Source of the DNA: an uncultured virus (IMG/VR IMGVR_UViG_3300046368_000651)
Taxonomy: Duplodnaviria; Heunggongvirae; Uroviricota; Caudoviricetes
Strand: one strand, 5' to 3'
IMG/VR virus record: IMGVR_UViG_3300046368_000651
Coordinates: 1 to 64,000 of that record
DNA: 64,000 nucleotides
This document shows, in pieces, positions 1-64,000 of this stretch (position 1 is its first letter; each line of letters opens with the position of its first letter). Made by a program: the position numbers and the translations under genes. The notes under the pieces are model-generated. The model was not told where the DNA came from. It saw nothing but the letters and a program-made list of their open reading frames with translations, and searched no databases.

Positions 1-1412
1 ACTATCCATTTGCGTAAATCTTCAAAAAAGTCTACTTCACGTATACCTTGTTTGCTTAGATACTTTGCTAGATAATGTCCAAAACCGTAATAATACATTA
101 AGATGCTTACCCAGCTAAACATAAAGCCTTGTAATACTGTATTCCAATCTGCTGTGCGTGTACTAACTACTGCGCCAGTGTATTCAAAAATATACTTTTC
201 CATATCAGTATCACGTAGATAAAATGTGTCTAGAGGTATTTCCTTAACACCCATTCCATATGTATCTTGGTATTTGCTGTCGCCCATTGTAGCGTTATAT
301 GTTATAACCAAAGGATGTATCATTAGATAACTATCTTGTCCTAAGTCAATAAGTTTTTGCACATTATTTTTTAGACTATCGTATGTTTCTTCTGGCATAG
401 GCCAAATAAGTTCACTGTAAGTAGGAATATCTTCTTCCCTATACTTTTCTAAATATTCCGCAACTTGTTCTTCGTTGATATTAAAGCGTTCGCTTGCAAC
501 TAGTGTTGTATCATTAAAACTTTGCATAGCAAACGTAACACCTTTAAAAATATTTACAGGTGCTTTTTTATTCATTAATGCAATATCAAAATTTCTATCT
601 ACATTGTTCTTTGCCCATGTAGCATCAAACCACATAGGATAGCCATACTTTTCTTTTGCGTCTAAGACAAGTTGTGTAAGTTCTACATCACGTTTTAGCA
701 ATCCCCAATTACTATCACAAACACTTACATACTCAATTTTGTTTTTGCCCATCCATTCAATTTCTTGTTTACAACGTTCCATATCAAACAATGTAAGTTT
801 GTTCCAATAACTATCACCAATGTCGCAAAATGCACAGTGATAAGGGCATCCACGCAAACTTTCCCAAGTAACTTGCCACATAGTGTCTTTAGGATACTTT
901 GCCATAATTGGCTCATAGAATCCTTCTAGTATTGGACTTGGAATATCTGCTATGCTTTTTCTACGCATTGCCATCTTAGGCATGTGTGTACGTGTTTGTG
1001 TGTGTACAATGTCGTCATACTCACCAATTGGTCTAGCAAGTATCTCTTTCATAGCATTTTCGCCTTCGCCGTGTACTGCTACATCAAAGTATGGATATTT
1101 GTCAAAAAACTCTTTGTCACGCTTGTCAATTTGCGGACCACCTGTTACAATTACACAATTAGGGTACACACGTTTTACTTCAGTTGCTAGTTGTTTATTG
1201 TATTCCCAGTTCCAAATATAGCTGCTCATTACAACCATTTTTGGTTCTACCATTTCTGCAACATATTCACTTGGCACTGGCTTTTCAATTAATGTGTCTA
1301 CTAGATTCCAATTGTCGTTTTTTCCATAGCACCACTGGTATGCTATCGCCAAAGGCAAAAATTTATTAGGCCCGTATGCATCACTTGCTTGTATTAGGTA
1401 TATATTATTCAA
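1..1412 (-). CDS. B12-binding radical SAM protein (3' end runs off window)
   Basis: Manual translation from TTG at 1412: MNNIYLIQASDAYGPNKFLPLAIAY...SSYIWNWEYN...VTGGPQ...HGEGE...ESLRGCPYHCAFCDIG, giving a CxxxCxxC motif after a cobalamin-binding-like N-domain. Absent from the ORF track because it is truncated. Confidence 0.8.
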   Translation of the reverse strand, partial: MNNIYLIQASDAYGPNKFLPLAIAYQWCYGKNDNWNLVDTLIEKPVPSEYVAEMVEPKMVVMSSYIWNWEYNKQLATEVKRVYPNCVIVTGGPQIDKRDKEFFDKYPYFDVAVHGEGENAMKEILARPIGEYDDIVHTQTRTHMPKMAMRRKSIADIPSPILEGFYEPIMAKYPKDTMWQVTWESLRGCPYHCAFCDIGDSYWNKLTLFDMERCKQEIEWMGKNKIEYVSVCDSNWGLLKRDVELTQLVLDAKEKYGYPMWFDATWAKNNVDRNFDIALMNKKAPVNIFKGVTFAMQSFNDTTLVASERFNINEEQVAEYLEKYREEDIPTYSELIWPMPEETYDSLKNNVQKLIDLGQDSYLMIHPLVITYNATMGDSKYQDTYGMGVKEIPLDTFYLRDTDMEKYIFEYTGAVVSTRTADWNTVLQGFMFSWVSILMYYYGFGHYLAKYLSKQGIREVDFFEDLRKWI

Positions 1413-1930
1413 CGTAAAAATTCTCGCCAATCTAATTCATATTTAATACTATTAATTTTATGTACGCCTATTAGGTATAGCACATAACTTGCTACACTCG
1501 ATCCTCTACCTACACCCCATACAATGTCGTTCTCACGCATAAAGTCTACAAGATAGACCATATAGCGTAATAATGGTAACATACCTCTTTTGTTAAACTC
1601 TGCATATTCTTCAAAATAACGTGTAAGTTCTTCTTGTGTTGTGCATTTATTTTGCAAGTATGCTGCAATGTCCATGTTCTTGTATTGCTCAGGCATAAAC
1701 CATTCACTTTGACATACACCGTCAAAAGTCTTTTCGTCTACATCTAATGGAATATACTTTTGTAGTTTGTCTAGACCTTGTTCTTCCATTGCAGCATTAA
1801 ATTTATCAACATCATCATTAGAGTCACACAGAACTACGTGGCACTTGTCTACATTGCCACTGTAAATCATATCTACTAAGTCTTTATTAGAGAATCGTGG
1901 GATACCGAGTTCGTCTGTTTTCATAAGCAT
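1409..1930 (-). CDS. Short DnaE (DNA polymerase III alpha)-like protein
   Basis: C-terminal GVGRGSSVASYVLYLIGVHKINSIKYEL matches the DnaE GxGRGS motif; only 173 aa. Confidence 0.7.
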   Translation of the reverse strand: MLMKTDELGIPRFSNKDLVDMIYSGNVDKCHVVLCDSNDDVDKFNAAMEEQGLDKLQKYIPLDVDEKTFDGVCQSEWFMPEQYKNMDIAAYLQNKCTTQEELTRYFEEYAEFNKRGMLPLLRYMVYLVDFMRENDIVWGVGRGSSVASYVLYLIGVHKINSIKYELDWREFLR

Positions 1931-1936
1931 ACATGT

Positions 1937-1965
1937 ATTTTAACTTACATTTATTAATTTGTCAA
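1937..1965 (-). promoter_or_regulatory. sigma70-type promoter
   Basis: TTGACA-N17-TAAAAT upstream of the 1930 start. Confidence 0.6.
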
Positions 1966-2167
1966 GATCTGTTTTAGGTTCTTCTGCACTTTTTTGCTGA
2001 CCTAATCTTCTTTCTTCAAGCTCGAGCTTGTACGTATCCATTAATAAAATCATTTGCTGACGAACGTCTTCGTTGTCGGTCATAAAATACATTCCGTTAA
2101 GTTTGTATAGTTTCTTTTCAAGTTCTTGTACAGATAAAGTTTTAACTTCGGCTTGCGGATGCATCAA
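1940..2167 (-). CDS. Hypothetical protein
   Basis: 75 aa ORF abutting its neighbours. Confidence 0.6.
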   Translation of the reverse strand: MMHPQAEVKTLSVQELEKKLYKLNGMYFMTDNEDVRQQMILLMDTYKLELEERRLGQQKSAEEPKTDLDKLINVS

Positions 2168-2751
2168 TCAAACGATCCTATGTAATTAAAGAACAAGTTA
2201 TTTCCTGTATCGTATGTAAACACATCAACAATAATTTTTTGTCCGATTGAACCAGTATGTGTTAGGATATTGTTTCCGCCAACCCATGCAGCATTATTGT
2301 CATTTAATCCAGTGCCGTTACCAGGAGATAGTGTAATGTTAGTTGATACTCCGCTGCTTACACTCATAATAACTCGTAATTTTGCATACCTATTTGTAGG
2401 CCATCCAACAAACGATACTGTCATGATATTACCTGCTGGTGCAGTAGCATTAAATTGATGTACATGTGCATCTCTATAGTCTACTTCGTGATCGGCTGTT
2501 AGTGTTTGACTACTGTTGTTAAACTTTTCAGTGACTTGTAACAGTTCAGCATCTTGGATTTCGTTGCCAACATGATTATTATCTGCATCAATTCTAGCAC
2601 GATTTGCTTGTAGTGCTGTAATCTCTGATCCAGCAGTTGTTATGTTTGTTTTTATACTATTAAAGTTGTCGCGAAATCCTTGGCTATCGTTGTCGATACC
2701 TGCCACTGGATAATCTGCGTCAATTGTACTTGTGTCTATGCTGCTTGCCAT
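2164..2751 (-). CDS. Putative virion structural protein
   Basis: N-terminal YPVAGIDNDSQGFRDNF motif resembles jumbo-phage baseplate/tail proteins; lies in the structural cluster. Confidence 0.55.
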   Translation of the reverse strand: MASSIDTSTIDADYPVAGIDNDSQGFRDNFNSIKTNITTAGSEITALQANRARIDADNNHVGNEIQDAELLQVTEKFNNSSQTLTADHEVDYRDAHVHQFNATAPAGNIMTVSFVGWPTNRYAKLRVIMSVSSGVSTNITLSPGNGTGLNDNNAAWVGGNNILTHTGSIGQKIIVDVFTYDTGNNLFFNYIGSFD

Positions 2752-2782
2752 GTTATTTCCTCTGCTATACTATTTATTCTCG

Positions 2783-5700
2783 TTAGCTGTTAAATTGATA
2801 ATTACCGAATACAATATATTGATCTTCGGATGATTCTGTAGTTGCATTAACAATGTATCGATCAATATCGTAATCTAGTTTGTTAAATGCAAAACCTACT
2901 GTGTTATTTTTTATAAAGTTATTTACATTTGCAAGCATCTGTGTGCCTTCGCCTGGTTTTGTGTACACCAAAGGCACTGCAAATGTATATCCTAATTCAC
3001 GTAAACTTCCATCCTGTGCAGTTTGCATCCAAATTGGTAAAAAATCTTTACTAGTTTCACCTACTGCATTAAGATTAGATCTCATTTTTTCAATGTTACT
3101 AATATAAGTCCTAGCGTCCGAACCTTCACTAACTGCTACAGCATCACTATCAATTTTTATGGTAGTCCAGTCAGGACGTAGTCGCCAAGTTTCTTCTAAT
3201 CCGTCAACTGTTGTTGTACTTGCTACTGGAATAAGATTAACAGCACCGTTGCGTTTGATTATACTAATATTACCAACTGCATTTATTTTTACTGTTGCGC
3301 CACCACGTTTGATTACAGTTAATTCTCCTGTTTTTAAATCTAGCTTAAATGTAGTATTGTCTTTTCGAATAACACTCAAACCTACACCACCGGCACCACC
3401 ACTAAAACTATCGTCAATTGGTTCATACGATACACTGTCAACTGTAATTGCTTTTCCACTATTTGGTGATATAAAGTTATCTCTTGTTTCGCCCTTTGAT
3501 GGCAATGCAGGATCGACCATTTCGATGTATACAACTTCGTACAAAACAGTATCAGTACCAGGTTTCTTTGCTACTGCTTTTTTGATGTCTCCAAAGTAAT
3601 ACTGTTTTCTTTTAACACCTTTTACACTTGCACTTACATAATCGCCAATACTCTTTTGTTCAATACCAGCAAAAATTAAACTACGTAGTTCTTTTTGTAC
3701 GCCAAAATTTGGATCGCTCGGTCTATATAAACTTTGTGGTGTAAACACAGTAGTATTATTTAATAATTGATTAATTGTGCGCCTTTGGACTTTTGGTAAA
3801 AATGGCTTCATATACAAATTGCTATATTCATTGGTATCAAGCGTATCAATATTAATTGTAAATTCTTGAGAGATGTTTGTATTTGCAAATCTATCTCTTG
3901 CTAACACTGTAAACTTAAATGTTCGATCAAATGTTTGAGTATTGCCGTCAAATGTAGTATTTTGTGTATCAAACTTTGTAAGTCCGGGATTATCTACTGT
4001 ACCAATACTTGGAAATCTTCCTGAAATTTCGCCAGTTGTAGCAAGTGTCATTCCGTATGGTAATGTACCGCCTATTAATGCATAACTTAATACAGCTGAT
4101 GCATATGTGCTGGTTGCACTTACACTAAACAAACTATCTCTATTTGGTTTGATACTTCCAATTAGTGCAGGAGTATTCCAACTTAGTACACTATCAATTT
4201 CTCCAAGAATTTGAATTGTAAATGTTTTAATTTTTTCTTGTATGTTGCTTTCGTCTTTGGTAAAACTTTTTTCAAAGTTTCCTCCTCGTACAGCACCAAA
4301 GCTAATATTTCGACCAACATTGTATGTTCTTTGTAGAACTTTATCAATCTTTACTCTTTGGTATTCTGCATTTTTTGTAATATTAATTGGCGCACTATCA
4401 GCTGTATGAAATAGTTCTCTAATGTATGTAGCATTACTAGAATTAGCTGTTAATGGCACCTGCATTTCTACTTGGTATACTCCAGCTGCTCCTGTTGTAA
4501 CTACAATGTATGCTGGCAAGTCTCCTTGTTTTAATAAGTTTTCTAACCCGTCAATAAGACTAACCCCAGCACTATCATCAAAAGAATTTGTAACCAATTC
4601 GAGCGAGTTGGTTGGATCAACACTAACAGTATATTTTACATAATCGTTTATACTATTGATGGTATATGTTTCAGTATCGCTATAAATTATATCCTGTCCA
4701 TTGTAGAATAGCAAATCTGCTGTGCCTAGCTTGTTAATATAGAAATAATCATTAGCACCAGAAGGTTCAGCTACAACCAAAGGATTATATTTGTAAAATG
4801 GATCAAGCCCTCTGTTTAGTGTTACAGTGTCAAATTCAGCATTATCGTCATTTACACCTTCAATTCTATAATTACGTCCTTCAATTTCAACATCTTCTCC
4901 TACCAGTTCTACTAGGTCGTCTATCCCATCTGTTAAGTCTGTGCTTAGTTTTGCAATTTTAATTGTTTGTGTGCCAGCTAACATATCTTCATAGAACGTA
5001 CCGAACACAGTAACAATACCAGTGTCTTCATTATAGCGTAGCGCACTAACTGTAAAATTATATTCTTTTGTAACTGCTGGCTGATAAGGAATAATACCTG
5101 CTACTTCTCCAGTTGCAGGATCTAAATCAAGTCCAGGAGGCAGTTCACTTACGCTTTCAGCTTTTACTACTGTAAATTCGTCAGTTGTAATTGGATCTGC
5201 TACAAATTGTTCATTGAGACTATCTGGTCCACGTTTGCTTACAGGAAAATATGGAAGTATGCCACTAAGTTCATAGTAACCTTCGGTTATTTCACCTGTT
5301 GCAGTTAGTTTATACTGTCCTGGGTTACGCTGCTTCTTTTGATATACTAAAGCACCACTAACATCAGGTTGTACTACTGTTTCTAAAAACAGAGTTGTAT
5401 AGTTGTTTGCTCTACGTTTTCCTAAATCGCTTGGTGTTACCCATATTGGAATTCTTTCAAAGGTAATATCGGCAGTAAACACACCAGTACTAACTTCCAT
5501 AAGTGTATTGTCTGCTTTTGTAAAATCATCACCTACAACATATATTGTAAATTGTCGTGAGTTTATTGCAGTGCCGTCTGTTACAGTTACAACAAAAGTG
5601 TAACGTCTGTTAAGTTTGCGTGGCGGCTGCACTAAGTCAACATTTGTTAAATCTACATCGCCGTAGTAGTAACTTTCAATTCTGTCATCTGCAGATGCGC

Positions 5701-6286
5701 CCCAGTCAAACACATTAGTACCGTATCTACCTGCATCGTAACCTAGTCTAATTTCATTAATATCTAATGCACGTAATGGATCAACTACACCCGAAATACG
5801 TCCAGCACTATTCATTGATAATCCTGGAGGTAGTGTATTCTGTCCTGCAGTACTGCCGTCACCTAATATGTATTCAAGTGTTTCGCCAGCAGCTACATCT
5901 AAGTCAATTGCTTCAAGTTGAAAATCAATTGGTGAACTGTCTAATATAAAATAAACACCATTAGGACCAACAGGTAAGTTGCCTTCGGCTGTTACCCAAA
6001 CTGGCTCGTCGTATCCATCTACTGTAAGTTTTAGTGTACGGTCAGCAATTTTAGTATCACCTGTGGCACGTATACAGAATGCACTTGTTTTGATACTTTT
6101 TACATTATACGGAGTTCCGACTATTTGATTGTTTTCTATTCTTAATCCGTCGGGTAATGCACCACTAATAACTTTTGTAGTTATACCAGTTGTATCCACA
6201 AGAGGTAAGTCAATAGCAATAGTTTGTCTTTCTTGTAGTGTACCTAGGCTACTGCCGTTGATTACGCTCCATTGTGGCTCAGCCAT
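2783..6286 (-). CDS. Large virion (baseplate) protein with putative Ig-like repeats
   Basis: 1167 aa with repeated G.LP.GL.L...G.I.G segments (LPDGLRIENNQIVG, LPPGLSMNSAGRISG, LPPGLDLDPATGEVAG, LPYGMTLATTGEISG). Confidence 0.65.
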   Translation of the reverse strand: MAEPQWSVINGSSLGTLQERQTIAIDLPLVDTTGITTKVISGALPDGLRIENNQIVGTPYNVKSIKTSAFCIRATGDTKIADRTLKLTVDGYDEPVWVTAEGNLPVGPNGVYFILDSSPIDFQLEAIDLDVAAGETLEYILGDGSTAGQNTLPPGLSMNSAGRISGVVDPLRALDINEIRLGYDAGRYGTNVFDWGASADDRIESYYYGDVDLTNVDLVQPPRKLNRRYTFVVTVTDGTAINSRQFTIYVVGDDFTKADNTLMEVSTGVFTADITFERIPIWVTPSDLGKRRANNYTTLFLETVVQPDVSGALVYQKKQRNPGQYKLTATGEITEGYYELSGILPYFPVSKRGPDSLNEQFVADPITTDEFTVVKAESVSELPPGLDLDPATGEVAGIIPYQPAVTKEYNFTVSALRYNEDTGIVTVFGTFYEDMLAGTQTIKIAKLSTDLTDGIDDLVELVGEDVEIEGRNYRIEGVNDDNAEFDTVTLNRGLDPFYKYNPLVVAEPSGANDYFYINKLGTADLLFYNGQDIIYSDTETYTINSINDYVKYTVSVDPTNSLELVTNSFDDSAGVSLIDGLENLLKQGDLPAYIVVTTGAAGVYQVEMQVPLTANSSNATYIRELFHTADSAPINITKNAEYQRVKIDKVLQRTYNVGRNISFGAVRGGNFEKSFTKDESNIQEKIKTFTIQILGEIDSVLSWNTPALIGSIKPNRDSLFSVSATSTYASAVLSYALIGGTLPYGMTLATTGEISGRFPSIGTVDNPGLTKFDTQNTTFDGNTQTFDRTFKFTVLARDRFANTNISQEFTINIDTLDTNEYSNLYMKPFLPKVQRRTINQLLNNTTVFTPQSLYRPSDPNFGVQKELRSLIFAGIEQKSIGDYVSASVKGVKRKQYYFGDIKKAVAKKPGTDTVLYEVVYIEMVDPALPSKGETRDNFISPNSGKAITVDSVSYEPIDDSFSGGAGGVGLSVIRKDNTTFKLDLKTGELTVIKRGGATVKINAVGNISIIKRNGAVNLIPVASTTTVDGLEETWRLRPDWTTIKIDSDAVAVSEGSDARTYISNIEKMRSNLNAVGETSKDFLPIWMQTAQDGSLRELGYTFAVPLVYTKPGEGTQMLANVNNFIKNNTVGFAFNKLDYDIDRYIVNATTESSEDQYIVFGNYQFNS

Positions 6287-6295
6287 ATGACCCCC

Positions 6296-7042
6296 TTAAA
6301 TACTTCCGCCGTCAATACCACCTGACGCTGGAGTTGTGATAGTTCCTAAATCTACAATTTGATTTCCTAAAAACCATTGTAGTTGCCCTTCGTATGTAGC
6401 AGTAATTGAACCAATGTCCCAAGTTAAAAATCTGCCTAAATTTTCTTCGTATGCTACTGAATTAGTACTAGTAGTTCTAATATTAGTTGGTGCAAGTGTA
6501 CTAATTGATCCGGTGCCACTTACAGTAAGTGTTGCTGTCAATGCACTAGTCGAACTTAGATTGTTTACACCTGTGATATTTTGACTATTAGCATCTAAAC
6601 TTGCACCAAGTGTTGGACTAGTATCCTGCTCAAGTGCAGCATCAATAATAATTTGAGGGTTTGGACTAGCATTAGCATCTGCTCTAGTTTCAACTCCGTC
6701 GCCGCCATAGATTGCCCAGCTACTTCCGTTTCCTAATAGTATACTGCCTACATCACTAATCACAGCACTTTGCTGTACAGGGTCACTACCGTCAATAACA
6801 ATAGTATTGTCTAGTTCTGTTAGATTAATGTTACTACCGCCGATTAGATTTCTAAATCTTAAACTGTTGGCTACTTTGTCTTTGTAAACACTACTTCCTG
6901 AAGCGCCAAGACTTAATCCATCGGTTGCCTGCACTGCTTCAAGGTCTGCAAAATTGTTGTTTACCTTAATAAATGCTTCTCGGAGATCGTCGCCTGTTCC
7001 GTCGTTTGCTGCATTACCTATGTTAATTGTTTGTACTGCCAT
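6296..7042 (-). CDS. Baseplate/tail-fibre connector, T4 gp9/gp10-like N-terminus
   Basis: Starts MAVQTINIGNAANDGTGDDLREAFIKVNNNF. Confidence 0.7.
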   Translation of the reverse strand: MAVQTINIGNAANDGTGDDLREAFIKVNNNFADLEAVQATDGLSLGASGSSVYKDKVANSLRFRNLIGGSNINLTELDNTIVIDGSDPVQQSAVISDVGSILLGNGSSWAIYGGDGVETRADANASPNPQIIIDAALEQDTSPTLGASLDANSQNITGVNNLSSTSALTATLTVSGTGSISTLAPTNIRTTSTNSVAYEENLGRFLTWDIGSITATYEGQLQWFLGNQIVDLGTITTPASGGIDGGSI

Positions 7043-7055
7043 CTAAATCTCCTCT

Positions 7056-8693
7056 TTAATTTGTTGCAACTTCTAGCCAAGAATTATTTAAAAATACCAT
7101 TAGTGCTTGGCTGCCATCGCCGATTGGATCCCAGGCTTGCCCGTCGGCTATTGCCATCATTCCTATAAAGGTATCATCTGCATTCGGCGTTCCGCCGATA
7201 GGTGGAATAAATGTAGCCCACCCGCCGGTAACAAGACCGTTGCCTGCTGCGTTAACAAAATCTCTACCACTAAGATATATTTGGTGATATCCGTGTGTAC
7301 TATTGTACATATATGTACCTTCTGACGGGCTACTTGGTCTTTGTGCATCTGTGCCGCCGCCACTTTGGGCAAGTTCTACATAATTTGCACGAACACGTAT
7401 TCCAGCTCCTGCTTCAAATGTGATTGTTCCTGATGCGTTGTTGTTGTCAATTTGTAAATTAGCTGTGTCTGCTATAATTCCACCTAAGCTAACATTTCCG
7501 CTAATGTAAGCTGAAGCAAATTCGTTACTGGCATCGCCTAAGCCAATATTTGCAGCAGGACTTAATGTTGCACTTACACCAATAGTATTTCCTGAATCTA
7601 ATACTAAGTTGCCGGTGCCGCCAATAGTCATGGTGTTACCACCTGCGGTATCAATACTAAATGCATTAGAGTGGTTAAAAGAAAGACCGCCGGTGTTAAG
7701 TTGCATATCAGTAGCAATAATTTGTCCACTACTCGTTATTGCACCTGTTCCAATTGATAGTGCTGTGGTAGAACCTAGTTGGAGAACATCGTCGAGTGTT
7801 TGAGTTTCAGAAGTTAAAAATCCTAGTAAGTTAGTTGCACCATTATATGGTGTATATCCAATTGCTGTTACAACTTCACTAGCATCAATATAACCATTTG
7901 GGTTAGTAGTGCCGTTGTATGGTGTATATCCTAAGGCAGTTGTTACATCTGCTTCGGCGATACCTGTGATATATCCAGCTGGGTTAGTGTTATTGTATGG
8001 TGTGTAACCTAAAGCATCTGTAATACCTATTGCAGTATTGATAAATCCATCTGGGTTAGTAGCATTGTAAGGAGTAAACCCTAGTGCGCCAGTAATTTGA
8101 GTGCCAGTTAACCCATCTAAAATACTTGCAGTTGTAATAGTAGTTAAATTTTCTTCGGTAGCATTTACAACTACTAATTGATCTGCTCTTCCATCAAATG
8201 TAAAGCCATCACTTAAACTTTCAAATGTACCGCCTGCTAACAAGCCACCGTTGTCTGTAAGATCAGCAAGGTCTGTCGGGATCAATCCATCAGTGTCGCC
8301 AAGTTGATTAAGGTCAATTGGAATAAATGGTTTGTTAATTAAGTCATTATAGTCACCAGTAAATCCGCCACCTAATAATCCATCTGTATCAGCTAACTGA
8401 TTAACGTCTACCGGAATAGTTGGAGCATCTAATAGATTATTAAAACTAACTTGTTCTAGTAATGGTAATCCTCCAACAGTATAAGTAAGTGCTTCAATTG
8501 TTCCGCTAACAGTTGCATTAGTTGCTAACACAAGCGGCGCTGTTAGTGTACCGCCTGCTGTAATGCCACCTGTTGTGCTTAGTGAGGATAACCCAGTTAA
8601 GTTATTGCCAGTAAGATCTAAATCATCACCGACTGGCAGTTCTCTCAACTGGTTGTTTGTTTCATCTAATATTAGTGGAAATCTACTTGCCAT
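7056..8693 (-). CDS. Tail fibre protein with repeats
   Basis: Gly/Thr-rich; four ALG(Y/F)TPYNxxNPxG(Y/F)I-like repeats and DxxQLxDTDGLL-like repeats. Confidence 0.65.
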   Translation of the reverse strand: MASRFPLILDETNNQLRELPVGDDLDLTGNNLTGLSSLSTTGGITAGGTLTAPLVLATNATVSGTIEALTYTVGGLPLLEQVSFNNLLDAPTIPVDVNQLADTDGLLGGGFTGDYNDLINKPFIPIDLNQLGDTDGLIPTDLADLTDNGGLLAGGTFESLSDGFTFDGRADQLVVVNATEENLTTITTASILDGLTGTQITGALGFTPYNATNPDGFINTAIGITDALGYTPYNNTNPAGYITGIAEADVTTALGYTPYNGTTNPNGYIDASEVVTAIGYTPYNGATNLLGFLTSETQTLDDVLQLGSTTALSIGTGAITSSGQIIATDMQLNTGGLSFNHSNAFSIDTAGGNTMTIGGTGNLVLDSGNTIGVSATLSPAANIGLGDASNEFASAYISGNVSLGGIIADTANLQIDNNNASGTITFEAGAGIRVRANYVELAQSGGGTDAQRPSSPSEGTYMYNSTHGYHQIYLSGRDFVNAAGNGLVTGGWATFIPPIGGTPNADDTFIGMMAIADGQAWDPIGDGSQALMVFLNNSWLEVATN

Positions 8694-8739
8694 TCTCGTA
8701 TCCTTGTATTGTTATGTATATTTATCGTAGTTGGTATCG

Positions 8740-9264
8740 TCATGTCCAATAGTACCAAGCAGTGCCGTCCCAAACAAATTCCGCAGACTGGGCAATACCA
8801 ACTTCACGTTGTGATGCTGCTTGTACTCCGCCTGCTTCAAAAATATTTCCGCTGATCTTTGTTGCACCGGCGAGCCCGCCATTCCAAGCGTCAACAAATC
8901 TTATTATTTGACCAACATATGCACCACTTCCTATATCTGCATATATATTTACTGACGGAGTGCCTTTGATTATATATGTTGAATTAGTAGTGTTATCTAG
9001 TATTGTAGGATTTACGCTATCTGTACTAAATCCTGTATCAGCCGGAACTAATACTACACCTGCAGGTCTATGACCATCAGTAATTCCATAACCTGCTATT
9101 GTAGTTGGTTTTCCTGTAAGAGAACTAAACGCACCGTCAAAATTGGAAGTATCTGCTGTATACAGTTCATCAAAGTTATCATTGATTTTATCAAATGCTG
9201 TGCGTAACGGATCACCATCACCTTTGTTTACTGATGATCCAATGTTTATTGTTTGCTTAGCCAT
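8740..9264 (-). CDS. gp9/gp10-like tail accessory protein
   Basis: Starts MAKQTINIGSSVNKGDGDPLRTAFDKINDNFDELY. Confidence 0.65.
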   Translation of the reverse strand: MAKQTINIGSSVNKGDGDPLRTAFDKINDNFDELYTADTSNFDGAFSSLTGKPTTIAGYGITDGHRPAGVVLVPADTGFSTDSVNPTILDNTTNSTYIIKGTPSVNIYADIGSGAYVGQIIRFVDAWNGGLAGATKISGNIFEAGGVQAASQREVGIAQSAEFVWDGTAWYYWT

Positions 9265-12200
9265 TATACTCTCCCTACCACAACTTCAACAATGCCGTAG
9301 CCGTCGTCACCTTTAGTACCAACTGCTTTACCAAGTACTTGACCAACACCCGGAGTGTTATTAACAATAGCATATCCTTCTTTTGCTGCTGTTACTAACA
9401 TATCGCCTTTTTCTACTTTTCCTAATACCTTACACGGAACTCTACCCTGTAGTGCTACACCAACTACTGTGTCGCCTTCTAGTGCGCTGTTCATCAAGTG
9501 AGCTGGATTGGTTGTTACAACACCAGCAATTCTATGATCAGATTTTGTATTAGTTGTAGTAACTTCAGCTTCTCCTCCAAATACTAGTACAGTTCCTGGT
9601 TCGTATGCTACATCACCTACATAGTTTTCTGCTAAGTCAGCATATAGTGCTTCGGTAGCAGTACCATTAAATGTTTGTGCATATATTGTGTTGAATCTAT
9701 CTGTACTTGTACCAATAGTACTGCCGTTGTCAGTACCACTGCCGTTGCCAGCACCTCTATATCCGCCTGGAGCAGTTACAGTTTTTGATGCTGCTAGTGT
9801 TAAGTCACCACCGCCTGCAATATCGCCACCAATTGTTAGTTTGTTTGTACTTGGATTATATGCTACACCAGCGTCAGTTTTTATTGTTTCGTTTGCTGCT
9901 GAGGCATTTGCACTATCTACAAATGTAAGATAATGTGTTGCGTTAGTAGTATTGTTTATTGTTTTGACTTGATCAGCACTATCAGCGTTACCAGTTAGTT
10001 CACCTGTGCTAACATCTAATATCAGGCTAGTACCGTCGTAAATATCGCCATCAACATTAGCTGCAATTTTATTTGGCAGACTAACTGTGAAAGTTGGTGA
10101 ACCTGCTATCGGTGAAGAATCGGCAAAATTTACACTTACTTCATTTGCAGTACCTTGGATAGTAACTGAGTTGCCTAATGCAGTGGCTACAGTTGACGAT
10201 CCATCTCCAAACGTAATTGAACTGTTACTTAGTTTTGCGTTTGTAATACTACCAGCTAGTTGTGCATTACTTACACCAAGTGCTTTAATGCTTACATATC
10301 CACTTGCTGAGCCAAAGTCTGCATTGTTAAAACTTGCTATACCTTTTACGGCTGTCCCGGAGGTTGCTGCTGCTGTAGCATCGCTTAAAGAAAGTTTACT
10401 CTGTGCAATAGCTGCACTTGCATTTACGTCTGCGTTTACAATAGCACCTGCGGTAATCTGACCTTCTAGAAAGCCACTAGTTCCATTTAGTGTTAGACTA
10501 ATATCGGTGTTGGCAGCATCTGTATCAAACGGTGCATCAATCCAGTTGTTTGCTGAATCGTCATATACTAAGAAAGCAGCATCAACTGGGCTTGTAATAT
10601 CAGTATCTTCAAGTTCAGCTAGTGTATCGTATGCTTCGTCTCCTGCGTCTACATATGCCTTTGTTGCTGCGTCACTTCCACTAGTTGGTGCAGCAAGGTC
10701 GTTAATTTGCTGACCGCCCATACGCAGATCACCTGCCATTGGTACTGCACCTGATAGTGCTAAAAAGCCACCAGTTGTTTGTGGAATAATTTCAGCACCA
10801 GATATCACTGTACCGTTGCGGTCCATGCCTAGTCGTCTATCAATATATCCTTCAACTGCTGTTTCAACTGGTACAGCATCTGCTGTAGCATTTGTAAATG
10901 TACTGTCTGCACTAAATTCGTTTACACGTACACCACGTTTAAAGCCAATACCGTCAATGTTTGTTAGAACAAGTGCAGCATTAAATGTAATTCTACCTGT
11001 GCCCTGATCAACTGTAAAGAATCTACCTACACGGAAGAAACCGTCTTGGTCTGTACTTGCAAAGAAACAACGTCCTCTACTACGTTCTTGTACCTGTGCT
11101 TTACTTGCAAATCCTTCACTGTCTAAACTTTCTTCATCAGTAACTGGCGCAATCTTTGGACCACCAAAGATTCTATCAGGATAGTTACTACTATTGTATC
11201 CACCTGTACCAATATCCAAGAAGTCATGCGATGTAGCTCTACATGTACTGATATTAACTGTGATATTACCTGTTTCAGCTGATTGCAAGCCTGCTTGTAG
11301 TGTAATATTATTACCTGCTGCACTACTTGCTCTAGCTGCTAGTCCTGCTCCGGCATATGTATCACTAATGTTGTACTTGTCTGTAAAGCTAATAATACCA
11401 AACTGTGTACTTGTTGCGCTATCTGTTACAACTTGATAGTTAGTAATAATATGTGTTTTACCTTGCCATGCAAATATCATGTCAACATCACTTGAGTTCA
11501 ATCGAGCTTGATCATTTGCACTTAAAACTGTACTTACTGCAATGTGAGTATCACCTTGTGTATCGCCTAGTGTTGTACCACCGCTTAAACTATAAGTAGC
11601 TGGTGCCTGTGCAGCAAATGTATTGTTTACAACTAGATCAACATAATCAAAGTTATCATCAATTGTAATTCTAGTCTGTGCTCCTACTACTGGTATACCA
11701 CCAGTAATAGTATTTTCAAATGCTAGTGTTCTGTAGGTTACAGTTTCTTGTTCGTTAAATATAAGTGCTGTACTTGGTCTTGTTACAACATCACTACTAA
11801 CACCATTTACAAATACGTTTTGTTGACTTGTTAGTACAGCGTTTGTAGCATGTGCAACATTAAACTGTAGACCAGTTGTTTCTGTAGCAACACCACCGCC
11901 TGTTCCACTAGTAAATTCAAGTCTCCATACTTTACTACCAATTAGACCGATAGAACCAATATCGTCAGTAATAGCACCGTTAGTATAATCTACTGGAATA
12001 GTTATGCCAGTCTCACTTACGTTGATAACTTCGTATGGCTGGAATGTACCTTCGCTGTCGTCATGATGAATTTCAAGTTGCGATGCATTTAGAGGATAGT
12101 TTGTAGTATCGTAAATAAACGCACGTTGTACACCTTTTACAGCACCAAAGTCTCTATTGGTAATGCTTACAGGAGCACCATAGCTTTGATAAACTGTACC

Positions 12201-15200
12201 GTTACCTCCGCCGTCTACGCCTGTTGCAACAAATGCTGTTCCTGGGTTGTTATTAGCTGCACCAACAGTGGTAAAGTCTGATGTTCCTTGTGTACCAATT
12301 ACGTAGCGTGTTGCAGCTAGAAGCCCGCCGTCGTTTGTAACACTATTTGTTGTTAGTTCGTCAGTGTCGTTAAATGCATAATCATATCTTGTAGTTGCTG
12401 TAACATGTCTATTTACACTTAGTATACTATTTGTATCATTATCGTCGTTAAAAATTACGGTTGCAAGAGCAGTATTACCTGTGGTTGTGTCGTATTGACG
12501 TATTATCTGGCCACGTGCAATACCAGAACTATTGCCTGTTATTTCAACTTCTTGATCAACTGAGAATATTTTAACAGGTTGTACTAAGTCTTGTGCAAGT
12601 GAAATAGTTTTTGCAACTTCATCTGGATCACTGCCTTCTGCAACCAGTCCGTAGTTACCATAACTGTTGTTACCTGTAAGCGAACGTATCTGGGCACCAT
12701 TTAATGATAGGTAGCCTGTGTGCGCATAGTATGTAAACACACTAACAAGTTCTGAAAGTCCGTTGTTTGTAACAACTACACCATAACCTAAATCGTTGAC
12801 TTGTGTAAAGTCGTTTGCTAACATACTTTTGTTACCAGCACCTTGTAAAACAATATCAATTGGTCCACCTGCTGAGTCAATGTCGTCGTCTAAACCTGCG
12901 CCGCCATTAGCTGCACTATCTAGTACAAGCGTTGCAGTAGCTTTTCCACTGCCGTTATCTGCAACATAATCAACAATAGCATTAACTTGATAACGTCTAC
13001 CAAACTCAAAGAAACTACAAGGAAGATTAGGTTTACGTTGTCCTAAAATACTTGTGTTTGGCGCTTCGATTTGAATACGGAAAGGATCGCTGTTACCGCC
13101 TTGAATAACTGTAGCTGGCATATTGTAGCAATAACCGTCAATAAATATACCGCCTGCAAAAGTTTTAGCATTAATACTTCTACTAAATGAAGATCCTGTT
13201 TGTACATATGGCGAACGTGTAAAGATAGCACCTTCTGGATCTAGCACCATCATAAAGCCACCTTGTCGCTGTGCTGTAATATTTCTAATAATAGTGTTAT
13301 CGTTACACAGGAACATGTCCATTTCGTTGTTGTCTTTAGCAGCATTATAACCTGCATCAAACGCAAAAGATATAAAACTTACTAGAGCAGTTGCATTTGT
13401 ATTTGCATTTGTTTCAGCTGTTAAGTTAGCATTTACAACTTGTCCTGTAACACCGCCAGCGCCTGCGTATGCTGTCTGTGCTAGTACACTTGTAATAATT
13501 GTTGCAATATTGTTAAATGCTGCTTCAGTCTTTGCTGCTGTAGCAACAACTGTATTTGCTAATGCAGTTTTTTGACTTATGCCACACTGTACTCTACCAC
13601 CTGTGCGTAAATCAGCTTCAATACTGTCTACTATTTCGCCTACATCTCTTTCGGCATCTGCTTGTACGTATGAAGGCGGAGTGTTTGCAGCAATAAAACT
13701 AATAGTTCTATCAATAATAAATTGTCTGTTTAGACTTATTAAGTCTGCTGCTTCGTTAAACTTACCTGGGTTAGTTGCGCCAAAATTACTTATGTTTATG
13801 TCTGCTGCTGGATTTGTTAAGTAGTGTCTGCCATAGTATCCGTCAGTGTCACCTGTAAGATCGTTTACATATGCTTCACCACCGGTTGCAGTAGTATTAC
13901 CATCGATTGTAGCATCTCTATAAAAGAATGTATTGGCTGCTGAACTTAAACTCATACCTGGTGCTGGACGTACAAGACAACGTCTAAATTCGTCACCTTT
14001 GATACTTACGTTAGCAGGTAATCTAATTGGCAACTGTTCTTCGTATGTGCCTGATTCAATACGTATACTAATCTGTTGTTTCTTAACAAATGCACCGTAT
14101 TCAATTTCTTCTTGTTCGATAAAATCAAACGGTAGTAGTAGTTTAACCTCGATAGTATCATATACCGGTGTACCAACTGTATCGACACCTCTACTATATT
14201 CTTGTACAATACCAACAGCACCACTTTTCTTACCTCTAATAATTTTACCAGGAAAGATATCAATATTTGGCTCGTCTTCAGTTGGGTCGCCAGCTTGTGT
14301 TAAAAATTTGTTATTACCACTACTAACATATACTTTATAATTGTTACTAGCTTCTACTAGTGTTGGATCAGCACTACTAGTATCGATAGTATCTAAAACA
14401 TCGTCAAATCTAGCACTTGCTGCTAGATACCATTGATCAGACCCAAATCCGCTGCCAAGTGCAGTTGCAATAAATCCTAGTGCAGTAGTTTTAGCAAAAC
14501 TAATTGCTGCAACAGTTTCGGTATACTGCCCGCCACCTGTTTGAGATATTGCAACTTCGCCACTAGCATTACTAAAGTAACGTAGCCCTGCATATCTACT
14601 TAGATAGTTGTGTTTGACACTTACTGTACTTGCAAGAATATCCTTTTCGATACTGTCCAGTATCAGTCCTAAATCTCTTCTACATACTGCTTCGCTGTAA
14701 ACAAATGTAGGATATGTTGTTGCAATAAATGCAATAGTTTGATCAATAATTGCTTGTCTATTAGTATCAATTGCTGATGCTGTTGTAGTAGCTGCAACTG
14801 CTGGGGCTGTATACCCATTACTTGAATAGTTTGTAATTGTACCATTATTTAGACCAGTACCATCTGTGTATGTTAGTGTTTGTACATAAGGACCAATATC
14901 AATATCTGCTGCTTCTTGTAATCTTTCAGCTCGTAAACATGCGCCGGCAATTGTTCTATAAGCATACTTCTCGCTACGTCCAGCCAATCCTGCGGGTGTT
15001 TCTGTTTGTAAATCATCACCGTTGATGTTTACATAAATATTTTCACTTTTACTGTACTGCTGTGCATCAACATAATATTTTGTTGCTGCCTGTAAATCAT
15101 CTGCACCAGCCGGAGTTCCTGCTCCTGCAAATGGCTGTGGATGATCGTGCAATGTCAACGCACCTGTCATGGTGTCGCCTTCACGTCTAGTTATGCTTTT

Positions 15201-16118
15201 ACGTGGTAGTATAGCATCGCCAGTCCAGAACCCATCAAGGCCTCCATCACTGTCATCGTATGTTGGATCTTTTAAAGTTTGTGTACCTGTGCCGCCACTT
15301 GCAATAATTTGATTAGTGTTATCTAATGCATCTTGTGCAGTTGGGTGTAGAGTTACTTGATTTGCAGTATTGCGTCTAACATAATATGTTCCGGCACTTG
15401 TTAAGCCTGTAGCATCTGTAGTAGTTGAATCATACAACCAAGCACTACCTGTTACAGCCTCTGTAAAGCCATGCGATACAATGTTAGCAGCACCGGCACT
15501 GAAACTTGCAATAGTTTTTGTATAATCACTAGCATCAGTTGGCTCGTCTGCTACACGAGGGCCCATACCAGGTGTATTTTTCTCAAGGTACTTTCTATTA
15601 GCTAATCCAATACTTGGAATAATATTTTCGTCAGCAACATCTGGTTCATGAACTGTATTCCAATTTGTAAGTAGAGTACCTCTTTCGAGATCTGACATAA
15701 TTTTAGGATTAGTAGTGGCACTATACGCAAACGCTGCACCTGCTTTTAAAGGATTTGAAATAGTAGGCTTTGGATCTGTTTCAAGGTTTACGTTAATAAC
15801 TTTAATTTTTAATTGATTGCCTTCAACACTAAAAGCAACAGTGTTGGCTTCATCATTTGGATCAGCATTTCCAGCATCACTTACTAGTTCAAAAAAGTCA
15901 ACACCTGTGCCTGCTTGATTTACTAAGAGTACTTTTCCTTCGTTGCCTACAGTACTATTTGGAGTATCGTTAAGTGTGGTAAACGAAATTTGCCCACCTA
16001 AACCAAAAATAGCATATAGTTCGTTGAAGTTTTCGTTTACCTTCTTAAAACTTTCACGGATACTATCACCAGTACCGTCATTGCCCTCTACGCCAATATC
16101 AACTTGTTGTTTTGCCAT
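9264..16118 (-). CDS. Giant tail fibre / baseplate protein (2284 aa)
   Basis: gp10-like N-terminus (NDGTGDSIRESFKKVNENFNELY), beta-helix-like middle, DAATKAYVD fibre motif, and a C-terminal YADLAENY...VALQGRVPCKV...GKA domain. Confidence 0.75.
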   Translation of the reverse strand: MAKQQVDIGVEGNDGTGDSIRESFKKVNENFNELYAIFGLGGQISFTTLNDTPNSTVGNEGKVLLVNQAGTGVDFFELVSDAGNADPNDEANTVAFSVEGNQLKIKVINVNLETDPKPTISNPLKAGAAFAYSATTNPKIMSDLERGTLLTNWNTVHEPDVADENIIPSIGLANRKYLEKNTPGMGPRVADEPTDASDYTKTIASFSAGAANIVSHGFTEAVTGSAWLYDSTTTDATGLTSAGTYYVRRNTANQVTLHPTAQDALDNTNQIIASGGTGTQTLKDPTYDDSDGGLDGFWTGDAILPRKSITRREGDTMTGALTLHDHPQPFAGAGTPAGADDLQAATKYYVDAQQYSKSENIYVNINGDDLQTETPAGLAGRSEKYAYRTIAGACLRAERLQEAADIDIGPYVQTLTYTDGTGLNNGTITNYSSNGYTAPAVAATTTASAIDTNRQAIIDQTIAFIATTYPTFVYSEAVCRRDLGLILDSIEKDILASTVSVKHNYLSRYAGLRYFSNASGEVAISQTGGGQYTETVAAISFAKTTALGFIATALGSGFGSDQWYLAASARFDDVLDTIDTSSADPTLVEASNNYKVYVSSGNNKFLTQAGDPTEDEPNIDIFPGKIIRGKKSGAVGIVQEYSRGVDTVGTPVYDTIEVKLLLPFDFIEQEEIEYGAFVKKQQISIRIESGTYEEQLPIRLPANVSIKGDEFRRCLVRPAPGMSLSSAANTFFYRDATIDGNTTATGGEAYVNDLTGDTDGYYGRHYLTNPAADINISNFGATNPGKFNEAADLISLNRQFIIDRTISFIAANTPPSYVQADAERDVGEIVDSIEADLRTGGRVQCGISQKTALANTVVATAAKTEAAFNNIATIITSVLAQTAYAGAGGVTGQVVNANLTAETNANTNATALVSFISFAFDAGYNAAKDNNEMDMFLCNDNTIIRNITAQRQGGFMMVLDPEGAIFTRSPYVQTGSSFSRSINAKTFAGGIFIDGYCYNMPATVIQGGNSDPFRIQIEAPNTSILGQRKPNLPCSFFEFGRRYQVNAIVDYVADNGSGKATATLVLDSAANGGAGLDDDIDSAGGPIDIVLQGAGNKSMLANDFTQVNDLGYGVVVTNNGLSELVSVFTYYAHTGYLSLNGAQIRSLTGNNSYGNYGLVAEGSDPDEVAKTISLAQDLVQPVKIFSVDQEVEITGNSSGIARGQIIRQYDTTTGNTALATVIFNDDNDTNSILSVNRHVTATTRYDYAFNDTDELTTNSVTNDGGLLAATRYVIGTQGTSDFTTVGAANNNPGTAFVATGVDGGGNGTVYQSYGAPVSITNRDFGAVKGVQRAFIYDTTNYPLNASQLEIHHDDSEGTFQPYEVINVSETGITIPVDYTNGAITDDIGSIGLIGSKVWRLEFTSGTGGGVATETTGLQFNVAHATNAVLTSQQNVFVNGVSSDVVTRPSTALIFNEQETVTYRTLAFENTITGGIPVVGAQTRITIDDNFDYVDLVVNNTFAAQAPATYSLSGGTTLGDTQGDTHIAVSTVLSANDQARLNSSDVDMIFAWQGKTHIITNYQVVTDSATSTQFGIISFTDKYNISDTYAGAGLAARASSAAGNNITLQAGLQSAETGNITVNISTCRATSHDFLDIGTGGYNSSNYPDRIFGGPKIAPVTDEESLDSEGFASKAQVQERSRGRCFFASTDQDGFFRVGRFFTVDQGTGRITFNAALVLTNIDGIGFKRGVRVNEFSADSTFTNATADAVPVETAVEGYIDRRLGMDRNGTVISGAEIIPQTTGGFLALSGAVPMAGDLRMGGQQINDLAAPTSGSDAATKAYVDAGDEAYDTLAELEDTDITSPVDAAFLVYDDSANNWIDAPFDTDAANTDISLTLNGTSGFLEGQITAGAIVNADVNASAAIAQSKLSLSDATAAATSGTAVKGIASFNNADFGSASGYVSIKALGVSNAQLAGSITNAKLSNSSITFGDGSSTVATALGNSVTIQGTANEVSVNFADSSPIAGSPTFTVSLPNKIAANVDGDIYDGTSLILDVSTGELTGNADSADQVKTINNTTNATHYLTFVDSANASAANETIKTDAGVAYNPSTNKLTIGGDIAGGGDLTLAASKTVTAPGGYRGAGNGSGTDNGSTIGTSTDRFNTIYAQTFNGTATEALYADLAENYVGDVAYEPGTVLVFGGEAEVTTTNTKSDHRIAGVVTTNPAHLMNSALEGDTVVGVALQGRVPCKVLGKVEKGDMLVTAAKEGYAIVNNTPGVGQVLGKAVGTKGDDGYGIVEVVVGRV

Positions 16119-16130
16119 CTACCTTATCCT

Positions 16131-16493
16131 TTAAAATTGTGGTACTAAATTGTCCATGTCGAAGTTAACGCTTACGCCGCAACCACATGAACTTTGTGCA
16201 TTTGGATTATTAATTTCAAAGTTAGCACCAACTAAACTTTTTACATAATCTACTTCTGTTCCTATTAGAAACATTAAACTGTGCGCTCCTACTACAAACG
16301 CACATCCGTTTGTTGTTTTTACTACTTCGTCGTCTTTTGCTAGATCTGTTGGACTAGCAACAGTTCCCCATTCGTATTCAAATCCAGCACAGCCACCACC
16401 TTTGATGTTAAGAGTAATGCCATAGCATTCGTTCTCTTCGCTTAAAAGGTCAATTTGTTTCTCTGCTGCTGGTGTTAAAGTAAGTATGCTCAT
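16131..16493 (-). CDS. iscA: A-type Fe-S carrier (IscA/SufA/HesB family)
   Basis: GGGCAGFEY and NPNAQSSCGCGVS motifs. Confidence 0.9.
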   Translation of the reverse strand: MSILTLTPAAEKQIDLLSEENECYGITLNIKGGGCAGFEYEWGTVASPTDLAKDDEVVKTTNGCAFVVGAHSLMFLIGTEVDYVKSLVGANFEINNPNAQSSCGCGVSVNFDMDNLVPQF

Positions 16494-16549
16494 AGTGTTC
16501 CTTTCTAATATTTATCGTTGTATTTTATAATCTTAATGTAAATATAGTT

Positions 16550-16837
16550 ATGTTTATAAAAGAATATTTGATTGATACCTGGCATATGCGCCGTAGCAAA
16601 CTTGGCAATCAACATACGTACAACCGCAAAAAAACTATGGTTGTACTAAGGTGTGATTGCTGTGATAATGAATTTACAAGAGAGCGTGGACAAATGGATC
16701 CTAAAAGACTCAATAATAACTACTTTCATGTTTGTGAAAATTGTGATGCTAAAGTGTTTGCACAACAAAGAGGTGTAGCAGCTAAAAAAGTTTGGCAACT
16801 AAAAGCAAGTAGCGACATTCCTATTAACAAACTTTAG
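16550..16837 (+). CDS. Hypothetical protein, possibly Zn-binding
   Basis: 95 aa with CDCC and CENC; divergently oriented, with TAAATA upstream. Confidence 0.6.
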   Translation: MFIKEYLIDTWHMRRSKLGNQHTYNRKKTMVVLRCDCCDNEFTRERGQMDPKRLNNNYFHVCENCDAKVFAQQRGVAAKKVWQLKASSDIPINKL

Positions 16838-17398
16838 TGTGTTAAAAAATTTATAGTCTGCATCGTAAAGTGTAGATAATTTAGATTCAATAACTTTTTG
16901 GTTTTTGTCAATAAATCCTCTTACTATTTTTTTGTATTTTTTTCTAAGTTTTTCTTGATGTGTAACAAGTATTTCGTCAAAACAGTTATAATCTTTGTTT
17001 ATATCTTCAAGTACACTGTTACAAAACCAATAAGGTTTTAGGTCTAAATTAGAATAGTTATAAACTGTTGATTGCAGGCTAGTATGGTAATCCCAAGGCA
17101 CTGGTTCTCGATTTAACCATTGTTGTAGATTCAATTGTACACCATGTTCAGACGTTGACAGGTAAGATACACTTTCAGGATAAGCAAAATATTCGACTGT
17201 TCCACTTATCCATCTATCATAAGGATCTCTAAAAATTACAATTGCTGTAGTATCTTTTGGTAAATCTATAGTATCATAATATACAAAATCTTTAGTAACG
17301 CCTTGTTTAATACTTTCGCTACAATTTTTTGCAATAGTCAATAAAGCTAAATTTTTAGCTTCATTGTAAAATATCAACCATTTCTCCAAATAGTCCAT
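16799..17398 (-). CDS. Sulfotransferase family 2-like protein
   Basis: IAKNCSES (5'-PSB-like) and FRDPYDRWISG (3'-PB-like) motifs; YDADYKFF tail. Confidence 0.6.
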   Translation of the reverse strand: MDYLEKWLIFYNEAKNLALLTIAKNCSESIKQGVTKDFVYYDTIDLPKDTTAIVIFRDPYDRWISGTVEYFAYPESVSYLSTSEHGVQLNLQQWLNREPVPWDYHTSLQSTVYNYSNLDLKPYWFCNSVLEDINKDYNCFDEILVTHQEKLRKKYKKIVRGFIDKNQKVIESKLSTLYDADYKFFNTLKFVNRNVATCF

Positions 17399-17538
17399 GC
17401 ACCGTATGCAATTGCACCGTATGCAATTAATTTTGTTAGTGGCGAAAAGATAATAATAGCTGCTCCTGCTGCTATCATTAGTGCGCCATCAATTGTTGAT
17501 CGCTCTGCTAAACGCTGTTCTATCCATTTTTTGATCAT
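17374..17538 (-). CDS. Small membrane protein (54 aa, not in ORF track)
   Basis: Manual translation MIKKWIEQRLAERSTIDGALMIAAGAAIIIFSPLTKLIAYGAIAYGAWTIWRNG; AGGA ribosome-binding site upstream. Confidence 0.6.
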   Translation of the reverse strand: MIKKWIEQRLAERSTIDGALMIAAGAAIIIFSPLTKLIAYGAIAYGAWTIWRNG

Positions 17539-17785
17539 TTGTTAATTTCCTTAGTTTTTTGTCTTGTTCGTTAACTAGTGCTTCTAGTCTACGAAGTTTT
17601 TCTTCTAAGCCTTGTACATATGCTTTTGTTGGTACTTGTCTTTCTTGCCCGTCTTCTCCAAGAACACTATAATGGTCGGCGCCGTGTCCTTTTAAACCGC
17701 CTAGCACTCTGTTAGGATTTTTTTCAACGGCTGCTGTAGCTTGTTTTCTAGCATACATGCTTGTAATATAATTAGTTTTTCTCAT
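17489..17785 (-). CDS. Hypothetical coiled-coil protein
   Basis: 98 aa ORF. Confidence 0.6.
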   Translation of the reverse strand: MRKTNYITSMYARKQATAAVEKNPNRVLGGLKGHGADHYSVLGEDGQERQVPTKAYVQGLEEKLRRLEALVNEQDKKLRKLTNDQKMDRTAFSRAINN

Positions 17786-18408
17786 ATTGTATTTATTAAC
17801 TCCTGTACTAAGTCTGTTTGGTCTTCAACTTGCTCATACTTACGTCTTTGCTTAAAATATACATCAGTTGTTTTATTTAAATGTAGTACTTTAAGTTTGG
17901 GATGTATTTTTTCAAGTGCCATTGCAAATTTAAAAATTTTATTAATATCAACATATTCAACATGTTTCGAATTATTTAGAACGTATTTGTGTATCCATTT
18001 TGAATTCATAGCACAGTGGCCTAGCCATTGTGTATTCCAATCTTGAAGCATTACAGTACGATCTTCGATATGCGCTGTTTCTTTGCAACGTTGATAAAAT
18101 CTTTTAACCTCTAATAAATGTTGTTCAAAATTTGCCGGAGGTTTTGGAAATTTATCATCTGCATACAATGTTACCTTCATATGATAACCGCTTAAATACC
18201 AATCGTGAAACGGACGAGTTAATAGGTATATTTTTTTATACTTTGTTAGATCAAGATGTTCAAACACTGCAACGGTTTTAACTTTACATTCATAATTTTT
18301 TTCATACTCACTAAGCAACTCCTTGTATGCTGATTCAATACTAGTGCTACCATTTTTACAAGGTGCAAGTACTGCTACCTTTGTTTTCATGTTCTTTAAA
18401 ATAATCAC
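17782..18408 (-). CDS. Sulfotransferase-like protein
   Basis: APCKNGSTSI and LTRPFHDWYLSGY motifs. Confidence 0.55.
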   Translation of the reverse strand: MIILKNMKTKVAVLAPCKNGSTSIESAYKELLSEYEKNYECKVKTVAVFEHLDLTKYKKIYLLTRPFHDWYLSGYHMKVTLYADDKFPKPPANFEQHLLEVKRFYQRCKETAHIEDRTVMLQDWNTQWLGHCAMNSKWIHKYVLNNSKHVEYVDINKIFKFAMALEKIHPKLKVLHLNKTTDVYFKQRRKYEQVEDQTDLVQELINTI

Positions 18409-18995
18409 AGTGTATATCCAAACTTTTTAGCATAGTCTTCCGAAATCTCATTTAATAGAGATTGTATATTACTATTTATAATTGGGTATGGAATACGAGG
18501 ACTGGTGACATTTTTTATAGGAACTGTGTTAAAAACATTTAATGTTTTAAAAAAGTCATCTATGTTTTCAAGTTTAACTGGTATTGCATTTTTGTCACAG
18601 TATTTGTCCGGCATAACACTACAATGCTCGCTCCAAAATAAATTAAACACTGTGATGTTTTGTGTACGTTCAGCAAGTACATCAGTAAGGTGCGCTTCGT
18701 AATCTCTATGATACTTGAAGTGTCGAGGATTACCACCAAAGGATTGCAAAAATCTAAATCCACTCATTAGCCAACTATGTGGATGTCGCACAACTACATA
18801 ATGAGTGTAGTCGTCAAAGTTAATCTTTAGTTTGTCGCAGGCTGCTAGAGTCTTTTGTAATCCTGTATAAGGTAGATTGTCAATTGACTTTTTTGTATAC
18901 ACATCTTGCCATCCTTTAAGTAAGTGTGCAAATGTATACGTTCCGCACTTGCTTGGCACACTTATTAATATTTTGGCATCATGATTTACAAACAT
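18405..18995 (-). CDS. Sulfotransferase family 2-like protein
   Basis: VPSKCGTYT, VVRHPHSWLMSGF and EDYAKKFGY motifs. Confidence 0.6.
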   Translation of the reverse strand: MFVNHDAKILISVPSKCGTYTFAHLLKGWQDVYTKKSIDNLPYTGLQKTLAACDKLKINFDDYTHYVVVRHPHSWLMSGFRFLQSFGGNPRHFKYHRDYEAHLTDVLAERTQNITVFNLFWSEHCSVMPDKYCDKNAIPVKLENIDDFFKTLNVFNTVPIKNVTSPRIPYPIINSNIQSLLNEISEDYAKKFGYTL

Positions 18996-19001
18996 TTAAA
19001 C

Positions 19002-20105
19002 TCATGCAACAAGTTTACCAGTGAAAGCATCATTGTTCATAAAATGCCGCTGTAACAATTGACCACTAGCAAGATTCTTACATTTTGCTTCTACCATAAT
19101 ATCAGCCCATTCCCAATGAGACAATGCCCAGTCGTTGACTGCATCGTTCCACAAGTAATCACTGTGTGCTCTTAGTTTTGCTTTTTTGAAGCCTTGTTCT
19201 TCAAGCGCCGCAAAGTCTGGTCTTTGTGTTGTTGAGTAACTGGAAAGAAGATCTTCTCTACTAACACTATAATGCATAGCAGGACGCACACCACGCCAGC
19301 TATCAATAATGCGTTTGATTCTATCATCATCGGGTTCAATATATTCTCCTCTAGTATTACACCAGTGATGGTGTATGTCAAGAACAAGTGCAACATCATC
19401 TGCAAGTTCTAGGCTTGCTTCGAGACCCCATTTGTTTTCGTCGTTCTCAATAGTAATAGTGTTTCGTGCTTCTGGAGACAGTCTTGGAAGGACTGCTTTG
19501 ATACCGGCTGGACCTTGTCTACCGGAGATGTGGACGTTACACTTGAAGTCTTGCCAGTCTTGACCGTAGCCCATCCAGCGTAATAAGTTGACATGGTATT
19601 CAAATTCTTCTATGCTCCGTTCTACAATTTCGGGGTTGTCGCTCGCAAGTACAGTAAATTGGCCTGGGTGCATCGATAGTCGGACATCGAGGGCTCTTGC
19701 CGCTTCACCGACTTTTGCGTATTCTCTTTCACAGAATGCAATAACGTCAGGGCGCTGCCAATAATAAGACCAATCACGCTGGGTATAACAAGGAAGCTGA
19801 TTACTACCCAGTCGTACCATACGTAACTCTTTAGGAAGACTTCCAACATATTCGACTAACCTCTTTGCTGCCGCTGCGTTGTGTGCCATAATATCCCACA
19901 ACCGTTCTTCAGCAACATCCTTTGTTTGTCTATTTAGCCATTGTACTGTTGTACACTTTTCTGTCAGTGGACGTTGTAGTTCTTCTAAGACTTTTTTCTT
20001 TTGTGATTGGTCTGGATGCATGTATTTGCAAGCAAAACCAATACGCTTTGTATCTTGCTGACTTGCAAGATAATCGCCGCATGTTGTAAATTTAAGATCG
20101 TTCAT
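19002..20105 (-). CDS. uvsE: UV damage endonuclease
   Basis: RLSMHPGQFTVLAS, ITIENDE, LDIHHHW, HYS, AHSD and DIMVEAKCK motifs. Confidence 0.92.
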   Translation of the reverse strand: MNDLKFTTCGDYLASQQDTKRIGFACKYMHPDQSQKKKVLEELQRPLTEKCTTVQWLNRQTKDVAEERLWDIMAHNAAAAKRLVEYVGSLPKELRMVRLGSNQLPCYTQRDWSYYWQRPDVIAFCEREYAKVGEAARALDVRLSMHPGQFTVLASDNPEIVERSIEEFEYHVNLLRWMGYGQDWQDFKCNVHISGRQGPAGIKAVLPRLSPEARNTITIENDENKWGLEASLELADDVALVLDIHHHWCNTRGEYIEPDDDRIKRIIDSWRGVRPAMHYSVSREDLLSSYSTTQRPDFAALEEQGFKKAKLRAHSDYLWNDAVNDWALSHWEWADIMVEAKCKNLASGQLLQRHFMNNDAFTGKLVA

Positions 20106-20227
20106 ATTACCATTTCCTGTACGAGCCGTCTAGCTCGTGTGTGCCTGAGTTTGACCATGCCCACGCTACACAGTTGTACCATGCATAGTGTGGGTGTTGC
20201 CTGAGTTGTTTGTACCATTGTGTAAAC

Positions 20228-20256
20228 AATATAACACGTTTCTTAAAGTTTGTCAA
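20228..20256 (-). promoter_or_regulatory. sigma70-type promoter
   Basis: TTGACA-N17-TATATT. Confidence 0.65.
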
Positions 20257-21065
20257 CGCCAATTTTCTATTACCCAAGGATCATTACAATCACTTGGGTT
20301 TGGCCTTCCGTGAAATACTGCAATGCTTTGATCCTTCATTATTGTTGGATACCCAATTGTTTTAAAGTTCCTGACACCGTTTTTTAGTTCTAGATCTCGT
20401 CTATCACGCATTTCCCACTTATAACTGCGTACCCATTCTTCAGGCCAATATTCCCAAGGTCTGCAATTACGATACATCCAATCCTGGTCTCCTGGCATAC
20501 GATGTACTATACTGTCTTTTTGTGATATAAACTGTGCATACTGCGACTGTCTTGAACCGATGTGCATACGAAAAACACTACTGTTAATCCTATCCCAACG
20601 AGCTCGCATACTACGATTAAAATCTCTAATAACTACAAAGTCTTTTTTAGGCTCATAATCAAAGAATTTATCAAGGTTGTCGCATATAACCACATCAAGA
20701 TCTAAAAACAATAGTGTGCCTCTAAACGGCAATTCATTACTAAAGAACCAAGGTTTGTACCACCAGCCTTGTACTCGTGGTATATCTGGCAATGGATGCG
20801 TAGTTATGTCTTTATCAATACCGTTAGTGTTTTCAGTAAAACAATGGAATTTTATATTTTGCTGAGTATGTCTTTTGCACATATTGTTAAGTTTGTTAAC
20901 ATACTCAGAACTATACTTATTACCCCACTTGAGACAAACAATATGCTTGTCATTGCTTGGCGGTAGCTCTTGTTTTACAGGTTCAACCGCAGGCGCCTTT
21001 TCTAACCTTTTACGTGCTTTGCGTTGGTCTTTTGTCTCACCGGGTATATAGGTTTTAACCTTCAT
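20253..21065 (-). CDS. Glycosyltransferase (GT-A fold)
   Basis: CLKWGNKYSSEYV, DLDVVI (DxD), NSSV, GDQDW and VFHGRPNP motifs. Confidence 0.75.
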   Translation of the reverse strand: MKVKTYIPGETKDQRKARKRLEKAPAVEPVKQELPPSNDKHIVCLKWGNKYSSEYVNKLNNMCKRHTQQNIKFHCFTENTNGIDKDITTHPLPDIPRVQGWWYKPWFFSNELPFRGTLLFLDLDVVICDNLDKFFDYEPKKDFVVIRDFNRSMRARWDRINSSVFRMHIGSRQSQYAQFISQKDSIVHRMPGDQDWMYRNCRPWEYWPEEWVRSYKWEMRDRRDLELKNGVRNFKTIGYPTIMKDQSIAVFHGRPNPSDCNDPWVIENWR

Positions 21066-21501
21066 AGATTGCGCTGTTTGCTCCGTGTTCTGCACACTCG
21101 CAACTTACAACCCAACAACGTCCGTTGCTCATTTCGCTTACAAGTTCTTGTGCTTTGTTAAAAGCATGTTCAGCAAACTTTTCTACACCAACACCATCCA
21201 AGATGTTTAGCTCTGCAAGTCCTGCATCTTCTAGCGCACGAAAGTTATCCAATGCCCAGTCTTTGCTGTCTAGTACAACTTTGTGATCAAAGTTATCTTC
21301 AAGCCATTTCTTTAGTGGTTTCAATCCGCCAAAGTCTACTACCCAGTTACGTTCATCTAATTCGTTGCAACTAAATGTAAATTTAAATTGTAAACTGTAT
21401 CCATGTAAGAAACGGCAGTGTGAATGATCTGCGTGTGGTTGTCTAAAGCAGGCGCTTAAACCAATGTTATGTCCATATGTTTTTGTGCTGTAATAAGCCA
21501 T
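21055..21501 (-). CDS. queD: 6-carboxytetrahydropterin synthase (PTPS family)
   Basis: HCRFLHGYS, WVVDFGGLK, FDHK and EHGANSAIY motifs. Confidence 0.85.
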   Translation of the reverse strand: MAYYSTKTYGHNIGLSACFRQPHADHSHCRFLHGYSLQFKFTFSCNELDERNWVVDFGGLKPLKKWLEDNFDHKVVLDSKDWALDNFRALEDAGLAELNILDGVGVEKFAEHAFNKAQELVSEMSNGRCWVVSCECAEHGANSAIYEG

Positions 21502-21557
21502 GTATTCTCCTTGTAAGGCGGCAGAGTTAGAAGGGTTGACGCTAAGTCCTTAATAGC

Positions 21558-21586
21558 AGTATACTATAGTTTATTTATTGTGTCAA
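21558..21586 (-). promoter_or_regulatory. sigma70-type promoter of queD
   Basis: TTGACA-N17-TATACT. Confidence 0.7.
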
Positions 21587-21589
21587 GTA

Positions 21590-22054
21590 TTAACGTGGGT
21601 CTACTTTTAAATAGATGTTATCAAATTCTTGCTTTTTGTGTGTTTTGAATATCAAGTGTACACATTCGAACTCACCTGTCATACTAACACGATACTCGCC
21701 GCCTTCTTTCATATCATCCGGTACGGCCATATGCCAGCCGTTTTCTACACGGTCGCCTGGTGCTGTTGCTTGTATGTAGCGTTTTGTAAAGGTGTTTAGT
21801 TTGTGCGAGTGTGAGCCGTCTGTTGCGTGTGCTACACCATATACGGCTGTGCTGTTGCACTGGAACTTCTTTGACCCTACCATATAGAACTCTATATCTT
21901 TGTCTTTAGTTATTGGATTATTCGTAATGCCGATTTCTGTATCTGTAAATACAAATGCATTGTCAAAACTGACGTACAACACACCAACTACTATAAGTGT
22001 TGCCAAGCTAAATCCGCTCATAATATTTAGAAGTACTATTCTAACTGGGGCCAT
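21590..22054 (-). CDS. Hypothetical protein with N-terminal transmembrane segment
   Basis: 154 aa with a hydrophobic N-terminus. Confidence 0.6.
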   Translation of the reverse strand: MAPVRIVLLNIMSGFSLATLIVVGVLYVSFDNAFVFTDTEIGITNNPITKDKDIEFYMVGSKKFQCNSTAVYGVAHATDGSHSHKLNTFTKRYIQATAPGDRVENGWHMAVPDDMKEGGEYRVSMTGEFECVHLIFKTHKKQEFDNIYLKVDPR

Positions 22055-22349
22055 TTCGTTCCTCTTCCAATGATTTCCTTATATCCTTGAGATCTTGCTT
22101 TACCTCTATAAGATTGGTAGTTGCTGAAGACATTGTCCTGATAATGTATTTAACAGTTATAATGGTCCAAAACCACCATGTGACGGCAGTAAAGGCAAAT
22201 AAGATCATACCAATATTAAACAAGGTATCAAACGATGTAATACCTATTGTGAGAGATATACCCCCCGTAACAAGAAAAATCGTTGGGGCTACTTTTGCGT
22301 AGATATCCCAACGATGTACTTGTCTTTCAATTTGTGAATTTTTGTCCAA
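22041..22349 (-). CDS. Two-TM membrane protein
   Basis: Two hydrophobic segments followed by a C-terminal coiled coil. Confidence 0.6.
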   Translation of the reverse strand: MDKNSQIERQVHRWDIYAKVAPTIFLVTGGISLTIGITSFDTLFNIGMILFAFTAVTWWFWTIITVKYIIRTMSSATTNLIEVKQDLKDIRKSLEEERNGPS

Positions 22350-22436
22350 ACAACTTTTCCTTCGGCCTTTTGATAACGGAGGCTCGTGGCGAACTCCTAT
22401 ACTATATTTATTGTTGGCTAAAGATCTATTAAGTAC

Positions 22437-22805
22437 TCAGTCAATTTCTTTCCAAAATTCACCAAGTCTTATTTTGTAGTCATTTTTATCAATAATTTCT
22501 ACATTTGTTACACGATCGTAACGAAAACTACGAAATCCTTTTGCTTCAACTGCCCACACTGCACATACCTTGTCTGATATTTCACGCACTTTCTTTTGTG
22601 TGATTGCATCATCTTTTTTAGCAGGAGGAAGAAACTGTGGAATAAGTGTACAAGGCATTACACGCTCGTCACCATTTAATTTCTTAAATGTAACTATTGC
22701 CACTTCCTTTTGGAGGAGTTCCATTAACTCCTCCCTTGTAGGAATACCTTTGAGTGCTGCTACTGTATCAGCGACTTTCAACGACTTTGTCTGCGAGTCC
22801 TGCAT
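22437..22805 (-). CDS. WYL_2/DUF2693-like SH3-fold protein
   Basis: [17 protein letters not shown]...[17 protein letters not shown]. Confidence 0.7.
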
Positions 22806-23385
22806 CGACTGCCTCCTCTGCTGATAAGAACGTATCAAACTTCATAGTATCAAACAATTCTTCAAACGTTTTTCCTGCACTATTATGTTTTACATATAAC
22901 TCAGTTAGACGTCTATTAAGTCTCTTACCTTCGTCAAATGAACGAATAGCATCTTCCATTTGTAGTTCTTGTACGTGTACACTGCCGCTTGTGCCTCTGG
23001 TGCCACTTGACACTCTATGAATCATTGTACGGCTTTCAGGTAGTACATAGCGTTTTCCAGCTTCACCTGCTTGTGCTAGGAAACTGCCCATGCTTGCTGC
23101 TTGACCCATTACCATTGTGTGTACAGGTGCTTTAACAAACTGCATAGTATCATAGATAGCAAGTCCTGCTGTAACACTACCGCCTGGGCTGTTTACATAC
23201 AACTTAATAGGCTTTTCAGAGTTTACACTTTCTAAGTATAGCATTTGTGCTACAATTAGATTAGCCATGTTGTCTTCAACAACACCTTGCATCATAATGA
23301 TACGGTCTTTCATTAGACGACTGTAGATATCATAACTACGTTCGCCTTTGGATTCTGATTCTACTACAATTGGTACTAGGGGCAT
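22768..23385 (-). CDS. clpP: ATP-dependent Clp protease proteolytic subunit
   Basis: [42 protein letters not shown] (catalytic Ser) and MIH motifs. Confidence 0.97.
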
Positions 23386-23396
23386 GTTTTATCCTT

Positions 23397-24596
23397 TTAA
23401 TAAACTTTTAGTATTATGGTGTCTGCATTAAGTCTACCGTTTAACTTAATGTCTGTGGTTTTGATTTCATCCATGAATTTACGTAATTTGACCTTGGATG
23501 CTTTTTTGAACTCTTTGAGTGTTTCATCAGGTTTACGAAGTGTTTTTTGGATACTAGATTTTTCGTTATAGTGTAATAGTGTTGTGCCTTTAACACGTAT
23601 AGTTGCATGTTCATCTGCAACGTACTTTCCTAATTTGCGTGTCTTAATATTGTACACCCAAACTTCTTTAGAGTCAATTAGTTCAAGCGGATTGACACTT
23701 ACAATTTGCAGTTTATCATCACGCTCAAGATACTTGAGTTTAGCAACCATCTTCTCTTTGCTAGGAGGTGCTTTCTTGCGTGGCTTACGTGTAGCTTTAG
23801 CAGCGTCTATAACAAGGTCACAAGCGCCGTGTAGCGTCTCTAATGCTTCTAAGTATGCTTTAGCATCCTTTTTAGTAAGGTGGCTGTAGCCTTCTCTAAG
23901 CTGTGCTAACATGTCGCTTTTTAGAGGATCTTTTTCTCTGTTGATTTCGCCCGGTGTAGGAAGTTTTTGTATTAGTTGTGCTTCTTTGTATTCGTTATCG
24001 TAATACTTTTTAATCTTACGTGCATGAGCTTGTGTGACTTTCATTTTAGCAAAATGTTTAGTAAAGTCAAAGCCTTTAGGATCAAACTTTTTCTTGTCGG
24101 TAATAAAGCCGTCTAGCCATTCTTCGATTGCATCGCAGGCATCTTGTGCTTGTTCTGCAATACGTTCTTGTATACTAGGGACGTAAACATTTTTCTTTGT
24201 TTTGTCAACTGCTTTCTTTTCTTCTACTAGAGCTTCGCCTTCTTCGGCAAGTGCAAGAATCCATTTATTTAATCCAGTCACATGCCCTTCTGGTACAAGT
24301 TCGCTAAAATCATTTTCTATAAGATATGCCGCACAAGCCCAATGACTCTTCCCACCAACTTTCCAATCTGGTAACTTATTGATGGCGGAGACAATTTTTT
24401 TATCATATTTGTTTTTGATATATAGTTTACAGCGTGTAAGCCATTCTTTTGATTCAACTTCATAATGTGTATAATAGTGTGCTTTAATCCAAGTCAATTT
24501 TTTAGTAGGCATCAGCGGAAGCATATTTGCTCCTCGACGTACTGCTCTTACTGTTTTCTTTTTAGGTTTTGCCGCTGCTTTGTTAGCTCGTGCCAT
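23397..24596 (-). CDS. Lys-rich hypothetical phage protein
   Basis: 399 aa with AAGGAG ribosome-binding site and its own promoter. Confidence 0.7.
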   Translation of the reverse strand: MARANKAAAKPKKKTVRAVRRGANMLPLMPTKKLTWIKAHYYTHYEVESKEWLTRCKLYIKNKYDKKIVSAINKLPDWKVGGKSHWACAAYLIENDFSELVPEGHVTGLNKWILALAEEGEALVEEKKAVDKTKKNVYVPSIQERIAEQAQDACDAIEEWLDGFITDKKKFDPKGFDFTKHFAKMKVTQAHARKIKKYYDNEYKEAQLIQKLPTPGEINREKDPLKSDMLAQLREGYSHLTKKDAKAYLEALETLHGACDLVIDAAKATRKPRKKAPPSKEKMVAKLKYLERDDKLQIVSVNPLELIDSKEVWVYNIKTRKLGKYVADEHATIRVKGTTLLHYNEKSSIQKTLRKPDETLKEFKKASKVKLRKFMDEIKTTDIKLNGRLNADTIILKVY

Positions 24597-24619
24597 TTGC
24601 CACTCCTTAGTTTTGTTTA

Positions 24620-24648
24620 ACTATATAGCCAAGAATACAGATTGTCAA
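24620..24648 (-). promoter_or_regulatory. sigma70-type promoter
   Basis: TTGACA-N17-TATAGT. Confidence 0.65.
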
Positions 24649-25031
24649 CCGAAATCAAATAAATCTTGTGGATCTCCAAACGCTCCCATAGTATTTTCCA
24701 GTGAAGGTTTAGGCTTTGATGCCTTCTTTTTACGAACACTGCCTGATTTTGTATAAAACTTTTTACGTACTGCGTCTAAGCCGCCTTCGACTCGACTTGG
24801 ATATTCTCCTAAAAAACTACCTGCTGCTAGATCATCTTTGTTAATATGATCTTTATGAAAGTGTTCTATTTCATCCCAACGCTCTAGCATAACCTTACTC
24901 ATGTTATCAAAGAACGCATCTGAAAATATACTATCGTCTTGCTTATAGTAAGCAAATGATGCCATAAGATACCATGGCACCATCATGTTTATATTATCAT
25001 CAAAGATTTCTTGTGCTTGTGAATCTAGCAT
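24645..25031 (-). CDS. Protein resembling the N-terminal (Ia) domain of NAD-dependent DNA ligase
   Basis: AYYKQDDSIFSDAFFD resembles the YY..D.P.I.D.EYD motif of domain Ia. Confidence 0.5.
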   Translation of the reverse strand: MLDSQAQEIFDDNINMMVPWYLMASFAYYKQDDSIFSDAFFDNMSKVMLERWDEIEHFHKDHINKDDLAAGSFLGEYPSRVEGGLDAVRKKFYTKSGSVRKKKASKPKPSLENTMGAFGDPQDLFDFG

Positions 25032-25255
25032 TTTACACCAATGGACATTAGCATATTACGAGCCATTGTTACACCAGTTTTTTCAACTTCTTCTTCGCAA
25101 AGTTCGTCAACTAGCAACTGATGCAGTGTTAATGCCATTTCAAGCTCTTCTTCGTTTAGCTGTTGGAACCAAGACACTAGCTGTTCGTTTGTATCACACT
25201 GCCACATTGTGTCTAACATTCTGCACTGTTCTTCAGTGAGCCCGTCGATCCTCAT
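25025..25255 (-). CDS. Hypothetical protein
   Basis: 76 aa ORF with overlapping start/stop codons. Confidence 0.55.
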   Translation of the reverse strand: MRIDGLTEEQCRMLDTMWQCDTNEQLVSWFQQLNEEELEMALTLHQLLVDELCEEEVEKTGVTMARNMLMSIGVKC

Positions 25256-25446
25256 AGATTAAAAGGTTCTTTGTAACCTTCCTCAACAAGACTTGCAAAA
25301 TATTCTTGGGCACGATCTAAGTCGTGATAATCGTGCTGCTTTTCAAACTCAAACGCATCAAAGTGATTAAACACTGCCCGGTTATCGTTGACTTTAACCA
25401 ACACACTGTTAGCATTTTTTTGTAATACACATTCTTTAAGTTTCAT
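25252..25446 (-). CDS. Hypothetical protein
   Basis: 64 aa ORF with overlapping start/stop codons. Confidence 0.5.
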   Translation of the reverse strand: MKLKECVLQKNANSVLVKVNDNRAVFNHFDAFEFEKQHDYHDLDRAQEYFASLVEEGYKEPFNL

Positions 25447-26632
25447 CGTTACCTACCAGTTTTGCTATCTTAGGGTTGACATCTACAAGTGCAGTATTGC
25501 CCTTACTGTCAAGTTTACTTATAACATATCTACGCAGATTGTCAACCTCTTTTCGTGAATTTATTCGCCAATTTTTGTTTTTTATTTCTTCAACATGCTG
25601 TGTGTCTATAAACTTACTAACTTGCTGATCAATTGAGTTGTTGGTTAAAAACTGTTTTATGTAGTCTTTTTGTGCATAGCTTAACAAACTAATATTGTAA
25701 TAGATAGGATCGTGGCAAAAATTAACATTTACGCTTTCATGCGGAATACCTACCTTAGTACACCATTCAAGCATGTCAGTACCGCTTAGACAGTTTAACA
25801 AGCTCACAGTGTATGTTATACGTATGTCAATGTCCTGCTGTAATGCGTGTACAATGTTATCTTCAACACGTTGCCATTTAGCAGGCGGACGTTGGTATTC
25901 GTAGTTAGCGCCTATATCGTCAATACTATAATGCAATTGTATGCGTTTAAACTGTGCAAACTGTTCTAGCAATTTATCTGTTAGTTTAAAGGTACCATTG
26001 GTATGATATTTAATCCAAATATCTTTTGCTTTGTCTTGTGCAATTAAATGCTCTAGTAATTGGTTGTGTTCTTCGATTAAAAATGGTTCACCGCCGCTCA
26101 AATATAGTACTTCTGCATTATTGCTTATGTTTAGAATACTATTCCAATTATCCTGCTGTTGTACCCAATTTTTTCCGTAGCTAGGATTTATAACCTGGCC
26201 AAATAATTCTAATTCAGTAGCTTCCCACTTTTTTGTAAATTCACTATTGCATATCTTACATTTTAAGTTACAATGATTACCTAGTTTAACATCAAAAAGT
26301 ACAGGGTTTGGAGCATCAGTTGAATCCATAAGGTGTAAATGTTTGCCGTGTATTTCAAGTTCACGCTGTCTGCGACTTAGTAAGCCTTGGTCTTCTTGGC
26401 TAAAGCATTTGTTGCATCCTGCTGGCCGTTCGCCGTTGATGTATTGCTGTCTTAGTGCTTTGTATTCTGCATTGTTCCAAACAGTTTCTAGTGTTGTATC
26501 TTTGTTGTTTAAATCTAGTTTGTTGCCCTGTTCGTCTGTAAACTCATACAAGTATTCGGCACAGGGTCTTACATAGCCTGTTGCACATACTTCAATTTGT
26601 GTCCACGGTACAATGCACTTAGGTAATGTCAT
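25436..26632 (-). CDS. Radical SAM protein with SPASM/twitch-like domain
   Basis: CIVPW...GYVRPC...CNKC N-domain; CNLKCKIC; SGGEPF; YHTNGT. Confidence 0.85.
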   Translation of the reverse strand: MTLPKCIVPWTQIEVCATGYVRPCAEYLYEFTDEQGNKLDLNNKDTTLETVWNNAEYKALRQQYINGERPAGCNKCFSQEDQGLLSRRQRELEIHGKHLHLMDSTDAPNPVLFDVKLGNHCNLKCKICNSEFTKKWEATELELFGQVINPSYGKNWVQQQDNWNSILNISNNAEVLYLSGGEPFLIEEHNQLLEHLIAQDKAKDIWIKYHTNGTFKLTDKLLEQFAQFKRIQLHYSIDDIGANYEYQRPPAKWQRVEDNIVHALQQDIDIRITYTVSLLNCLSGTDMLEWCTKVGIPHESVNVNFCHDPIYYNISLLSYAQKDYIKQFLTNNSIDQQVSKFIDTQHVEEIKNKNWRINSRKEVDNLRRYVISKLDSKGNTALVDVNPKIAKLVGNDET

Positions 26633-27353
26633 ACTTGTCCCGTAAGAAAGGCATAATAACTTTTTCAGAAAAGAGTTTGTGCTGATAATTTCCAGGATGA
26701 GGATCTCTTGGATGGGGGAAACGGTCGTTACAATTTTCAACACACCATCCGTGTTCACTACTCACAGGTAAAAAATATTCAAAATCTATCATGTCTTTGA
26801 GATAGTCGTGCTGGTAATTTGCACGATCATCAGGCCTGTCTTTTAATACTTCATCTGTATAAGTGGTCATGAAATATTTAATATTATAATTTTGTAAAAA
26901 CCACTGTGTTCTCAATATGTTTTCATAAGCATATATACTATCGCTTGGATGATTTTGATATCTCTTATACCAATTCTGTGAAAACAAACTATTAAATCCT
27001 ACACCAATTAACACCCACCAACTTTGTTGTTGGGCATGTACTTGAGGCCATAAATGAGGACTGGTATCGCTATCAAACGGTTCGCATATTCCTAATCCTT
27101 CAGGCTTATCAATTAAAAATGCTCTACGTTCTTTGCCACTCCACATTATACCAACCAACATGTCTTCAGGGTTAACCCCTGCTTTTAAACATTCGTTTAC
27201 TTGCCAAATAACTTTTCGACTAATTAAGTCGTTGCCCGAACTACCCACACCGGTTTGGTAATGAGTGTCATATTGTAGTCTATCTTGTAAATGCACAGGC
27301 CAGCACATACTGTCAGCACTGAAGCTGCATCCTCCAGTAATTAATACTTTCAT
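26619..27353 (-). CDS. SGNH-hydrolase-like protein
   Basis: GGCSFS, GSSGN, MWSG..R and DPHPG motifs. Confidence 0.6.
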   Translation of the reverse strand: MKVLITGGCSFSADSMCWPVHLQDRLQYDTHYQTGVGSSGNDLISRKVIWQVNECLKAGVNPEDMLVGIMWSGKERRAFLIDKPEGLGICEPFDSDTSPHLWPQVHAQQQSWWVLIGVGFNSLFSQNWYKRYQNHPSDSIYAYENILRTQWFLQNYNIKYFMTTYTDEVLKDRPDDRANYQHDYLKDMIDFEYFLPVSSEHGWCVENCNDRFPHPRDPHPGNYQHKLFSEKVIMPFLRDKYDIT

Positions 27354-27505
27354 TTGTTATCAATTCTTCCTTTGGTTCCACAATGTGGGCAATGCCAAGT
27401 TGTTCTGTCTGCACAATACTTGTCTTCCATTGTTGCAAACGTAAACCATCCTTTACATTTTATACATGTTAGATGCCAAATAATTTCTTTATGAGCTTTA
27501 AACAT
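27350..27505 (-). CDS. Small zinc-ribbon protein (51 aa, not in track)
   Basis: MFKAHKEIIWHLTCIKCKGWF...WHCPHCGTKGRIDNK; its stop overlaps the next ATG. Confidence 0.65.
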   Translation of the reverse strand: MFKAHKEIIWHLTCIKCKGWFTFATMEDKYCADRTTWHCPHCGTKGRIDNK

Positions 27506-27510
27506 AAACA

Positions 27511-27518
27511 TATTTATA
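27511..27518 (-). promoter_or_regulatory. T4-type late promoter
   Basis: TATAAATA immediately after the tRNA-Pro CCA end. Confidence 0.6.
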
Positions 27519-27519
27519 T

Positions 27520-27597
27520 TGGTCGGGGATGCAAGATTCGAACTTGCGATCTTCTGCTCCCAAAGCAGACGGATTAACCAGACTTTCCTAATCCCCG
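27520..27597 (-). tRNA. tRNA-Pro(UGG)
   Basis: CGGGGAT/ATCCCCG acceptor stem, TCTGC-TTTGGGA-GCAGA anticodon arm, TTCGAAT T-loop, ACCA end. Confidence 0.95.
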
Positions 27598-27599
27598 TT

Positions 27600-27676
27600 T
27601 GGTGCGCCCGGTAGGACTCGAACCTACGATCTACCCGTTATGAGCGGGGAGCTTTAACCAACTAAGCTACAGGCGC
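27600..27676 (-). tRNA. tRNA with CAU anticodon, most likely Ile2 (lysidine-modified, reads AUA)
   Basis: GCGCCTG/CGGGCGC acceptor with C4-G69 and C5-G68 as in bacterial Ile2; loop CTCATAA; no initiator C1:A72 mismatch; ACCA end. Confidence 0.85.
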
Positions 27677-27680
27677 AATT

Positions 27681-27754
27681 TGGCATCGGTGCAGGGAGTC
27701 GAACCCCGGCTTTCAGTTTTGGAGACTGACGTGCTACCGTAACACTTCACCGAC
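27681..27754 (-). tRNA. tRNA-Trp(CCA)
   Basis: GTCGGTG/CACCGAT acceptor stem, TCAGT-CTCCAAA-ACTGA anticodon arm, GCCA end. Confidence 0.95.
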
Positions 27755-27791
27755 AAAAAAAGCCCCTAATAAAATTAATTACTAGGGGCTT
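27755..27791 (-). terminator. Intrinsic terminator (attenuator 3:4 hairpin)
   Basis: GCCCCUAGUAA-UUAAUU-UUAUUAGGGGC followed by U7 that ends at tRNA-Trp nucleotide 1. Confidence 0.85.
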
Positions 27792-27819
27792 GTTGAAATA
27801 ACTTTTTAAAAAGTCACAT

Positions 27820-27882
27820 TCAAGACGTACCCCGGTTATTCGGTGGCCAATATATTATACATATTGATATAGTCTTGAGCAT
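27820..27882 (-). CDS. Putative attenuator leader peptide MLKTISICIIYWPPNNRGTS
   Basis: AAGGA ribosome-binding site; codons ATA x4, TGG, CCA, CCG; the 3' end overlaps the antiterminator strand. Confidence 0.75.
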   Translation of the reverse strand: MLKTISICIIYWPPNNRGTS

Positions 27883-27909
27883 GTTAAAATTCCTTATTTC
27901 TTACGTTCT

Positions 27910-27917
27910 TATTTATA
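27910..27917 (-). promoter_or_regulatory. T4-type late promoter for the leader/tRNA unit
   Basis: Exact TATAAATA 27 nt upstream of the leader ATG. Confidence 0.65.
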
Positions 27918-27923
27918 TAAAAT

Positions 27924-28125
27924 GATAGGTTGGACTCTGTGAATACCAACAACCCCTTTGTAGAGCCACGCTCAAAAACAGGGAGCTTCATATTAAACGG
28001 TTACGTCTAAAAATACAACTTCGTATCTCTACGCTCTTGCATTGCCACTACAGCTATGAACCAAGTTACAACCTCTACGGATTGCCATTCCTTGCACTAT
28101 CTAACTTAGGATATCTCCTAACTTA
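27924..28125 (-). ncRNA. Candidate structured ncRNA (~200 nt)
   Basis: No credible ORF; has its own sigma70 promoter; nested long-range helices and a GAGA tetraloop hairpin. Confidence 0.45.
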
Positions 28126-28132
28126 TGTACTT

Positions 28133-28161
28133 AATATAACAGCCTTTACTACCATTGTCAA
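28133..28161 (-). promoter_or_regulatory. sigma70-type promoter
   Basis: TTGACA-N17-TATATT. Confidence 0.65.
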
Positions 28162-28176
28162 CCACTTTTTTGCATT

Positions 28177-28380
28177 TTATTTAAAATTCTTTTCAGTTCC
28201 GTCAGTTATTTTCTTTGCTAATCTGTATGGGAGGAACCCAAACATAAAAGGAAAAAATGCATGAATAATTCCTGTGATAAAAACTAATAGTGCTATACAT
28301 GCAAAATATACGGCATAGAAAAGATGCTCAAAATATGTTGTGCTTGCTTTCTGTAAATGCTTAAAATCAAATATTTTCAT
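28177..28380 (-). CDS. Small membrane protein (DUF6356-like)
   Basis: HL......Y.EHL..A...IHAFFPF pattern; AAGGA ribosome-binding site. Confidence 0.6.
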   Translation of the reverse strand: MKIFDFKHLQKASTTYFEHLFYAVYFACIALLVFITGIIHAFFPFMFGFLPYRLAKKITDGTEKNFK

Positions 28381-28395
28381 ATGATTCCTTTGTTA

Positions 28396-28470
28396 TGGTA
28401 GTCCCTACGGGAGTCGAACCCGTCTTTCAAGGTTGAAAACCTGGCGTCCTAACCGATAGACGAAGGGACC
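28396..28470 (-). tRNA. tRNA-Glu(UUC)
   Basis: Cloverleaf with loop TTTTCAA and ACCA end. Confidence 0.92.
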
Positions 28471-28475
28471 AAGTT

Positions 28476-28550
28476 TGGCTGGAACGGTAGGACTCGAACC
28501 TACAATCACTTGTACCAAAAACAAGGGCATTACCATTATGCTACGTTCCA
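28476..28550 (-). tRNA. tRNA-Gln(UUG)
   Basis: U1-A72 pair, CTTGT-TTTTGGT-ACAAG anticodon arm, GCCA end. Confidence 0.92.
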
Positions 28551-28561
28551 TTGCCATTAAA

Positions 28562-28645
28562 TGGTGCGGATGGAGAGACTCGAACTCTCACGCCGTGAAG
28601 CACAGGTACCTAAAACCTGCGTGTCTACCATTCCACCACATCCGC
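28562..28645 (-). tRNA. tRNA-Leu(UAG)
   Basis: Long variable arm, CAGGT-TTTAGGT-ACCTG anticodon arm, ACCA end. Confidence 0.95.
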
Positions 28646-28647
28646 TA

Positions 28648-28723
28648 TGGTGCCTGTTGAGAGACTTGAACTCCCGACATGATGCTTACAAAGCACCTGC
28701 TCTACCAGCTGAGCTAAACAGGC
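28648..28723 (-). tRNA. tRNA-Thr(UGU)
   Basis: GCCTGTT/AACAGGC acceptor stem, loop TTTGTAA, ACCA end. Confidence 0.95.
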
Positions 28724-28724
28724 T

Positions 28725-29093
28725 TTATTTATTTCGACCTTTAAATGTGTCTGTCTGTGAATGACAGTTAGGACACAACAGTCGGAGATTACTTGGCACA
28801 TTGTTCTTATTGTTGCCATCTATATGATCGCACTCTAATACAATGTCTTTGCCGTTATGCTTGCTAATACCACAGCACTCGCAAGTGTAACCTCTTTCAC
28901 GGGCTAAGTACCCGCTTTTGTCTTTAATCCAACCTGGAATGTTATTACCCCAAGTATAGTCTTCGTTAAGCCATCTGGTAATTCTGGCTTCTCTTGTGGC
29001 AGCACCTTGGCAAGCATTGTTACAATACTTGTTAGTGTTTTGCCTAACCCATACATTCTCTTTGCCGCAGTGTAAACAGTTATAAGTTTTCAT
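28725..29093 (-). CDS. HNH homing endonuclease
   Basis: CECC...LECDHIDGNNKNNVPSNLRLLCPNCHSQT; N-terminal CxxC...YCNNAC. Confidence 0.9.
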   Translation of the reverse strand: MKTYNCLHCGKENVWVRQNTNKYCNNACQGAATREARITRWLNEDYTWGNNIPGWIKDKSGYLARERGYTCECCGISKHNGKDIVLECDHIDGNNKNNVPSNLRLLCPNCHSQTDTFKGRNK

Positions 29094-29139
29094 TGGTGTA
29101 ATACCTCCAATGTATTTATCACTGCTCTACCTTTTCTGC

Positions 29140-29164
29140 ACCAGCTGAGCTAAACAGGCTTTAT
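29140..29164. repeat. 25-bp direct repeat of 28704-28728 (tRNA-Thr 5' end) flanking the HNH gene
   Basis: accagctgagctaaacaggctttat is identical at both positions. Confidence 0.9.
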
Positions 29165-29235
29165 CTTTTTACTCTACAAATTGGACAAAAATCATTATGA
29201 TCCAATTCAAATTTACATTCAGGACATTTATTCAT
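29161..29235 (-). CDS. 24-aa CxxC-CxxC microprotein
   Basis: MNKCPECKFELDHNDFCPICRVKR; AGGA upstream. Confidence 0.55.
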   Translation of the reverse strand: MNKCPECKFELDHNDFCPICRVKR

Positions 29236-29256
29236 AAAAATACTTATCCTGTATCT

Positions 29257-29347
29257 TGGCGGGCAGCCAGGGATTCGAACCCTGGGAACGCTATTAACGT
29301 TCGTCCGCTTAGTAGGCGGGTGCTTTAAACCACTCAGCCAACTGCCC
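29257..29347 (-). tRNA. tRNA-Ser(ACU)
   Basis: Long variable arm, G73 discriminator, anticodon loop CT-ACT-AA. Confidence 0.88.
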
Positions 29348-29352
29348 GTATT

Positions 29353-29571
29353 CTATTCAGTAGGAAACTCTACTACCGTATCGTCATCATTACTAACTAT
29401 TGTTAGCATGGGTCTACTGTTGTTGTTATTTGCTGCTTCGTCTTCTTCTAACAGCTCTTCTAGTATGTCTGCAACTTGTTCATCTTCGAAGTGCAAATAC
29501 TTTTCAATAATATCTAAACGGCTATCAATCTTATACAGCAATTCTAATATTTCATCAGCTTTAAAACTCAT
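29353..29571 (-). CDS. Acidic hypothetical protein
   Basis: 72 aa ORF. Confidence 0.55.
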   Translation of the reverse strand: MSFKADEILELLYKIDSRLDIIEKYLHFEDEQVADILEELLEEDEAANNNNSRPMLTIVSNDDDTVVEFPTE

Positions 29572-30062
29572 TTTGCTGAAATACTTACATTTACAGGAAT
29601 ACGATCGCCTACATTATACGAATTATATGTATAGCTTTTGCCAACTACACCATTCCATTCATAACGAATGCGATAGTTTTTAATTTGACGTTCAGTAGTA
29701 TAACGATTTTCTTGGTAACATTGCTTTTCACGTTTGTAGCCAACAATGCCACGTTTTCCTTGATTATTATCAGCAGCAATAATACCGCCTAGCACTGCAC
29801 CTGCGGCAGCACCATTGTCTTTACCAGTAACACCTTTACCTAACAGTCCACCAATAATCATACCACCTAGCACATCAGCGCCGCTTGCGCCTCCGCCGGT
29901 GTTGCCATAGATAGGAACTTCAACATCGTTACAAATTGTAACAGGTTGATTGGTTGTTACTTCTTGATAGTTAGCTGTGACGTTAGTAATAGTAGCATAA
30001 TTTTCAGCAGACGCTTGTGTAGCAAATGTTGCAATTGCGGCTGTAGCAAGTAAGTATTTCAT
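29568..30062 (-). CDS. Exported glycine-zipper 2TM protein
   Basis: Signal peptide; GGMIIGGLLG...GAAAGAVLGGII. Confidence 0.75.
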   Translation of the reverse strand: MKYLLATAAIATFATQASAENYATITNVTANYQEVTTNQPVTICNDVEVPIYGNTGGGASGADVLGGMIIGGLLGKGVTGKDNGAAAGAVLGGIIAADNNQGKRGIVGYKREKQCYQENRYTTERQIKNYRIRYEWNGVVGKSYTYNSYNVGDRIPVNVSISAK

Positions 30063-30089
30063 AATAACCTCTGTTTTGTTTATACAAAC

Positions 30090-30118
30090 AACATAGCACA
30101 TTTATGTGCTGTTGTCAA
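30090..30118 (-). promoter_or_regulatory. sigma70-type promoter
   Basis: TTGACA-N17-TATGTT; palindrome GCACATAAATGTGC in the spacer. Confidence 0.55.
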
Positions 30119-30119
30119 C

Positions 30120-30647
30120 CTAAAAATGCATTTCGTCTTGTTTTATTTTTGGAGTACCAGTAAGCTGTATAGCATATCTATTCTGCATACTAAAATTATA
30201 TACAGCATGTGGATCTCCGTTGTCCCAACTGATCCAATCTCCTGCTTTCCATTCTCCAAGTGTAACATCACATGCTTGCGATACTTGTCCAGGTACACTA
30301 TCTTCTAGCATAATAACATGTCTAGTAATAGTTTGGTCTGTTAATCCGTGAAAGGTTTTATACTTGCCATACAGGTCTCCGTGTACAGGCAAGTATTGCC
30401 CAGGCGTGAACAAGTTTATTGCTACACTTACATTTTCTAAATCAAACTGCGGTACAATATAATCAAACACAACATTAGGAAAAGGATTGGGTTGAAAGTA
30501 ATTCCACAGTGTCATATACATTTTACTGTGTCCGGTACTAGCAAATTTGTTTAGTAACGCATCGTCTTTATGCGTATCAAATTTGTAGTCTAATGCCTTA
30601 AACTCTTCGATGTCCCACGAAGGATTTATGTGTCCGCTGTTAAACAT
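30120..30647 (-). CDS. 2OG-Fe(II)/cupin-type oxygenase-like protein
   Basis: PGQYLPVHGD (HxD) and H...N.....R...QLTG motifs. Confidence 0.65.
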   Translation of the reverse strand: MFNSGHINPSWDIEEFKALDYKFDTHKDDALLNKFASTGHSKMYMTLWNYFQPNPFPNVVFDYIVPQFDLENVSVAINLFTPGQYLPVHGDLYGKYKTFHGLTDQTITRHVIMLEDSVPGQVSQACDVTLGEWKAGDWISWDNGDPHAVYNFSMQNRYAIQLTGTPKIKQDEMHF

Positions 30648-30897
30648 TTTGATGCAACTTTATATTCAATACAAAATTTTCAACCAGTAGTTTTACAATA
30701 GTACTCATCATAATTGGTTCTTTGAAATTTTCTTCAACACCACCGAATTGCTCAATTACACTACTAGCCATAAGCTCGTATGCCGTTTGTTCATCAATGT
30801 TCATAGCTTGCCAATCAATAGGATCTGTGATCTCTACTTCTCGTGCTAAGTCAGCCAATTGTTTTACTGCTTCAGTCATTGTAATTTTTTCTGTCAT
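30640..30897 (-). CDS. Hypothetical protein
   Basis: 85 aa ORF. Confidence 0.6.
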   Translation of the reverse strand: MTEKITMTEAVKQLADLAREVEITDPIDWQAMNIDEQTAYELMASSVIEQFGGVEENFKEPIMMSTIVKLLVENFVLNIKLHQNV

Positions 30898-30901
30898 ATT
30901 A

Positions 30902-31156
30902 TTACTTACCTATTGGTTCTTGGTTTATAAATTTTTCTGGCATTGCTTGAACAAAACAATTAAGATCTATACGATGTTCGAATAAAAATGTATGTTCATA
31001 AACATCAGTGTATTCAACTATATCCCATTGATGTTTCATCAACTGTACTTTGCACCAGTCTTTACCTTGTCTCTGGAGATCGCTGTGTAACCGCACTCTA
31101 TAGTGATGATGCTTTTGCCATCGTTTTTTGTATTCAAAAATTTCTATAGGTGTCAA
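30902..31156 (-). CDS. Hypothetical protein
   Basis: 84 aa ORF. Confidence 0.6.
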   Translation of the reverse strand: MTPIEIFEYKKRWQKHHHYRVRLHSDLQRQGKDWCKVQLMKHQWDIVEYTDVYEHTFLFEHRIDLNCFVQAMPEKFINQEPIGK

Positions 31157-31374
31157 TGTATAGTTCCATAGCTAGTTTCATCATTTGCATCAACGTCCCA
31201 GAAGTGTTTGATAACATCTGTAATTGCGTTTGGCACTTCGTCTTCTTCAGAACCCGAAGGTATCCATATGCCCTTTAATCTACCGTCTTTGCTCATAATA
31301 AGAGCATAGTCGTCCTCTTCTAAAGTGTCTTCAAGTCCTAAAAAATCGTGATTGTGTTCATTGTCCATGCTCAT
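31153..31374 (-). CDS. Hypothetical protein
   Basis: 73 aa acidic ORF. Confidence 0.55.
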   Translation of the reverse strand: MSMDNEHNHDFLGLEDTLEEDDYALIMSKDGRLKGIWIPSGSEEDEVPNAITDVIKHFWDVDANDETSYGTIH

Positions 31375-31543
31375 TCCATTTCATAATTTCTGTCTCGCCA
31401 TCTGATCTTTTGCGATAGCGTAGAAACCCATTGTCCATTAGCGATTGAATAGTAGCGTCGATAACAACTTCTTGTTTATCTTTGCCTAGTATATATCCTG
31501 CAAATGATCCAATAAGATACGTTCCGATAATCCAATATATCAT
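31358..31543 (-). CDS. Small protein with N-terminal transmembrane segment
   Basis: 61 aa ORF. Confidence 0.55.
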   Translation of the reverse strand: MIYWIIGTYLIGSFAGYILGKDKQEVVIDATIQSLMDNGFLRYRKRSDGETEIMKWNEHGQ

Positions 31544-31550
31544 AATGTAT

Positions 31551-32243
31551 TTACTTTCTTAGCTTTACATAGTTTAAACGAGTCATGGGCAAATTAGTAT
31601 TACGCTCGAGGTCATATCCTTTTACTTTGGCTGCAATTTCAAAAGTTTTACCAACAGTATACATTTCATTTTTAGTAAAGCAAACAAGATCTTTACCAAT
31701 AGCGCCAAAATGCAAATAAGCAGTGCCGCCATTAAAACTATCTGCAAGTGGAATAAGTTTAAGAATTTCTACTTCACCTGTAACACGTTCACCAACTGTA
31801 CTAATATTCTTACTATCAGCAAATTCAGCTTTGTAACGTAGTTTTAATTCTTTTTCAGCTAGTTCACGATCAATAAATGCAGGCAAATAAGCAATAAGTC
31901 CTACACGACTAATGTTTGTTTGTTCAGCACTATATGCTGAAAACAGATCTGATTCAAACTGTGGCAAGTCACCTAGTGCCAGCATACTGTATCGACGCAT
32001 ATGCTTTTCACCTTGCTTGGCAGCTTCACGATCTTCGTCGGTGATTACAATTGGCGTAAAGTCTTCAGGTTTCCAATCAGAATTTGCTGTAAATGTAATA
32101 AGCTCTTTATTACTCCATGTGGTTGGCTTCTCTTCACTGTAACGGCGTGTGTTCTTTTCATATCCGTTGTTTGTGCGGTAAGCTGCATATGCTAATGCAA
32201 TAATATCCTCAGTAGGATGCATGTTAGTGTTCTGTACTTCCAT
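31551..32243 (-). CDS. Hypothetical protein (possible C-terminal OB-fold)
   Basis: 230 aa with GAGG ribosome-binding site and its own promoter. Confidence 0.6.
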   Translation of the reverse strand: MEVQNTNMHPTEDIIALAYAAYRTNNGYEKNTRRYSEEKPTTWSNKELITFTANSDWKPEDFTPIVITDEDREAAKQGEKHMRRYSMLALGDLPQFESDLFSAYSAEQTNISRVGLIAYLPAFIDRELAEKELKLRYKAEFADSKNISTVGERVTGEVEILKLIPLADSFNGGTAYLHFGAIGKDLVCFTKNEMYTVGKTFEIAAKVKGYDLERNTNLPMTRLNYVKLRK

Positions 32244-32275
32244 GGTGCGCCTCGTTTTGTTTGTGCCTATACACT

Positions 32276-32304
32276 AATATAGCATACAGACACACTGTTG
32301 TCAA
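32276..32304 (-). promoter_or_regulatory. sigma70-type promoter overlapped by an inverted repeat
   Basis: TTGACA-N17-TATATT. Confidence 0.65.
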
Positions 32305-32858
32305 GCTGATTCATACACAACTTTGTTCTCTTTAGTTTCAAACAAATAATTCCAAACACTAGGCACCATTGTTTGCTTATTACGATCGTTTGGATCTTGG
32401 GTATTTCCTACAGGAATTATGCCAAACTTTGCCTTACAATCTCGAAACAATTTCTTTTCACATTCAATTGTAGCACTGTTAAAAGAATCTACTATGATAT
32501 TACTAGTATCCCACAATTCTAAAATAACATTATCTTTGTGTACTTGTATATCAGTAAACTTATCTTCAAAAAGTTTGACAACCACTTGCATATCAGAACC
32601 AAAGTCGCCTGTTAGGGCATTGTGACCAAAGCCATATAAGTTGCCACATTTGCGATACACCCTGTCGCCTATATGCGCTCCTTCGCTCATTCCAATATTC
32701 ATAATGTATTTTACATTCTTATCCTTCACATGGAATGCATAGCAATATTTGCCTAGGTTATTTGCTTTCATTATACGTAGTACCTCCGCAGGCGTCGATA
32801 CTTCATCTAAGAATACCCTATAGTGCGGTTTGTTAAGACTTATCATTTGTTTCTCCAA
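32301..32858 (-). CDS. Hypothetical protein
   Basis: 185 aa; YCYAF...NIGMS...R is weakly GIY-YIG-like. Confidence 0.5.
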   Translation of the reverse strand: MEKQMISLNKPHYRVFLDEVSTPAEVLRIMKANNLGKYCYAFHVKDKNVKYIMNIGMSEGAHIGDRVYRKCGNLYGFGHNALTGDFGSDMQVVVKLFEDKFTDIQVHKDNVILELWDTSNIIVDSFNSATIECEKKLFRDCKAKFGIIPVGNTQDPNDRNKQTMVPSVWNYLFETKENKVVYESA

Positions 32859-33159
32859 TTAATCCATCGTAGGTGTTTTCTATTTCCCACTCAAGCCACT
32901 GTATGACTTGTTCAGTAGATACAGTCTCCCGTATCCACTCATATTTTCCTGTAGTTGTTTGGAACAAGTGATCCCAAAACTCGCCTTTGATACGATCTTC
33001 CAAGTCTTCGATATGGTTGCTAGGACCTGCATAAAGTTTTAACCAATTAACTTCAAAGCCGTTGTGTCCTTCGTACTTGCGTTTACGAGTGTCGGGGTTG
33101 CTTGTGATGCCATAGCATGTACGGCCTAAGTGATTAGTCCATATGTACAGGTAACGCAT
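32833..33159 (-). CDS. GIY-YIG-like protein
   Basis: YLYIW......CYGITSNPDTRKRKY...E..I......EW pattern. Confidence 0.55.
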   Translation of the reverse strand: MRYLYIWTNHLGRTCYGITSNPDTRKRKYEGHNGFEVNWLKLYAGPSNHIEDLEDRIKGEFWDHLFQTTTGKYEWIRETVSTEQVIQWLEWEIENTYDGLIGETNDKS

Positions 33160-33160
33160 C

Positions 33161-34330
33161 TTAAATACCGTTGTATTTGTTGATGTGCTGGTCTGGCAAG
33201 ATTGGAAAGTCCAAGTTGTTTGCATCACAGTAAGCATAGAAGTCTAAGATCAAAATGCTCAACAAACAGTTGTCGCTCCAGCCGCCTGGCAAGTCATGCG
33301 AACGATTAAACTTCTCCAAACGATTCTTTGCTTGCTTATGAAACTTGCTTGGCGATGCGTATGTAGTCTTGAAGAACTGCATCAGTGCATCCTGCCACTC
33401 ACGTGTAACAGTTGTTTTGTTTTTACGTGCAAGTTTAGCATAGCGTCCTAGAGCTAGGATAAAGCCGCCGTCAACACCTTTTTCATTTGCAAAGTATTGA
33501 TTGTGCAAGTTCAATGCAAAGTCTAAGTCGTTAATTGCAACATCAAAGTTATCGCTTTCCATTTCAGCAATTTTATTAAGTCCTGAAATGTATGTTACCA
33601 TGCCAGGCTTAGCGCCTTGGCCACGTGCTTCAACTGCTGGGCGTGTATACATGTTTGCGCCTTCTACTACGCTCTGAATACGCTCGGCATGTAAATCTTC
33701 TGTAAGTGTACTACCATAGTTACGTACACCACTTACACGACTCTTGTGCATGTAATAAGGCTCAACTGCTTTACGTCCTTTGTAATTGATCAAACGGAAC
33801 AAGAAGTTACCAAATGCTTCGCCTTTAGTATTGTTGCCTGGTACTACTGCAAGTGCATCTACAACTTTACATGCAACTGTAAAGTCTTTTTCAATCATAC
33901 CAGCTTTCCACAACAAGTACAATGCGACTGCTGTATGTTGACCCTCTGGAATACTATACCGTCCATTGGGCAATTTAATACTGTTTACAACCTGTACTGC
34001 TCGCGGATCAAACGATTCAATAATATGTGCTACGTGATCCCAATCGACATCACGTTGATTGTCTACGTTAATATCCAACAGTTCAAATGCTACAAACTCA
34101 ACACCACCAAAGTCTTTGGTTGTATAGGTACCATTACAACGAGCTCGCAAGCTGTTGATTGCATCTGTAATAAGTTTTTGTGTTGGGGGTGTTTTAGTTG
34201 GGCTAGTACGTGTTTCAAGATCTTCGTATAAATCTTTATCCTGATTACGTTCCATCAAGTTTTGAATTTTAGCAACACTAAAAGGGTTACGCTTAGGCAG
34301 GTTTGCCCGTGTTTCAAGTTTAACTGTCAT
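33161..34330 (-). CDS. ParB/Srx-fold (DGQHR-like) protein
   Basis: NQRDVDWDHV..I...FD...GRYSIPEGQHT. Confidence 0.55.
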   Translation of the reverse strand: MTVKLETRANLPKRNPFSVAKIQNLMERNQDKDLYEDLETRTSPTKTPPTQKLITDAINSLRARCNGTYTTKDFGGVEFVAFELLDINVDNQRDVDWDHVAHIIESFDPRAVQVVNSIKLPNGRYSIPEGQHTAVALYLLWKAGMIEKDFTVACKVVDALAVVPGNNTKGEAFGNFLFRLINYKGRKAVEPYYMHKSRVSGVRNYGSTLTEDLHAERIQSVVEGANMYTRPAVEARGQGAKPGMVTYISGLNKIAEMESDNFDVAINDLDFALNLHNQYFANEKGVDGGFILALGRYAKLARKNKTTVTREWQDALMQFFKTTYASPSKFHKQAKNRLEKFNRSHDLPGGWSDNCLLSILILDFYAYCDANNLDFPILPDQHINKYNGI

Positions 34331-34392
34331 TTTGTCTCTCCATTTTGATTCGGTTAAGAATTGCGTAGGGCTGTTATGCTTCCTACTATTAA

Positions 34393-34421
34393 GTTATAGC
34401 ATAGTTAAATGCTGTTGTCAA
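34393..34421 (-). promoter_or_regulatory. sigma70-type promoter
   Basis: TTGACA-N17-TATAAC. Confidence 0.6.
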
Positions 34422-34429
34422 CCAGATAT

Positions 34430-34828
34430 TTATCTTTGTGTCCATGCTAAGTGAGATAATTCATTTTTTTCTGCCCAGCGAATAAACAAACCAGGCTCAC
34501 GTCCAGTTGCTTCGATCTCACTAGGCTTATCCCAGTAGTCCATACCTTCTTCATTGGTCTGTGTTAGTGTACCTTCTTCGTACTGCTTCACATGGACTAG
34601 TTCGTGTGCAAGTGTACACAACAATTCTCTTAGTTTTAGACTGCGTTTAAGATCAATTTCGTACTCACCTGCTTCAAGTTCAGTACAATACCCAAAGTTA
34701 GGATCGTTTGACATATTCCTAAAGTTAATTTCAACAGTAGGATTTATGCCAAACTTCTCACAAACAAAATGGGCCATGCTGAAAGCATAGTATTGCTGTC
34801 TTGCGCTGCCGCCGTTTACAGTAATCAT
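34430..34828 (-). CDS. HExxH metallopeptidase-like protein
   Basis: TLAHELVHVKQY...YWDKPSEIEA. Confidence 0.75.
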   Translation of the reverse strand: MITVNGGSARQQYYAFSMAHFVCEKFGINPTVEINFRNMSNDPNFGYCTELEAGEYEIDLKRSLKLRELLCTLAHELVHVKQYEEGTLTQTNEEGMDYWDKPSEIEATGREPGLFIRWAEKNELSHLAWTQR

Positions 34829-35079
34829 TGTGCCATCTCTATTAGTTTTAGTTTTAGCATTATAGCATTAACTGCATCAGGTGTCAATCCTGGAATAACA
34901 TCGTCGTCATCGTGTATTCCTGGCAACTGTACAAACATATCTTGATCAAAAACTGCTGCTTCGTACAAGGTCTTGCCTGGTAGTAAAACAACACTCAGCT
35001 GGTAGTTGCCAAACTGTTGTTTCGCTTGGAAATGTCCAGTTCTTACTTCATCAAAAGTTAATGTGTTAAACAGTTTCAT
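34825..35079 (-). CDS. Hypothetical protein
   Basis: GGAGG ribosome-binding site; promoter at 35105-35133 (TTGACA-N17-TATAAC). Confidence 0.6.
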   Translation of the reverse strand: MKLFNTLTFDEVRTGHFQAKQQFGNYQLSVVLLPGKTLYEAAVFDQDMFVQLPGIHDDDDVIPGLTPDAVNAIMLKLKLIEMAQ

Positions 35080-35134
35080 CTTACCCTCCTTGTTTGTTAC
35101 ATACGTTATAGCATAAAGATAGAGGGTTGTCAAC

Positions 35135-35350
35135 CTATAATCGTCGGGTAATACGCCCTTTTTCAAGATCATAAGGAGTCATTTCAACTCTTACATTATC
35201 TCCTGCTACCATTCTAATTCGAAATTGTCGCATTTTGCCGCTTGTGTAGCAGATTACCATGTGTTTGTTTTCAAGTTCAACTTTAAACGTTTGGTTTGGC
35301 AAAACTTCAATTATTGTGCCTTCAAATTCTAAGATACCTTCTTTAGCCAT
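35135..35350 (-). CDS. infA: Translation initiation factor IF-1
   Basis: [25 protein letters not shown]...SGKMR...IR...[16 protein letters not shown]. Confidence 0.95.
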
Positions 35351-35522
35351 TCTCTACCTTAGTTATAGATATGACTCCGCGTTCTATGTTTATCTTCAAC
35401 GTGTCTCCTGGTTGCCATCCCATCTGCTCAGATATTTCAGGTGGAATATTCATTAATACGTTTTCAGGATCATCTTCGATATCTTCAAAGATTTCCTCAA
35501 CTTTATACTCTCTATTTACCAA
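35343..35522 (-). CDS. AbrB/MazE-like small protein (59 aa, not in track)
   Basis: GGAGG ribosome-binding site and TTG start; [23 protein letters not shown]. Confidence 0.6.
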
Positions 35523-35706
35523 AGTTATTCCTCCAAAACTGCTTTGCTTTTCCCATAAGATTCTTGGGCTCTACAGACACACCTCTGATAGCTGTGCTGT
35601 CGTTGTGCGTTGTATTTACAATTTCAACAGCATTGGCACTGCTATTTGCTTCAACAACATATGTTTTAGTATCTGTTTTAACTTTCCATTTCATTAGTTT
35701 TTCCAA
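35512..35706 (-). CDS. Hypothetical protein
   Basis: 64 aa ORF. Confidence 0.5.
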   Translation of the reverse strand: MEKLMKWKVKTDTKTYVVEANSSANAVEIVNTTHNDSTAIRGVSVEPKNLMGKAKQFWRNNFGK

Positions 35707-36374
35707 AAATAAACACTAGTGCCTTTGCCGTTGGTATCCCCGCCATTGTTGTCAATGTCTAGGCCATCGTACTCGATGCTTTCAACTGTATCGTCGCCGT
35801 TCCAATATTCGGTAGTATAAAATTTTAGTTTCTTAGGATCAAAACTGCCTACAGTTTCAATTATACCGTCAAAGAATGTACCTTTTTCACTGTTATAAAC
35901 TTGCATAACGTATGCTGGTTCGTCTGTTTCATCGTAACCCATTTCGACATCAAGTTCATTATCATCAACTAGTTCAGTTAAATCAACACCGTCAACTACT
36001 GTGTTAACAATACTTGATCCATATTCTCCATTTGCGAGCTCTTCAACTGTAATTCGAGCATGACTGTAGTCTACACCATTTTGATGTACTACTAGATTTT
36101 CTGCATCATACCACATATGGTGATAGCTAGGATCTTCTTTGTCTGCTAAAAAATCCATCTTAGGATCAATTTCAATCTCGGTGTCTTCAGGATCAAGAAT
36201 GTAGTTTACAACTTCGCCGTTGTCGTCTTCTGCCAAACTTTCCCAGTAGTCGTATTGATCTTTATTAAGTGAAAGATATCCAACTTCGCCACCGTATCCC
36301 CATAATGATACTTGGTAATAACGTGGACCTTTTAATGTTTCTACTAATTCTTTGTTTTCTTCTGATGTTGACAT
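35694..36374 (-). CDS. Acidic hypothetical protein
   Basis: AAGGAG ribosome-binding site; consensus promoter upstream. Confidence 0.65.
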   Translation of the reverse strand: MSTSEENKELVETLKGPRYYQVSLWGYGGEVGYLSLNKDQYDYWESLAEDDNGEVVNYILDPEDTEIEIDPKMDFLADKEDPSYHHMWYDAENLVVHQNGVDYSHARITVEELANGEYGSSIVNTVVDGVDLTELVDDNELDVEMGYDETDEPAYVMQVYNSEKGTFFDGIIETVGSFDPKKLKFYTTEYWNGDDTVESIEYDGLDIDNNGGDTNGKGTSVYFWKN

Positions 36375-36392
36375 TTTTTTCTCCTTTAGCTT

Positions 36393-36421
36393 ATTATATA
36401 GCACTATTATTCGTTTGTCAA
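36393..36421 (-). promoter_or_regulatory. Consensus sigma70 promoter
   Basis: TTGACA-N17-TATAAT, back-to-back with a plus-strand ATAAATA at about 36424. Confidence 0.8.
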
Positions 36422-36458
36422 GCATAAATAGATGTATAAGCAAAGCGTGAGGGCGCAC

Positions 36459-36737
36459 ATGGATTTTTTAAGTTTAGTAGGCGATGTAGGATTTCCAATA
36501 GCAGGATCGATAGCAGCCGGCGGGTTTGTATTCCTAACATTGAAGTTTATACTTGCAGGAGTTACTGGCGGTGTAACTACACTAAAGAACATTATTGGAC
36601 AATTGGATAATAGAGTACAGACAATGAATAACGATCTTGTTAAGATTGATGCATTACTTAGTTACGCACTAAACGTAAGACCAAACATAGATCGTATAGC
36701 AGCAAACGAAGGAAAAGAAGATGCCCGAAGGGACTGA
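36459..36737 (+). CDS. Membrane protein, paralog of 36916..37248
   Basis: VGDVGFPIA...LDNRVQTMNNDLVKID. Confidence 0.7.
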   Translation: MDFLSLVGDVGFPIAGSIAAGGFVFLTLKFILAGVTGGVTTLKNIIGQLDNRVQTMNNDLVKIDALLSYALNVRPNIDRIAANEGKEDARRD

Positions 36738-36915
36738 TGACAAAGGCAAGTTAGAACTTGCAGTAAGAATTTTAGGTAACGAACTAGTTGCTTTTAGAAT
36801 GGACGTAGACGATTTCAAAATGAAATGGCTAGTTATGGGCGTAGTTGCTATAGTAGCACTAGGATGGACTGCCGGAGAGTTTGGTCCAGCACTCATAAAC
36901 ATGTTTGGAGAATAA
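36721..36915 (+). CDS. Small membrane protein
   Basis: 64 aa with a C-terminal TM segment. Confidence 0.6.
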   Translation: MPEGTDDKGKLELAVRILGNELVAFRMDVDDFKMKWLVMGVVAIVALGWTAGEFGPALINMFGE

Positions 36916-37248
36916 ATGGAGTTTGATCTAGCCAAAGCAGTTAGTGACTATGGGTTTCCTATTATTGCTGCTATGGGTATGGGTTACTTTATCTATTTTA
37001 TATGGAAATGGGTTACTGAAACAATTGATCCTGTTATAGGCGAAACAATGGGTACACTTATTAAACTAGTAGACCGTATTCGTATGCTAGACAACGATTT
37101 AATTAGACTCAATAGTAAACTCAGTATGGTACTTGAATATAGAGCCAAACTTAATCCCGCACGACAAGATGAATTACAAAGGTTAGTTGATGAATACAAA
37201 CATTCTGCAGCAGAATCAGACACGACAGGCAAAGCGCCCAAAAAGTAA
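36916..37248 (+). CDS. Membrane protein, paralog of 36459..36737
   Basis: VSDYGFPII...LVDRIRMLDNDLIRLN. Confidence 0.7.
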   Translation: MEFDLAKAVSDYGFPIIAAMGMGYFIYFIWKWVTETIDPVIGETMGTLIKLVDRIRMLDNDLIRLNSKLSMVLEYRAKLNPARQDELQRLVDEYKHSAAESDTTGKAPKK

Positions 37249-37348
37249 GTGTGAGAACTGTCATTGTGAATCACACTGTGACATAGAGTGTGCTTCGTGT
37301 GCCAACGATGTTTGCCAGAATTGTAAATGCGAACTTTGTAAACAATAA
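37190..37348 (+). CDS. Metallothionein-like Cys-rich peptide (52 aa, not in track)
   Basis: ...KCENCHCESHCDIECASCANDVCQNCKCELCKQ: 10 Cys and 2 His in 30 residues. Confidence 0.6.
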   Translation: MNTNILQQNQTRQAKRPKSKCENCHCESHCDIECASCANDVCQNCKCELCKQ

Positions 37349-37356
37349 ATACCAGT

Positions 37357-37614
37357 ATGAAAGTACACCTCGGAAGCTGTGAATATAAATGGACTCACGC
37401 AAACACCAGCATGGAACAAATGTGGATCATGCGTAAAGTGGGTACTGAAACATATAAACAAGTTGAAGAAAACAACTGGAAATGGATACTAGAACACACT
37501 TCTAGTCGTACACTTCCTTCAGATATATATTGTTGTTGCAATATCTCAGTTGAAATGCCAGATACAAAAGAAGCAACACATTTTATAATAAAACATTCGG
37601 AGAAAGTAACATGA
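37357..37614 (+). CDS. Hypothetical protein
   Basis: 85 aa ORF with ATAAATA upstream. Confidence 0.55.
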   Translation: MKVHLGSCEYKWTHANTSMEQMWIMRKVGTETYKQVEENNWKWILEHTSSRTLPSDIYCCCNISVEMPDTKEATHFIIKHSEKVT

Positions 37615-37838
37615 TGTGGGTAGATTATACAATTGATAGCATTCCTGGCGGCAAAGGCTTTAAGGTCAAAGGCGACTGGGAAGGTGAAGTAATGGGAATT
37701 GACAACAAAGGTAATAAAAAAGAAAACTGGTTATATCGACCCGGTGACGTTTTTATTGTAAATGAAAATGGGTGGCTTATCAAAACAGATGAAGTGAATG
37801 CATTATTAATGAAGCACGAAACATCTAAAAATGATTGA
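37611..37838 (+). CDS. Hypothetical protein
   Basis: 75 aa ORF. Confidence 0.55.
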   Translation: MMWVDYTIDSIPGGKGFKVKGDWEGEVMGIDNKGNKKENWLYRPGDVFIVNENGWLIKTDEVNALLMKHETSKND

Positions 37839-38202
37839 GATACTTTTCCTATTTGTACTATCTATTAAACACGCTTTTGCTGATATGTTTACACAAACAT
37901 ATATCAAACAACCTTTTACTAAACTTAAATATTTTGACAATGGACACAGACATTATCTACATCACGGATTGAGTAACTTTGCTGTGTGTTTATTTTTTGT
38001 ATCGCCAACATGGGCTATAATTTACAGTGTATTTGATTACATTGCACATTGGCATATTGATTGGGGTAAAACAGTATTCTATACAAAATTTAATTGGCAG
38101 CGAACAGAAAAGAGATTCTGGAGACTGCAATCATTAGACCAAATGCTGCATTACGCTACTGCATTTTTAATTGTGTGGCATGCTCATACTTACGTTTTAT
38201 AA
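37831..38202 (+). CDS. DUF3307-like membrane protein
   Basis: KH.FAD..Q, H..HH, HWHIDWGK and DQMLH motifs. Confidence 0.7.
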   Translation: MIEILFLFVLSIKHAFADMFTQTYIKQPFTKLKYFDNGHRHYLHHGLSNFAVCLFFVSPTWAIIYSVFDYIAHWHIDWGKTVFYTKFNWQRTEKRFWRLQSLDQMLHYATAFLIVWHAHTYVL

Positions 38203-38806
38203 TTTCAGCAACACTATCTGAACACATAGTTTCATAATGTGTATGTGCTACTTCAATGTGTTCCATATCTTCTCTATGCGTCATACTTGCTAGAGTACAC
38301 ACACCGTCATTAGGACCGTTGTGATAAGGTACACTACCTGTTGTAGTTACAATCTGTGTCCAAGGCATTTCTAGTTGCATTTCATTTGCTTCACGTATTG
38401 GATCGCTTTTACGTCCTATATCTCTAAACAGTGGATAACTTGGTACAATGTATTTTGCCCAGTCTGCTGTACTACTGCCTCTAAATGGCGTGCTTATACT
38501 TACACCGCCTACTACTCTCACCCACTGTGTAAGATGTAGTGCGTACAATCCGCCCATGCTATGTCCTATTACAAAATGCGGACCCTTGCCCTTCACTGCA
38601 TCAACAATCATTTCAATGTTATCTTGAAAGCGATTCATGCTGCTATAGTTTATAGATATTTCATTGGTAAAGTTTGTTTGCATTTGCAAATACCTAAAGC
38701 TCAAACTAGTTTGATTAGCACCGTGTAGCCAAATTACATTTATGTCATCTGTGGTGTGTTTTTCCGTGGCTGTAGAACCAAATAAGTTTCGTATATAATT
38801 GAGCAT
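38156..38806 (-). CDS. Alpha/beta hydrolase
   Basis: WLHG, GHSMGG, STPFRGS, NDGV and a catalytic-type His. Confidence 0.85.
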   Translation of the reverse strand: MLNYIRNLFGSTATEKHTTDDINVIWLHGANQTSLSFRYLQMQTNFTNEISINYSSMNRFQDNIEMIVDAVKGKGPHFVIGHSMGGLYALHLTQWVRVVGGVSISTPFRGSSTADWAKYIVPSYPLFRDIGRKSDPIREANEMQLEMPWTQIVTTTGSVPYHNGPNDGVCTLASMTHREDMEHIEVAHTHYETMCSDSVAEIIKRKYEHATQLKMQ

Positions 38807-38809
38807 ATA

Positions 38810-40855
38810 TTATTTACTTGTGGCTACAAAGATGCCATTCCAATCTGAAGGCAAATCCTGTGTTTTCATATATTCACAACGTTCAATCCACATATCGTAA
38901 TACTTTTCCATCTTGTGATCAAAGTGTGTATACAACATCTTACACTTGTCTATAGCGTCATCAAAACGCTGCGCACGATAGTCTTCGTGCATTTGTTCAT
39001 GTTTCTTCTGCGCACTACGCCATGCAGGATATGGCTTATCCAACACTGTGTAAATTTTAAGTCCTACACTTTTGCCTTTGACTTGCAAGTCATCTACTTT
39101 GAGGTAGAAGAAATCTGTTCTAGTTGCTTCGTATGTAGATTCTCCTACAAGTAACAAACACCCATACTCTTTACATTTGCTTTCTACTCTTGCTGCGGTG
39201 CTGACAGCGTCTCCAAGGACATCATATGAATGACGTTTAGTACTTCCCATCTCACCAAGGTACCCCAGCCCTGTGTTGATGCCAGCGCCCATACCAACAG
39301 CAGGACGACCATCAGGTATAATAACTTCTTCATTAAACTTCTCCACTGCTTTAAGCATGTCTAAGCCACACTGTACTGCTGTACGAGGATGGTTAGGATC
39401 ATCTATAGGCGCATTGTGTATGTGCATACTAGCATCGCCTATGTACTTGATTATCATTCCGTCTGACTCTAACACAGGTTCTGTAATAGCATCCATGTAG
39501 CCATTCATAATACGTGTGAGTCCTTGTACGTCATCTCCAAAACTTTCTCCTAGTGGTGTAAATCCACGCAAGTCTGAGAATACAATACTTACATTACGCT
39601 TAGTGCCCAGTTTAATAAGCTCTGGCGACTCCTGTAGTAGTCTAACCACTGTTGGTGATGCATAACCTTCGAATTGCTTTTTGATGGCTTGCTTTTGTAA
39701 GAACTCGTCGACGAACTTGACAATGTATCGTTTGAGCCCAACGAGCAAGATGAAAGCACTGATAACAGCGCCATCGATAAGAATATTTTGTGTATTGAAA
39801 ACATATATGCTCCCTCCTATAAACCCGCCCACGGACAACACAAAGAAGGCTATGCCTACAAATGTCCAACGGGCGAGTATGATTAACAAAACGCCGGCTG
39901 CAACTAGAGCTGCTAGTTCTGCCCACTGCTCTGCGTCTGGATGTCTGCTAATATTTGATTCATTAAACACTGTTCCTAGCATTGCTGCCTGTATTTCGTG
40001 TGGAAATACACTGCCTGCTGCTGTTGCTAGTGGCTGTGTAAGCCCTGCTGCTGTTGGTCCTACAAACACTATACCGCCAGCAAAGTCATCTGGTAAGTCA
40101 ACTGCGCTCACGCTTTTGCTGCGCTGACTCCAGTCTATCCATACTTCGCCTGTGGGGCTTGTTTGTATTATACCATATGCTGGTATGCGTAGTTTATCTA
40201 CACCCATAGGTGATAGTTTAATTTGGAAGCTAGGATCGCCTGCTAGTACACGTAGCACTTCCATAGTAACATTTGGATATAATGTACCACTAGATTCAAC
40301 TACTAGAGGTATACGTCTAGTAACACCGTCTACTTCCGGCCAACTGTTTGTTATTCCACTACCTACTGCGTTGAATTCAATATCTGGTACATTTGCGATG
40401 ATTCCTGGAACACTAGGAATAGTATAAAGAAAGTCGCTGTTAACAATAGTAGCGCCTGGATTGACTGGTTCATTTTTGTTGTCCTCCGCACCTAACATAG
40501 TAACTATAACAGGTAATTGCTGCATTGTCAAGCCTAATGTAGCATCTTCACCTGACCTGTCTTCTTCCGACATCAATACATTGAAAACCACTAGTCCAGC
40601 GCCTCTGGCATATAAGTCCTCTATAAGGCTACCATAATCACCTCTCGGCCACGGCCATTGTCCGTAAGCCTCTAAACTTGGTTCATCGATGTTCACTGTG
40701 TAAATGTTGTTTTCAACAGGTTGTTGATTTACAATAAGTGTATCAAAGTAGCGTAGTCGTATGCTTTCTATAAATGCTGGATTAAGATAGTATACATAAC
40801 TCAGCACACCTAATAATAAAACACTCCAAAGCGGGCTGAACAGTACTTTTCTCAT
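38810..40855 (-). CDS. CHASE2-domain class III adenylate cyclase
   Basis: IDEPSLEAYGQWPWPR and DGVTRRIPL (CHASE2); TM segments; FSDLRGFT, KYIGDA, GAGINTG, YDVLGDAVSTAARVES, VKGK. Confidence 0.93.
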   Translation of the reverse strand: MRKVLFSPLWSVLLLGVLSYVYYLNPAFIESIRLRYFDTLIVNQQPVENNIYTVNIDEPSLEAYGQWPWPRGDYGSLIEDLYARGAGLVVFNVLMSEEDRSGEDATLGLTMQQLPVIVTMLGAEDNKNEPVNPGATIVNSDFLYTIPSVPGIIANVPDIEFNAVGSGITNSWPEVDGVTRRIPLVVESSGTLYPNVTMEVLRVLAGDPSFQIKLSPMGVDKLRIPAYGIIQTSPTGEVWIDWSQRSKSVSAVDLPDDFAGGIVFVGPTAAGLTQPLATAAGSVFPHEIQAAMLGTVFNESNISRHPDAEQWAELAALVAAGVLLIILARWTFVGIAFFVLSVGGFIGGSIYVFNTQNILIDGAVISAFILLVGLKRYIVKFVDEFLQKQAIKKQFEGYASPTVVRLLQESPELIKLGTKRNVSIVFSDLRGFTPLGESFGDDVQGLTRIMNGYMDAITEPVLESDGMIIKYIGDASMHIHNAPIDDPNHPRTAVQCGLDMLKAVEKFNEEVIIPDGRPAVGMGAGINTGLGYLGEMGSTKRHSYDVLGDAVSTAARVESKCKEYGCLLLVGESTYEATRTDFFYLKVDDLQVKGKSVGLKIYTVLDKPYPAWRSAQKKHEQMHEDYRAQRFDDAIDKCKMLYTHFDHKMEKYYDMWIERCEYMKTQDLPSDWNGIFVATSK

Positions 40856-41142
40856 TTTTTAATTCCTAACAACTTTGCTTTCATTGCGGCCGCAGAGGGC
40901 GACTCTTGTGGTTTGGATTCGGCACTCCCCGTTCGTACTCTACTACTGGGTTGTAGTTTGGAGGGTGCTTCTTGCGAAATCCCCGATGAGGTATTATTAA
41001 GCGTTTCTCTGACTCGGGCAATTCTTGCTTTGTGTTCTTGTTTGCGCTGGTGAAGGTAGGCTTCAAGTAATTTCTCCTGAAACTTTTCCTCCACCATATT
41101 TTCTATATGTTCTTTGAACAACCATTCGCTTATCCATTTCAT
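40852..41142 (-). CDS. Hypothetical protein
   Basis: 96 aa ORF. Confidence 0.55.
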   Translation of the reverse strand: MKWISEWLFKEHIENMVEEKFQEKLLEAYLHQRKQEHKARIARVRETLNNTSSGISQEAPSKLQPSSRVRTGSAESKPQESPSAAAMKAKLLGIKK

Positions 41143-41154
41143 ACAGTATTTATT

Positions 41155-43155
41155 TTAGAACTTCCAAGTAAACCCTGCGTTTACAGTTGTACTTGTATTA
41201 TCGCCTGCTGTAATTCTGTTAACACCGGCTGCAATACCTATGTTTTCATTAATAGCATGATTTACACCTAAACCTATACGAGTTGTTCCTGCATCGTCAA
41301 AATCTCTAGCAATATTTGCTGTTACTATATCGTTGTCAATATTGATACCAATTGTAGGATAACGATATGTTTCGCTGTTGCCTGCATCTAGTAATGCTGC
41401 TTGAACATCGCCAGTCTCAGCAAATGCATCGTGACTTTTTGTACCAATAGTATATCCAGCAAACGGACGAACTATACCAGTTGATTTTTCTACTGTAACT
41501 GTTGCCCATCTATCGCTTGAAGTAGTAGATCCCATTGCACTAAAGTCTCCAATAGTTCTATTGTACTCTAAGTCTGTGTTTGCAGCATTTACCTGTCCTC
41601 GAACTGTAATATCGCTGTCATCAATATGTTTACCTGCACTTAAACTTAATACTGTTGTAGACATGCTACCTGTACTACCTTCACCAGTTATATCTGTTGT
41701 AATACGATTTATACCTAAACCAATAGTCATACTATTATCAGTCACAGCATTATGTCCTAATCCAAACACTCGAGACTCAGCACTATATCCGTTACTCATA
41801 TCATGGTTAATACGTCCTGCTGTAAATCCATCACCTATACCTACGCTGCTATGTGGACGCAATGTTAACATTTGATCCATTTGATCCATACGTCCTGTAA
41901 ATGCACCTGGATCTGTAACGGTTACAACATCATCTGCTCTACTTGCTGTAGTGACTGTTGGTGTAGCGTCTGTAACAACTTCGCTACCATCACTCATTGT
42001 TGCTGTAGTTCTAACAAAACTAGTTGTAGTGATTGTCATTGGTGTTGTTACTGTTGTAGTTGTTTCTCTAGCAATAGTTTGTACACCTTCTGCTACACTG
42101 CTATCGTGTGTTGTTTGTGCTGCTGTAAGTACTGGCAACGCTGTATTAACTGCTTCACTACTGCTGGTAATAGTTTCTGTACTTGTACTAACTACTGTAG
42201 GTTCTGCTGCGCCATCTGCTGCGTCTGTAGCACTACCAACATCTTCTAATGTACCCCAACTACTGATGTCACCACCGCCACCTGCGCCTGCTGTAATAGC
42301 AGCATCGGCAGCATCAAACGCACTTGGTCCAAATATGTATGCGTAACTTGCTGTAAGTATATCGCCTGTGCTTACATCGGCCCAGTTCCAACTTAGTCCA
42401 ATAGTGTTGTCGCCTCTGTTGGTGTTTGATCCGTCACCGTCAACAGCGTTTTCAGTATAACCGTCTGCCTCTGTTGACCAGCCTGTAATACCTGCATCAA
42501 CATTAGAGTTTGTGGAGTAAAGTCCTAGTGCATAGCGTGATACTGTTGCTTCTGCAAATGCTACATTACTATCTGGAATAACGCCATAACCTAGCACGTT
42601 GTCTGTAGCACTTGTGTCGCCAGTTTCTGGCATAGCATCTGGATCAATAAAGCGTCCAAAACTTAGTGCGGTAGCATCACTGCCTGCTGTAATCTGTGTG
42701 CCGATCTCAATGTGTTCTGATGTAGCACCTAAAGTATATGTGTTTTCTATTTCCCAACCACTGTGTGCTGAATTTGTACCAGTCCAAGTAAGTGAATTAT
42801 CACCGTTTGTTAAACCATCTGCATCTACCCAAGTACTTCCGCCTTGGTTATTATTTTTGCTGTTAGTACCATCTATCTTGATAGCAAAGCCATCAAACGG
42901 TGAACCTGGTGTTAGGTAGTCGCCTTGTGCGCTATCTGCTGGAAATGTGCCTGAACCTGTGCTGTCAAACTGTAGTCCTGGACGAGTGCTTCCTCCTGAT
43001 CCAAAAGTACCTGCGTCACCATTGACTCCGGCTTTTACATAACTGTTTTCAAGTATACCCATGCCTGTTGCTGTTGTACTCATGCTACTCGTATCTGCCA
43101 ATGCAGTAGTACTAAGTAGTGCTGCCATTATACTGGCAATCGCTATTCTTTTCAT
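41155..43155 (-). CDS. Autotransporter-like outer-membrane protein
   Basis: Signal peptide, passenger domain, Thr-rich linker and a C-terminal beta-barrel ending in GFTWKF. Confidence 0.7.
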   Translation of the reverse strand: MKRIAIASIMAALLSTTALADTSSMSTTATGMGILENSYVKAGVNGDAGTFGSGGSTRPGLQFDSTGSGTFPADSAQGDYLTPGSPFDGFAIKIDGTNSKNNNQGGSTWVDADGLTNGDNSLTWTGTNSAHSGWEIENTYTLGATSEHIEIGTQITAGSDATALSFGRFIDPDAMPETGDTSATDNVLGYGVIPDSNVAFAEATVSRYALGLYSTNSNVDAGITGWSTEADGYTENAVDGDGSNTNRGDNTIGLSWNWADVSTGDILTASYAYIFGPSAFDAADAAITAGAGGGGDISSWGTLEDVGSATDAADGAAEPTVVSTSTETITSSSEAVNTALPVLTAAQTTHDSSVAEGVQTIARETTTTVTTPMTITTTSFVRTTATMSDGSEVVTDATPTVTTASRADDVVTVTDPGAFTGRMDQMDQMLTLRPHSSVGIGDGFTAGRINHDMSNGYSAESRVFGLGHNAVTDNSMTIGLGINRITTDITGEGSTGSMSTTVLSLSAGKHIDDSDITVRGQVNAANTDLEYNRTIGDFSAMGSTTSSDRWATVTVEKSTGIVRPFAGYTIGTKSHDAFAETGDVQAALLDAGNSETYRYPTIGINIDNDIVTANIARDFDDAGTTRIGLGVNHAINENIGIAAGVNRITAGDNTSTTVNAGFTWKF

Positions 43156-43209
43156 ATTTTACCCTCATTGTTTGGATGCCGGTTGCGCCCTCACGCCGCG
43201 GTCCACACT

Positions 43210-43551
43210 CTATTTAAGCCTAATCTCTACTCCTAAAACTACGCCGATATCTTCACTTTCTATGCCTGGTGCTATAAACATTCTCATTTTACCTATGTCA
43301 TATGTGCCTCTAATATAAGGAGTAAGCGAGCCATTGTTGTAGCCTGTTACAAATGCAGCTTCAAAACCAAAATTGTTTATTTCTTGTCGATGTCCTGCAT
43401 ATACGCTTAAATTTTCTACACTATTATAATAGGCGCCTGTAATAAATTTTTCATGTGTGTATCTTAGGTGTGGATGAAAAGCGTTATATTTTTCATCAAA
43501 TCCAATATGGCTACTGAGTCCTAAACTAATCGTTAGTGCTTCTAATATCAT
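43210..43551 (-). CDS. Small beta-barrel-like outer-membrane protein
   Basis: YNAFHP...GAYYNS...VTGY with alternating beta-strand pattern. Confidence 0.55.
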   Translation of the reverse strand: MILEALTISLGLSSHIGFDEKYNAFHPHLRYTHEKFITGAYYNSVENLSVYAGHRQEINNFGFEAAFVTGYNNGSLTPYIRGTYDIGKMRMFIAPGIESEDIGVVLGVEIRLK

Positions 43552-43660
43552 CTTGCTTTTCCTCGTAATGAGTGTCTATTTTGGTTGTTAACTTTTCAGC
43601 AGCCCACCAACCAAATGCTGTAAAAAATCCTGCTATGAAAAATGTCAATACAGTTTCCAT
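43526..43660 (-). CDS. Small single-TM protein
   Basis: METVLTFFIAGFFTAFGWWAA... Confidence 0.5.
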   Translation of the reverse strand: METVLTFFIAGFFTAFGWWAAEKLTTKIDTHYEEKQDDIRSTND

Positions 43661-44496
43661 TAGTTGTGCTGCTGAACACTTACAACACACCCGTTTGGGT
43701 TTGTACATACACCACTTAGGCTAAATGATTTAGCAGAAGTGTCTGTTTGTTGACTAACTGTTACGTTATAGGCAGGACCATATATGCTTTCTACACTAAT
43801 GTTTGCTGATGCAGAATTCATTCCACGTTGGTTTAAATCAATTACATTGTAATTTCCTGACAACTCAATGTCAGCAGTTTTTTGTCCGCCATTGCCTTTC
43901 TGATAAGTTGTAACATCATTTCCAGTACCTGAAATATCAATGTCTAATAGATGCTTTTGATTTCCTCTTTGCGTCATTTCAACATCGTTGCTATTACCAG
44001 TAATTTCTGCGGTTAATTCATGCCTACCATAGCCTGAAGTTTGTTGATCAGTTTGTGCTGCTTTAATATCGTTATAATTTCCAGTAATTGTAACTGTAGC
44101 AGTGTGATCACCGCCCTCTGCTAAGTCAATTGTACCATCAGCATGTTTACCTTGCCATATTACCAAGTCGTTGTTATCACCAGTAACTCGAGAAGTGATC
44201 ATTCCACTATCACCGCCGCCGCCTTGATAGAAATCTACATTATTGTTATCACCGTCTAACATTCCCTGGACGCCATGATACATACCTGTTTGTACCATAT
44301 CAATCGTATTGCCATCGCCTTCAATACCTTTAGTCTCACCAGGTATTCCACTGATATAATTTACATCCCCATCTTGAGTCAAGGTTAATGCATTATTGTC
44401 ACCAACTTGGTATACATAAATTTCATTTGCATTACTAGTAGTCGTTTTGATTGATAGTAATATTGTTAGCGCCACCGACGCCCACTTGATATCCAT
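43660..44496 (-). CDS. Curlin-like repeat protein
   Basis: Signal peptide then ANEIYVYQVGDNN and many Q.G..N repeats. Confidence 0.75.
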   Translation of the reverse strand: MDIKWASVALTILLSIKTTTSNANEIYVYQVGDNNALTLTQDGDVNYISGIPGETKGIEGDGNTIDMVQTGMYHGVQGMLDGDNNNVDFYQGGGGDSGMITSRVTGDNNDLVIWQGKHADGTIDLAEGGDHTATVTITGNYNDIKAAQTDQQTSGYGRHELTAEITGNSNDVEMTQRGNQKHLLDIDISGTGNDVTTYQKGNGGQKTADIELSGNYNVIDLNQRGMNSASANISVESIYGPAYNVTVSQQTDTSAKSFSLSGVCTNPNGCVVSVQQHN

Positions 44497-45577
44497 ATTT
44501 GTAAAATCCTCCCTGCACCATGTCAACACTATAACTATGACTTTGACTTAGTCTTAATTGAAAAAAGTGTTGATCGCCTTCTGCTCTCCTTACTATAAAA
44601 TAAGGATATTCTTCATCGTAAAATATATTTGTTTCTGGATCTAGTCCAAAAAACTTTTCTTGAAAAAATTGTATGTTTTGAGTTCCTAGCTCATCAAACC
44701 ACTGTGCTAATATTTCAGCAAGTTGTTTTTCCATAGCATCTATAAACTCTGAATTTAGATAACTTGTATTATCTAAGTCTGTAACCCAGATGTTTTTAAT
44801 TCCTTCTACAAGCGGATCTTTATCAAGTTCGTCAAACTTTAAAAAATCAATATCTAACAAATTTGTGTTTGGATATTGCCTTACTATTTCCTCTGTGTAA
44901 GGAGAAACTTTTCTTATGATTAACATTGCGGTAAGCATATCTTCTGGCAAGTTTAGTGTAATTGGTCTTTTAGGCACTGCTCCTGCGTGTGCTACAACTG
45001 TAGTTTGAAATGCTTGATTCATAATAACTGTGCCTGCGTCTGATTCTACTTCAATTTCGCCAACAACACACAGTCCTGCAACATCGCAACTAGGCAATAG
45101 TGTTACCATACTACCGCCAATCTCGTCTATAATCATCATAAAATCTGTGCCACGCACGTTGATAGTTGCACTTGGTGTTCTAATGTTTACTCTTTGTCTG
45201 CTGTTTTTTGCAATTTGTCCACTAGCATAACGTACTGCACCTAGTGTTGCTTTCATTGACAATGCACCTTTTTGTGTAGCAGGATCGTATATAAACTCAT
45301 CTATAGTCATACGACTATTTTCTGTAACATCAACCCTAGTGTCATCAATAAAATCTAAACGTAATCGACCTTTGCCTGTTACAACATTGTCGTTCATTTG
45401 TAACCCAAGACCTACTTCGCCTGTGTATGCTTCTTTGTCTCGCTTGATTGTACTGCTGCCTTTAGATTCGGCAATCTCGCCAATAGGAGATGCTTTGGCC
45501 ATATCTACATACGCCAGCGCAAAAAATATTATGTATAAAAGTCTAGTCGGTTTGTGTAATATCAACTGTGTTACCAT
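44435..45577 (-). CDS. FecR-domain protein
   Basis: D.V.TG.G...L.F.DDT.V.V.ENS...IDEF.YDP and TPSATINVRGTDF motifs. Confidence 0.85.
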   Translation of the reverse strand: MVTQLILHKPTRLLYIIFFALAYVDMAKASPIGEIAESKGSSTIKRDKEAYTGEVGLGLQMNDNVVTGKGRLRLDFIDDTRVDVTENSRMTIDEFIYDPATQKGALSMKATLGAVRYASGQIAKNSRQRVNIRTPSATINVRGTDFMMIIDEIGGSMVTLLPSCDVAGLCVVGEIEVESDAGTVIMNQAFQTTVVAHAGAVPKRPITLNLPEDMLTAMLIIRKVSPYTEEIVRQYPNTNLLDIDFLKFDELDKDPLVEGIKNIWVTDLDNTSYLNSEFIDAMEKQLAEILAQWFDELGTQNIQFFQEKFFGLDPETNIFYDEEYPYFIVRRAEGDQHFFQLRLSQSHSYSVDMVQGGFYKYGYQVGVGGANNITINQNDY

Positions 45578-46295
45578 CCCCAGTCGAAGTCATGTCTACC
45601 AAGTTGTCGTTGATGCCACTTTGTGTAATAGTGTATACACTGCCAGCGCCTGTAATGTCTAATGTTACAGTATGCCCTAAACTATCGCCGTTACCTGATA
45701 TTGCTAAATCAACAATGTTACCAGGTGAACTGGTAGTTAATGTGTTATCATTTGCACTTGTAATTGTTGATCCACTTCCTGTTGAAGCACTGTTATCAAT
45801 TTCAATAGTAATGTTAGCATCAGTGCCATCTAAGTCCATGTCAACTAAGTTGTAGTCACCGTCTACTGTGAAGTTAATTGTAGCATCGCCAGCGTCATTG
45901 GTTTCGCCAATCTTGAAGTCAAACGTATTCAAGTCGCCTGTTGTAGTAATATTTAATGTTACACTATCGCAATTTCCGCCACCTGCTGTTGCTGCGCTAT
46001 CACACAATAAGTCAACATTGTTACTGTCTCCAGTAAACTGCCATGTACCTGTGTAGCTATCACCTGCAATAATTGCATCAATGGTATTAGTATCGCCAGT
46101 TTGTGTTATACTAAACACCATGTTGTCGCCATAGAGGCCAGCGTCTGTAGTACTGTCTCCAATTTTGTTATCCTTGCCATCTTGTGAGATGTCCAAATCT
46201 AAACTATCGCCAATTTGTGTGATGTATATCTCGTTTGCATGTGCTGCACTTACGAGAACCCACGATAGTATAAAACTATATAATGCTGCCCTCAT
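45543..46295 (-). CDS. Curlin-like repeat protein
   Basis: GAGGAG ribosome-binding site; signal peptide; ANEIYITQIGD; TQTGDTN and ITQSG repeats. Confidence 0.75.
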   Translation of the reverse strand: MRAALYSFILSWVLVSAAHANEIYITQIGDSLDLDISQDGKDNKIGDSTTDAGLYGDNMVFSITQTGDTNTIDAIIAGDSYTGTWQFTGDSNNVDLLCDSAATAGGGNCDSVTLNITTTGDLNTFDFKIGETNDAGDATINFTVDGDYNLVDMDLDGTDANITIEIDNSASTGSGSTITSANDNTLTTSSPGNIVDLAISGNGDSLGHTVTLDITGAGSVYTITQSGINDNLVDMTSTGDGNTVDITQTD

Positions 46296-46401
46296 TTTTG
46301 CTCCTCTGGGGTTTCCCCTAAATGTATTTACCTCGTGCCTCAACGAATAATAAATACACTTATATTTAGTGTAAATATATTTACAGATAAAGGCTATTAT
46401 A

Positions 46402-46680
46402 ATGAAAACTGCATACGTAATCAACGCTTTGAAACAAGCAGAACAAAAACACAAAGAACAAGAAGAATTCTGGAACTTGTTTAACGAGATTTGGTCTGAT
46501 GAAGTGCCAAAACAATATTCTTTAAATGACGAAGTTGATCAATTACAGATTGATAAGATACAACGAGCGTTAGATGAAAACGATGGCAACAGAACTTATG
46601 CTGCAAAATCACTCGGTATTAAAAGAGAAACACTATTAGCTAAAATGAAACGCTATTGTTTAAACTGCCACAAGTCTTGA
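46402..46680 (+). CDS. Fis-type HTH protein
   Basis: IQRALDENDGNRTYAAKSLGIKRETLLAKMKRY. Confidence 0.8.
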   Translation: MKTAYVINALKQAEQKHKEQEEFWNLFNEIWSDEVPKQYSLNDEVDQLQIDKIQRALDENDGNRTYAAKSLGIKRETLLAKMKRYCLNCHKS

Positions 46681-47435
46681 TTTGCACCTTGATAGATTAA
46701 TTCAATGACGCCTTGTTCAATTGCTTCACGCACTGCATAGTTTGTAGGTTCGTTAACACTATAACCTGTTTCAATTTCTAATGCCTTTGTGCCTAAGTCT
46801 AAGAATTTAAATACATCTGCTCCAGCACGATAACTTGCTATTGTTTTTTCTGATGCAACGCTAACTAGTACACGCCCTGTACTAACACTTACAATACGCA
46901 TTGCTACGGTTACTGTGTCGACTCTGTATTCTGCTGCTGTTCCAATACCAAAGTATCTAGCGCCAGTGCCTCCTGTAGTAACATTTGAGTCATACCCAAC
47001 TATACCGCCTTCGATAATTATACCAGCAAATTTCATTGGTGCTAACGGTGAAGCATTATCTTTTTCGTAGTTTTCTCTAGTGTTACGTATTAATTGACGC
47101 TCGCGAATAATGTTGTCCATGCCCACACGTTCTACAACTTCAAACCATGTGCCGTTGCCTGCTTGTAACAATGCATCTATTACCCAAACTTCAGCGCCTT
47201 GTGTTACAGCACTTGACAGGTTAGCAACATTTTCTGCTGGCTTACGCTGCCCAGTTTTGTCTGTAAAACTATAAACAGCAATTGTCATCACAGGACCATT
47301 TAATGGCTTTAGTTCGTTAAGTTCTTCAACCATTGGATTATCTTGTATCTTTGCAGGGCTTTGTAGCTGTGCTGGAATATTTCCTGCGCTGCATCCTGCA
47401 AGCATTAATGCTGTAATTAACAATAAATGTTTCAA
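46653..47435 (-). CDS. csgG: Curli secretion channel
   Basis: Lipobox LAGC; AVYSFTDKTGQRKP, SSAVTQGA, WFEVVER, EGGIVGYDSN and NEP motifs. Confidence 0.93.
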   Translation of the reverse strand: MKHLLLITALMLAGCSAGNIPAQLQSPAKIQDNPMVEELNELKPLNGPVMTIAVYSFTDKTGQRKPAENVANLSSAVTQGAEVWVIDALLQAGNGTWFEVVERVGMDNIIRERQLIRNTRENYEKDNASPLAPMKFAGIIIEGGIVGYDSNVTTGGTGARYFGIGTAAEYRVDTVTVAMRIVSVSTGRVLVSVASEKTIASYRAGADVFKFLDLGTKALEIETGYSVNEPTNYAVREAIEQGVIELIYQGANQDLWQFKQ

Positions 47436-47905
47436 AAGTTAAAGTCTCCTGCACCAGGAATAGTTATTTCTGTGTAGCCATCTTCGCCATCAATAATAAG
47501 TGTAATACTACCATCAGTTTCATCTTTGGTCCATGTAATAGTAGAGCCTTCTACTTCGGTTGTACCAGTATTCGAACACGCTGGCTGGTCTTCTTCGCCA
47601 CATGCTGCAAACATATTATCGACCATTTGTTTTGATAGTGTAGCGTAGATACGTGATTCTAAGTTACGTATAAACTTGTTTAGCACTGTGTTTTCTAGTT
47701 CACGCTCTAAACGATCAGCTTCACGTTGTGCTTCATCGTCAATGTCTTTTTGTCTATTAAACTGTAATTGCTCCATACTTAGTACATGAGCACTATACCC
47801 ATTGCCACTAAACGAAGGTGATTTAAAACTATGCACCAAATCGGCACTTGCTGCTGGTGCATAGTTTGTCATTATAAAAAAGATTATCAAGAATGTGTAT
47901 CGCAT
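47432..47905 (-). CDS. csgF: Curli assembly protein
   Basis: Signal peptide then DLVHSFKSPSFSG; directly upstream of csgG. Confidence 0.8.
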   Translation of the reverse strand: MRYTFLIIFFIMTNYAPAASADLVHSFKSPSFSGNGYSAHVLSMEQLQFNRQKDIDDEAQREADRLERELENTVLNKFIRNLESRIYATLSKQMVDNMFAACGEEDQPACSNTGTTEVEGSTITWTKDETDGSITLIIDGEDGYTEITIPGAGDFNF

Positions 47906-47909
47906 ACTA

Positions 47910-48047
47910 TTATTTATCTAGCAGGTCCTTGCGCTTGTTGAAAAACATATCCCAGAACATCCAGAACAATGCGCTAAGTTGTATTAGGATTGCACCAATA
48001 CCTACTCCGACAAAAAAACAAAATGCTACGTGGATAAAAAGTTCCAT
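47910..48047 (-). CDS. 45-aa transmembrane microprotein
   Basis: MELFIHVAFCFFVGVGIGAILIQLSALFWMFWDMFFNKRKDLLDK; GGAGG ribosome-binding site; TAATG coupling to the upstream ORF. Confidence 0.55.
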   Translation of the reverse strand: MELFIHVAFCFFVGVGIGAILIQLSALFWMFWDMFFNKRKDLLDK

Positions 48048-48193
48048 TACTTGCCTCCTGCATTAGCTTGTATGATTAACCAAAGCGGTCCGCATAGTGC
48101 AATAAGAGCACCAAGCACAACATCGCCTAGTGCAATAAAAGTAATACCTAAGATTGTACATATGATAGCGTAAATAAACATTCCTTGTGTCAT
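48047..48193 (-). CDS. 48-aa transmembrane microprotein
   Basis: MTQGMFIYAIICTILGITFIALGDVVLGALIALCGPLWLIIQANAGGK; AAGGAG ribosome-binding site. Confidence 0.55.
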   Translation of the reverse strand: MTQGMFIYAIICTILGITFIALGDVVLGALIALCGPLWLIIQANAGGK

Positions 48194-48287
48194 AGCGTTT
48201 CTCCTTTGTGTTGCTATACATATAATATAGCATTAGAGCCGCAAGGATACAACCTAGCAAAAGTAGGGGTTTTGGTATAATAAGTTT

Positions 48288-49367
48288 TTAGAGGTCTGTG
48301 CCTTGCTCAACATCTTTTGTTGAGATAGTAGCAAGTTGTTTGAACAGAGGACCTGTCTCGACTATAATTTTATGTCTTTCAGCTCTTTTTGATCCATCAT
48401 CTCTAACTTTTGCTGCACCATAACTATATCTAATCATAAACAAAAAATTCCTTTGCTGGCCGATTTCGTGTACATATAGTGTTGGTCTTCCACCTAATTT
48501 CAAACTAGTCTCTAAGTTTACATTAGCAAGATTTTTACGCATAGTTCTAATTGTTTGTGCAGTGTAATCGTTTTTACCTAAATTAACAATATAAACTCTT
48601 GGATCTTTCTTTGTAAGATGCTCATCCATAAATCCAGCAACATTTGTAATTAGTTGTATTTCTTTAGCAGGATCATCACCTGCTGTAAGTGCGTTCAAGT
48701 CATCACTAACTTGCTTCATTATTGAAACAACATGTTCTGCCGGATTTTCTTCGTAGTTCTCAATCGGCTTTAGTGTGACGCCCATTTCTTTAAAGAACAC
48801 TTGCATATTTTCAAATGTTCTAGGCGATGCTTGTCCAATAAGATTACTTCCTGTTTTTAGACTCCAGCCTTTAATTGTACGTTCTGTGCCATCTTCTTTT
48901 TTGTAAATTAAAAAGATGTCTGCTTTTGTACCTTTTTGATCTTCTTCACCTGCTGCTTTAACAACTATTCTATCTGGCTTTCCGTTTTCGTAAAAGATTT
49001 TACTCCATTTTTTAGCATAGACATCACTGTTTGCAAATCTTACTGCACCATCAAGTTCGTCTGACATTACGCTAGTAAGTGCTTCAATATCTTTTGCATC
49101 TGCAATATTTTTCTTATTACTAATAATATTTTTAAAAGCAATGCTATCGCCTTCGTCACTCATAAATGTTAGGCTTAGGTCTTTAGTTTTAGAAGTTCTA
49201 CTTAATACTGCTTTGACTTGCTCAGCTGTAACTTGTTCATCACCAATAATCATTTTTGCAACAACTGCACCGCCTAGCAAGTACTCTCCCATGTGTCCAC
49301 GAGTTGAGCCGTGCTTTAATTTAGCTACTTTGGCTTCTGTAATATTTTTAAAATCACTGTAACGCAT
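48288..49367 (-). CDS. Hypothetical protein, possible PD-(D/E)xK nuclease fold
   Basis: 359 aa; GE...KADI...SLK arrangement. Confidence 0.45.
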   Translation of the reverse strand: MRYSDFKNITEAKVAKLKHGSTRGHMGEYLLGGAVVAKMIIGDEQVTAEQVKAVLSRTSKTKDLSLTFMSDEGDSIAFKNIISNKKNIADAKDIEALTSVMSDELDGAVRFANSDVYAKKWSKIFYENGKPDRIVVKAAGEEDQKGTKADIFLIYKKEDGTERTIKGWSLKTGSNLIGQASPRTFENMQVFFKEMGVTLKPIENYEENPAEHVVSIMKQVSDDLNALTAGDDPAKEIQLITNVAGFMDEHLTKKDPRVYIVNLGKNDYTAQTIRTMRKNLANVNLETSLKLGGRPTLYVHEIGQQRNFLFMIRYSYGAAKVRDDGSKRAERHKIIVETGPLFKQLATISTKDVEQGTDL

Positions 49368-49390
49368 TTGTATATTCCTGTTTTATATAT

Positions 49391-50077
49391 TTATTCAATA
49401 TCAGGGAATAAACATTCTTGTACGAATACTCTTACGTCCTCTTCGTCAAGTCCTAAACTGGTCATTGTTTTAGGAGTATGTGGATTTTGTTTTTGGTAAT
49501 GGGCATAACGATTTTGTGCAGTCTTAACTTCATCTGTATCTGCCATATGATTGTGATTACCAATTTCAGTAAGATATGCATCAACACTATCTAAACTAAG
49601 TTCTAGTAGTTGATCAAGTTCTTCACGTTTGCTCACGTTACCTGCTGCTACCATATGTGGTGAGAAAATTGCTTGAGCCCACTCAGGTAGTTCACGTTCT
49701 TTGCGCCATTCAAGTTTACCTACTTCGTCACCAAATGCTTCAATCATTGGATGATCAGCATCTACGGTTCTGCTGTAGTCGTGAAAGAATCCTGTAATTT
49801 TATTTTTACCAGCAATAACATCTAAGCCAAAAACAGGACCGTTATTGTCTAGTCTAGGAAATACACAACAATGCATCATCCACAAGCCTTTGCTGTCACG
49901 TACATCAACTACATCAATGTGTGCTCTGCGATAGCTGTCACTGCTCCATACTCTATTAAGCCAGCCTGGTTGATTGAATCTATCCATGCCAGGTTCTTGT
50001 ATTTCTGTACCTGTAGCATCAAATGCATCAATTAGTCTATCTTGTATTTCAATTAAGGTTTCCCAAACTTCACTCAT
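49391..50077 (-). CDS. pcyX: Ferredoxin-dependent bilin reductase (PcyA/PcyX type)
   Basis: RRAHIDVVD, MMHCCVFP, PVFGLDVIAG, RELPEWAQAIFS and QNRY...QKQNPHT motifs. Confidence 0.8.
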   Translation of the reverse strand: MSEVWETLIEIQDRLIDAFDATGTEIQEPGMDRFNQPGWLNRVWSSDSYRRAHIDVVDVRDSKGLWMMHCCVFPRLDNNGPVFGLDVIAGKNKITGFFHDYSRTVDADHPMIEAFGDEVGKLEWRKERELPEWAQAIFSPHMVAAGNVSKREELDQLLELSLDSVDAYLTEIGNHNHMADTDEVKTAQNRYAHYQKQNPHTPKTMTSLGLDEEDVRVFVQECLFPDIE

Positions 50078-51255
50078 GTTCTCTCCGTTTCAATAAATTT
50101 ATTCTCTGGCAGCGATCCCCAATTGTAATATACTAAATGGTCAACGCCGATTTTTTTAGGTTGTTCGTATGCCTCTGACATAAACAAAAGCAAGTTTAAT
50201 TTTTCGTCATTGGCTGTATAATTAATTTGTGATCGTAGTTGTTTCTGTTCTTCGTTGTATGATGATACTAATAGTTCGTAGTTGTGAACTATATCTTGAT
50301 TGATCTGATCAAACGGTAATGTATTCCAATTATCTTTAAGCCAGGTTATGTTTCTATATATAGTATCATATCTTTGTAATGTATTGTAAATGTGGTCGTA
50401 TTTTTCTGGGAAGTATTTTTCAAACGTTCTATAGCCCTGCTTACTTAGGCATTCTAGCATCCGCGGCTCGGCAAACATTATAAACGGATGATGATTTAGT
50501 ATTGCTCTCCATGTTTTTTCAGTGATCCAATTGCTACCAGTTTCAGGGCAACTATTTGATTCTGATATGAAACTAAAAGATGTATTTTCATACAGCGTGT
50601 GATCAAACGGAACTCCGTCGTGATGGAAAGCGCCTCCGGCCTTAACGTGAGATATTTGATCTGGGTTCCGAGCATGTCTTTTTAAAAACTTCGCTACAAA
50701 CTTTTTACTTCGAATGGGTTCCTGGGCGTCTCTATTAGCCTTATGTACTACATCGGTTATAGCATCAACTTGACTATTGACATAGTGCAAACTCCATTCC
50801 ATGTCGTTTGTATTTAATATTTCCAGTTCTTTAAATTGTATTAATGGCATGATCCTATTTAACTTGTCTGATTTACCTGATAGAAACAAGCCTCTAAATT
50901 TATCTCTATTCCACTTGGTGGAGAATTTTTGATCTTGATGGTCAACACTGTGTAAAATTTTATGCTTGAAGAATGCATATGGTATTACGTATGGGTGATG
51001 AAATTTAGTATCTTGTAATTGTGCTAAGTTGCAAAAATGAAAATGCAAATAGTTTTCCTGCGTACAGTATCTATGAATATACTGAACGTGTTGCTGTAAT
51101 AGACCGGATGGGTACAATTCCCAAAGCGACGATGTTATAACTGTTATTTGATATTCTTTGAAGGTTTCAAAAAATTCCTTCATGTGTTCGACTGTGTTCT
51201 GGGCATTGTTAGCATCATCAACAGGAATATTAAAAAATGCAAATAACCTTTTCAC
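50074..51255 (-). CDS. Hypothetical protein (glycosyltransferase-like C-terminus)
   Basis: SFISES...ITEKTWRAILNHHPFI...L...GYRTF. Confidence 0.5.
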   Translation of the reverse strand: MKRLFAFFNIPVDDANNAQNTVEHMKEFFETFKEYQITVITSSLWELYPSGLLQQHVQYIHRYCTQENYLHFHFCNLAQLQDTKFHHPYVIPYAFFKHKILHSVDHQDQKFSTKWNRDKFRGLFLSGKSDKLNRIMPLIQFKELEILNTNDMEWSLHYVNSQVDAITDVVHKANRDAQEPIRSKKFVAKFLKRHARNPDQISHVKAGGAFHHDGVPFDHTLYENTSFSFISESNSCPETGSNWITEKTWRAILNHHPFIMFAEPRMLECLSKQGYRTFEKYFPEKYDHIYNTLQRYDTIYRNITWLKDNWNTLPFDQINQDIVHNYELLVSSYNEEQKQLRSQINYTANDEKLNLLLFMSEAYEQPKKIGVDHLVYYNWGSLPENKFIETERT

Positions 51256-51791
51256 TCACTCTCCAACTCCTCAAATAATTGCATAGCAAATTGAAAACAA
51301 ATATTTGCTTCTTCGGCCATGTCGTCGTGTAACATCGATCTCACTGTAGTTTTTAGTTCTTCTACATTTTCAAAATCATACATTGTGCCAGAGCCAGGAT
51401 TACGTTTGCGAATCATTTGTCCGCCGTACATATCACCAAAGTGTCTAACATAAAGATGTGCTAGAAATTCGTCCCTGTGTTCCATGTGCATTACATAATC
51501 TGTGTAGTCTGCTACAACTTGACAAAGTTGCAGTTCTTTACGATCAATATCAAACTCTTCTTCTAGTTCGGTCATATCCGCATGGATATTATTTGCTCTA
51601 GCAAGGTGTTCAATGCCTTCTAATGCACCGTGTCTGCCGGCTTGTGCTTCTAGTACTGCATACAATGCCCATTGATTGTAAAGGTAAGTATGGTATTCTT
51701 CTGGTTTCATGCCCTTCAATAACTTGCGGGCATGTTCTGTTCTTTCTGCTTTACTATGGTTTTCCCATGTAAGTTCTTTAAGTTTGCTCAT
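51252..51791 (-). CDS. hemO: Heme oxygenase
   Basis: LKELTWENHSKAE, AHLYVRHFGDMYGGQMI and EEANICF motifs. Confidence 0.9.
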   Translation of the reverse strand: MSKLKELTWENHSKAERTEHARKLLKGMKPEEYHTYLYNQWALYAVLEAQAGRHGALEGIEHLARANNIHADMTELEEEFDIDRKELQLCQVVADYTDYVMHMEHRDEFLAHLYVRHFGDMYGGQMIRKRNPGSGTMYDFENVEELKTTVRSMLHDDMAEEANICFQFAMQLFEELESE

Positions 51792-52090
51792 TTGTCCTCT
51801 TCAATTTTGATACGCAATGGAAATTTATTTTCCTTGCAAATACTTTGTGCTTCTAATGCCTTCTGTTCTGCTATTTCGTAGTTATACGTACCAACTATAC
51901 CTGAACCTTCTTCGTGAATTTTGTTAGTAATTTCCATTGCTGTATGTTCATTATGATGAAAAATGTTTACTAACAATGCAATTACAAAGTCCATTGGTGT
52001 CTTGTCATCATTAAGAAAGATCACATGATACAAACTAGGCTCTTTAATTTTAATTTTGATTTTTTCATCTAATACTACATCAGTACTCAT
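51788..52090 (-). CDS. clpS: ClpAP adaptor
   Basis: PSLYHVIFLNDDKTPMDFV...IHEEGSGIVGTY..EIAEQK...FPL. Confidence 0.93.
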   Translation of the reverse strand: MSTDVVLDEKIKIKIKEPSLYHVIFLNDDKTPMDFVIALLVNIFHHNEHTAMEITNKIHEEGSGIVGTYNYEIAEQKALEAQSICKENKFPLRIKIEEDK

Positions 52091-52104
52091 ATTATTCTCC
52101 TAGT

Positions 52105-52129
52105 AAAATGGGGGGATATTACTCCCCCC
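52105..52129 (-). terminator. Possible intrinsic terminator
   Basis: GGGGG-AGUAAUAU-CCCCC followed by a short AUUUU after the sHSP stop. Confidence 0.45.
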
Positions 52130-52136
52130 TAGACTG

Positions 52137-52583
52137 TTAACCTTCAATTGCATCAAAGTTTTTGATAGAAATTTTCTTTGGTTTCTGTGCTTCTGGCACA
52201 TTGCGCACCAAATGAATGTTAAGCATACCTAATTCAAGTCCAGCTTGTTCTACTTCGATATGCTCTGCTAGAGTAAACTCTCTACGGAAGTTACGTCCGC
52301 CAATACCTTTATGTAGGTAATTAACGTCTTCGCCTCCTGGAGGAGTAGTACCTTCAATTGTAAGGACATTCTTTTCTAGTGTAATATCCAAATTGTCCAT
52401 ACCAAAGCCAGCAACTGCCAACGAGATCATATACTCGTCTTCGTCGATTTCTACTACATTGTATGGTGGATAACCTTGTGATTTACTGTTTGCAAACTCT
52501 TTGTTGAGTTGGTTAAACATTCTATCAAAGCCAATAGTTGCTCTGTGAAATTCAGGTAGGTTTAGTGTTGTTAATCTTGTCAT
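52137..52583 (-). CDS. ibpA: Small heat shock protein (Hsp20/IbpA family)
   Basis: IGFDRMF, YPPYN, LAVAGF, YLHKGIGGRNFRREF.LA and PEAQKPKKI motifs. Confidence 0.92.
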   Translation of the reverse strand: MTRLTTLNLPEFHRATIGFDRMFNQLNKEFANSKSQGYPPYNVVEIDEDEYMISLAVAGFGMDNLDITLEKNVLTIEGTTPPGGEDVNYLHKGIGGRNFRREFTLAEHIEVEQAGLELGMLNIHLVRNVPEAQKPKKISIKNFDAIEG

Positions 52584-52634
52584 TTGTTTCTCCTTATAAA
52601 GCAAGAATTATATTGAGCCCTTTCGGCGCTCATG
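52581..52634 (-). promoter_or_regulatory. ROSE-like RNA thermometer
   Basis: UUCUUGCU-UUAUA-AGGAGAA pairs over the SD with a bulged G; an upstream GAGC..GAAA..GCUC hairpin. Confidence 0.6.
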
Positions 52635-52635
52635 T

Positions 52636-53796
52636 TTATTTACCAATTGTCGATCCTTCATAGACCGGATTGTGTGTTTGTGTGCAACGAATAAATGTTG
52701 TACACTTTGCTAGTTGTTTTAGTTTCATTGCACCTGCATAGGTACATGTACTACGCACACCTCCGAGGATCTCTTGTACCGTTCTGGCTACTTCTCCTCT
52801 ATAAGGCACTAACACTGTGCGTCCTTCTGATGAACGATAGTTTTTCAATCCACCAAAATGCTTGTCGTTTGCACTTTCGCTACTCATACCGTAGAATTGC
52901 ACAAAATGTTTTTCTTCATAAACAGATTCAAAGAATCCGTCATCTGTTTTAGTTACTTCATTGGTTTCGTAAGTCTTAGTGATTATCTCACCACCGCCTT
53001 CATTGTGCCCAGCAAGCATGCCACCAAGCATAACAAAATCTGCGCCGGCAGCAAAGGCCTTAGCGACATCTCCAGGGCAAGTACACCCACCGTCAGCAAT
53101 AATGTGACCACCAAGTCCGTGTGCTGCATCAGCGCACTCGATGACTGCAGATAGTTGCGGATATCCCACACCAGTTTGAATCCTAGTAGTGCAAACAGAC
53201 CCGGGACCAATGCCCACTTTAACAATATCAGCTCCTGCAAGGATAAGTTCCTCCGTCATTTCTCTAGTTACTACGTTACCAGCAATGATTACCAAGTCTG
53301 GAAACTCTGTACGTACTTTGCGAACGTGTGCTGCAAAATGATCGCTGTAACCATTAGCAATATCTATACATACATATTTAAGTTTATGTTCAACTTCTTT
53401 CTTTACTTGCAATAGTTTGTTGTAATCACTATCACCTGTGCCAATACTCATGGCTACATTTTCGGTGCGTTCTATAGAATCGCCATCTAAGTCTGCACCA
53501 TTGAAGTACTCAATTAAATATTCTGCACTGTATGTCTTAACCAAACAAGTAAACATTTCGCCTTCAGCAAGTTTGTCCGCCATGCGCATTGTACCAACAC
53601 CGTCCATATTACTTGCCATTATTGGAATACCTTCGTAGTGATATTCATCAGGTAATGGTGTTGCAATGTCGTGATCGTAATGCCTAAATTGGAACTTACG
53701 ATTAAGTTTAACTTGACTACGACTTTTAAGTGTACTACGCTTAGGACGGATCAACACATCCTTGTAGTCTAATTTAATATCTTCTTCAATTCTCAT
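52636..53796 (-). CDS. guaC: GMP reductase
   Basis: [47 protein letters not shown] and YRSSEG motifs. Confidence 0.95.
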
Positions 53797-54469
53797 TTAT
53801 TCTCCTATACAGTTCATCAGCCCACAGGCTGTAACCGTTAGCGTTTGGATGACCATCCTTACTAAAGTACTTTAAGTTTACACGATCTTTTGCTGTTTGT
53901 CTACCATATTTTTTATGTACATAACTTAAAGATTCATCTACTTCTCCGCACCGATTTCTGTCACCATCTAAAAAACTGCGCATAGTTGTGTTAGTAATTA
54001 TTTTATCTTTGTTTAACAACGAATAAACAGTTTCACTGTTGTCAAAATTATATGTGCCGTCAATACGTTTAAGATCATCAAAGCTAACAAATGCCAAACA
54101 GTCTATGTTGTTATTCATACAATAGGTTTGCCAACTATGTAGCATTACCATTGATTGATACTGAACTGCTTCGTCACTATAATACTTTAGCATAAAGTTT
54201 GAATCAAACTTGTCATTGCTTATAGTTTGAAACTTACTATTGATTAGTCGACTAAAGGCTGTTAGGCCCCATACTGCTATGCTGTCTTTATGAATTGGCT
54301 GTTTTAAAAAACTAAGATACTGTAACCAATTACTATCACCTTGTCCGCCAAGGTTAGTATATTCGCATCCTAGTTTATCTGCTAATCTGCCTACCCATCC
54401 GCCTAAACGAAATTCATCGTCAGTGCCTTCAGTCCAACTACATCCTAATGCATAAAGGTGTGTTACCAC
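53786..54469 (-). CDS. SGNH-hydrolase-like protein
   Basis: [16 protein letters not shown] and DGHPNANGY motifs. Confidence 0.65.
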
Positions 54470-54702
54470 TGATCCTGAGCTTTTGCACGTAGTCTCTTAT
54501 AACGTCGAATAGCGGCTTCTTTTTCCTTGCGGCGCTTTGTACCTCTTGATTCATAGTACTCACGTTTACGCAATTCTTGTAGTAGTCCGTCATCAGATAC
54601 TTTCTTTTTAAATTTGCGTAATGCCTTTGTAAAGTCGCCGTTGTGTACTACAACATGCAATCCTCTAAGTTCTTCGTCACGTTTCTTTTTGTTAAATTTC
54701 AT
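54463..54702 (-). CDS. rpsU: Ribosomal protein bS21
   Basis: KALRKFKKKV...GLLQELRKREYYE...KRRKEKEAAIRR. Confidence 0.9.
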   Translation of the reverse strand: MKFNKKKRDEELRGLHVVVHNGDFTKALRKFKKKVSDDGLLQELRKREYYESRGTKRRKEKEAAIRRYKRLRAKAQDQW

Positions 54703-55084
54703 CTAATCCTCGTTTGATGTAGTGTTCTAAATATTGCAAGTCGTATATACGATTCGCACTAAGTTTATTATACGGGGTGATCCCGTCATTTGTCAAGTAA
54801 AAAGTGTTAGGTTGCGAAATAATCCAACCTGCTATATTTTTTGTTACAGGTGTACAAAAATCAAGATCGATAATTATCATGTTAACTTTTTTAACATGGT
54901 CGATCATCCAATCTATTTCTAAATCATCTTGGTGATCATACAAATAGATATTCACAGGAGCGCTGGTATGCGATAATAAATCGCTTACTGCATCTCTAAT
55001 TTCTTGTTGTGGATATACTAACATAATGCTATAAACATCGTTATTAATACTATCGGGGGGAGTTATTAAAGTAATATCACTCAT
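54692..55084 (-). CDS. Hypothetical protein
   Basis: ORF starting MSDITLITPPD. Confidence 0.6.
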   Translation of the reverse strand: MSDITLITPPDSINNDVYSIMLVYPQQEIRDAVSDLLSHTSAPVNIYLYDHQDDLEIDWMIDHVKKVNMIIIDLDFCTPVTKNIAGWIISQPNTFYLTNDGITPYNKLSANRIYDLQYLEHYIKRGLDEI

Positions 55085-57203
55085 TGCGTTTTTGTAGTTT
55101 ACTCCAAAGGCTTGATTCGTCTTGTTCATTGTTTTGAACATAAGGCTCCTGATGCCATGGCAAATCTTCATCCTTACCTTTTATATATCTGTCTTTATAG
55201 TACTTGATATTCTGTTCTGGATGGTCTGTTTTCCATGCTTTCTTTGCTGCCTTGTAGTCTTCATCGCCCTCGAGTGTTTCTACAAAATTACTACGTTTTA
55301 ATTGTTCTCTATCCAGCCCTTCGGCAGGCATTCCTCTTTGTTGTCCGGCTCCAGCTGTGTTACGCAACTCGGTAGTGGAGTTGGATTCTTCTCCGGTGTC
55401 TTCTGTGTTTCTATTGATAAAGGTTTCTCCATCTCCGGTTTTATCTGAACTAGTGTGGTGTGCATATTTAACATGCTTATTATCATCGACTGAATTGTCA
55501 TTTTTATTCTCCTTGCTAGTGCGGCGCATTTCAAATGTTGCCTGACTAGCTATCAGCAATAAGACTGCAAGTGGATCAAATACAAATATGATTGTAATAA
55601 TAACCCAACGAACAGCTTCTTCTAATATATCTTGATCAGTTTCTCCGTATATAAATTCTGCAAGATATTTTATCGGTCCTACTTCTGCTTCTAATTTTCT
55701 GTATTCTGCTTGTAGAGTATACTTGTCTTCAGTTAAACTGTCAATAGTATTATTTGCTTCTACAATCTTGTTTTCCTGTGTATCTATAACAGCTTCGATA
55801 TCTGCATCTTTTCCTATAGTGATAGTATCACGTAATCTTTGGATAAGAGTATTACTTGCGGCAATTTGTGCGTCTGCACTTGCTCTAAGGTCTTTAATTG
55901 CTTGTCTTGCTGTGTTGATACGAGGATCATCTGCTTGTCTTAAGGCAGTAATTGCGTCTTGTGCAGTTTGCCTTGCTTTTCTGTTTGCAGGAATGTCTAT
56001 GTCTAAGACTGTGTCTATCTTTGTCTGTATATTTGCTCGCATTAATTTTGCTTCGTCAACAGCGCCACTTCGGATACTGTCAACTGCATTTAACAAAGAT
56101 TGTTTACGTTGTAAAACATTGTCGGTCTGTGTGCCACGCAGATCTTTTACTAGATCTGTTAGTCGTGTTCTTTCGGCATCTAAGGTGCCTTGTGCCTGTG
56201 TTCTTAATTGTACTGCTTGTGTTTGTAATGTGCTTATACGTGATTGCTGTGCGTCTACCCATTTGGCAAGAGCAGTTCTTGTGTTGCTACCAAACAAACC
56301 GTCACTGGTAACACCTATAACAGCCTGTCCTTCTTGTATCTTAGCACGTTCAGTACTTTGTAATTTATTAGTTGTAACTACAATTGCATTTTCTATGTCT
56401 GCAATTTGTTGTTGCAATGCTTCAATCGCACTGTTGTCAATGCTTACTTCGCTTATGCGTTGTTCATATTCATTTGCTTGTGTGTTGATGCGTTCTAAGT
56501 CTGCATCTAGTTGTGCAATCTGATCACTGTATGGTTGTACTTGCGCTTCAATACTTGCTACACTTGTACCAGCAAGTTCGGTTCTGTAGCTTTCTACTAC
56601 ACTATTTAAACGCTGTAAATCAGCATCCAAACTAACTAGCTCTTCTTCATACACATTCACTTGATCTTCAAGTGCTTGTAATTGTGTTTGAATTATTGTA
56701 TTCTGTTCATCAATAGCAGGCTGTATACGTTCGTAGGCTGTATCAATTCTGCCTTGCTCTTTATCAATTTGATCTTGTACTGCATTATTACCAGCGCCTA
56801 CACTTGCTTCTGCTTCTACAATACGTTCTCTTGCACGAACAATAACTGCATCTTGTCGAACAAGCTCTTGTTCAATGCGTTCAATTTGTGCAATGCCTTC
56901 GTTGGCTGCACTAGTTTGTTCAATATGTGCTTTACTTAGAAAGCCAAAAATACCCATGCTTGTAATAAACATCAATACAACCACAGCAATAGCTAGATAG
57001 TATTTTAGCCACCAACGTGCTTTGTGCCAATACTTGTGCAACCACACTGCTGTAACTAACTTGCCTATTTCTAAAGCACCGCCCATAATAACAATGGGTA
57101 GGGCAGCGGCGGCAAAAATTGCCACTAGTCCGCTGACCGAATAATATATTGCAACGGCACTAATACATAGTGCAGTTATTAAAACTAGTAAACCTAAAAT
57201 CAT
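55077..57203 (-). CDS. Membrane-anchored coiled-coil protein with a peptidoglycan-binding-like motif
   Basis: N- and C-terminal TM segments, a long coiled coil and DGLFGSNTRTAL. Confidence 0.7.
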   Translation of the reverse strand: MILGLLVLITALCISAVAIYYSVSGLVAIFAAAALPIVIMGGALEIGKLVTAVWLHKYWHKARWWLKYYLAIAVVVLMFITSMGIFGFLSKAHIEQTSAANEGIAQIERIEQELVRQDAVIVRARERIVEAEASVGAGNNAVQDQIDKEQGRIDTAYERIQPAIDEQNTIIQTQLQALEDQVNVYEEELVSLDADLQRLNSVVESYRTELAGTSVASIEAQVQPYSDQIAQLDADLERINTQANEYEQRISEVSIDNSAIEALQQQIADIENAIVVTTNKLQSTERAKIQEGQAVIGVTSDGLFGSNTRTALAKWVDAQQSRISTLQTQAVQLRTQAQGTLDAERTRLTDLVKDLRGTQTDNVLQRKQSLLNAVDSIRSGAVDEAKLMRANIQTKIDTVLDIDIPANRKARQTAQDAITALRQADDPRINTARQAIKDLRASADAQIAASNTLIQRLRDTITIGKDADIEAVIDTQENKIVEANNTIDSLTEDKYTLQAEYRKLEAEVGPIKYLAEFIYGETDQDILEEAVRWVIITIIFVFDPLAVLLLIASQATFEMRRTSKENKNDNSVDDNKHVKYAHHTSSDKTGDGETFINRNTEDTGEESNSTTELRNTAGAGQQRGMPAEGLDREQLKRSNFVETLEGDEDYKAAKKAWKTDHPEQNIKYYKDRYIKGKDEDLPWHQEPYVQNNEQDESSLWSKLQKRNE

Positions 57204-57218
57204 CGTGTAGTATTTAGC

Positions 57219-57710
57219 CTATTCCCACCTATAGAATATATGCGCACCTATTCTTCCGACTAGTTGTAGTGTCTTAGCCCAACGTGGATTAACATATGTA
57301 GCGTGATAATGCGTAGAGCCTTCCGTAATGCCGCGATATTTGTTTTCTTCAACCATATTCCAAGCAATACTTTGTGCTTCTACCCAACGATCTTCGTCTT
57401 GTGGCCTGTCATGTTTTCCGTCACAGTACCAACTGAATTGACACTTGTTACGTAGCATATTTCCGTTAGCATCTTGTAATCCTTGCTTGACTACACCACA
57501 AACTGTATCTGGATAACGTGTATCATTTACACGATTCAGCACTACGTCTGCTACTGCTGCCTTGTCTGCTAGGTTGCTTCCTCTTGCTTCATAGTATACA
57601 TTCAGTGCCATACACTGCACTTGTGGAAATAGTTTTTCCAATTCAAAGTTTTGAGCCGATGCTGGACCGGTCACGAAAAGTAGCATTACTGCTGTAATAA
57701 AATGTTTCAT
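57219..57710 (-). CDS. Cell wall hydrolase (SleB/Hydrolase_2 family)
   Basis: CMALNVYYEARG, VVLNRV...YPDTVCGVV, CQFSWYCDG, HYHA and IGAHIFY motifs. Confidence 0.92.
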   Translation of the reverse strand: MKHFITAVMLLFVTGPASAQNFELEKLFPQVQCMALNVYYEARGSNLADKAAVADVVLNRVNDTRYPDTVCGVVKQGLQDANGNMLRNKCQFSWYCDGKHDRPQDEDRWVEAQSIAWNMVEENKYRGITEGSTHYHATYVNPRWAKTLQLVGRIGAHIFYRWE

Positions 57711-57734
57711 ATTTCTACCTCAATGATTGTTTTG

Positions 57735-58088
57735 TTATCTACGCATACTTGAGATGTCTTTTGCATCTTCTTTTCTGTCTGCGAATACTGGTACCATATT
57801 ACTCTTATGCATTGTTGCAATACCAAGCAACTGACGTTCGCCTGAATATACCATAGACTCCTTTGCTGGACCATGTCCTGCAATCTTGTTGCCTAGTGGT
57901 ACTGTGTCACGTGTTTTGTAATCTGGTATTTCGTTGGTGTGTTGTGCTGTACTTTTGCCTACACCCATCTTTACAAGCCACTGCTCGTGTTCAGCTTGTG
58001 CTTTTTGTAGCTTCTTACTCTTGCTTTGTTTCTGTTTACGATTGTAACGAGTGGTGGTCATATAAGGACCAACTAGTGACATTGTCAT
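57735..58088 (-). CDS. Hypothetical phage protein
   Basis: Contains GIATMHKSNMVPVF; AGGAG ribosome-binding site. Confidence 0.65.
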   Translation of the reverse strand: MTMSLVGPYMTTTRYNRKQKQSKSKKLQKAQAEHEQWLVKMGVGKSTAQHTNEIPDYKTRDTVPLGNKIAGHGPAKESMVYSGERQLLGIATMHKSNMVPVFADRKEDAKDISSMRR

Positions 58089-58121
58089 AAAAAAACTCCT
58101 GCTAATGTTTCTACTCTAAGT

Positions 58122-58150
58122 AATATAGCAGGAGTTTAGTTGAATGTCAA
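58122..58150 (-). promoter_or_regulatory. sigma70-type promoter paired to the downstream ribosome-binding site
   Basis: TTGACA-N17-TATATT; 12-bp inverted repeat at 58093-58104 and 58126-58137. Confidence 0.65.
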
Positions 58151-58153
58151 CCT

Positions 58154-58633
58154 TTATTTTGCCATTTTAGCAACTGCGGCATCATAGTCTTCACGACTTA
58201 CTACACCTTCGGTTAGTAGACGTTCACGGTTTGCCATATGTGCAGCCTGTGTGTCGTCTTTTGATCCGCCAAAGTAAGGAACACAATGTCCTTCTATTTC
58301 CATAATCTCTGTAACTTTTTTCATTTCGCCGTTGTATTCTACTTTGAAATCTCCTAAGATACGTCCAAACTTGCCTTTCATATCTTCGCCTTTGCGGTCT
58401 TCCGTAGTGATAAGTTTACCGCCGTGCTTCATAAGTTCTTTCAAACGTGCTTTAGCCGCTTCGCCGAACAAGTCTTCTACTTTGTCTCTTGTGCGTGACT
58501 CAGGCGTATCAATGCCCATAATTCTTACACGCTCGTCTGTTAGTGTTACACCAAAACCTAGATCAATGTCTACGTCTACTGTGTCGCCGTCTACTACTTT
58601 AATGACTTTTACGTCATACTCATTATGTTGCAT
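58154..58633 (-). CDS. Staphylococcal nuclease-like (SNase) protein
   Basis: KVVDGDTVDV, RVRIMGIDTPE and GKFGRILG motifs. Confidence 0.88.
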   Translation of the reverse strand: MQHNEYDVKVIKVVDGDTVDVDIDLGFGVTLTDERVRIMGIDTPESRTRDKVEDLFGEAAKARLKELMKHGGKLITTEDRKGEDMKGKFGRILGDFKVEYNGEMKKVTEIMEIEGHCVPYFGGSKDDTQAAHMANRERLLTEGVVSREDYDAAVAKMAK

Positions 58634-58645
58634 TGTGTTTCCCTC

Positions 58646-58912
58646 TTAACTTAGTTTCTTTTTAATCCACATGTAGATTGCATACACTACTAATAAGTAT
58701 GCTGTGGCTACTGTAACGTCTACAATATGTTCTCGCATGTGATAGATAAATTCTATACCTGCTTGTACATCGCCCTGACTTCCTGAGTTTTCAGTAATGT
58801 TTATTGTCTTACCTTCAAATCCATCAAATGCCCCATCTTCAATAATAATATCACATTCGATACAGTCTTCTTCGCTAGTAGGAAATTCTACTGTTTGATT
58901 TATGTCTGCCAT
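58646..58912 (-). CDS. Hypothetical protein with C-terminal TM segment
   Basis: 88 aa ORF. Confidence 0.55.
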   Translation of the reverse strand: MADINQTVEFPTSEEDCIECDIIIEDGAFDGFEGKTINITENSGSQGDVQAGIEFIYHMREHIVDVTVATAYLLVVYAIYMWIKKKLS

Positions 58913-58949
58913 TGCCCTGCCCTGTTATGTACTATGTTTATTTAGTCAT

Positions 58950-58977
58950 AAAAAAAGGCCGCATAAAGCGACCTTTT
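58950..58977 (-). terminator. Intrinsic terminator after the porin gene
   Basis: AAAAGGUCGC-UUUAU-GCGGCC followed by U7. Confidence 0.8.
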
Positions 58978-58995
58978 AGTTGTTATGTGTTTAAC

Positions 58996-59802
58996 TTAGA
59001 AGTTGAACGATAAACCTGCTGATGGTGTAAAGTCTTCTGCATCTGTGTCATAGTCAACACCAGCAGTAAATTCTGCACCTGCATAGTCCATTGTGTACTC
59101 ACCACCAATGTGCTGTAGTGTGTTTGCATCTGTACCGTTTACGTATGCTGTTAGTGAGTTTACTGCAAATGTGCCTTCATATGCAAATACTTCTGCATCT
59201 GTGTCATATGTTAATGCACTACCTGCTGTTGCTACACCTAAGTCTACGCCAGATACTGCACCACCGAACACTGTGTTTTCACTGTCCATGTTGTAGTCCA
59301 TTGCACCTGTAATAGCAAAACGATCCATATCAATTGTGTATGAACCTTGAATGTTGCTTACATCAGTTACATCTGTTGTCCAGTCTGTTAAGCCTAGTGC
59401 TACACTTGCACCAGCTACTGATACTGCTAATGATTCTGTCATTGCTGGTGTTGCCAATGTTCCGTCAGCTGCTGCATTTGCATCTGTTTCTGGCATTAAG
59501 TTGTTGTCGTCACCAAACGCTAAGCCTACGCCTGCTACTGTAGTTCCTACAGTCCATGTGTCTAGTGTTAGAGCACTACCGTCTGTTGCACTAAAGTCTA
59601 GATCTACTGTTGCCAATGAACCTGCATCGATGTCTAGTTCGATACCCATTGTGCCACCGTAGTTGTCACCAGCTGTTTCAGCAAAGTCTAAGTTTACTGC
59701 ACCTGAGATAACTGGGCCTGTTGGAGCCGCTGTTGTTGTGTCTTCCGCTGAAGCCGCACTTGCAAATGCCGCTACTGCTAAAATGGTAAATACGTTACGC
59801 AT
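58996..59802 (-). CDS. Porin-like outer membrane protein
   Basis: Signal peptide, amphipathic beta-strands, C-terminal GLSFNF. Confidence 0.7.
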   Translation of the reverse strand: MRNVFTILAVAAFASAASAEDTTTAAPTGPVISGAVNLDFAETAGDNYGGTMGIELDIDAGSLATVDLDFSATDGSALTLDTWTVGTTVAGVGLAFGDDNNLMPETDANAAADGTLATPAMTESLAVSVAGASVALGLTDWTTDVTDVSNIQGSYTIDMDRFAITGAMDYNMDSENTVFGGAVSGVDLGVATAGSALTYDTDAEVFAYEGTFAVNSLTAYVNGTDANTLQHIGGEYTMDYAGAEFTAGVDYDTDAEDFTPSAGLSFNF

Positions 59803-59875
59803 AATAATTTCCTTCTTGTTTTGTTATGTGTTCATAAAGTAAAGGGCAAGTTCGACGCTTGCCCTTTCACTGTTT

Positions 59876-59883
59876 TATTTATA
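59876..59883 (-). promoter_or_regulatory. T4-type late promoter of the porin gene
   Basis: TATAAATA followed by the leader hairpin AAAGGGCAAG/CUUGCCCUUU. Confidence 0.6.
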
Positions 59884-59950
59884 ACATACTTTAGTAAAAG
59901 TGCAACCGTTTAGGTGAATCTTTACTGAAAGTGTGTTCTCTTTGCAACAG

Positions 59951-60172
59951 TTATCCGCCGCCTTGAAATGTACCGTCATTGGCTCTATACCAATTCTTTT
60001 GGTTGTGTATTCTACCCAACAGTTCTTGTATCTCTGTCATTTCATCATGCAGTTGTGTTGATACATCACCTTGTGCAATAGCCATACCTCTACGACCTGC
60101 TTTTGCTCTTAGTGCTGATTCAATAACTTCAATGTCACGAATCGATAATTCAAACTGTTTGTTAGGTTTCAT
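59951..60172 (-). CDS. Hypothetical protein
   Basis: 73 aa ORF. Confidence 0.6.
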   Translation of the reverse strand: MKPNKQFELSIRDIEVIESALRAKAGRRGMAIAQGDVSTQLHDEMTEIQELLGRIHNQKNWYRANDGTFQGGG

Positions 60173-60173
60173 A

Positions 60174-60356
60174 TCACCAAACTCCTAATGTTCTTCCGTT
60201 GCCTGCTATAATAGCACAACATGTTAGTATATGCAAGACAATCCAAAACGTTCTAAACGCTAGTGCTCGTCTTACATCTTTTTGTCGAATGGGCAAGAAC
60301 TCTGGTTTGTCATCGTCACTAAGTCCGATTGGCATTCCAACTGTCCTTGCCCACAT
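60174..60356 (-). CDS. Small membrane protein
   Basis: MWARTVGMPIG...FWIVLHILTCCAIIAGN. Confidence 0.55.
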   Translation of the reverse strand: MWARTVGMPIGLSDDDKPEFLPIRQKDVRRALAFRTFWIVLHILTCCAIIAGNGRTLGVW

Positions 60357-60379
60357 TTTTAAAAAGCGTCTTTGTCCGC

Positions 60380-60787
60380 TCAAGTTCTGTTTCCTCGCAG
60401 AGCAAAGTACATGCCACCTACCCAAAGTAGTACATGCAGATTGTCATACCATAAGACGTCCCAGAAACTTTCGGGTTCGCCTGTCCATATAACACCTGTC
60501 ATAATACTGGCAATAGTAATACCACTGAAACGTGTAATAACATCGCCAAACTCTTTTGTGCGTTTGATATAGTCTGCCATGCCGCCGACCAACAATCCTG
60601 CGGCAGCACCAAGCTCTCCAAGTACAACAAACGTCCAAACTAATAGTGTAAGTTCTACTGGTGAGTCTTCAATGTTGATTGGCCACTTGTTCATTCCTTG
60701 CTGAAAGAATACAACAATAAGCGGAATACGAAGCAGCCAATGAGTCATACAAAACTCTGGTATTCTGTGTACTAAAGTTTTAATCAT
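60380..60787 (-). CDS. DoxX family membrane protein
   Basis: LLRIPL..VF.QQG..K and GEL...GLLVG motifs; several TM segments. Confidence 0.7.
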   Translation of the reverse strand: MIKTLVHRIPEFCMTHWLLRIPLIVVFFQQGMNKWPINIEDSPVELTLLVWTFVVLGELGAAAGLLVGGMADYIKRTKEFGDVITRFSGITIASIMTGVIWTGEPESFWDVLWYDNLHVLLWVGGMYFALRGNRT

Positions 60788-61206
60788 TACAGATCAGCCA
60801 GCAACTCCTTGAATTTCTTTTTTGACTTGCCTTTTACTTTTGTTTTGGAAATATCATTATCTCCGTCACCTACAACTACAATAGCAATCATACCCATTGT
60901 TTTGTGTGGAGTACACTGATACAAATACACACCTGGTGTGTCAAATGTAATCGCAACTTCTTTTGATAGTTTTGATTTACGTGGTGCGTCCCATCCGTCC
61001 GGACCTGCAATAAATTCTACATTGTGTCCTTTTGATGTTGGTACCCATGTGATTGTATCGCCTACTTCAATACGTGCGATATCTTCACTATATACCATCT
61101 TAGCGCCATCTTCACGCTTGTTTAGCATATCGATCGTCATATCCTCTGCGAGTGCCGGAGTGGCAAGGGCGAGGATAATACTTACTGAACTTAATAATTT
61201 TCTCAT
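60787..61206 (-). CDS. Pseudoazurin (blue copper protein)
   Basis: Signal peptide; copper ligands in GHNV and YQCTPHKTMGM. Confidence 0.9.
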   Translation of the reverse strand: MRKLLSSVSIILALATPALAEDMTIDMLNKREDGAKMVYSEDIARIEVGDTITWVPTSKGHNVEFIAGPDGWDAPRKSKLSKEVAITFDTPGVYLYQCTPHKTMGMIAIVVVGDGDNDISKTKVKGKSKKKFKELLADL

Positions 61207-61415
61207 TTCTTATCCTTTACATTGAGATTGGACGGATTGTATTGTTCGCCATTATAGCCAGGGTAGGTGTCGTCCTCTACCCCAAAGTTACATGATGCCA
61301 CAATAAACAAAAATGCTATTGATGCATATGTAGTTCGCTTGCTCCATGTTATGAAGCCTTCGAATGTCTTTTCTGCTTCTATTTGAGCGGCTGCTCTTAC
61401 TTCATTGTCTGTCAT
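61203..61415 (-). CDS. Small membrane protein resembling aa3-type cytochrome c oxidase subunit IV
   Basis: AEKTFEGFITW followed by a TM helix. Confidence 0.45.
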   Translation of the reverse strand: MTDNEVRAAAQIEAEKTFEGFITWSKRTTYASIAFLFIVASCNFGVEDDTYPGYNGEQYNPSNLNVKDKK

Positions 61416-61570
61416 TCTAAACCTATACACGGAATAAGAATAGATTGCTTACAATTTTCTGGGTAAGCAATAGCTGAGCCAAGTATAGGTAGACCAACCA
61501 TACCAATAATGATAATCAAGAATGCCCAACCTAGGCCTTTTGTAGTGCAATATTGTGTTTGCTCACTCAT
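61412..61570 (-). CDS. 52-aa membrane protein (not in track)
   Basis: MSEQTQYCTTKGLGWAFLIIIIGMVGLPILGSAIAYPENCKQSILIPCIGLE. Confidence 0.55.
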   Translation of the reverse strand: MSEQTQYCTTKGLGWAFLIIIIGMVGLPILGSAIAYPENCKQSILIPCIGLE

Positions 61571-61922
61571 GCTCGCCACCATTTGCTCGGCCGTTGTACT
61601 TACGTCCTGATTTCAAAATGTTGTTAAGTGACTCTGGATTATTTTCTGCTTGACGGAATGTTACAACTGTAATTGTAATACCACTAATCAAAAGCAAGTG
61701 AAAGGCTGCGCTTAGGCCAAAAGCCACGTAACTTCCTACCATTAGGGCAAAGATGCCACTCCAGATAAAAAACAGACACTGGAAGATCATGTGTCCTACC
61801 ATAGGGTCTAAATTACGTAGTGGTGACTTTTCTACTGTCATTACACTGTCCCACATTTCACGTGGAATGTTTGCAATTTCAGTTAGTGTGGTTGCCCAAC
61901 CAATGGGTTTTGGATTCTTCAT
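61563..61922 (-). CDS. Two-TM membrane protein
   Basis: 119 aa with AGGAG ribosome-binding site; promoter-like TTGACT-N17-TATATA at 61956-61984. Confidence 0.6.
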   Translation of the reverse strand: MKNPKPIGWATTLTEIANIPREMWDSVMTVEKSPLRNLDPMVGHMIFQCLFFIWSGIFALMVGSYVAFGLSAAFHLLLISGITITVVTFRQAENNPESLNNILKSGRKYNGRANGGEHE

Positions 61923-61998
61923 AGTTTTCTCCTGTGTGTCTTTTGGTGTGTACTATATATAGCATAAAAAAATACAGAAGTCAACCGTGCAAGGTGTG

Positions 61999-62613
61999 TT
62001 AAATTGTAGCAGGCATAGTAAATAATGCATGTACACCATCATCGGTTGGCCTACGTGCAAATACGCACCACTTGATTACATCTTGATTAGGATAATGTTC
62101 GTCACAATACTCTCGAAAACTTGTTCCTGTTGTGTACACATCATCTGCAATTAATACAGGATCTGTTGGATCTCCGCTTGCATATTTGTTTAGTGCTTCG
62201 CCTAGTGCCATACCGCCTCTTGGGATACCTTCGGCTTTGTAGAAAGGACGTTTTTGGTAATCCATTATCATACGTGCAAGTCCTTCCCACCACTCTGGGC
62301 GTATAGCATCGCACTCAATCTTCCATGCTAGTTTTAGTCCTGCATGACTTGTAAAGTCGCCAACTTCAAATAAATCTGCGCCTGTTCTAAATACCATTAG
62401 TTCTCTTTCCAATTCTTCAATATAATCTGCTGCTTGCCAAGCAAAATGTTCTGTGCATCTTGTCTTCCATTCTTCGCCTGCTTGATTTTTTAATCTTACA
62501 ACCCATTCACTTTTTTGTTGTCTTGGTATAATATCTGTATATACCTTATCAACTACATCGTGTTCGTTTTCTTCTAATTCGAATCCGTGTGTATTATGCG
62601 TCATTATTAGCAC
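61999..62613 (-). CDS. Type I phosphoribosyltransferase (orotate PRT-like) with N-terminal extension
   Basis: GDFTSHAG, GIPRGG and LIADDVYTTGTS (PRPP loop). Confidence 0.75.
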   Translation of the reverse strand: MLIMTHNTHGFELEENEHDVVDKVYTDIIPRQQKSEWVVRLKNQAGEEWKTRCTEHFAWQAADYIEELERELMVFRTGADLFEVGDFTSHAGLKLAWKIECDAIRPEWWEGLARMIMDYQKRPFYKAEGIPRGGMALGEALNKYASGDPTDPVLIADDVYTTGTSFREYCDEHYPNQDVIKWCVFARRPTDDGVHALFTMPATI

Positions 62614-63409
62614 CTGTTATCATTTTAATATTCTGTGACAACTTTGCGTTGAACTCTGCATCTGTTTGCGAATGTGCTAGTCCTTCACTTAATGCTCTGC
62701 TAAAACTTGCTGTGATGTCATTATTCATTGATAGCCTACGGCATGCTTCTTGTGTAGCATATCCGCCACTAAGGAATACAACCTTTTCTACGTTGTGTTT
62801 AACTGTCAAGTTATGATACAAGTTAGGTGTTTCAGGAGGTGTTAGTTTAAGAATAACGGAAAAGTCTTTGCCTTGTAAATATATTTCTAACAATCGATAC
62901 AGCTCATCTTCAATTGCGGCTTTGTCAGGATGATCAATCGGCACTTCGGGTTCGACAATTGGTACAAGACCGTACTCACTAATTGTGTGTGCTAGTTCAA
63001 ACTGCTGTTTAAGAACTGCACCTATCATGCTTTCACTTTTAATAATGCTACGCATCTTAGTGCCGTAGATTCGAGGACCAATGCCGTTTGTAGCCCATTC
63101 GCACATAGCACGTACATCAAATTCTTTGAGCATACCGTTGTCTTCGCATCCGCTATCAACTTTTAGAAACGTGTCAATACCTTTTTCATCAAGCACATTA
63201 ACCATGCCGCGGGTGACTGTGTCTTGGTAGAGGATTGCTCCCCAGATGTTTGAGTCGTTGAAGTCAGGACTGTTGACCATTCTAAGACGCATAGCATGAA
63301 CTTTCTCCATCTTGTTTTCTTCTGTGTATTCTTGTCCGTAGCGTTCTAGTACGCCACCTGTTGAACCACCACTGTGATCCATTGCTGCAATAAATCTATG
63401 ATCACTCAT
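62594..63409 (-). CDS. Class I fructose-bisphosphate aldolase
   Basis: FIAAMDHSGGST, FLKVDSG, GTKMRS, PIVEPEV, LSGGY and ASFSRAL motifs. Confidence 0.9.
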   Translation of the reverse strand: MSDHRFIAAMDHSGGSTGGVLERYGQEYTEENKMEKVHAMRLRMVNSPDFNDSNIWGAILYQDTVTRGMVNVLDEKGIDTFLKVDSGCEDNGMLKEFDVRAMCEWATNGIGPRIYGTKMRSIIKSESMIGAVLKQQFELAHTISEYGLVPIVEPEVPIDHPDKAAIEDELYRLLEIYLQGKDFSVILKLTPPETPNLYHNLTVKHNVEKVVFLSGGYATQEACRRLSMNNDITASFSRALSEGLAHSQTDAEFNAKLSQNIKMITGANNDA

Positions 63410-63740
63410 ATGTTTCGCCTGTTTCACGGAAGAAGTTTTCACTCCAAAATGCTTTGTCGTCAATCCATACATCGTAGTTTTCTTTTTTGCCTACGCTGAG
63501 TTCATGATACTTTGCACCCCAACCCTCTAATTGGTTCTTGGTTAGGTCGTAATAGTCAACGCCACTAACACACCCGCGAGCAGTCATATACTTAATTGTA
63601 TGTCCTGCATCGTACAATGCATTTACTCGTGCAATGCGTTCTGGCATTGGAATATGATTTGCATAATCCTTCTTGCCGCCGCTGTCTGGAATAATTACTT
63701 CCTTGCAGATCGTACCGTCGATATCAATTACATATTTCAT
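63402..63740 (-). CDS. HAD-family phosphatase
   Basis: DIDGTI, TARG and K...DVWIDDKA motifs. Confidence 0.85.
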   Translation of the reverse strand: MKYVIDIDGTICKEVIIPDSGGKKDYANHIPMPERIARVNALYDAGHTIKYMTARGCVSGVDYYDLTKNQLEGWGAKYHELSVGKKENYDVWIDDKAFWSENFFRETGETYE

Positions 63741-63761
63741 TAAACGTCCTTTATATTAGAG

Positions 63762-63924
63762 TGGCACTTCTGTTGCTAGGCAGTACCCGCCCCCACATAC
63801 CCTTAGGCTGCTAATGCCATTTCTGGCGCATAATTGTTATTTGCAATTATAAAGTTTGACCAATAACGCAGTCATCCGGTTAACTCCACTTCACTTTCAC
63901 ACCTGTCGATCCTAGTTCTGCCCC
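63762..63924 (-). ncRNA. ssrA: tmRNA, tag-coding part of a two-piece (permuted) gene
   Basis: 5' GGGGCAGAACUAGGAUCGAC; tag ORF 63844-63803 encodes ANNNYAPEMALAA*; alpha-type 3' GCAACAGAAG element; no T-arm/CCA follows. Confidence 0.88.
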
Positions 63925-64000
63925 ATCATAAACATACGACTTGCGGCTTTCGGCCCTTGTCCTATGCACAGGAAAGTAGGTGCATCTACTCTCATATGTT

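Follow-up and report, generated by a model that had tools for sequence, protein, structure and literature searches.

The window analysed here is a 64-kb stretch of DNA from an uncultured virus of the class Caudoviricetes, and the locus described lies on its minus strand, where every sequence feature listed by a first-pass annotation of the letters alone was found in place. Reading 5′ to 3′, a sigma-70-like promoter (TTGACA, a 17 nt spacer and TG-TATATT, 11 of 12 matches; 28133..28161) precedes a manA-like structured RNA (27919..28121), a full-length match to the Rfam covariance model RF01745 at 45.7 bits (E 1e-10), which is below the gathering score of 55.2. This RNA ends 1 nt 5′ of the motif TATAAATA (27910..27917), which was read from the sequence and for which a function is unsupported; a second copy lies at 27518-27511 on the same strand. 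Next come a Shine-Dalgarno motif, AAGGA (27891..27895), placed 8 nt 5′ of an ATG, a leader open-reading frame of 20 codons and a TGA stop, MLKTISICIIYWPPNNRGTS (27820..27882), and an intrinsic terminator (27755..27791) recovered by terminator scan, folding and pairing counts. The terminator's run of seven U (27761-27755) ends at nucleotide 1 of the first tRNA gene, as had been annotated, whilst its stem (27791-27760) comprises 13 pairs in the scan rather than the 11 first reported. Three predicted tRNA genes follow: tRNA-Trp (CCA; 27681..27754), which begins immediately after the U run and would be the first gated gene, a tRNA with a CAU anticodon (27600..27676), and tRNA-Pro (UGG; 27520..27597), the last gene of the cluster. 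ARAGORN labels the CAU tRNA as Met from the anticodon alone, and since this tRNA had no match in E. coli genomes, annotation transfer gave it no identity; covariation with leader AUA codons, described below, argues that it decodes AUA and is probably a tRNA-Ile2. All four Ile codons of the leader are ATA, and seven of codons 5-14 are ATA, TGG or CCN, in agreement with the first-pass annotation. The transcript entering the leader likely starts at the sigma-70-like promoter, and the manA-like RNA is either part of the leader's transcription unit or directly upstream of the leader.

The leader region folds at -46 kcal/mol (z -5.47, with none of 200 shuffles as good), and its parts were assigned by folding, pairing counts and comparison of homologues. 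Helix A joins UCAAGAC in codons 2-4 (27872..27878) to GUCUUGA (27820..27826), and the latter strand contains the UGA stop (27822-27820). Three of the four AUA codons lie in an AU-rich hairpin B (27848..27866), which extends into the first two bases of the single Trp codon, UGG (codon 12; 27847..27849), which is invariant among homologues. Segment 1, GCCACCG (27841..27847), consists of the last G of this UGG and two Pro codons, and pairs with segment 2, CGGGGU (27829..27834), for which the terminator 5′ arm is the alternative partner. Hairpin D, formed by UGACUUUU and AAAAGUUA (27798..27817), is common to both states. The antiterminator 3′ strand (27785..27797), also seen in ribosome-masked folds, is made up of UUCAA (27797-27793), the on-state partner of GUCUUGA, and segment 3, GCCCC (27789-27785), which doubles as the terminator 5′ arm. 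Constrained folding recovered the pairing of GGGGU (27833-27829) with GCCCC and the inner helices, as first proposed. The fold and layout of a single window could be due to chance; their conservation in homologues shows that they are not.

Homologues were collected by blastn and pattern scans upstream of tRNA-Trp in uncultured marine viral contigs. A 20-base core occurs in 83 contigs (57 + 26), and once repeated and incomplete copies and a false match (L235) had been dropped, 58 distinct complete leaders remained. A scan of 185,579 prokaryote genomes gave no instance of the core pattern, and in cultured phages, queried with the window region and a consensus-type leader, the tRNA parts alone were matched and no leader was found. 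Using a 244-aa downstream open-reading frame (26619-27353) as bait, we obtained eight loci, 34-46% identical, none with a leader or a manA-like RNA. In all 58 versions a strong terminator is followed by a tRNA-Trp(CCA) gene, which is the first downstream tRNA in 57 by ARAGORN and in the last (L268) an uncalled tRNA-like sequence with CCA at the anticodon position. Together with the invariant UGG, this bears out the proposed link to Trp. The tRNA-Trp sequences themselves vary among lineages. In 28 of 58 the U run is followed immediately (+1) by the tRNA, with no space for a promoter; in 13 of 58 the terminator and tRNA-Trp are separated by 70-95 nt, and this counts against our reading. In relatives without a leader (L106 and L020), a sigma-70-like promoter stands directly before a tRNA-Trp that is 98-100% identical.

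Is the leader read by ribosomes, or is it a small, structured non-coding RNA that ends in a terminator of its own, so that the open-reading frame is incidental and the tRNAs arise by leaky read-through or from other starts? The strong fold (z as above) would suit such an RNA, as would the extension of helix covariation to the start codon, which helix A sequesters, the lack of peptide conservation except where the RNA forms helices, and the adjoining manA-like RNA, an abundant RNA species with high depth in RNA-library contigs. Against this stand an SD-like motif and a start codon (41 ATG, 17 GTG) in 58 of 58 leaders, and a frame that is open in all of them for 15-22 codons, whilst stops close frame +1 in 37 and frame +2 in 45. 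The distance from start to UGG is 27, 30, 33 or 36 nt in all 58, and that from UGG to the anchor is 18, 21, 24 or 27 nt in 56; in the remaining two it measures 19 nt, and a TAG lies in frame immediately 5′ of GGGG. Mapped on the tree, these correspond to at least 17 and at least 9 length changes, respectively, and such changes in multiples of three point to a translated leader. Moreover, the stop codon survives changes in its helix partner (TGA becomes TAA), and codons covary with tRNAs. We therefore consider the non-coding RNA improbable, and infer from the comparison of sequences that the leader is translated.

Conservation of the frame with its Shine-Dalgarno motif and start codon would equally be expected of a functional micropeptide gene of 15-22 residues, with its own terminator and merely upstream of the tRNAs. 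The middle of the peptide, however, is freely swapped (ICIIY, TNITC, QQSSLQN), its length varies, the residues that are conserved fall on RNA helices, and both the constant tRNA-Trp and the tracking of tRNAs by codons would be left unexplained, so that a micropeptide is very improbable. TnaC-like nascent-peptide sensing of free Trp was considered and rejected, since the spacing from W to the stop is variable (3, 7, 8, 9 or 10 codons).

The leader could adopt two exclusive RNA states, each with comparative support. Because the variable codons were misaligned by MAFFT, RNAalifold found nothing in the alignment beyond the terminator and a 3-pair stem, and structures were therefore named by hand and each sequence folded separately. 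In the off state, 91.8% of cells in the helices are paired, compared with 32-50% when the partners are slid, and covariation reaches the start codon, whose paired base gives A-U in 36 cases and G-C in 16, with no broken pair. The terminator helix is paired in 97.7% of cells, and four of its pairs have changed on both sides. On-state pairs are present in 90.9% of cells, compared with 40-67% for slid partners, and in one lineage (L115) segments 2 and 4 have both changed to match altered bases in segment 3. Covariation within the antiterminator itself is weak and rests on this one lineage (three two-sided cells, equalled in 44 of 500 shuffles); GGGG and CCCC are nearly invariant.

One alternative source of tRNA transcripts within the leader was rejected as the main explanation. 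The consensus leader contains an internal promoter-like sequence, TTGACG / 16 nt / TATTTT, which could in principle drive the tRNAs. Its -35-like hexamer becomes TTAACR in the 17 GTG-start leaders, which counts against a promoter; this G/A change follows helix A and preserves a stop codon, and a transcript begun there would still reach the terminator.

When a ribosome was represented as a mask on the RNA, folding of 57 leaders placed the antiterminator in 55 with the ribosome at UGG, in 56 two codons earlier and in none at the stop, as the first-pass annotation would have it. At equilibrium and with no ribosome, the truncated transcript folded best as the antiterminator in 50 of 57 leaders, that of this window not among them. 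With the antiterminator favoured at equilibrium, the ribosome-free state of the element would be one in which termination is kinetic, or else its default would be read-through.

These folds are also what a general sensor of translation speed or ribosome availability would give, that is, the same switch and reading frame reporting whatever slows the leading ribosome, such as host shut-off, a shortage of free ribosomes or slow Pro-Pro bond formation, rather than the supply of particular tRNAs. A masked ribosome anywhere 5′ of the stop yields the antiterminator, most leaders form it even without a ribosome, and the stop position alone prevents it. W-P-P is a slow motif, and for most tRNAs in most leaders there is one codon only per gated tRNA. 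Classical attenuator leaders carry runs of control codons; here a single Trp codon is conserved per leader. Yet an invariant UGG before a constant tRNA-Trp would be unexpected if codon identity were irrelevant, and so would the covariation of AUA codons with CAU and UAU tRNAs in nine of nine pairs (below), and on this evidence we regard a general sensor as unlikely.

The first-pass annotation had proposed testing whether leader codons co-vary with downstream anticodons in related contigs, and across the 58 leaders, each with its reading frame and tRNA-Trp, they do so for AUA. A CAU or UAU tRNA lies downstream of 12 of the 13 leaders with at least two ATA codons and of none of the other 45. The exception, the AUA-rich L068, has neither tRNA within the 598 nt to the end of its contig, and has a CAU tRNA 406 nt upstream. 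Among tree-independent pairs on the best tree, with unsupported branches included, Ile changed in the expected direction in all nine (sign test, p 0.002), whilst Ser(UGA) did so by 7 to 1, Cys by 6 to 1 and Tyr by 2 to 0. A strict test on well-supported branches only left two Ile pairs, both agreeing, and is underpowered. Codons W-4 to W-1 matched their own cluster in 69 of 232 cases, compared with 34.3 ± 4.0 in a permutation that ignores relatedness; in the same test the early codons, W-10 to W-5, were also in about twofold excess. Five large records were checked for AUA tRNAs elsewhere in phages whose leaders are AUA-free: in two the leader proved AUA-rich, one (G001) had an unrelated CAU tRNA 66 kb away and two had none. 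Pro, Gly, Lys and Arg codons showed no association with their tRNAs among the leaders. The suggested role for Pro as a control amino acid was thus not upheld: its codons are near-universal with or without a tRNA-Pro behind them, and belong to RNA segment 1.

A T4-type late promoter had been proposed at TATAAATA. This motif is not enriched in the 64-kb window (4 observed, 7.7 expected), and homologues carry sigma-70-like promoters at its position. Gp23 (PF07068) was not found in five related records, one of 275 kb, and control genomes were likewise without a match. The manA-like RNA recurs at the corresponding place in L255, where its 58.0 bits exceed the gathering score, and L264 scores 37.0 bits. 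One 274-base RNA-library contig spans the terminator and tRNA-Trp, although contigs cannot show a transcript, library DNA is possible and stretches lacking coverage are uninformative. Searches of 27700-28250 and 26000-30500 with a cutoff of E 1 gave no Rfam Trp operon leader or T-box; weak matches near the locus, to the L10 leader (25.1 bits), PyrR and the trpB motif (E 0.94), were far below their gathering scores.

Taken together, the sequence comparisons suggest, with a probability of roughly 0.7, that the element is a ribosome-mediated leader-peptide transcription attenuator gating the phage tRNA cluster. The core of the original proposal, that the position of the ribosome on the leader frame would select antiterminator or terminator and so gate matching tRNAs, has strong comparative support. 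Transcription would enter the short leader, which would be translated as it is synthesised. A ribosome arriving on time would reach the stop inside GUCUUGA and cover the GGGG of segment 2; the CCCC of segment 3 would then pair with segment 4, and the terminator would halt the polymerase one base before tRNA-Trp. A delayed ribosome would be held at or just before UGG, with the four AUA codons of this window's leader as further possible sites of delay. This would leave segment 2 and GUCUUGA free to pair with GCCCC and UUCAA, the terminator would be blocked, and the polymerase would enter tRNA-Trp, the CAU tRNA (probably tRNA-Ile2) and tRNA-Pro. The new tRNAs would relieve the delay, so that the circuit would amount to direct negative feedback on tRNA supply. 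We infer that stalling at the control codons causes read-through and that the attenuator benefits the phage, which probably makes these tRNAs only while their supply to ribosomes is short. The further suggestion that the circuit counters host anticodon nucleases is pure speculation.

Most of these predicted parts have counterparts in the leader of E. coli trpL and in those of his, leu, thr, ilv and pheA, in which a short translated leader with control codons is combined with an intrinsic terminator and with 1:2, 2:3 and 3:4 pairings that exclude one another, and in which the stop is similarly placed so that a finishing ribosome masks the antiterminator strand. Those leaders gate biosynthetic enzymes, whereas the phage element would gate tRNA genes, and hence the product sensed would be the product made; it also differs in being phage-borne, in showing no similarity to them by sequence or in Rfam, and in having one Trp codon together with mixed, lineage-specific codons. 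In the E. coli pheST operon, the pheM leader subjects an aminoacyl-tRNA synthetase to leader-peptide attenuation by the level of charged tRNA. There too a leader peptide tunes the translation apparatus, but what it controls is the charging enzyme and not a tRNA, with a single amino-acid specificity. T-box leaders share the codon-anticodon logic and let tRNA status set terminator or antiterminator, but do so by directly binding uncharged tRNA, with no need of a ribosome; the conserved reading frame and three-base indels of the phage element point instead to a ribosome. tRNA genes are usually seen as controlled through promoter strength and growth-rate signals. A supposed attenuator at the E. 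coli tRNA-Phe genes pheV or pheU was rejected, as upstream of pheV there is a promoter only; the gap upstream of pheU is ~105 nt by annotation. Work on the his leader reports that such an attenuator can gauge in vivo how fast particular codons are read, and hence tRNA availability (PMC4046918, PMC11805395); there a biosynthetic-operon leader is put to use in the laboratory, whereas the phage element would be a natural control of tRNA genes. We found no description of leader-peptide attenuation for tRNA genes, although the mechanism itself is known.

In its fuller form, the reading that we hold at a little better than even odds is that a re-writable attenuator in uncultured marine jumbo phages exerts direct feedback control on viral tRNA supply. 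The few codons before and at the invariant UGG would be spelled in each lineage to match the genes for scarce tRNAs that it has behind the terminator (Trp always; AUA-Ile, Cys, Tyr or Ser in some), and the cluster would be on only while host decoding of these codons is too slow. Why phages carry tRNAs, and when they express them, is an open question in the field, and the element offers a model, open to direct test, of how tRNAs could be supplied on demand in an infected cell. An attenuator placed before tRNA genes would be the shortest feedback loop, in which a slow codon test leads to the making of its own tRNA. The 58 variants form a natural series in which control codons and gated tRNAs have changed together, and the element may thus be a compact, programmable sensor of decoding speed, codon by codon. 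For the tRNAs themselves, the AUA covariation points to AUA decoding as the function of the CAU tRNAs and also of an unusual UAU tRNA with a long arm.

All of the sequence features named in the first-pass annotation were found on re-reading the minus strand of the window: a TATAAATA motif at 27917-27910, an AAGGA at 27895-27891 and a 20-codon leader open-reading frame at 27882-27820 (translated as MLKTISICIIYWPPNNRGTS), which contains four ATA codons and a single TGG (27849-27847) followed by CCA CCG. On the same strand, a terminator scan placed a terminator-like hairpin of 13 pairs at 27791-27760 with a U7 run at 27761-27755, after which tRNA-Trp(CCA) begins without a gap (27754-27681), followed by a CAU tRNA (27676-27600) and tRNA-Pro(UGG) (27597-27520), with Rfam tRNA matches in addition to the tRNA calls; a second TATAAATA follows at 27518-27511. 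The folding energy of the 156 nt leader is -46 kcal/mol, whereas shuffled sequences give -26.5 ± 3.6 (z -5.47). From the sequence comparisons below we consider it probable, at roughly 0.7, that this is a leader-peptide attenuator gating the phage tRNA cluster.

Homologues were collected by a tRNA-Trp anticodon-arm scan followed by blastn, which recovered leaders of 74–94% identity across about a dozen viral contigs, by a tRNA-independent 15-base leader motif (~40% of the matches listed were chance occurrences in coding DNA), and by two exact 20-base patterns, for which the match lists were complete (57 and 26 contigs). Copies with <95 nt upstream and the false match L235 were left out and identical leaders merged, giving 58 distinct complete leaders; the short reading frame and terminator before tRNA genes, which the first-pass annotation had proposed looking for in related phage contigs, therefore recur. 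The leader pattern was absent from 185,579 prokaryote species (one genome per species), and the leader part had no match in 50,697 cultured-phage records. The window's record is a 75.8 kb fragment (CheckV completeness 24%), whilst related records measure 275 kb (77%) and 237 kb (67%), which suggests that the leader is carried by jumbo phages of about 350 kb.

An SD-like motif is present in all 58 leaders, and the start codon (ATG in 41, GTG in 17) occupies the same structural position in a reading frame of 15–22 codons, with stops in the two alternative frames in 37 and 45 of the 58 leaders. The spacing from start codon to UGG is 27, 30, 33 or 36 nt throughout, and from UGG to an invariant A(U/C)GUCUU anchor 18, 21, 24 or 27 nt in 56 leaders, the exceptions (L195 and L223) having 19 nt and an in-frame TAG directly before GGGG. 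Mapped on the tree, one of these spacings changed at least 9 times and the other at least 17 times. The stop codon sits within a helix, and where its partner base has changed TGA becomes TAA, the stop being retained. The peptide is not conserved except where RNA helices lie, which fits a leader whose codons count and not its product. The SD-like motif, start codon, frame and three-base spacing are evidence that the leader is probably translated.

The first tRNA past the terminator was Trp(CCA) by ARAGORN in 57 of 58 loci; in the other (L268), uncalled by ARAGORN, the 76 nt that follow the terminator read as a tRNA with CCA in the anticodon place, which bears out the tryptophan link first proposed from the window. 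By sequence, these tRNA-Trp genes are of several plainly distinct types behind one leader family, so leader and tRNA-Trp have stayed together while the tRNA itself changed. In 28 of 58 loci the U run is followed at +1 by the tRNA, and in 13 an insert of 70–95 nt comes between them. In two leaderless relatives (L106 and L020) with 98–100% identical tRNA-Trp, a TTGACA / TATAGT-type promoter stands directly before the tRNA, whereas in homologues with a leader a promoter of this kind sits before the leader instead; the module is therefore placed between promoter and tRNA, as a regulator should be.

Several further features were observed around the terminator. Some tRNA-Trp genes behind leaders measure 85–88 nt and have an enlarged D or variable region (L328 1145-1232, also for example L124, L137 and L150), whilst others measure 71–74 nt. 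A conserved structured insert lies between U run and tRNA-Trp, of 90–95 nt in L253, L254, L255, L264, L279, L285, L295 and L298 and 76–79 nt in L270, L304, L316 and L322; it is cloverleaf-like, with a closing stem of 10–12 bp and two or three inner hairpins, and gave no call by ARAGORN or Rfam. In L265 the 70 nt gap is instead occupied by another mini-ORF preceded by an SD, 15 codons long and with Trp at two of them (MTDSEYWRWMKSQVE); it may be a further Trp-codon leader or a chance occurrence. Sigma-70-like hexamers (TTGACG, 16 nt, TATTTT) occur inside the consensus leader between stop codon and hairpin D (e.g., L137, L146), overlapping the stop codon; a start from there would still meet the terminator.

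Two alternative RNA states can be drawn. In the off state, helix A pairs codons 2–4, and in most homologues also the start codon, with GUCUU(G/A)A and the bases just after it. Segment 2 (GGGGU) is taken up by segment 1, which is made up of the final G of UGG and CC-N-CC, and hairpin D and the terminator also form. Across an alignment of 52 sequences, 91.8% of the cells for the 29 off-state pairs can pair, compared with 32–50% for slid partners; the first start-codon base is paired in every sequence (A-U in 36, G-C in 16, broken in 0), and double-sided changes occur at four pairs of the terminator. In the on state, GGGGU pairs with GCCCC (segment 3, the terminator 5' arm), and UGUCU with AGAUA or variants, in 90.9% of cells against 40–67% slid. 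Covariation here is limited by little variation (three double-changed cells, matched by 44 of 500 shuffles). In L115, the sole divergent lineage, segment 3 has changed, and segment 2 and also segment 4, the terminator 3' arm, carry matching changes.

We folded 57 leaders (one containing N was omitted) with ribosome-covered bases masked and the RNA ending before the terminator 3' arm. With the A site at UGG the antiterminator formed in 55 of 57 (mean -18.5 kcal/mol), two codons before UGG in 56 (-20.8 kcal/mol) and one codon after it in 31 (-15.8 kcal/mol), whilst with the ribosome at the stop codon it formed in none and segment 3 was free in 44 (-5.8 kcal/mol). Folding with and without the ribosome thus agreed with the proposed switch at UGG and stop, but not in the ribosome-free state, where the equilibrium fold was the antiterminator in 50 of 57 leaders, which runs against the classical picture; in the window leader the off-state domain wins (-24.0 kcal/mol). 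Either the off-state domain, being made first, would trap the ribosome-free RNA kinetically, or read-through would be the default, in which case termination would occur only by a ribosome arriving on time.

The match between leader codons and gated tRNAs is clearest for AUA. Thirteen leaders carry at least two ATA codons, always within a few codons before UGG, and 12 of these have a CAU and/or UAU tRNA downstream, compared with 0 of 45 leaders with 0 or 1 ATA; in the thirteenth (L068) the contig ends 271 nt past the fourth tRNA, and a CAU tRNA lies 406 nt upstream. Near-identical leaders can differ at ATA, VIKTNTICIICWPPKGGMS preceding Cys, CAU and UAU tRNAs and VIKTNTTNITCWPPKGGMS preceding Pro, Cys and Arg. 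On a tree built from flanks only, with variable codons excluded (57 of 58 rows), all nine path-disjoint AUA pairs on the best tree went in the expected direction (sign test p 0.002); a strict test on well-supported branches left two Ile pairs, both agreeing, and is underpowered. The suggested codon–anticodon co-variation thus holds for AUA. Other path-disjoint pairs, expected against opposed, were 7 to 1 for Ser(UGA), 6 to 1 with 8 ties for Cys, 2 to 0 for Tyr and 3 to 1 for Gln, with no signal for Gly, Lys or Arg codons and their own tRNAs; tRNA-Tyr is found behind the three leaders that have two Tyr codons and behind no other. Codons W-4 to W-1, the four before UGG, matched their own cluster in 69 of 232 cases against 34.3 ± 4.0 when permuted, a permutation that ignores relatedness, and earlier codons showed a similar twofold excess. 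Proline, also named as a control signal in the first-pass annotation, fell away: its pairs (7 to 3, 8 ties) were not significant, its codons coincide with segment 1, and in masked folds of short-spacer variants a ribosome held there would already cover GGGG, so the Pro codons are probably structural, not control codons.

ARAGORN labelled the window CAU tRNA Met, going by its anticodon only. Seven distinct CAU tRNAs occur in these loci, six of them downstream of AUA-rich leaders and the other upstream of the L068 leader, and every one has C4-G69 and a G-C pair at positions 29-41; we take these pairs to be among the E. coli tRNA-Ile/TilS identity elements, unlike elongator tRNA-Met. That they would read AUA is argued more strongly by the way they covary with AUA codons, as the UAU tRNAs also do. 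These UAU tRNAs (L058 613-706, L256 773-863 and L316 448-538, minus strand; L243 1524-1617 and L285 1511-1601, plus strand) are 92–94 nt with a long variable arm, the loop of which keeps CCAGAUUAG; such a type-II form would not be expected with an Ile anticodon.

The reading of TATAAATA as a T4 late promoter was dropped, as it occurs four times in the 64 kb window against 7.7 expected, without enrichment. PHROG hits included no T4 core genes, and a search of five related records for T4 Gp23 gave no match, nor did the control genomes; the T4 framing was therefore not accepted. The stretch immediately before the leader matches the manA RNA family over its full length (RF01745; 28121-27919, minus strand; 45.7 bits, E 1e-10, gathering score 55.2), and a near-consensus sigma-70-like promoter (28161-28133, minus strand, promoter scan) precedes it. 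Such an RNA stands directly before the leader in three lineages, the window, L255 (717-927, plus strand; 58.0 bits, above the gathering score) and L264 (1096-1301, minus strand; 37.0 bits). K-mer depth over 27912-28115, taken from contigs of four RNA libraries, from which transcript ends are not readable, was 400–1460 in library run X15 against 17–30 on both flanks (20–80 times the flanks), and 32–55 in X16 against ~12 upstream and 0–34 downstream, therefore marking an abundant species. Published accounts of the manA RNA from cyanophages and marine bacteria make it a candidate cis-regulator or riboswitch (PMC2864571, PMC9964418), with no mention of tRNA leaders in the manA passages of these papers; here its behaviour is that of an abundant stable RNA, and the label of a cis-regulator of protein genes misfits this setting.

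Elsewhere in the window, on the minus strand, are a tRNA-Ser with anticodon ACU (29257-29347, ARAGORN), anticodons beginning with A being rare in bacteria and phages, and an HNH endonuclease ORF (28725-29093; PHROG E 3e-22) between two tRNA subclusters, which ends at the base directly before tRNA-Thr. A permuted tmRNA gene of alpha-proteobacterial type (63758-64000, minus strand; RF01849 63.8 bits, RF04321 59.8 bits) runs off the window end and is a possible host clue.

Comparison therefore strengthened the core attenuator idea of the first-pass annotation, without its proline link and late promoter and without a T4 framing. The first-pass annotation knew of no described attenuator that controls tRNA genes in this way, and full-text searches outside subscription journals yielded no leader-peptide attenuator before tRNA genes. 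Leader-peptide attenuation is known from amino-acid operons, the subject of the attenuation passages of PMC3890552 and PMC3082878, whereas the leader here has tRNA genes as its putative target. The proposed mechanism is thus of a known kind, whilst its predicted target class is new and its candidate control codons are rewritten in each lineage.
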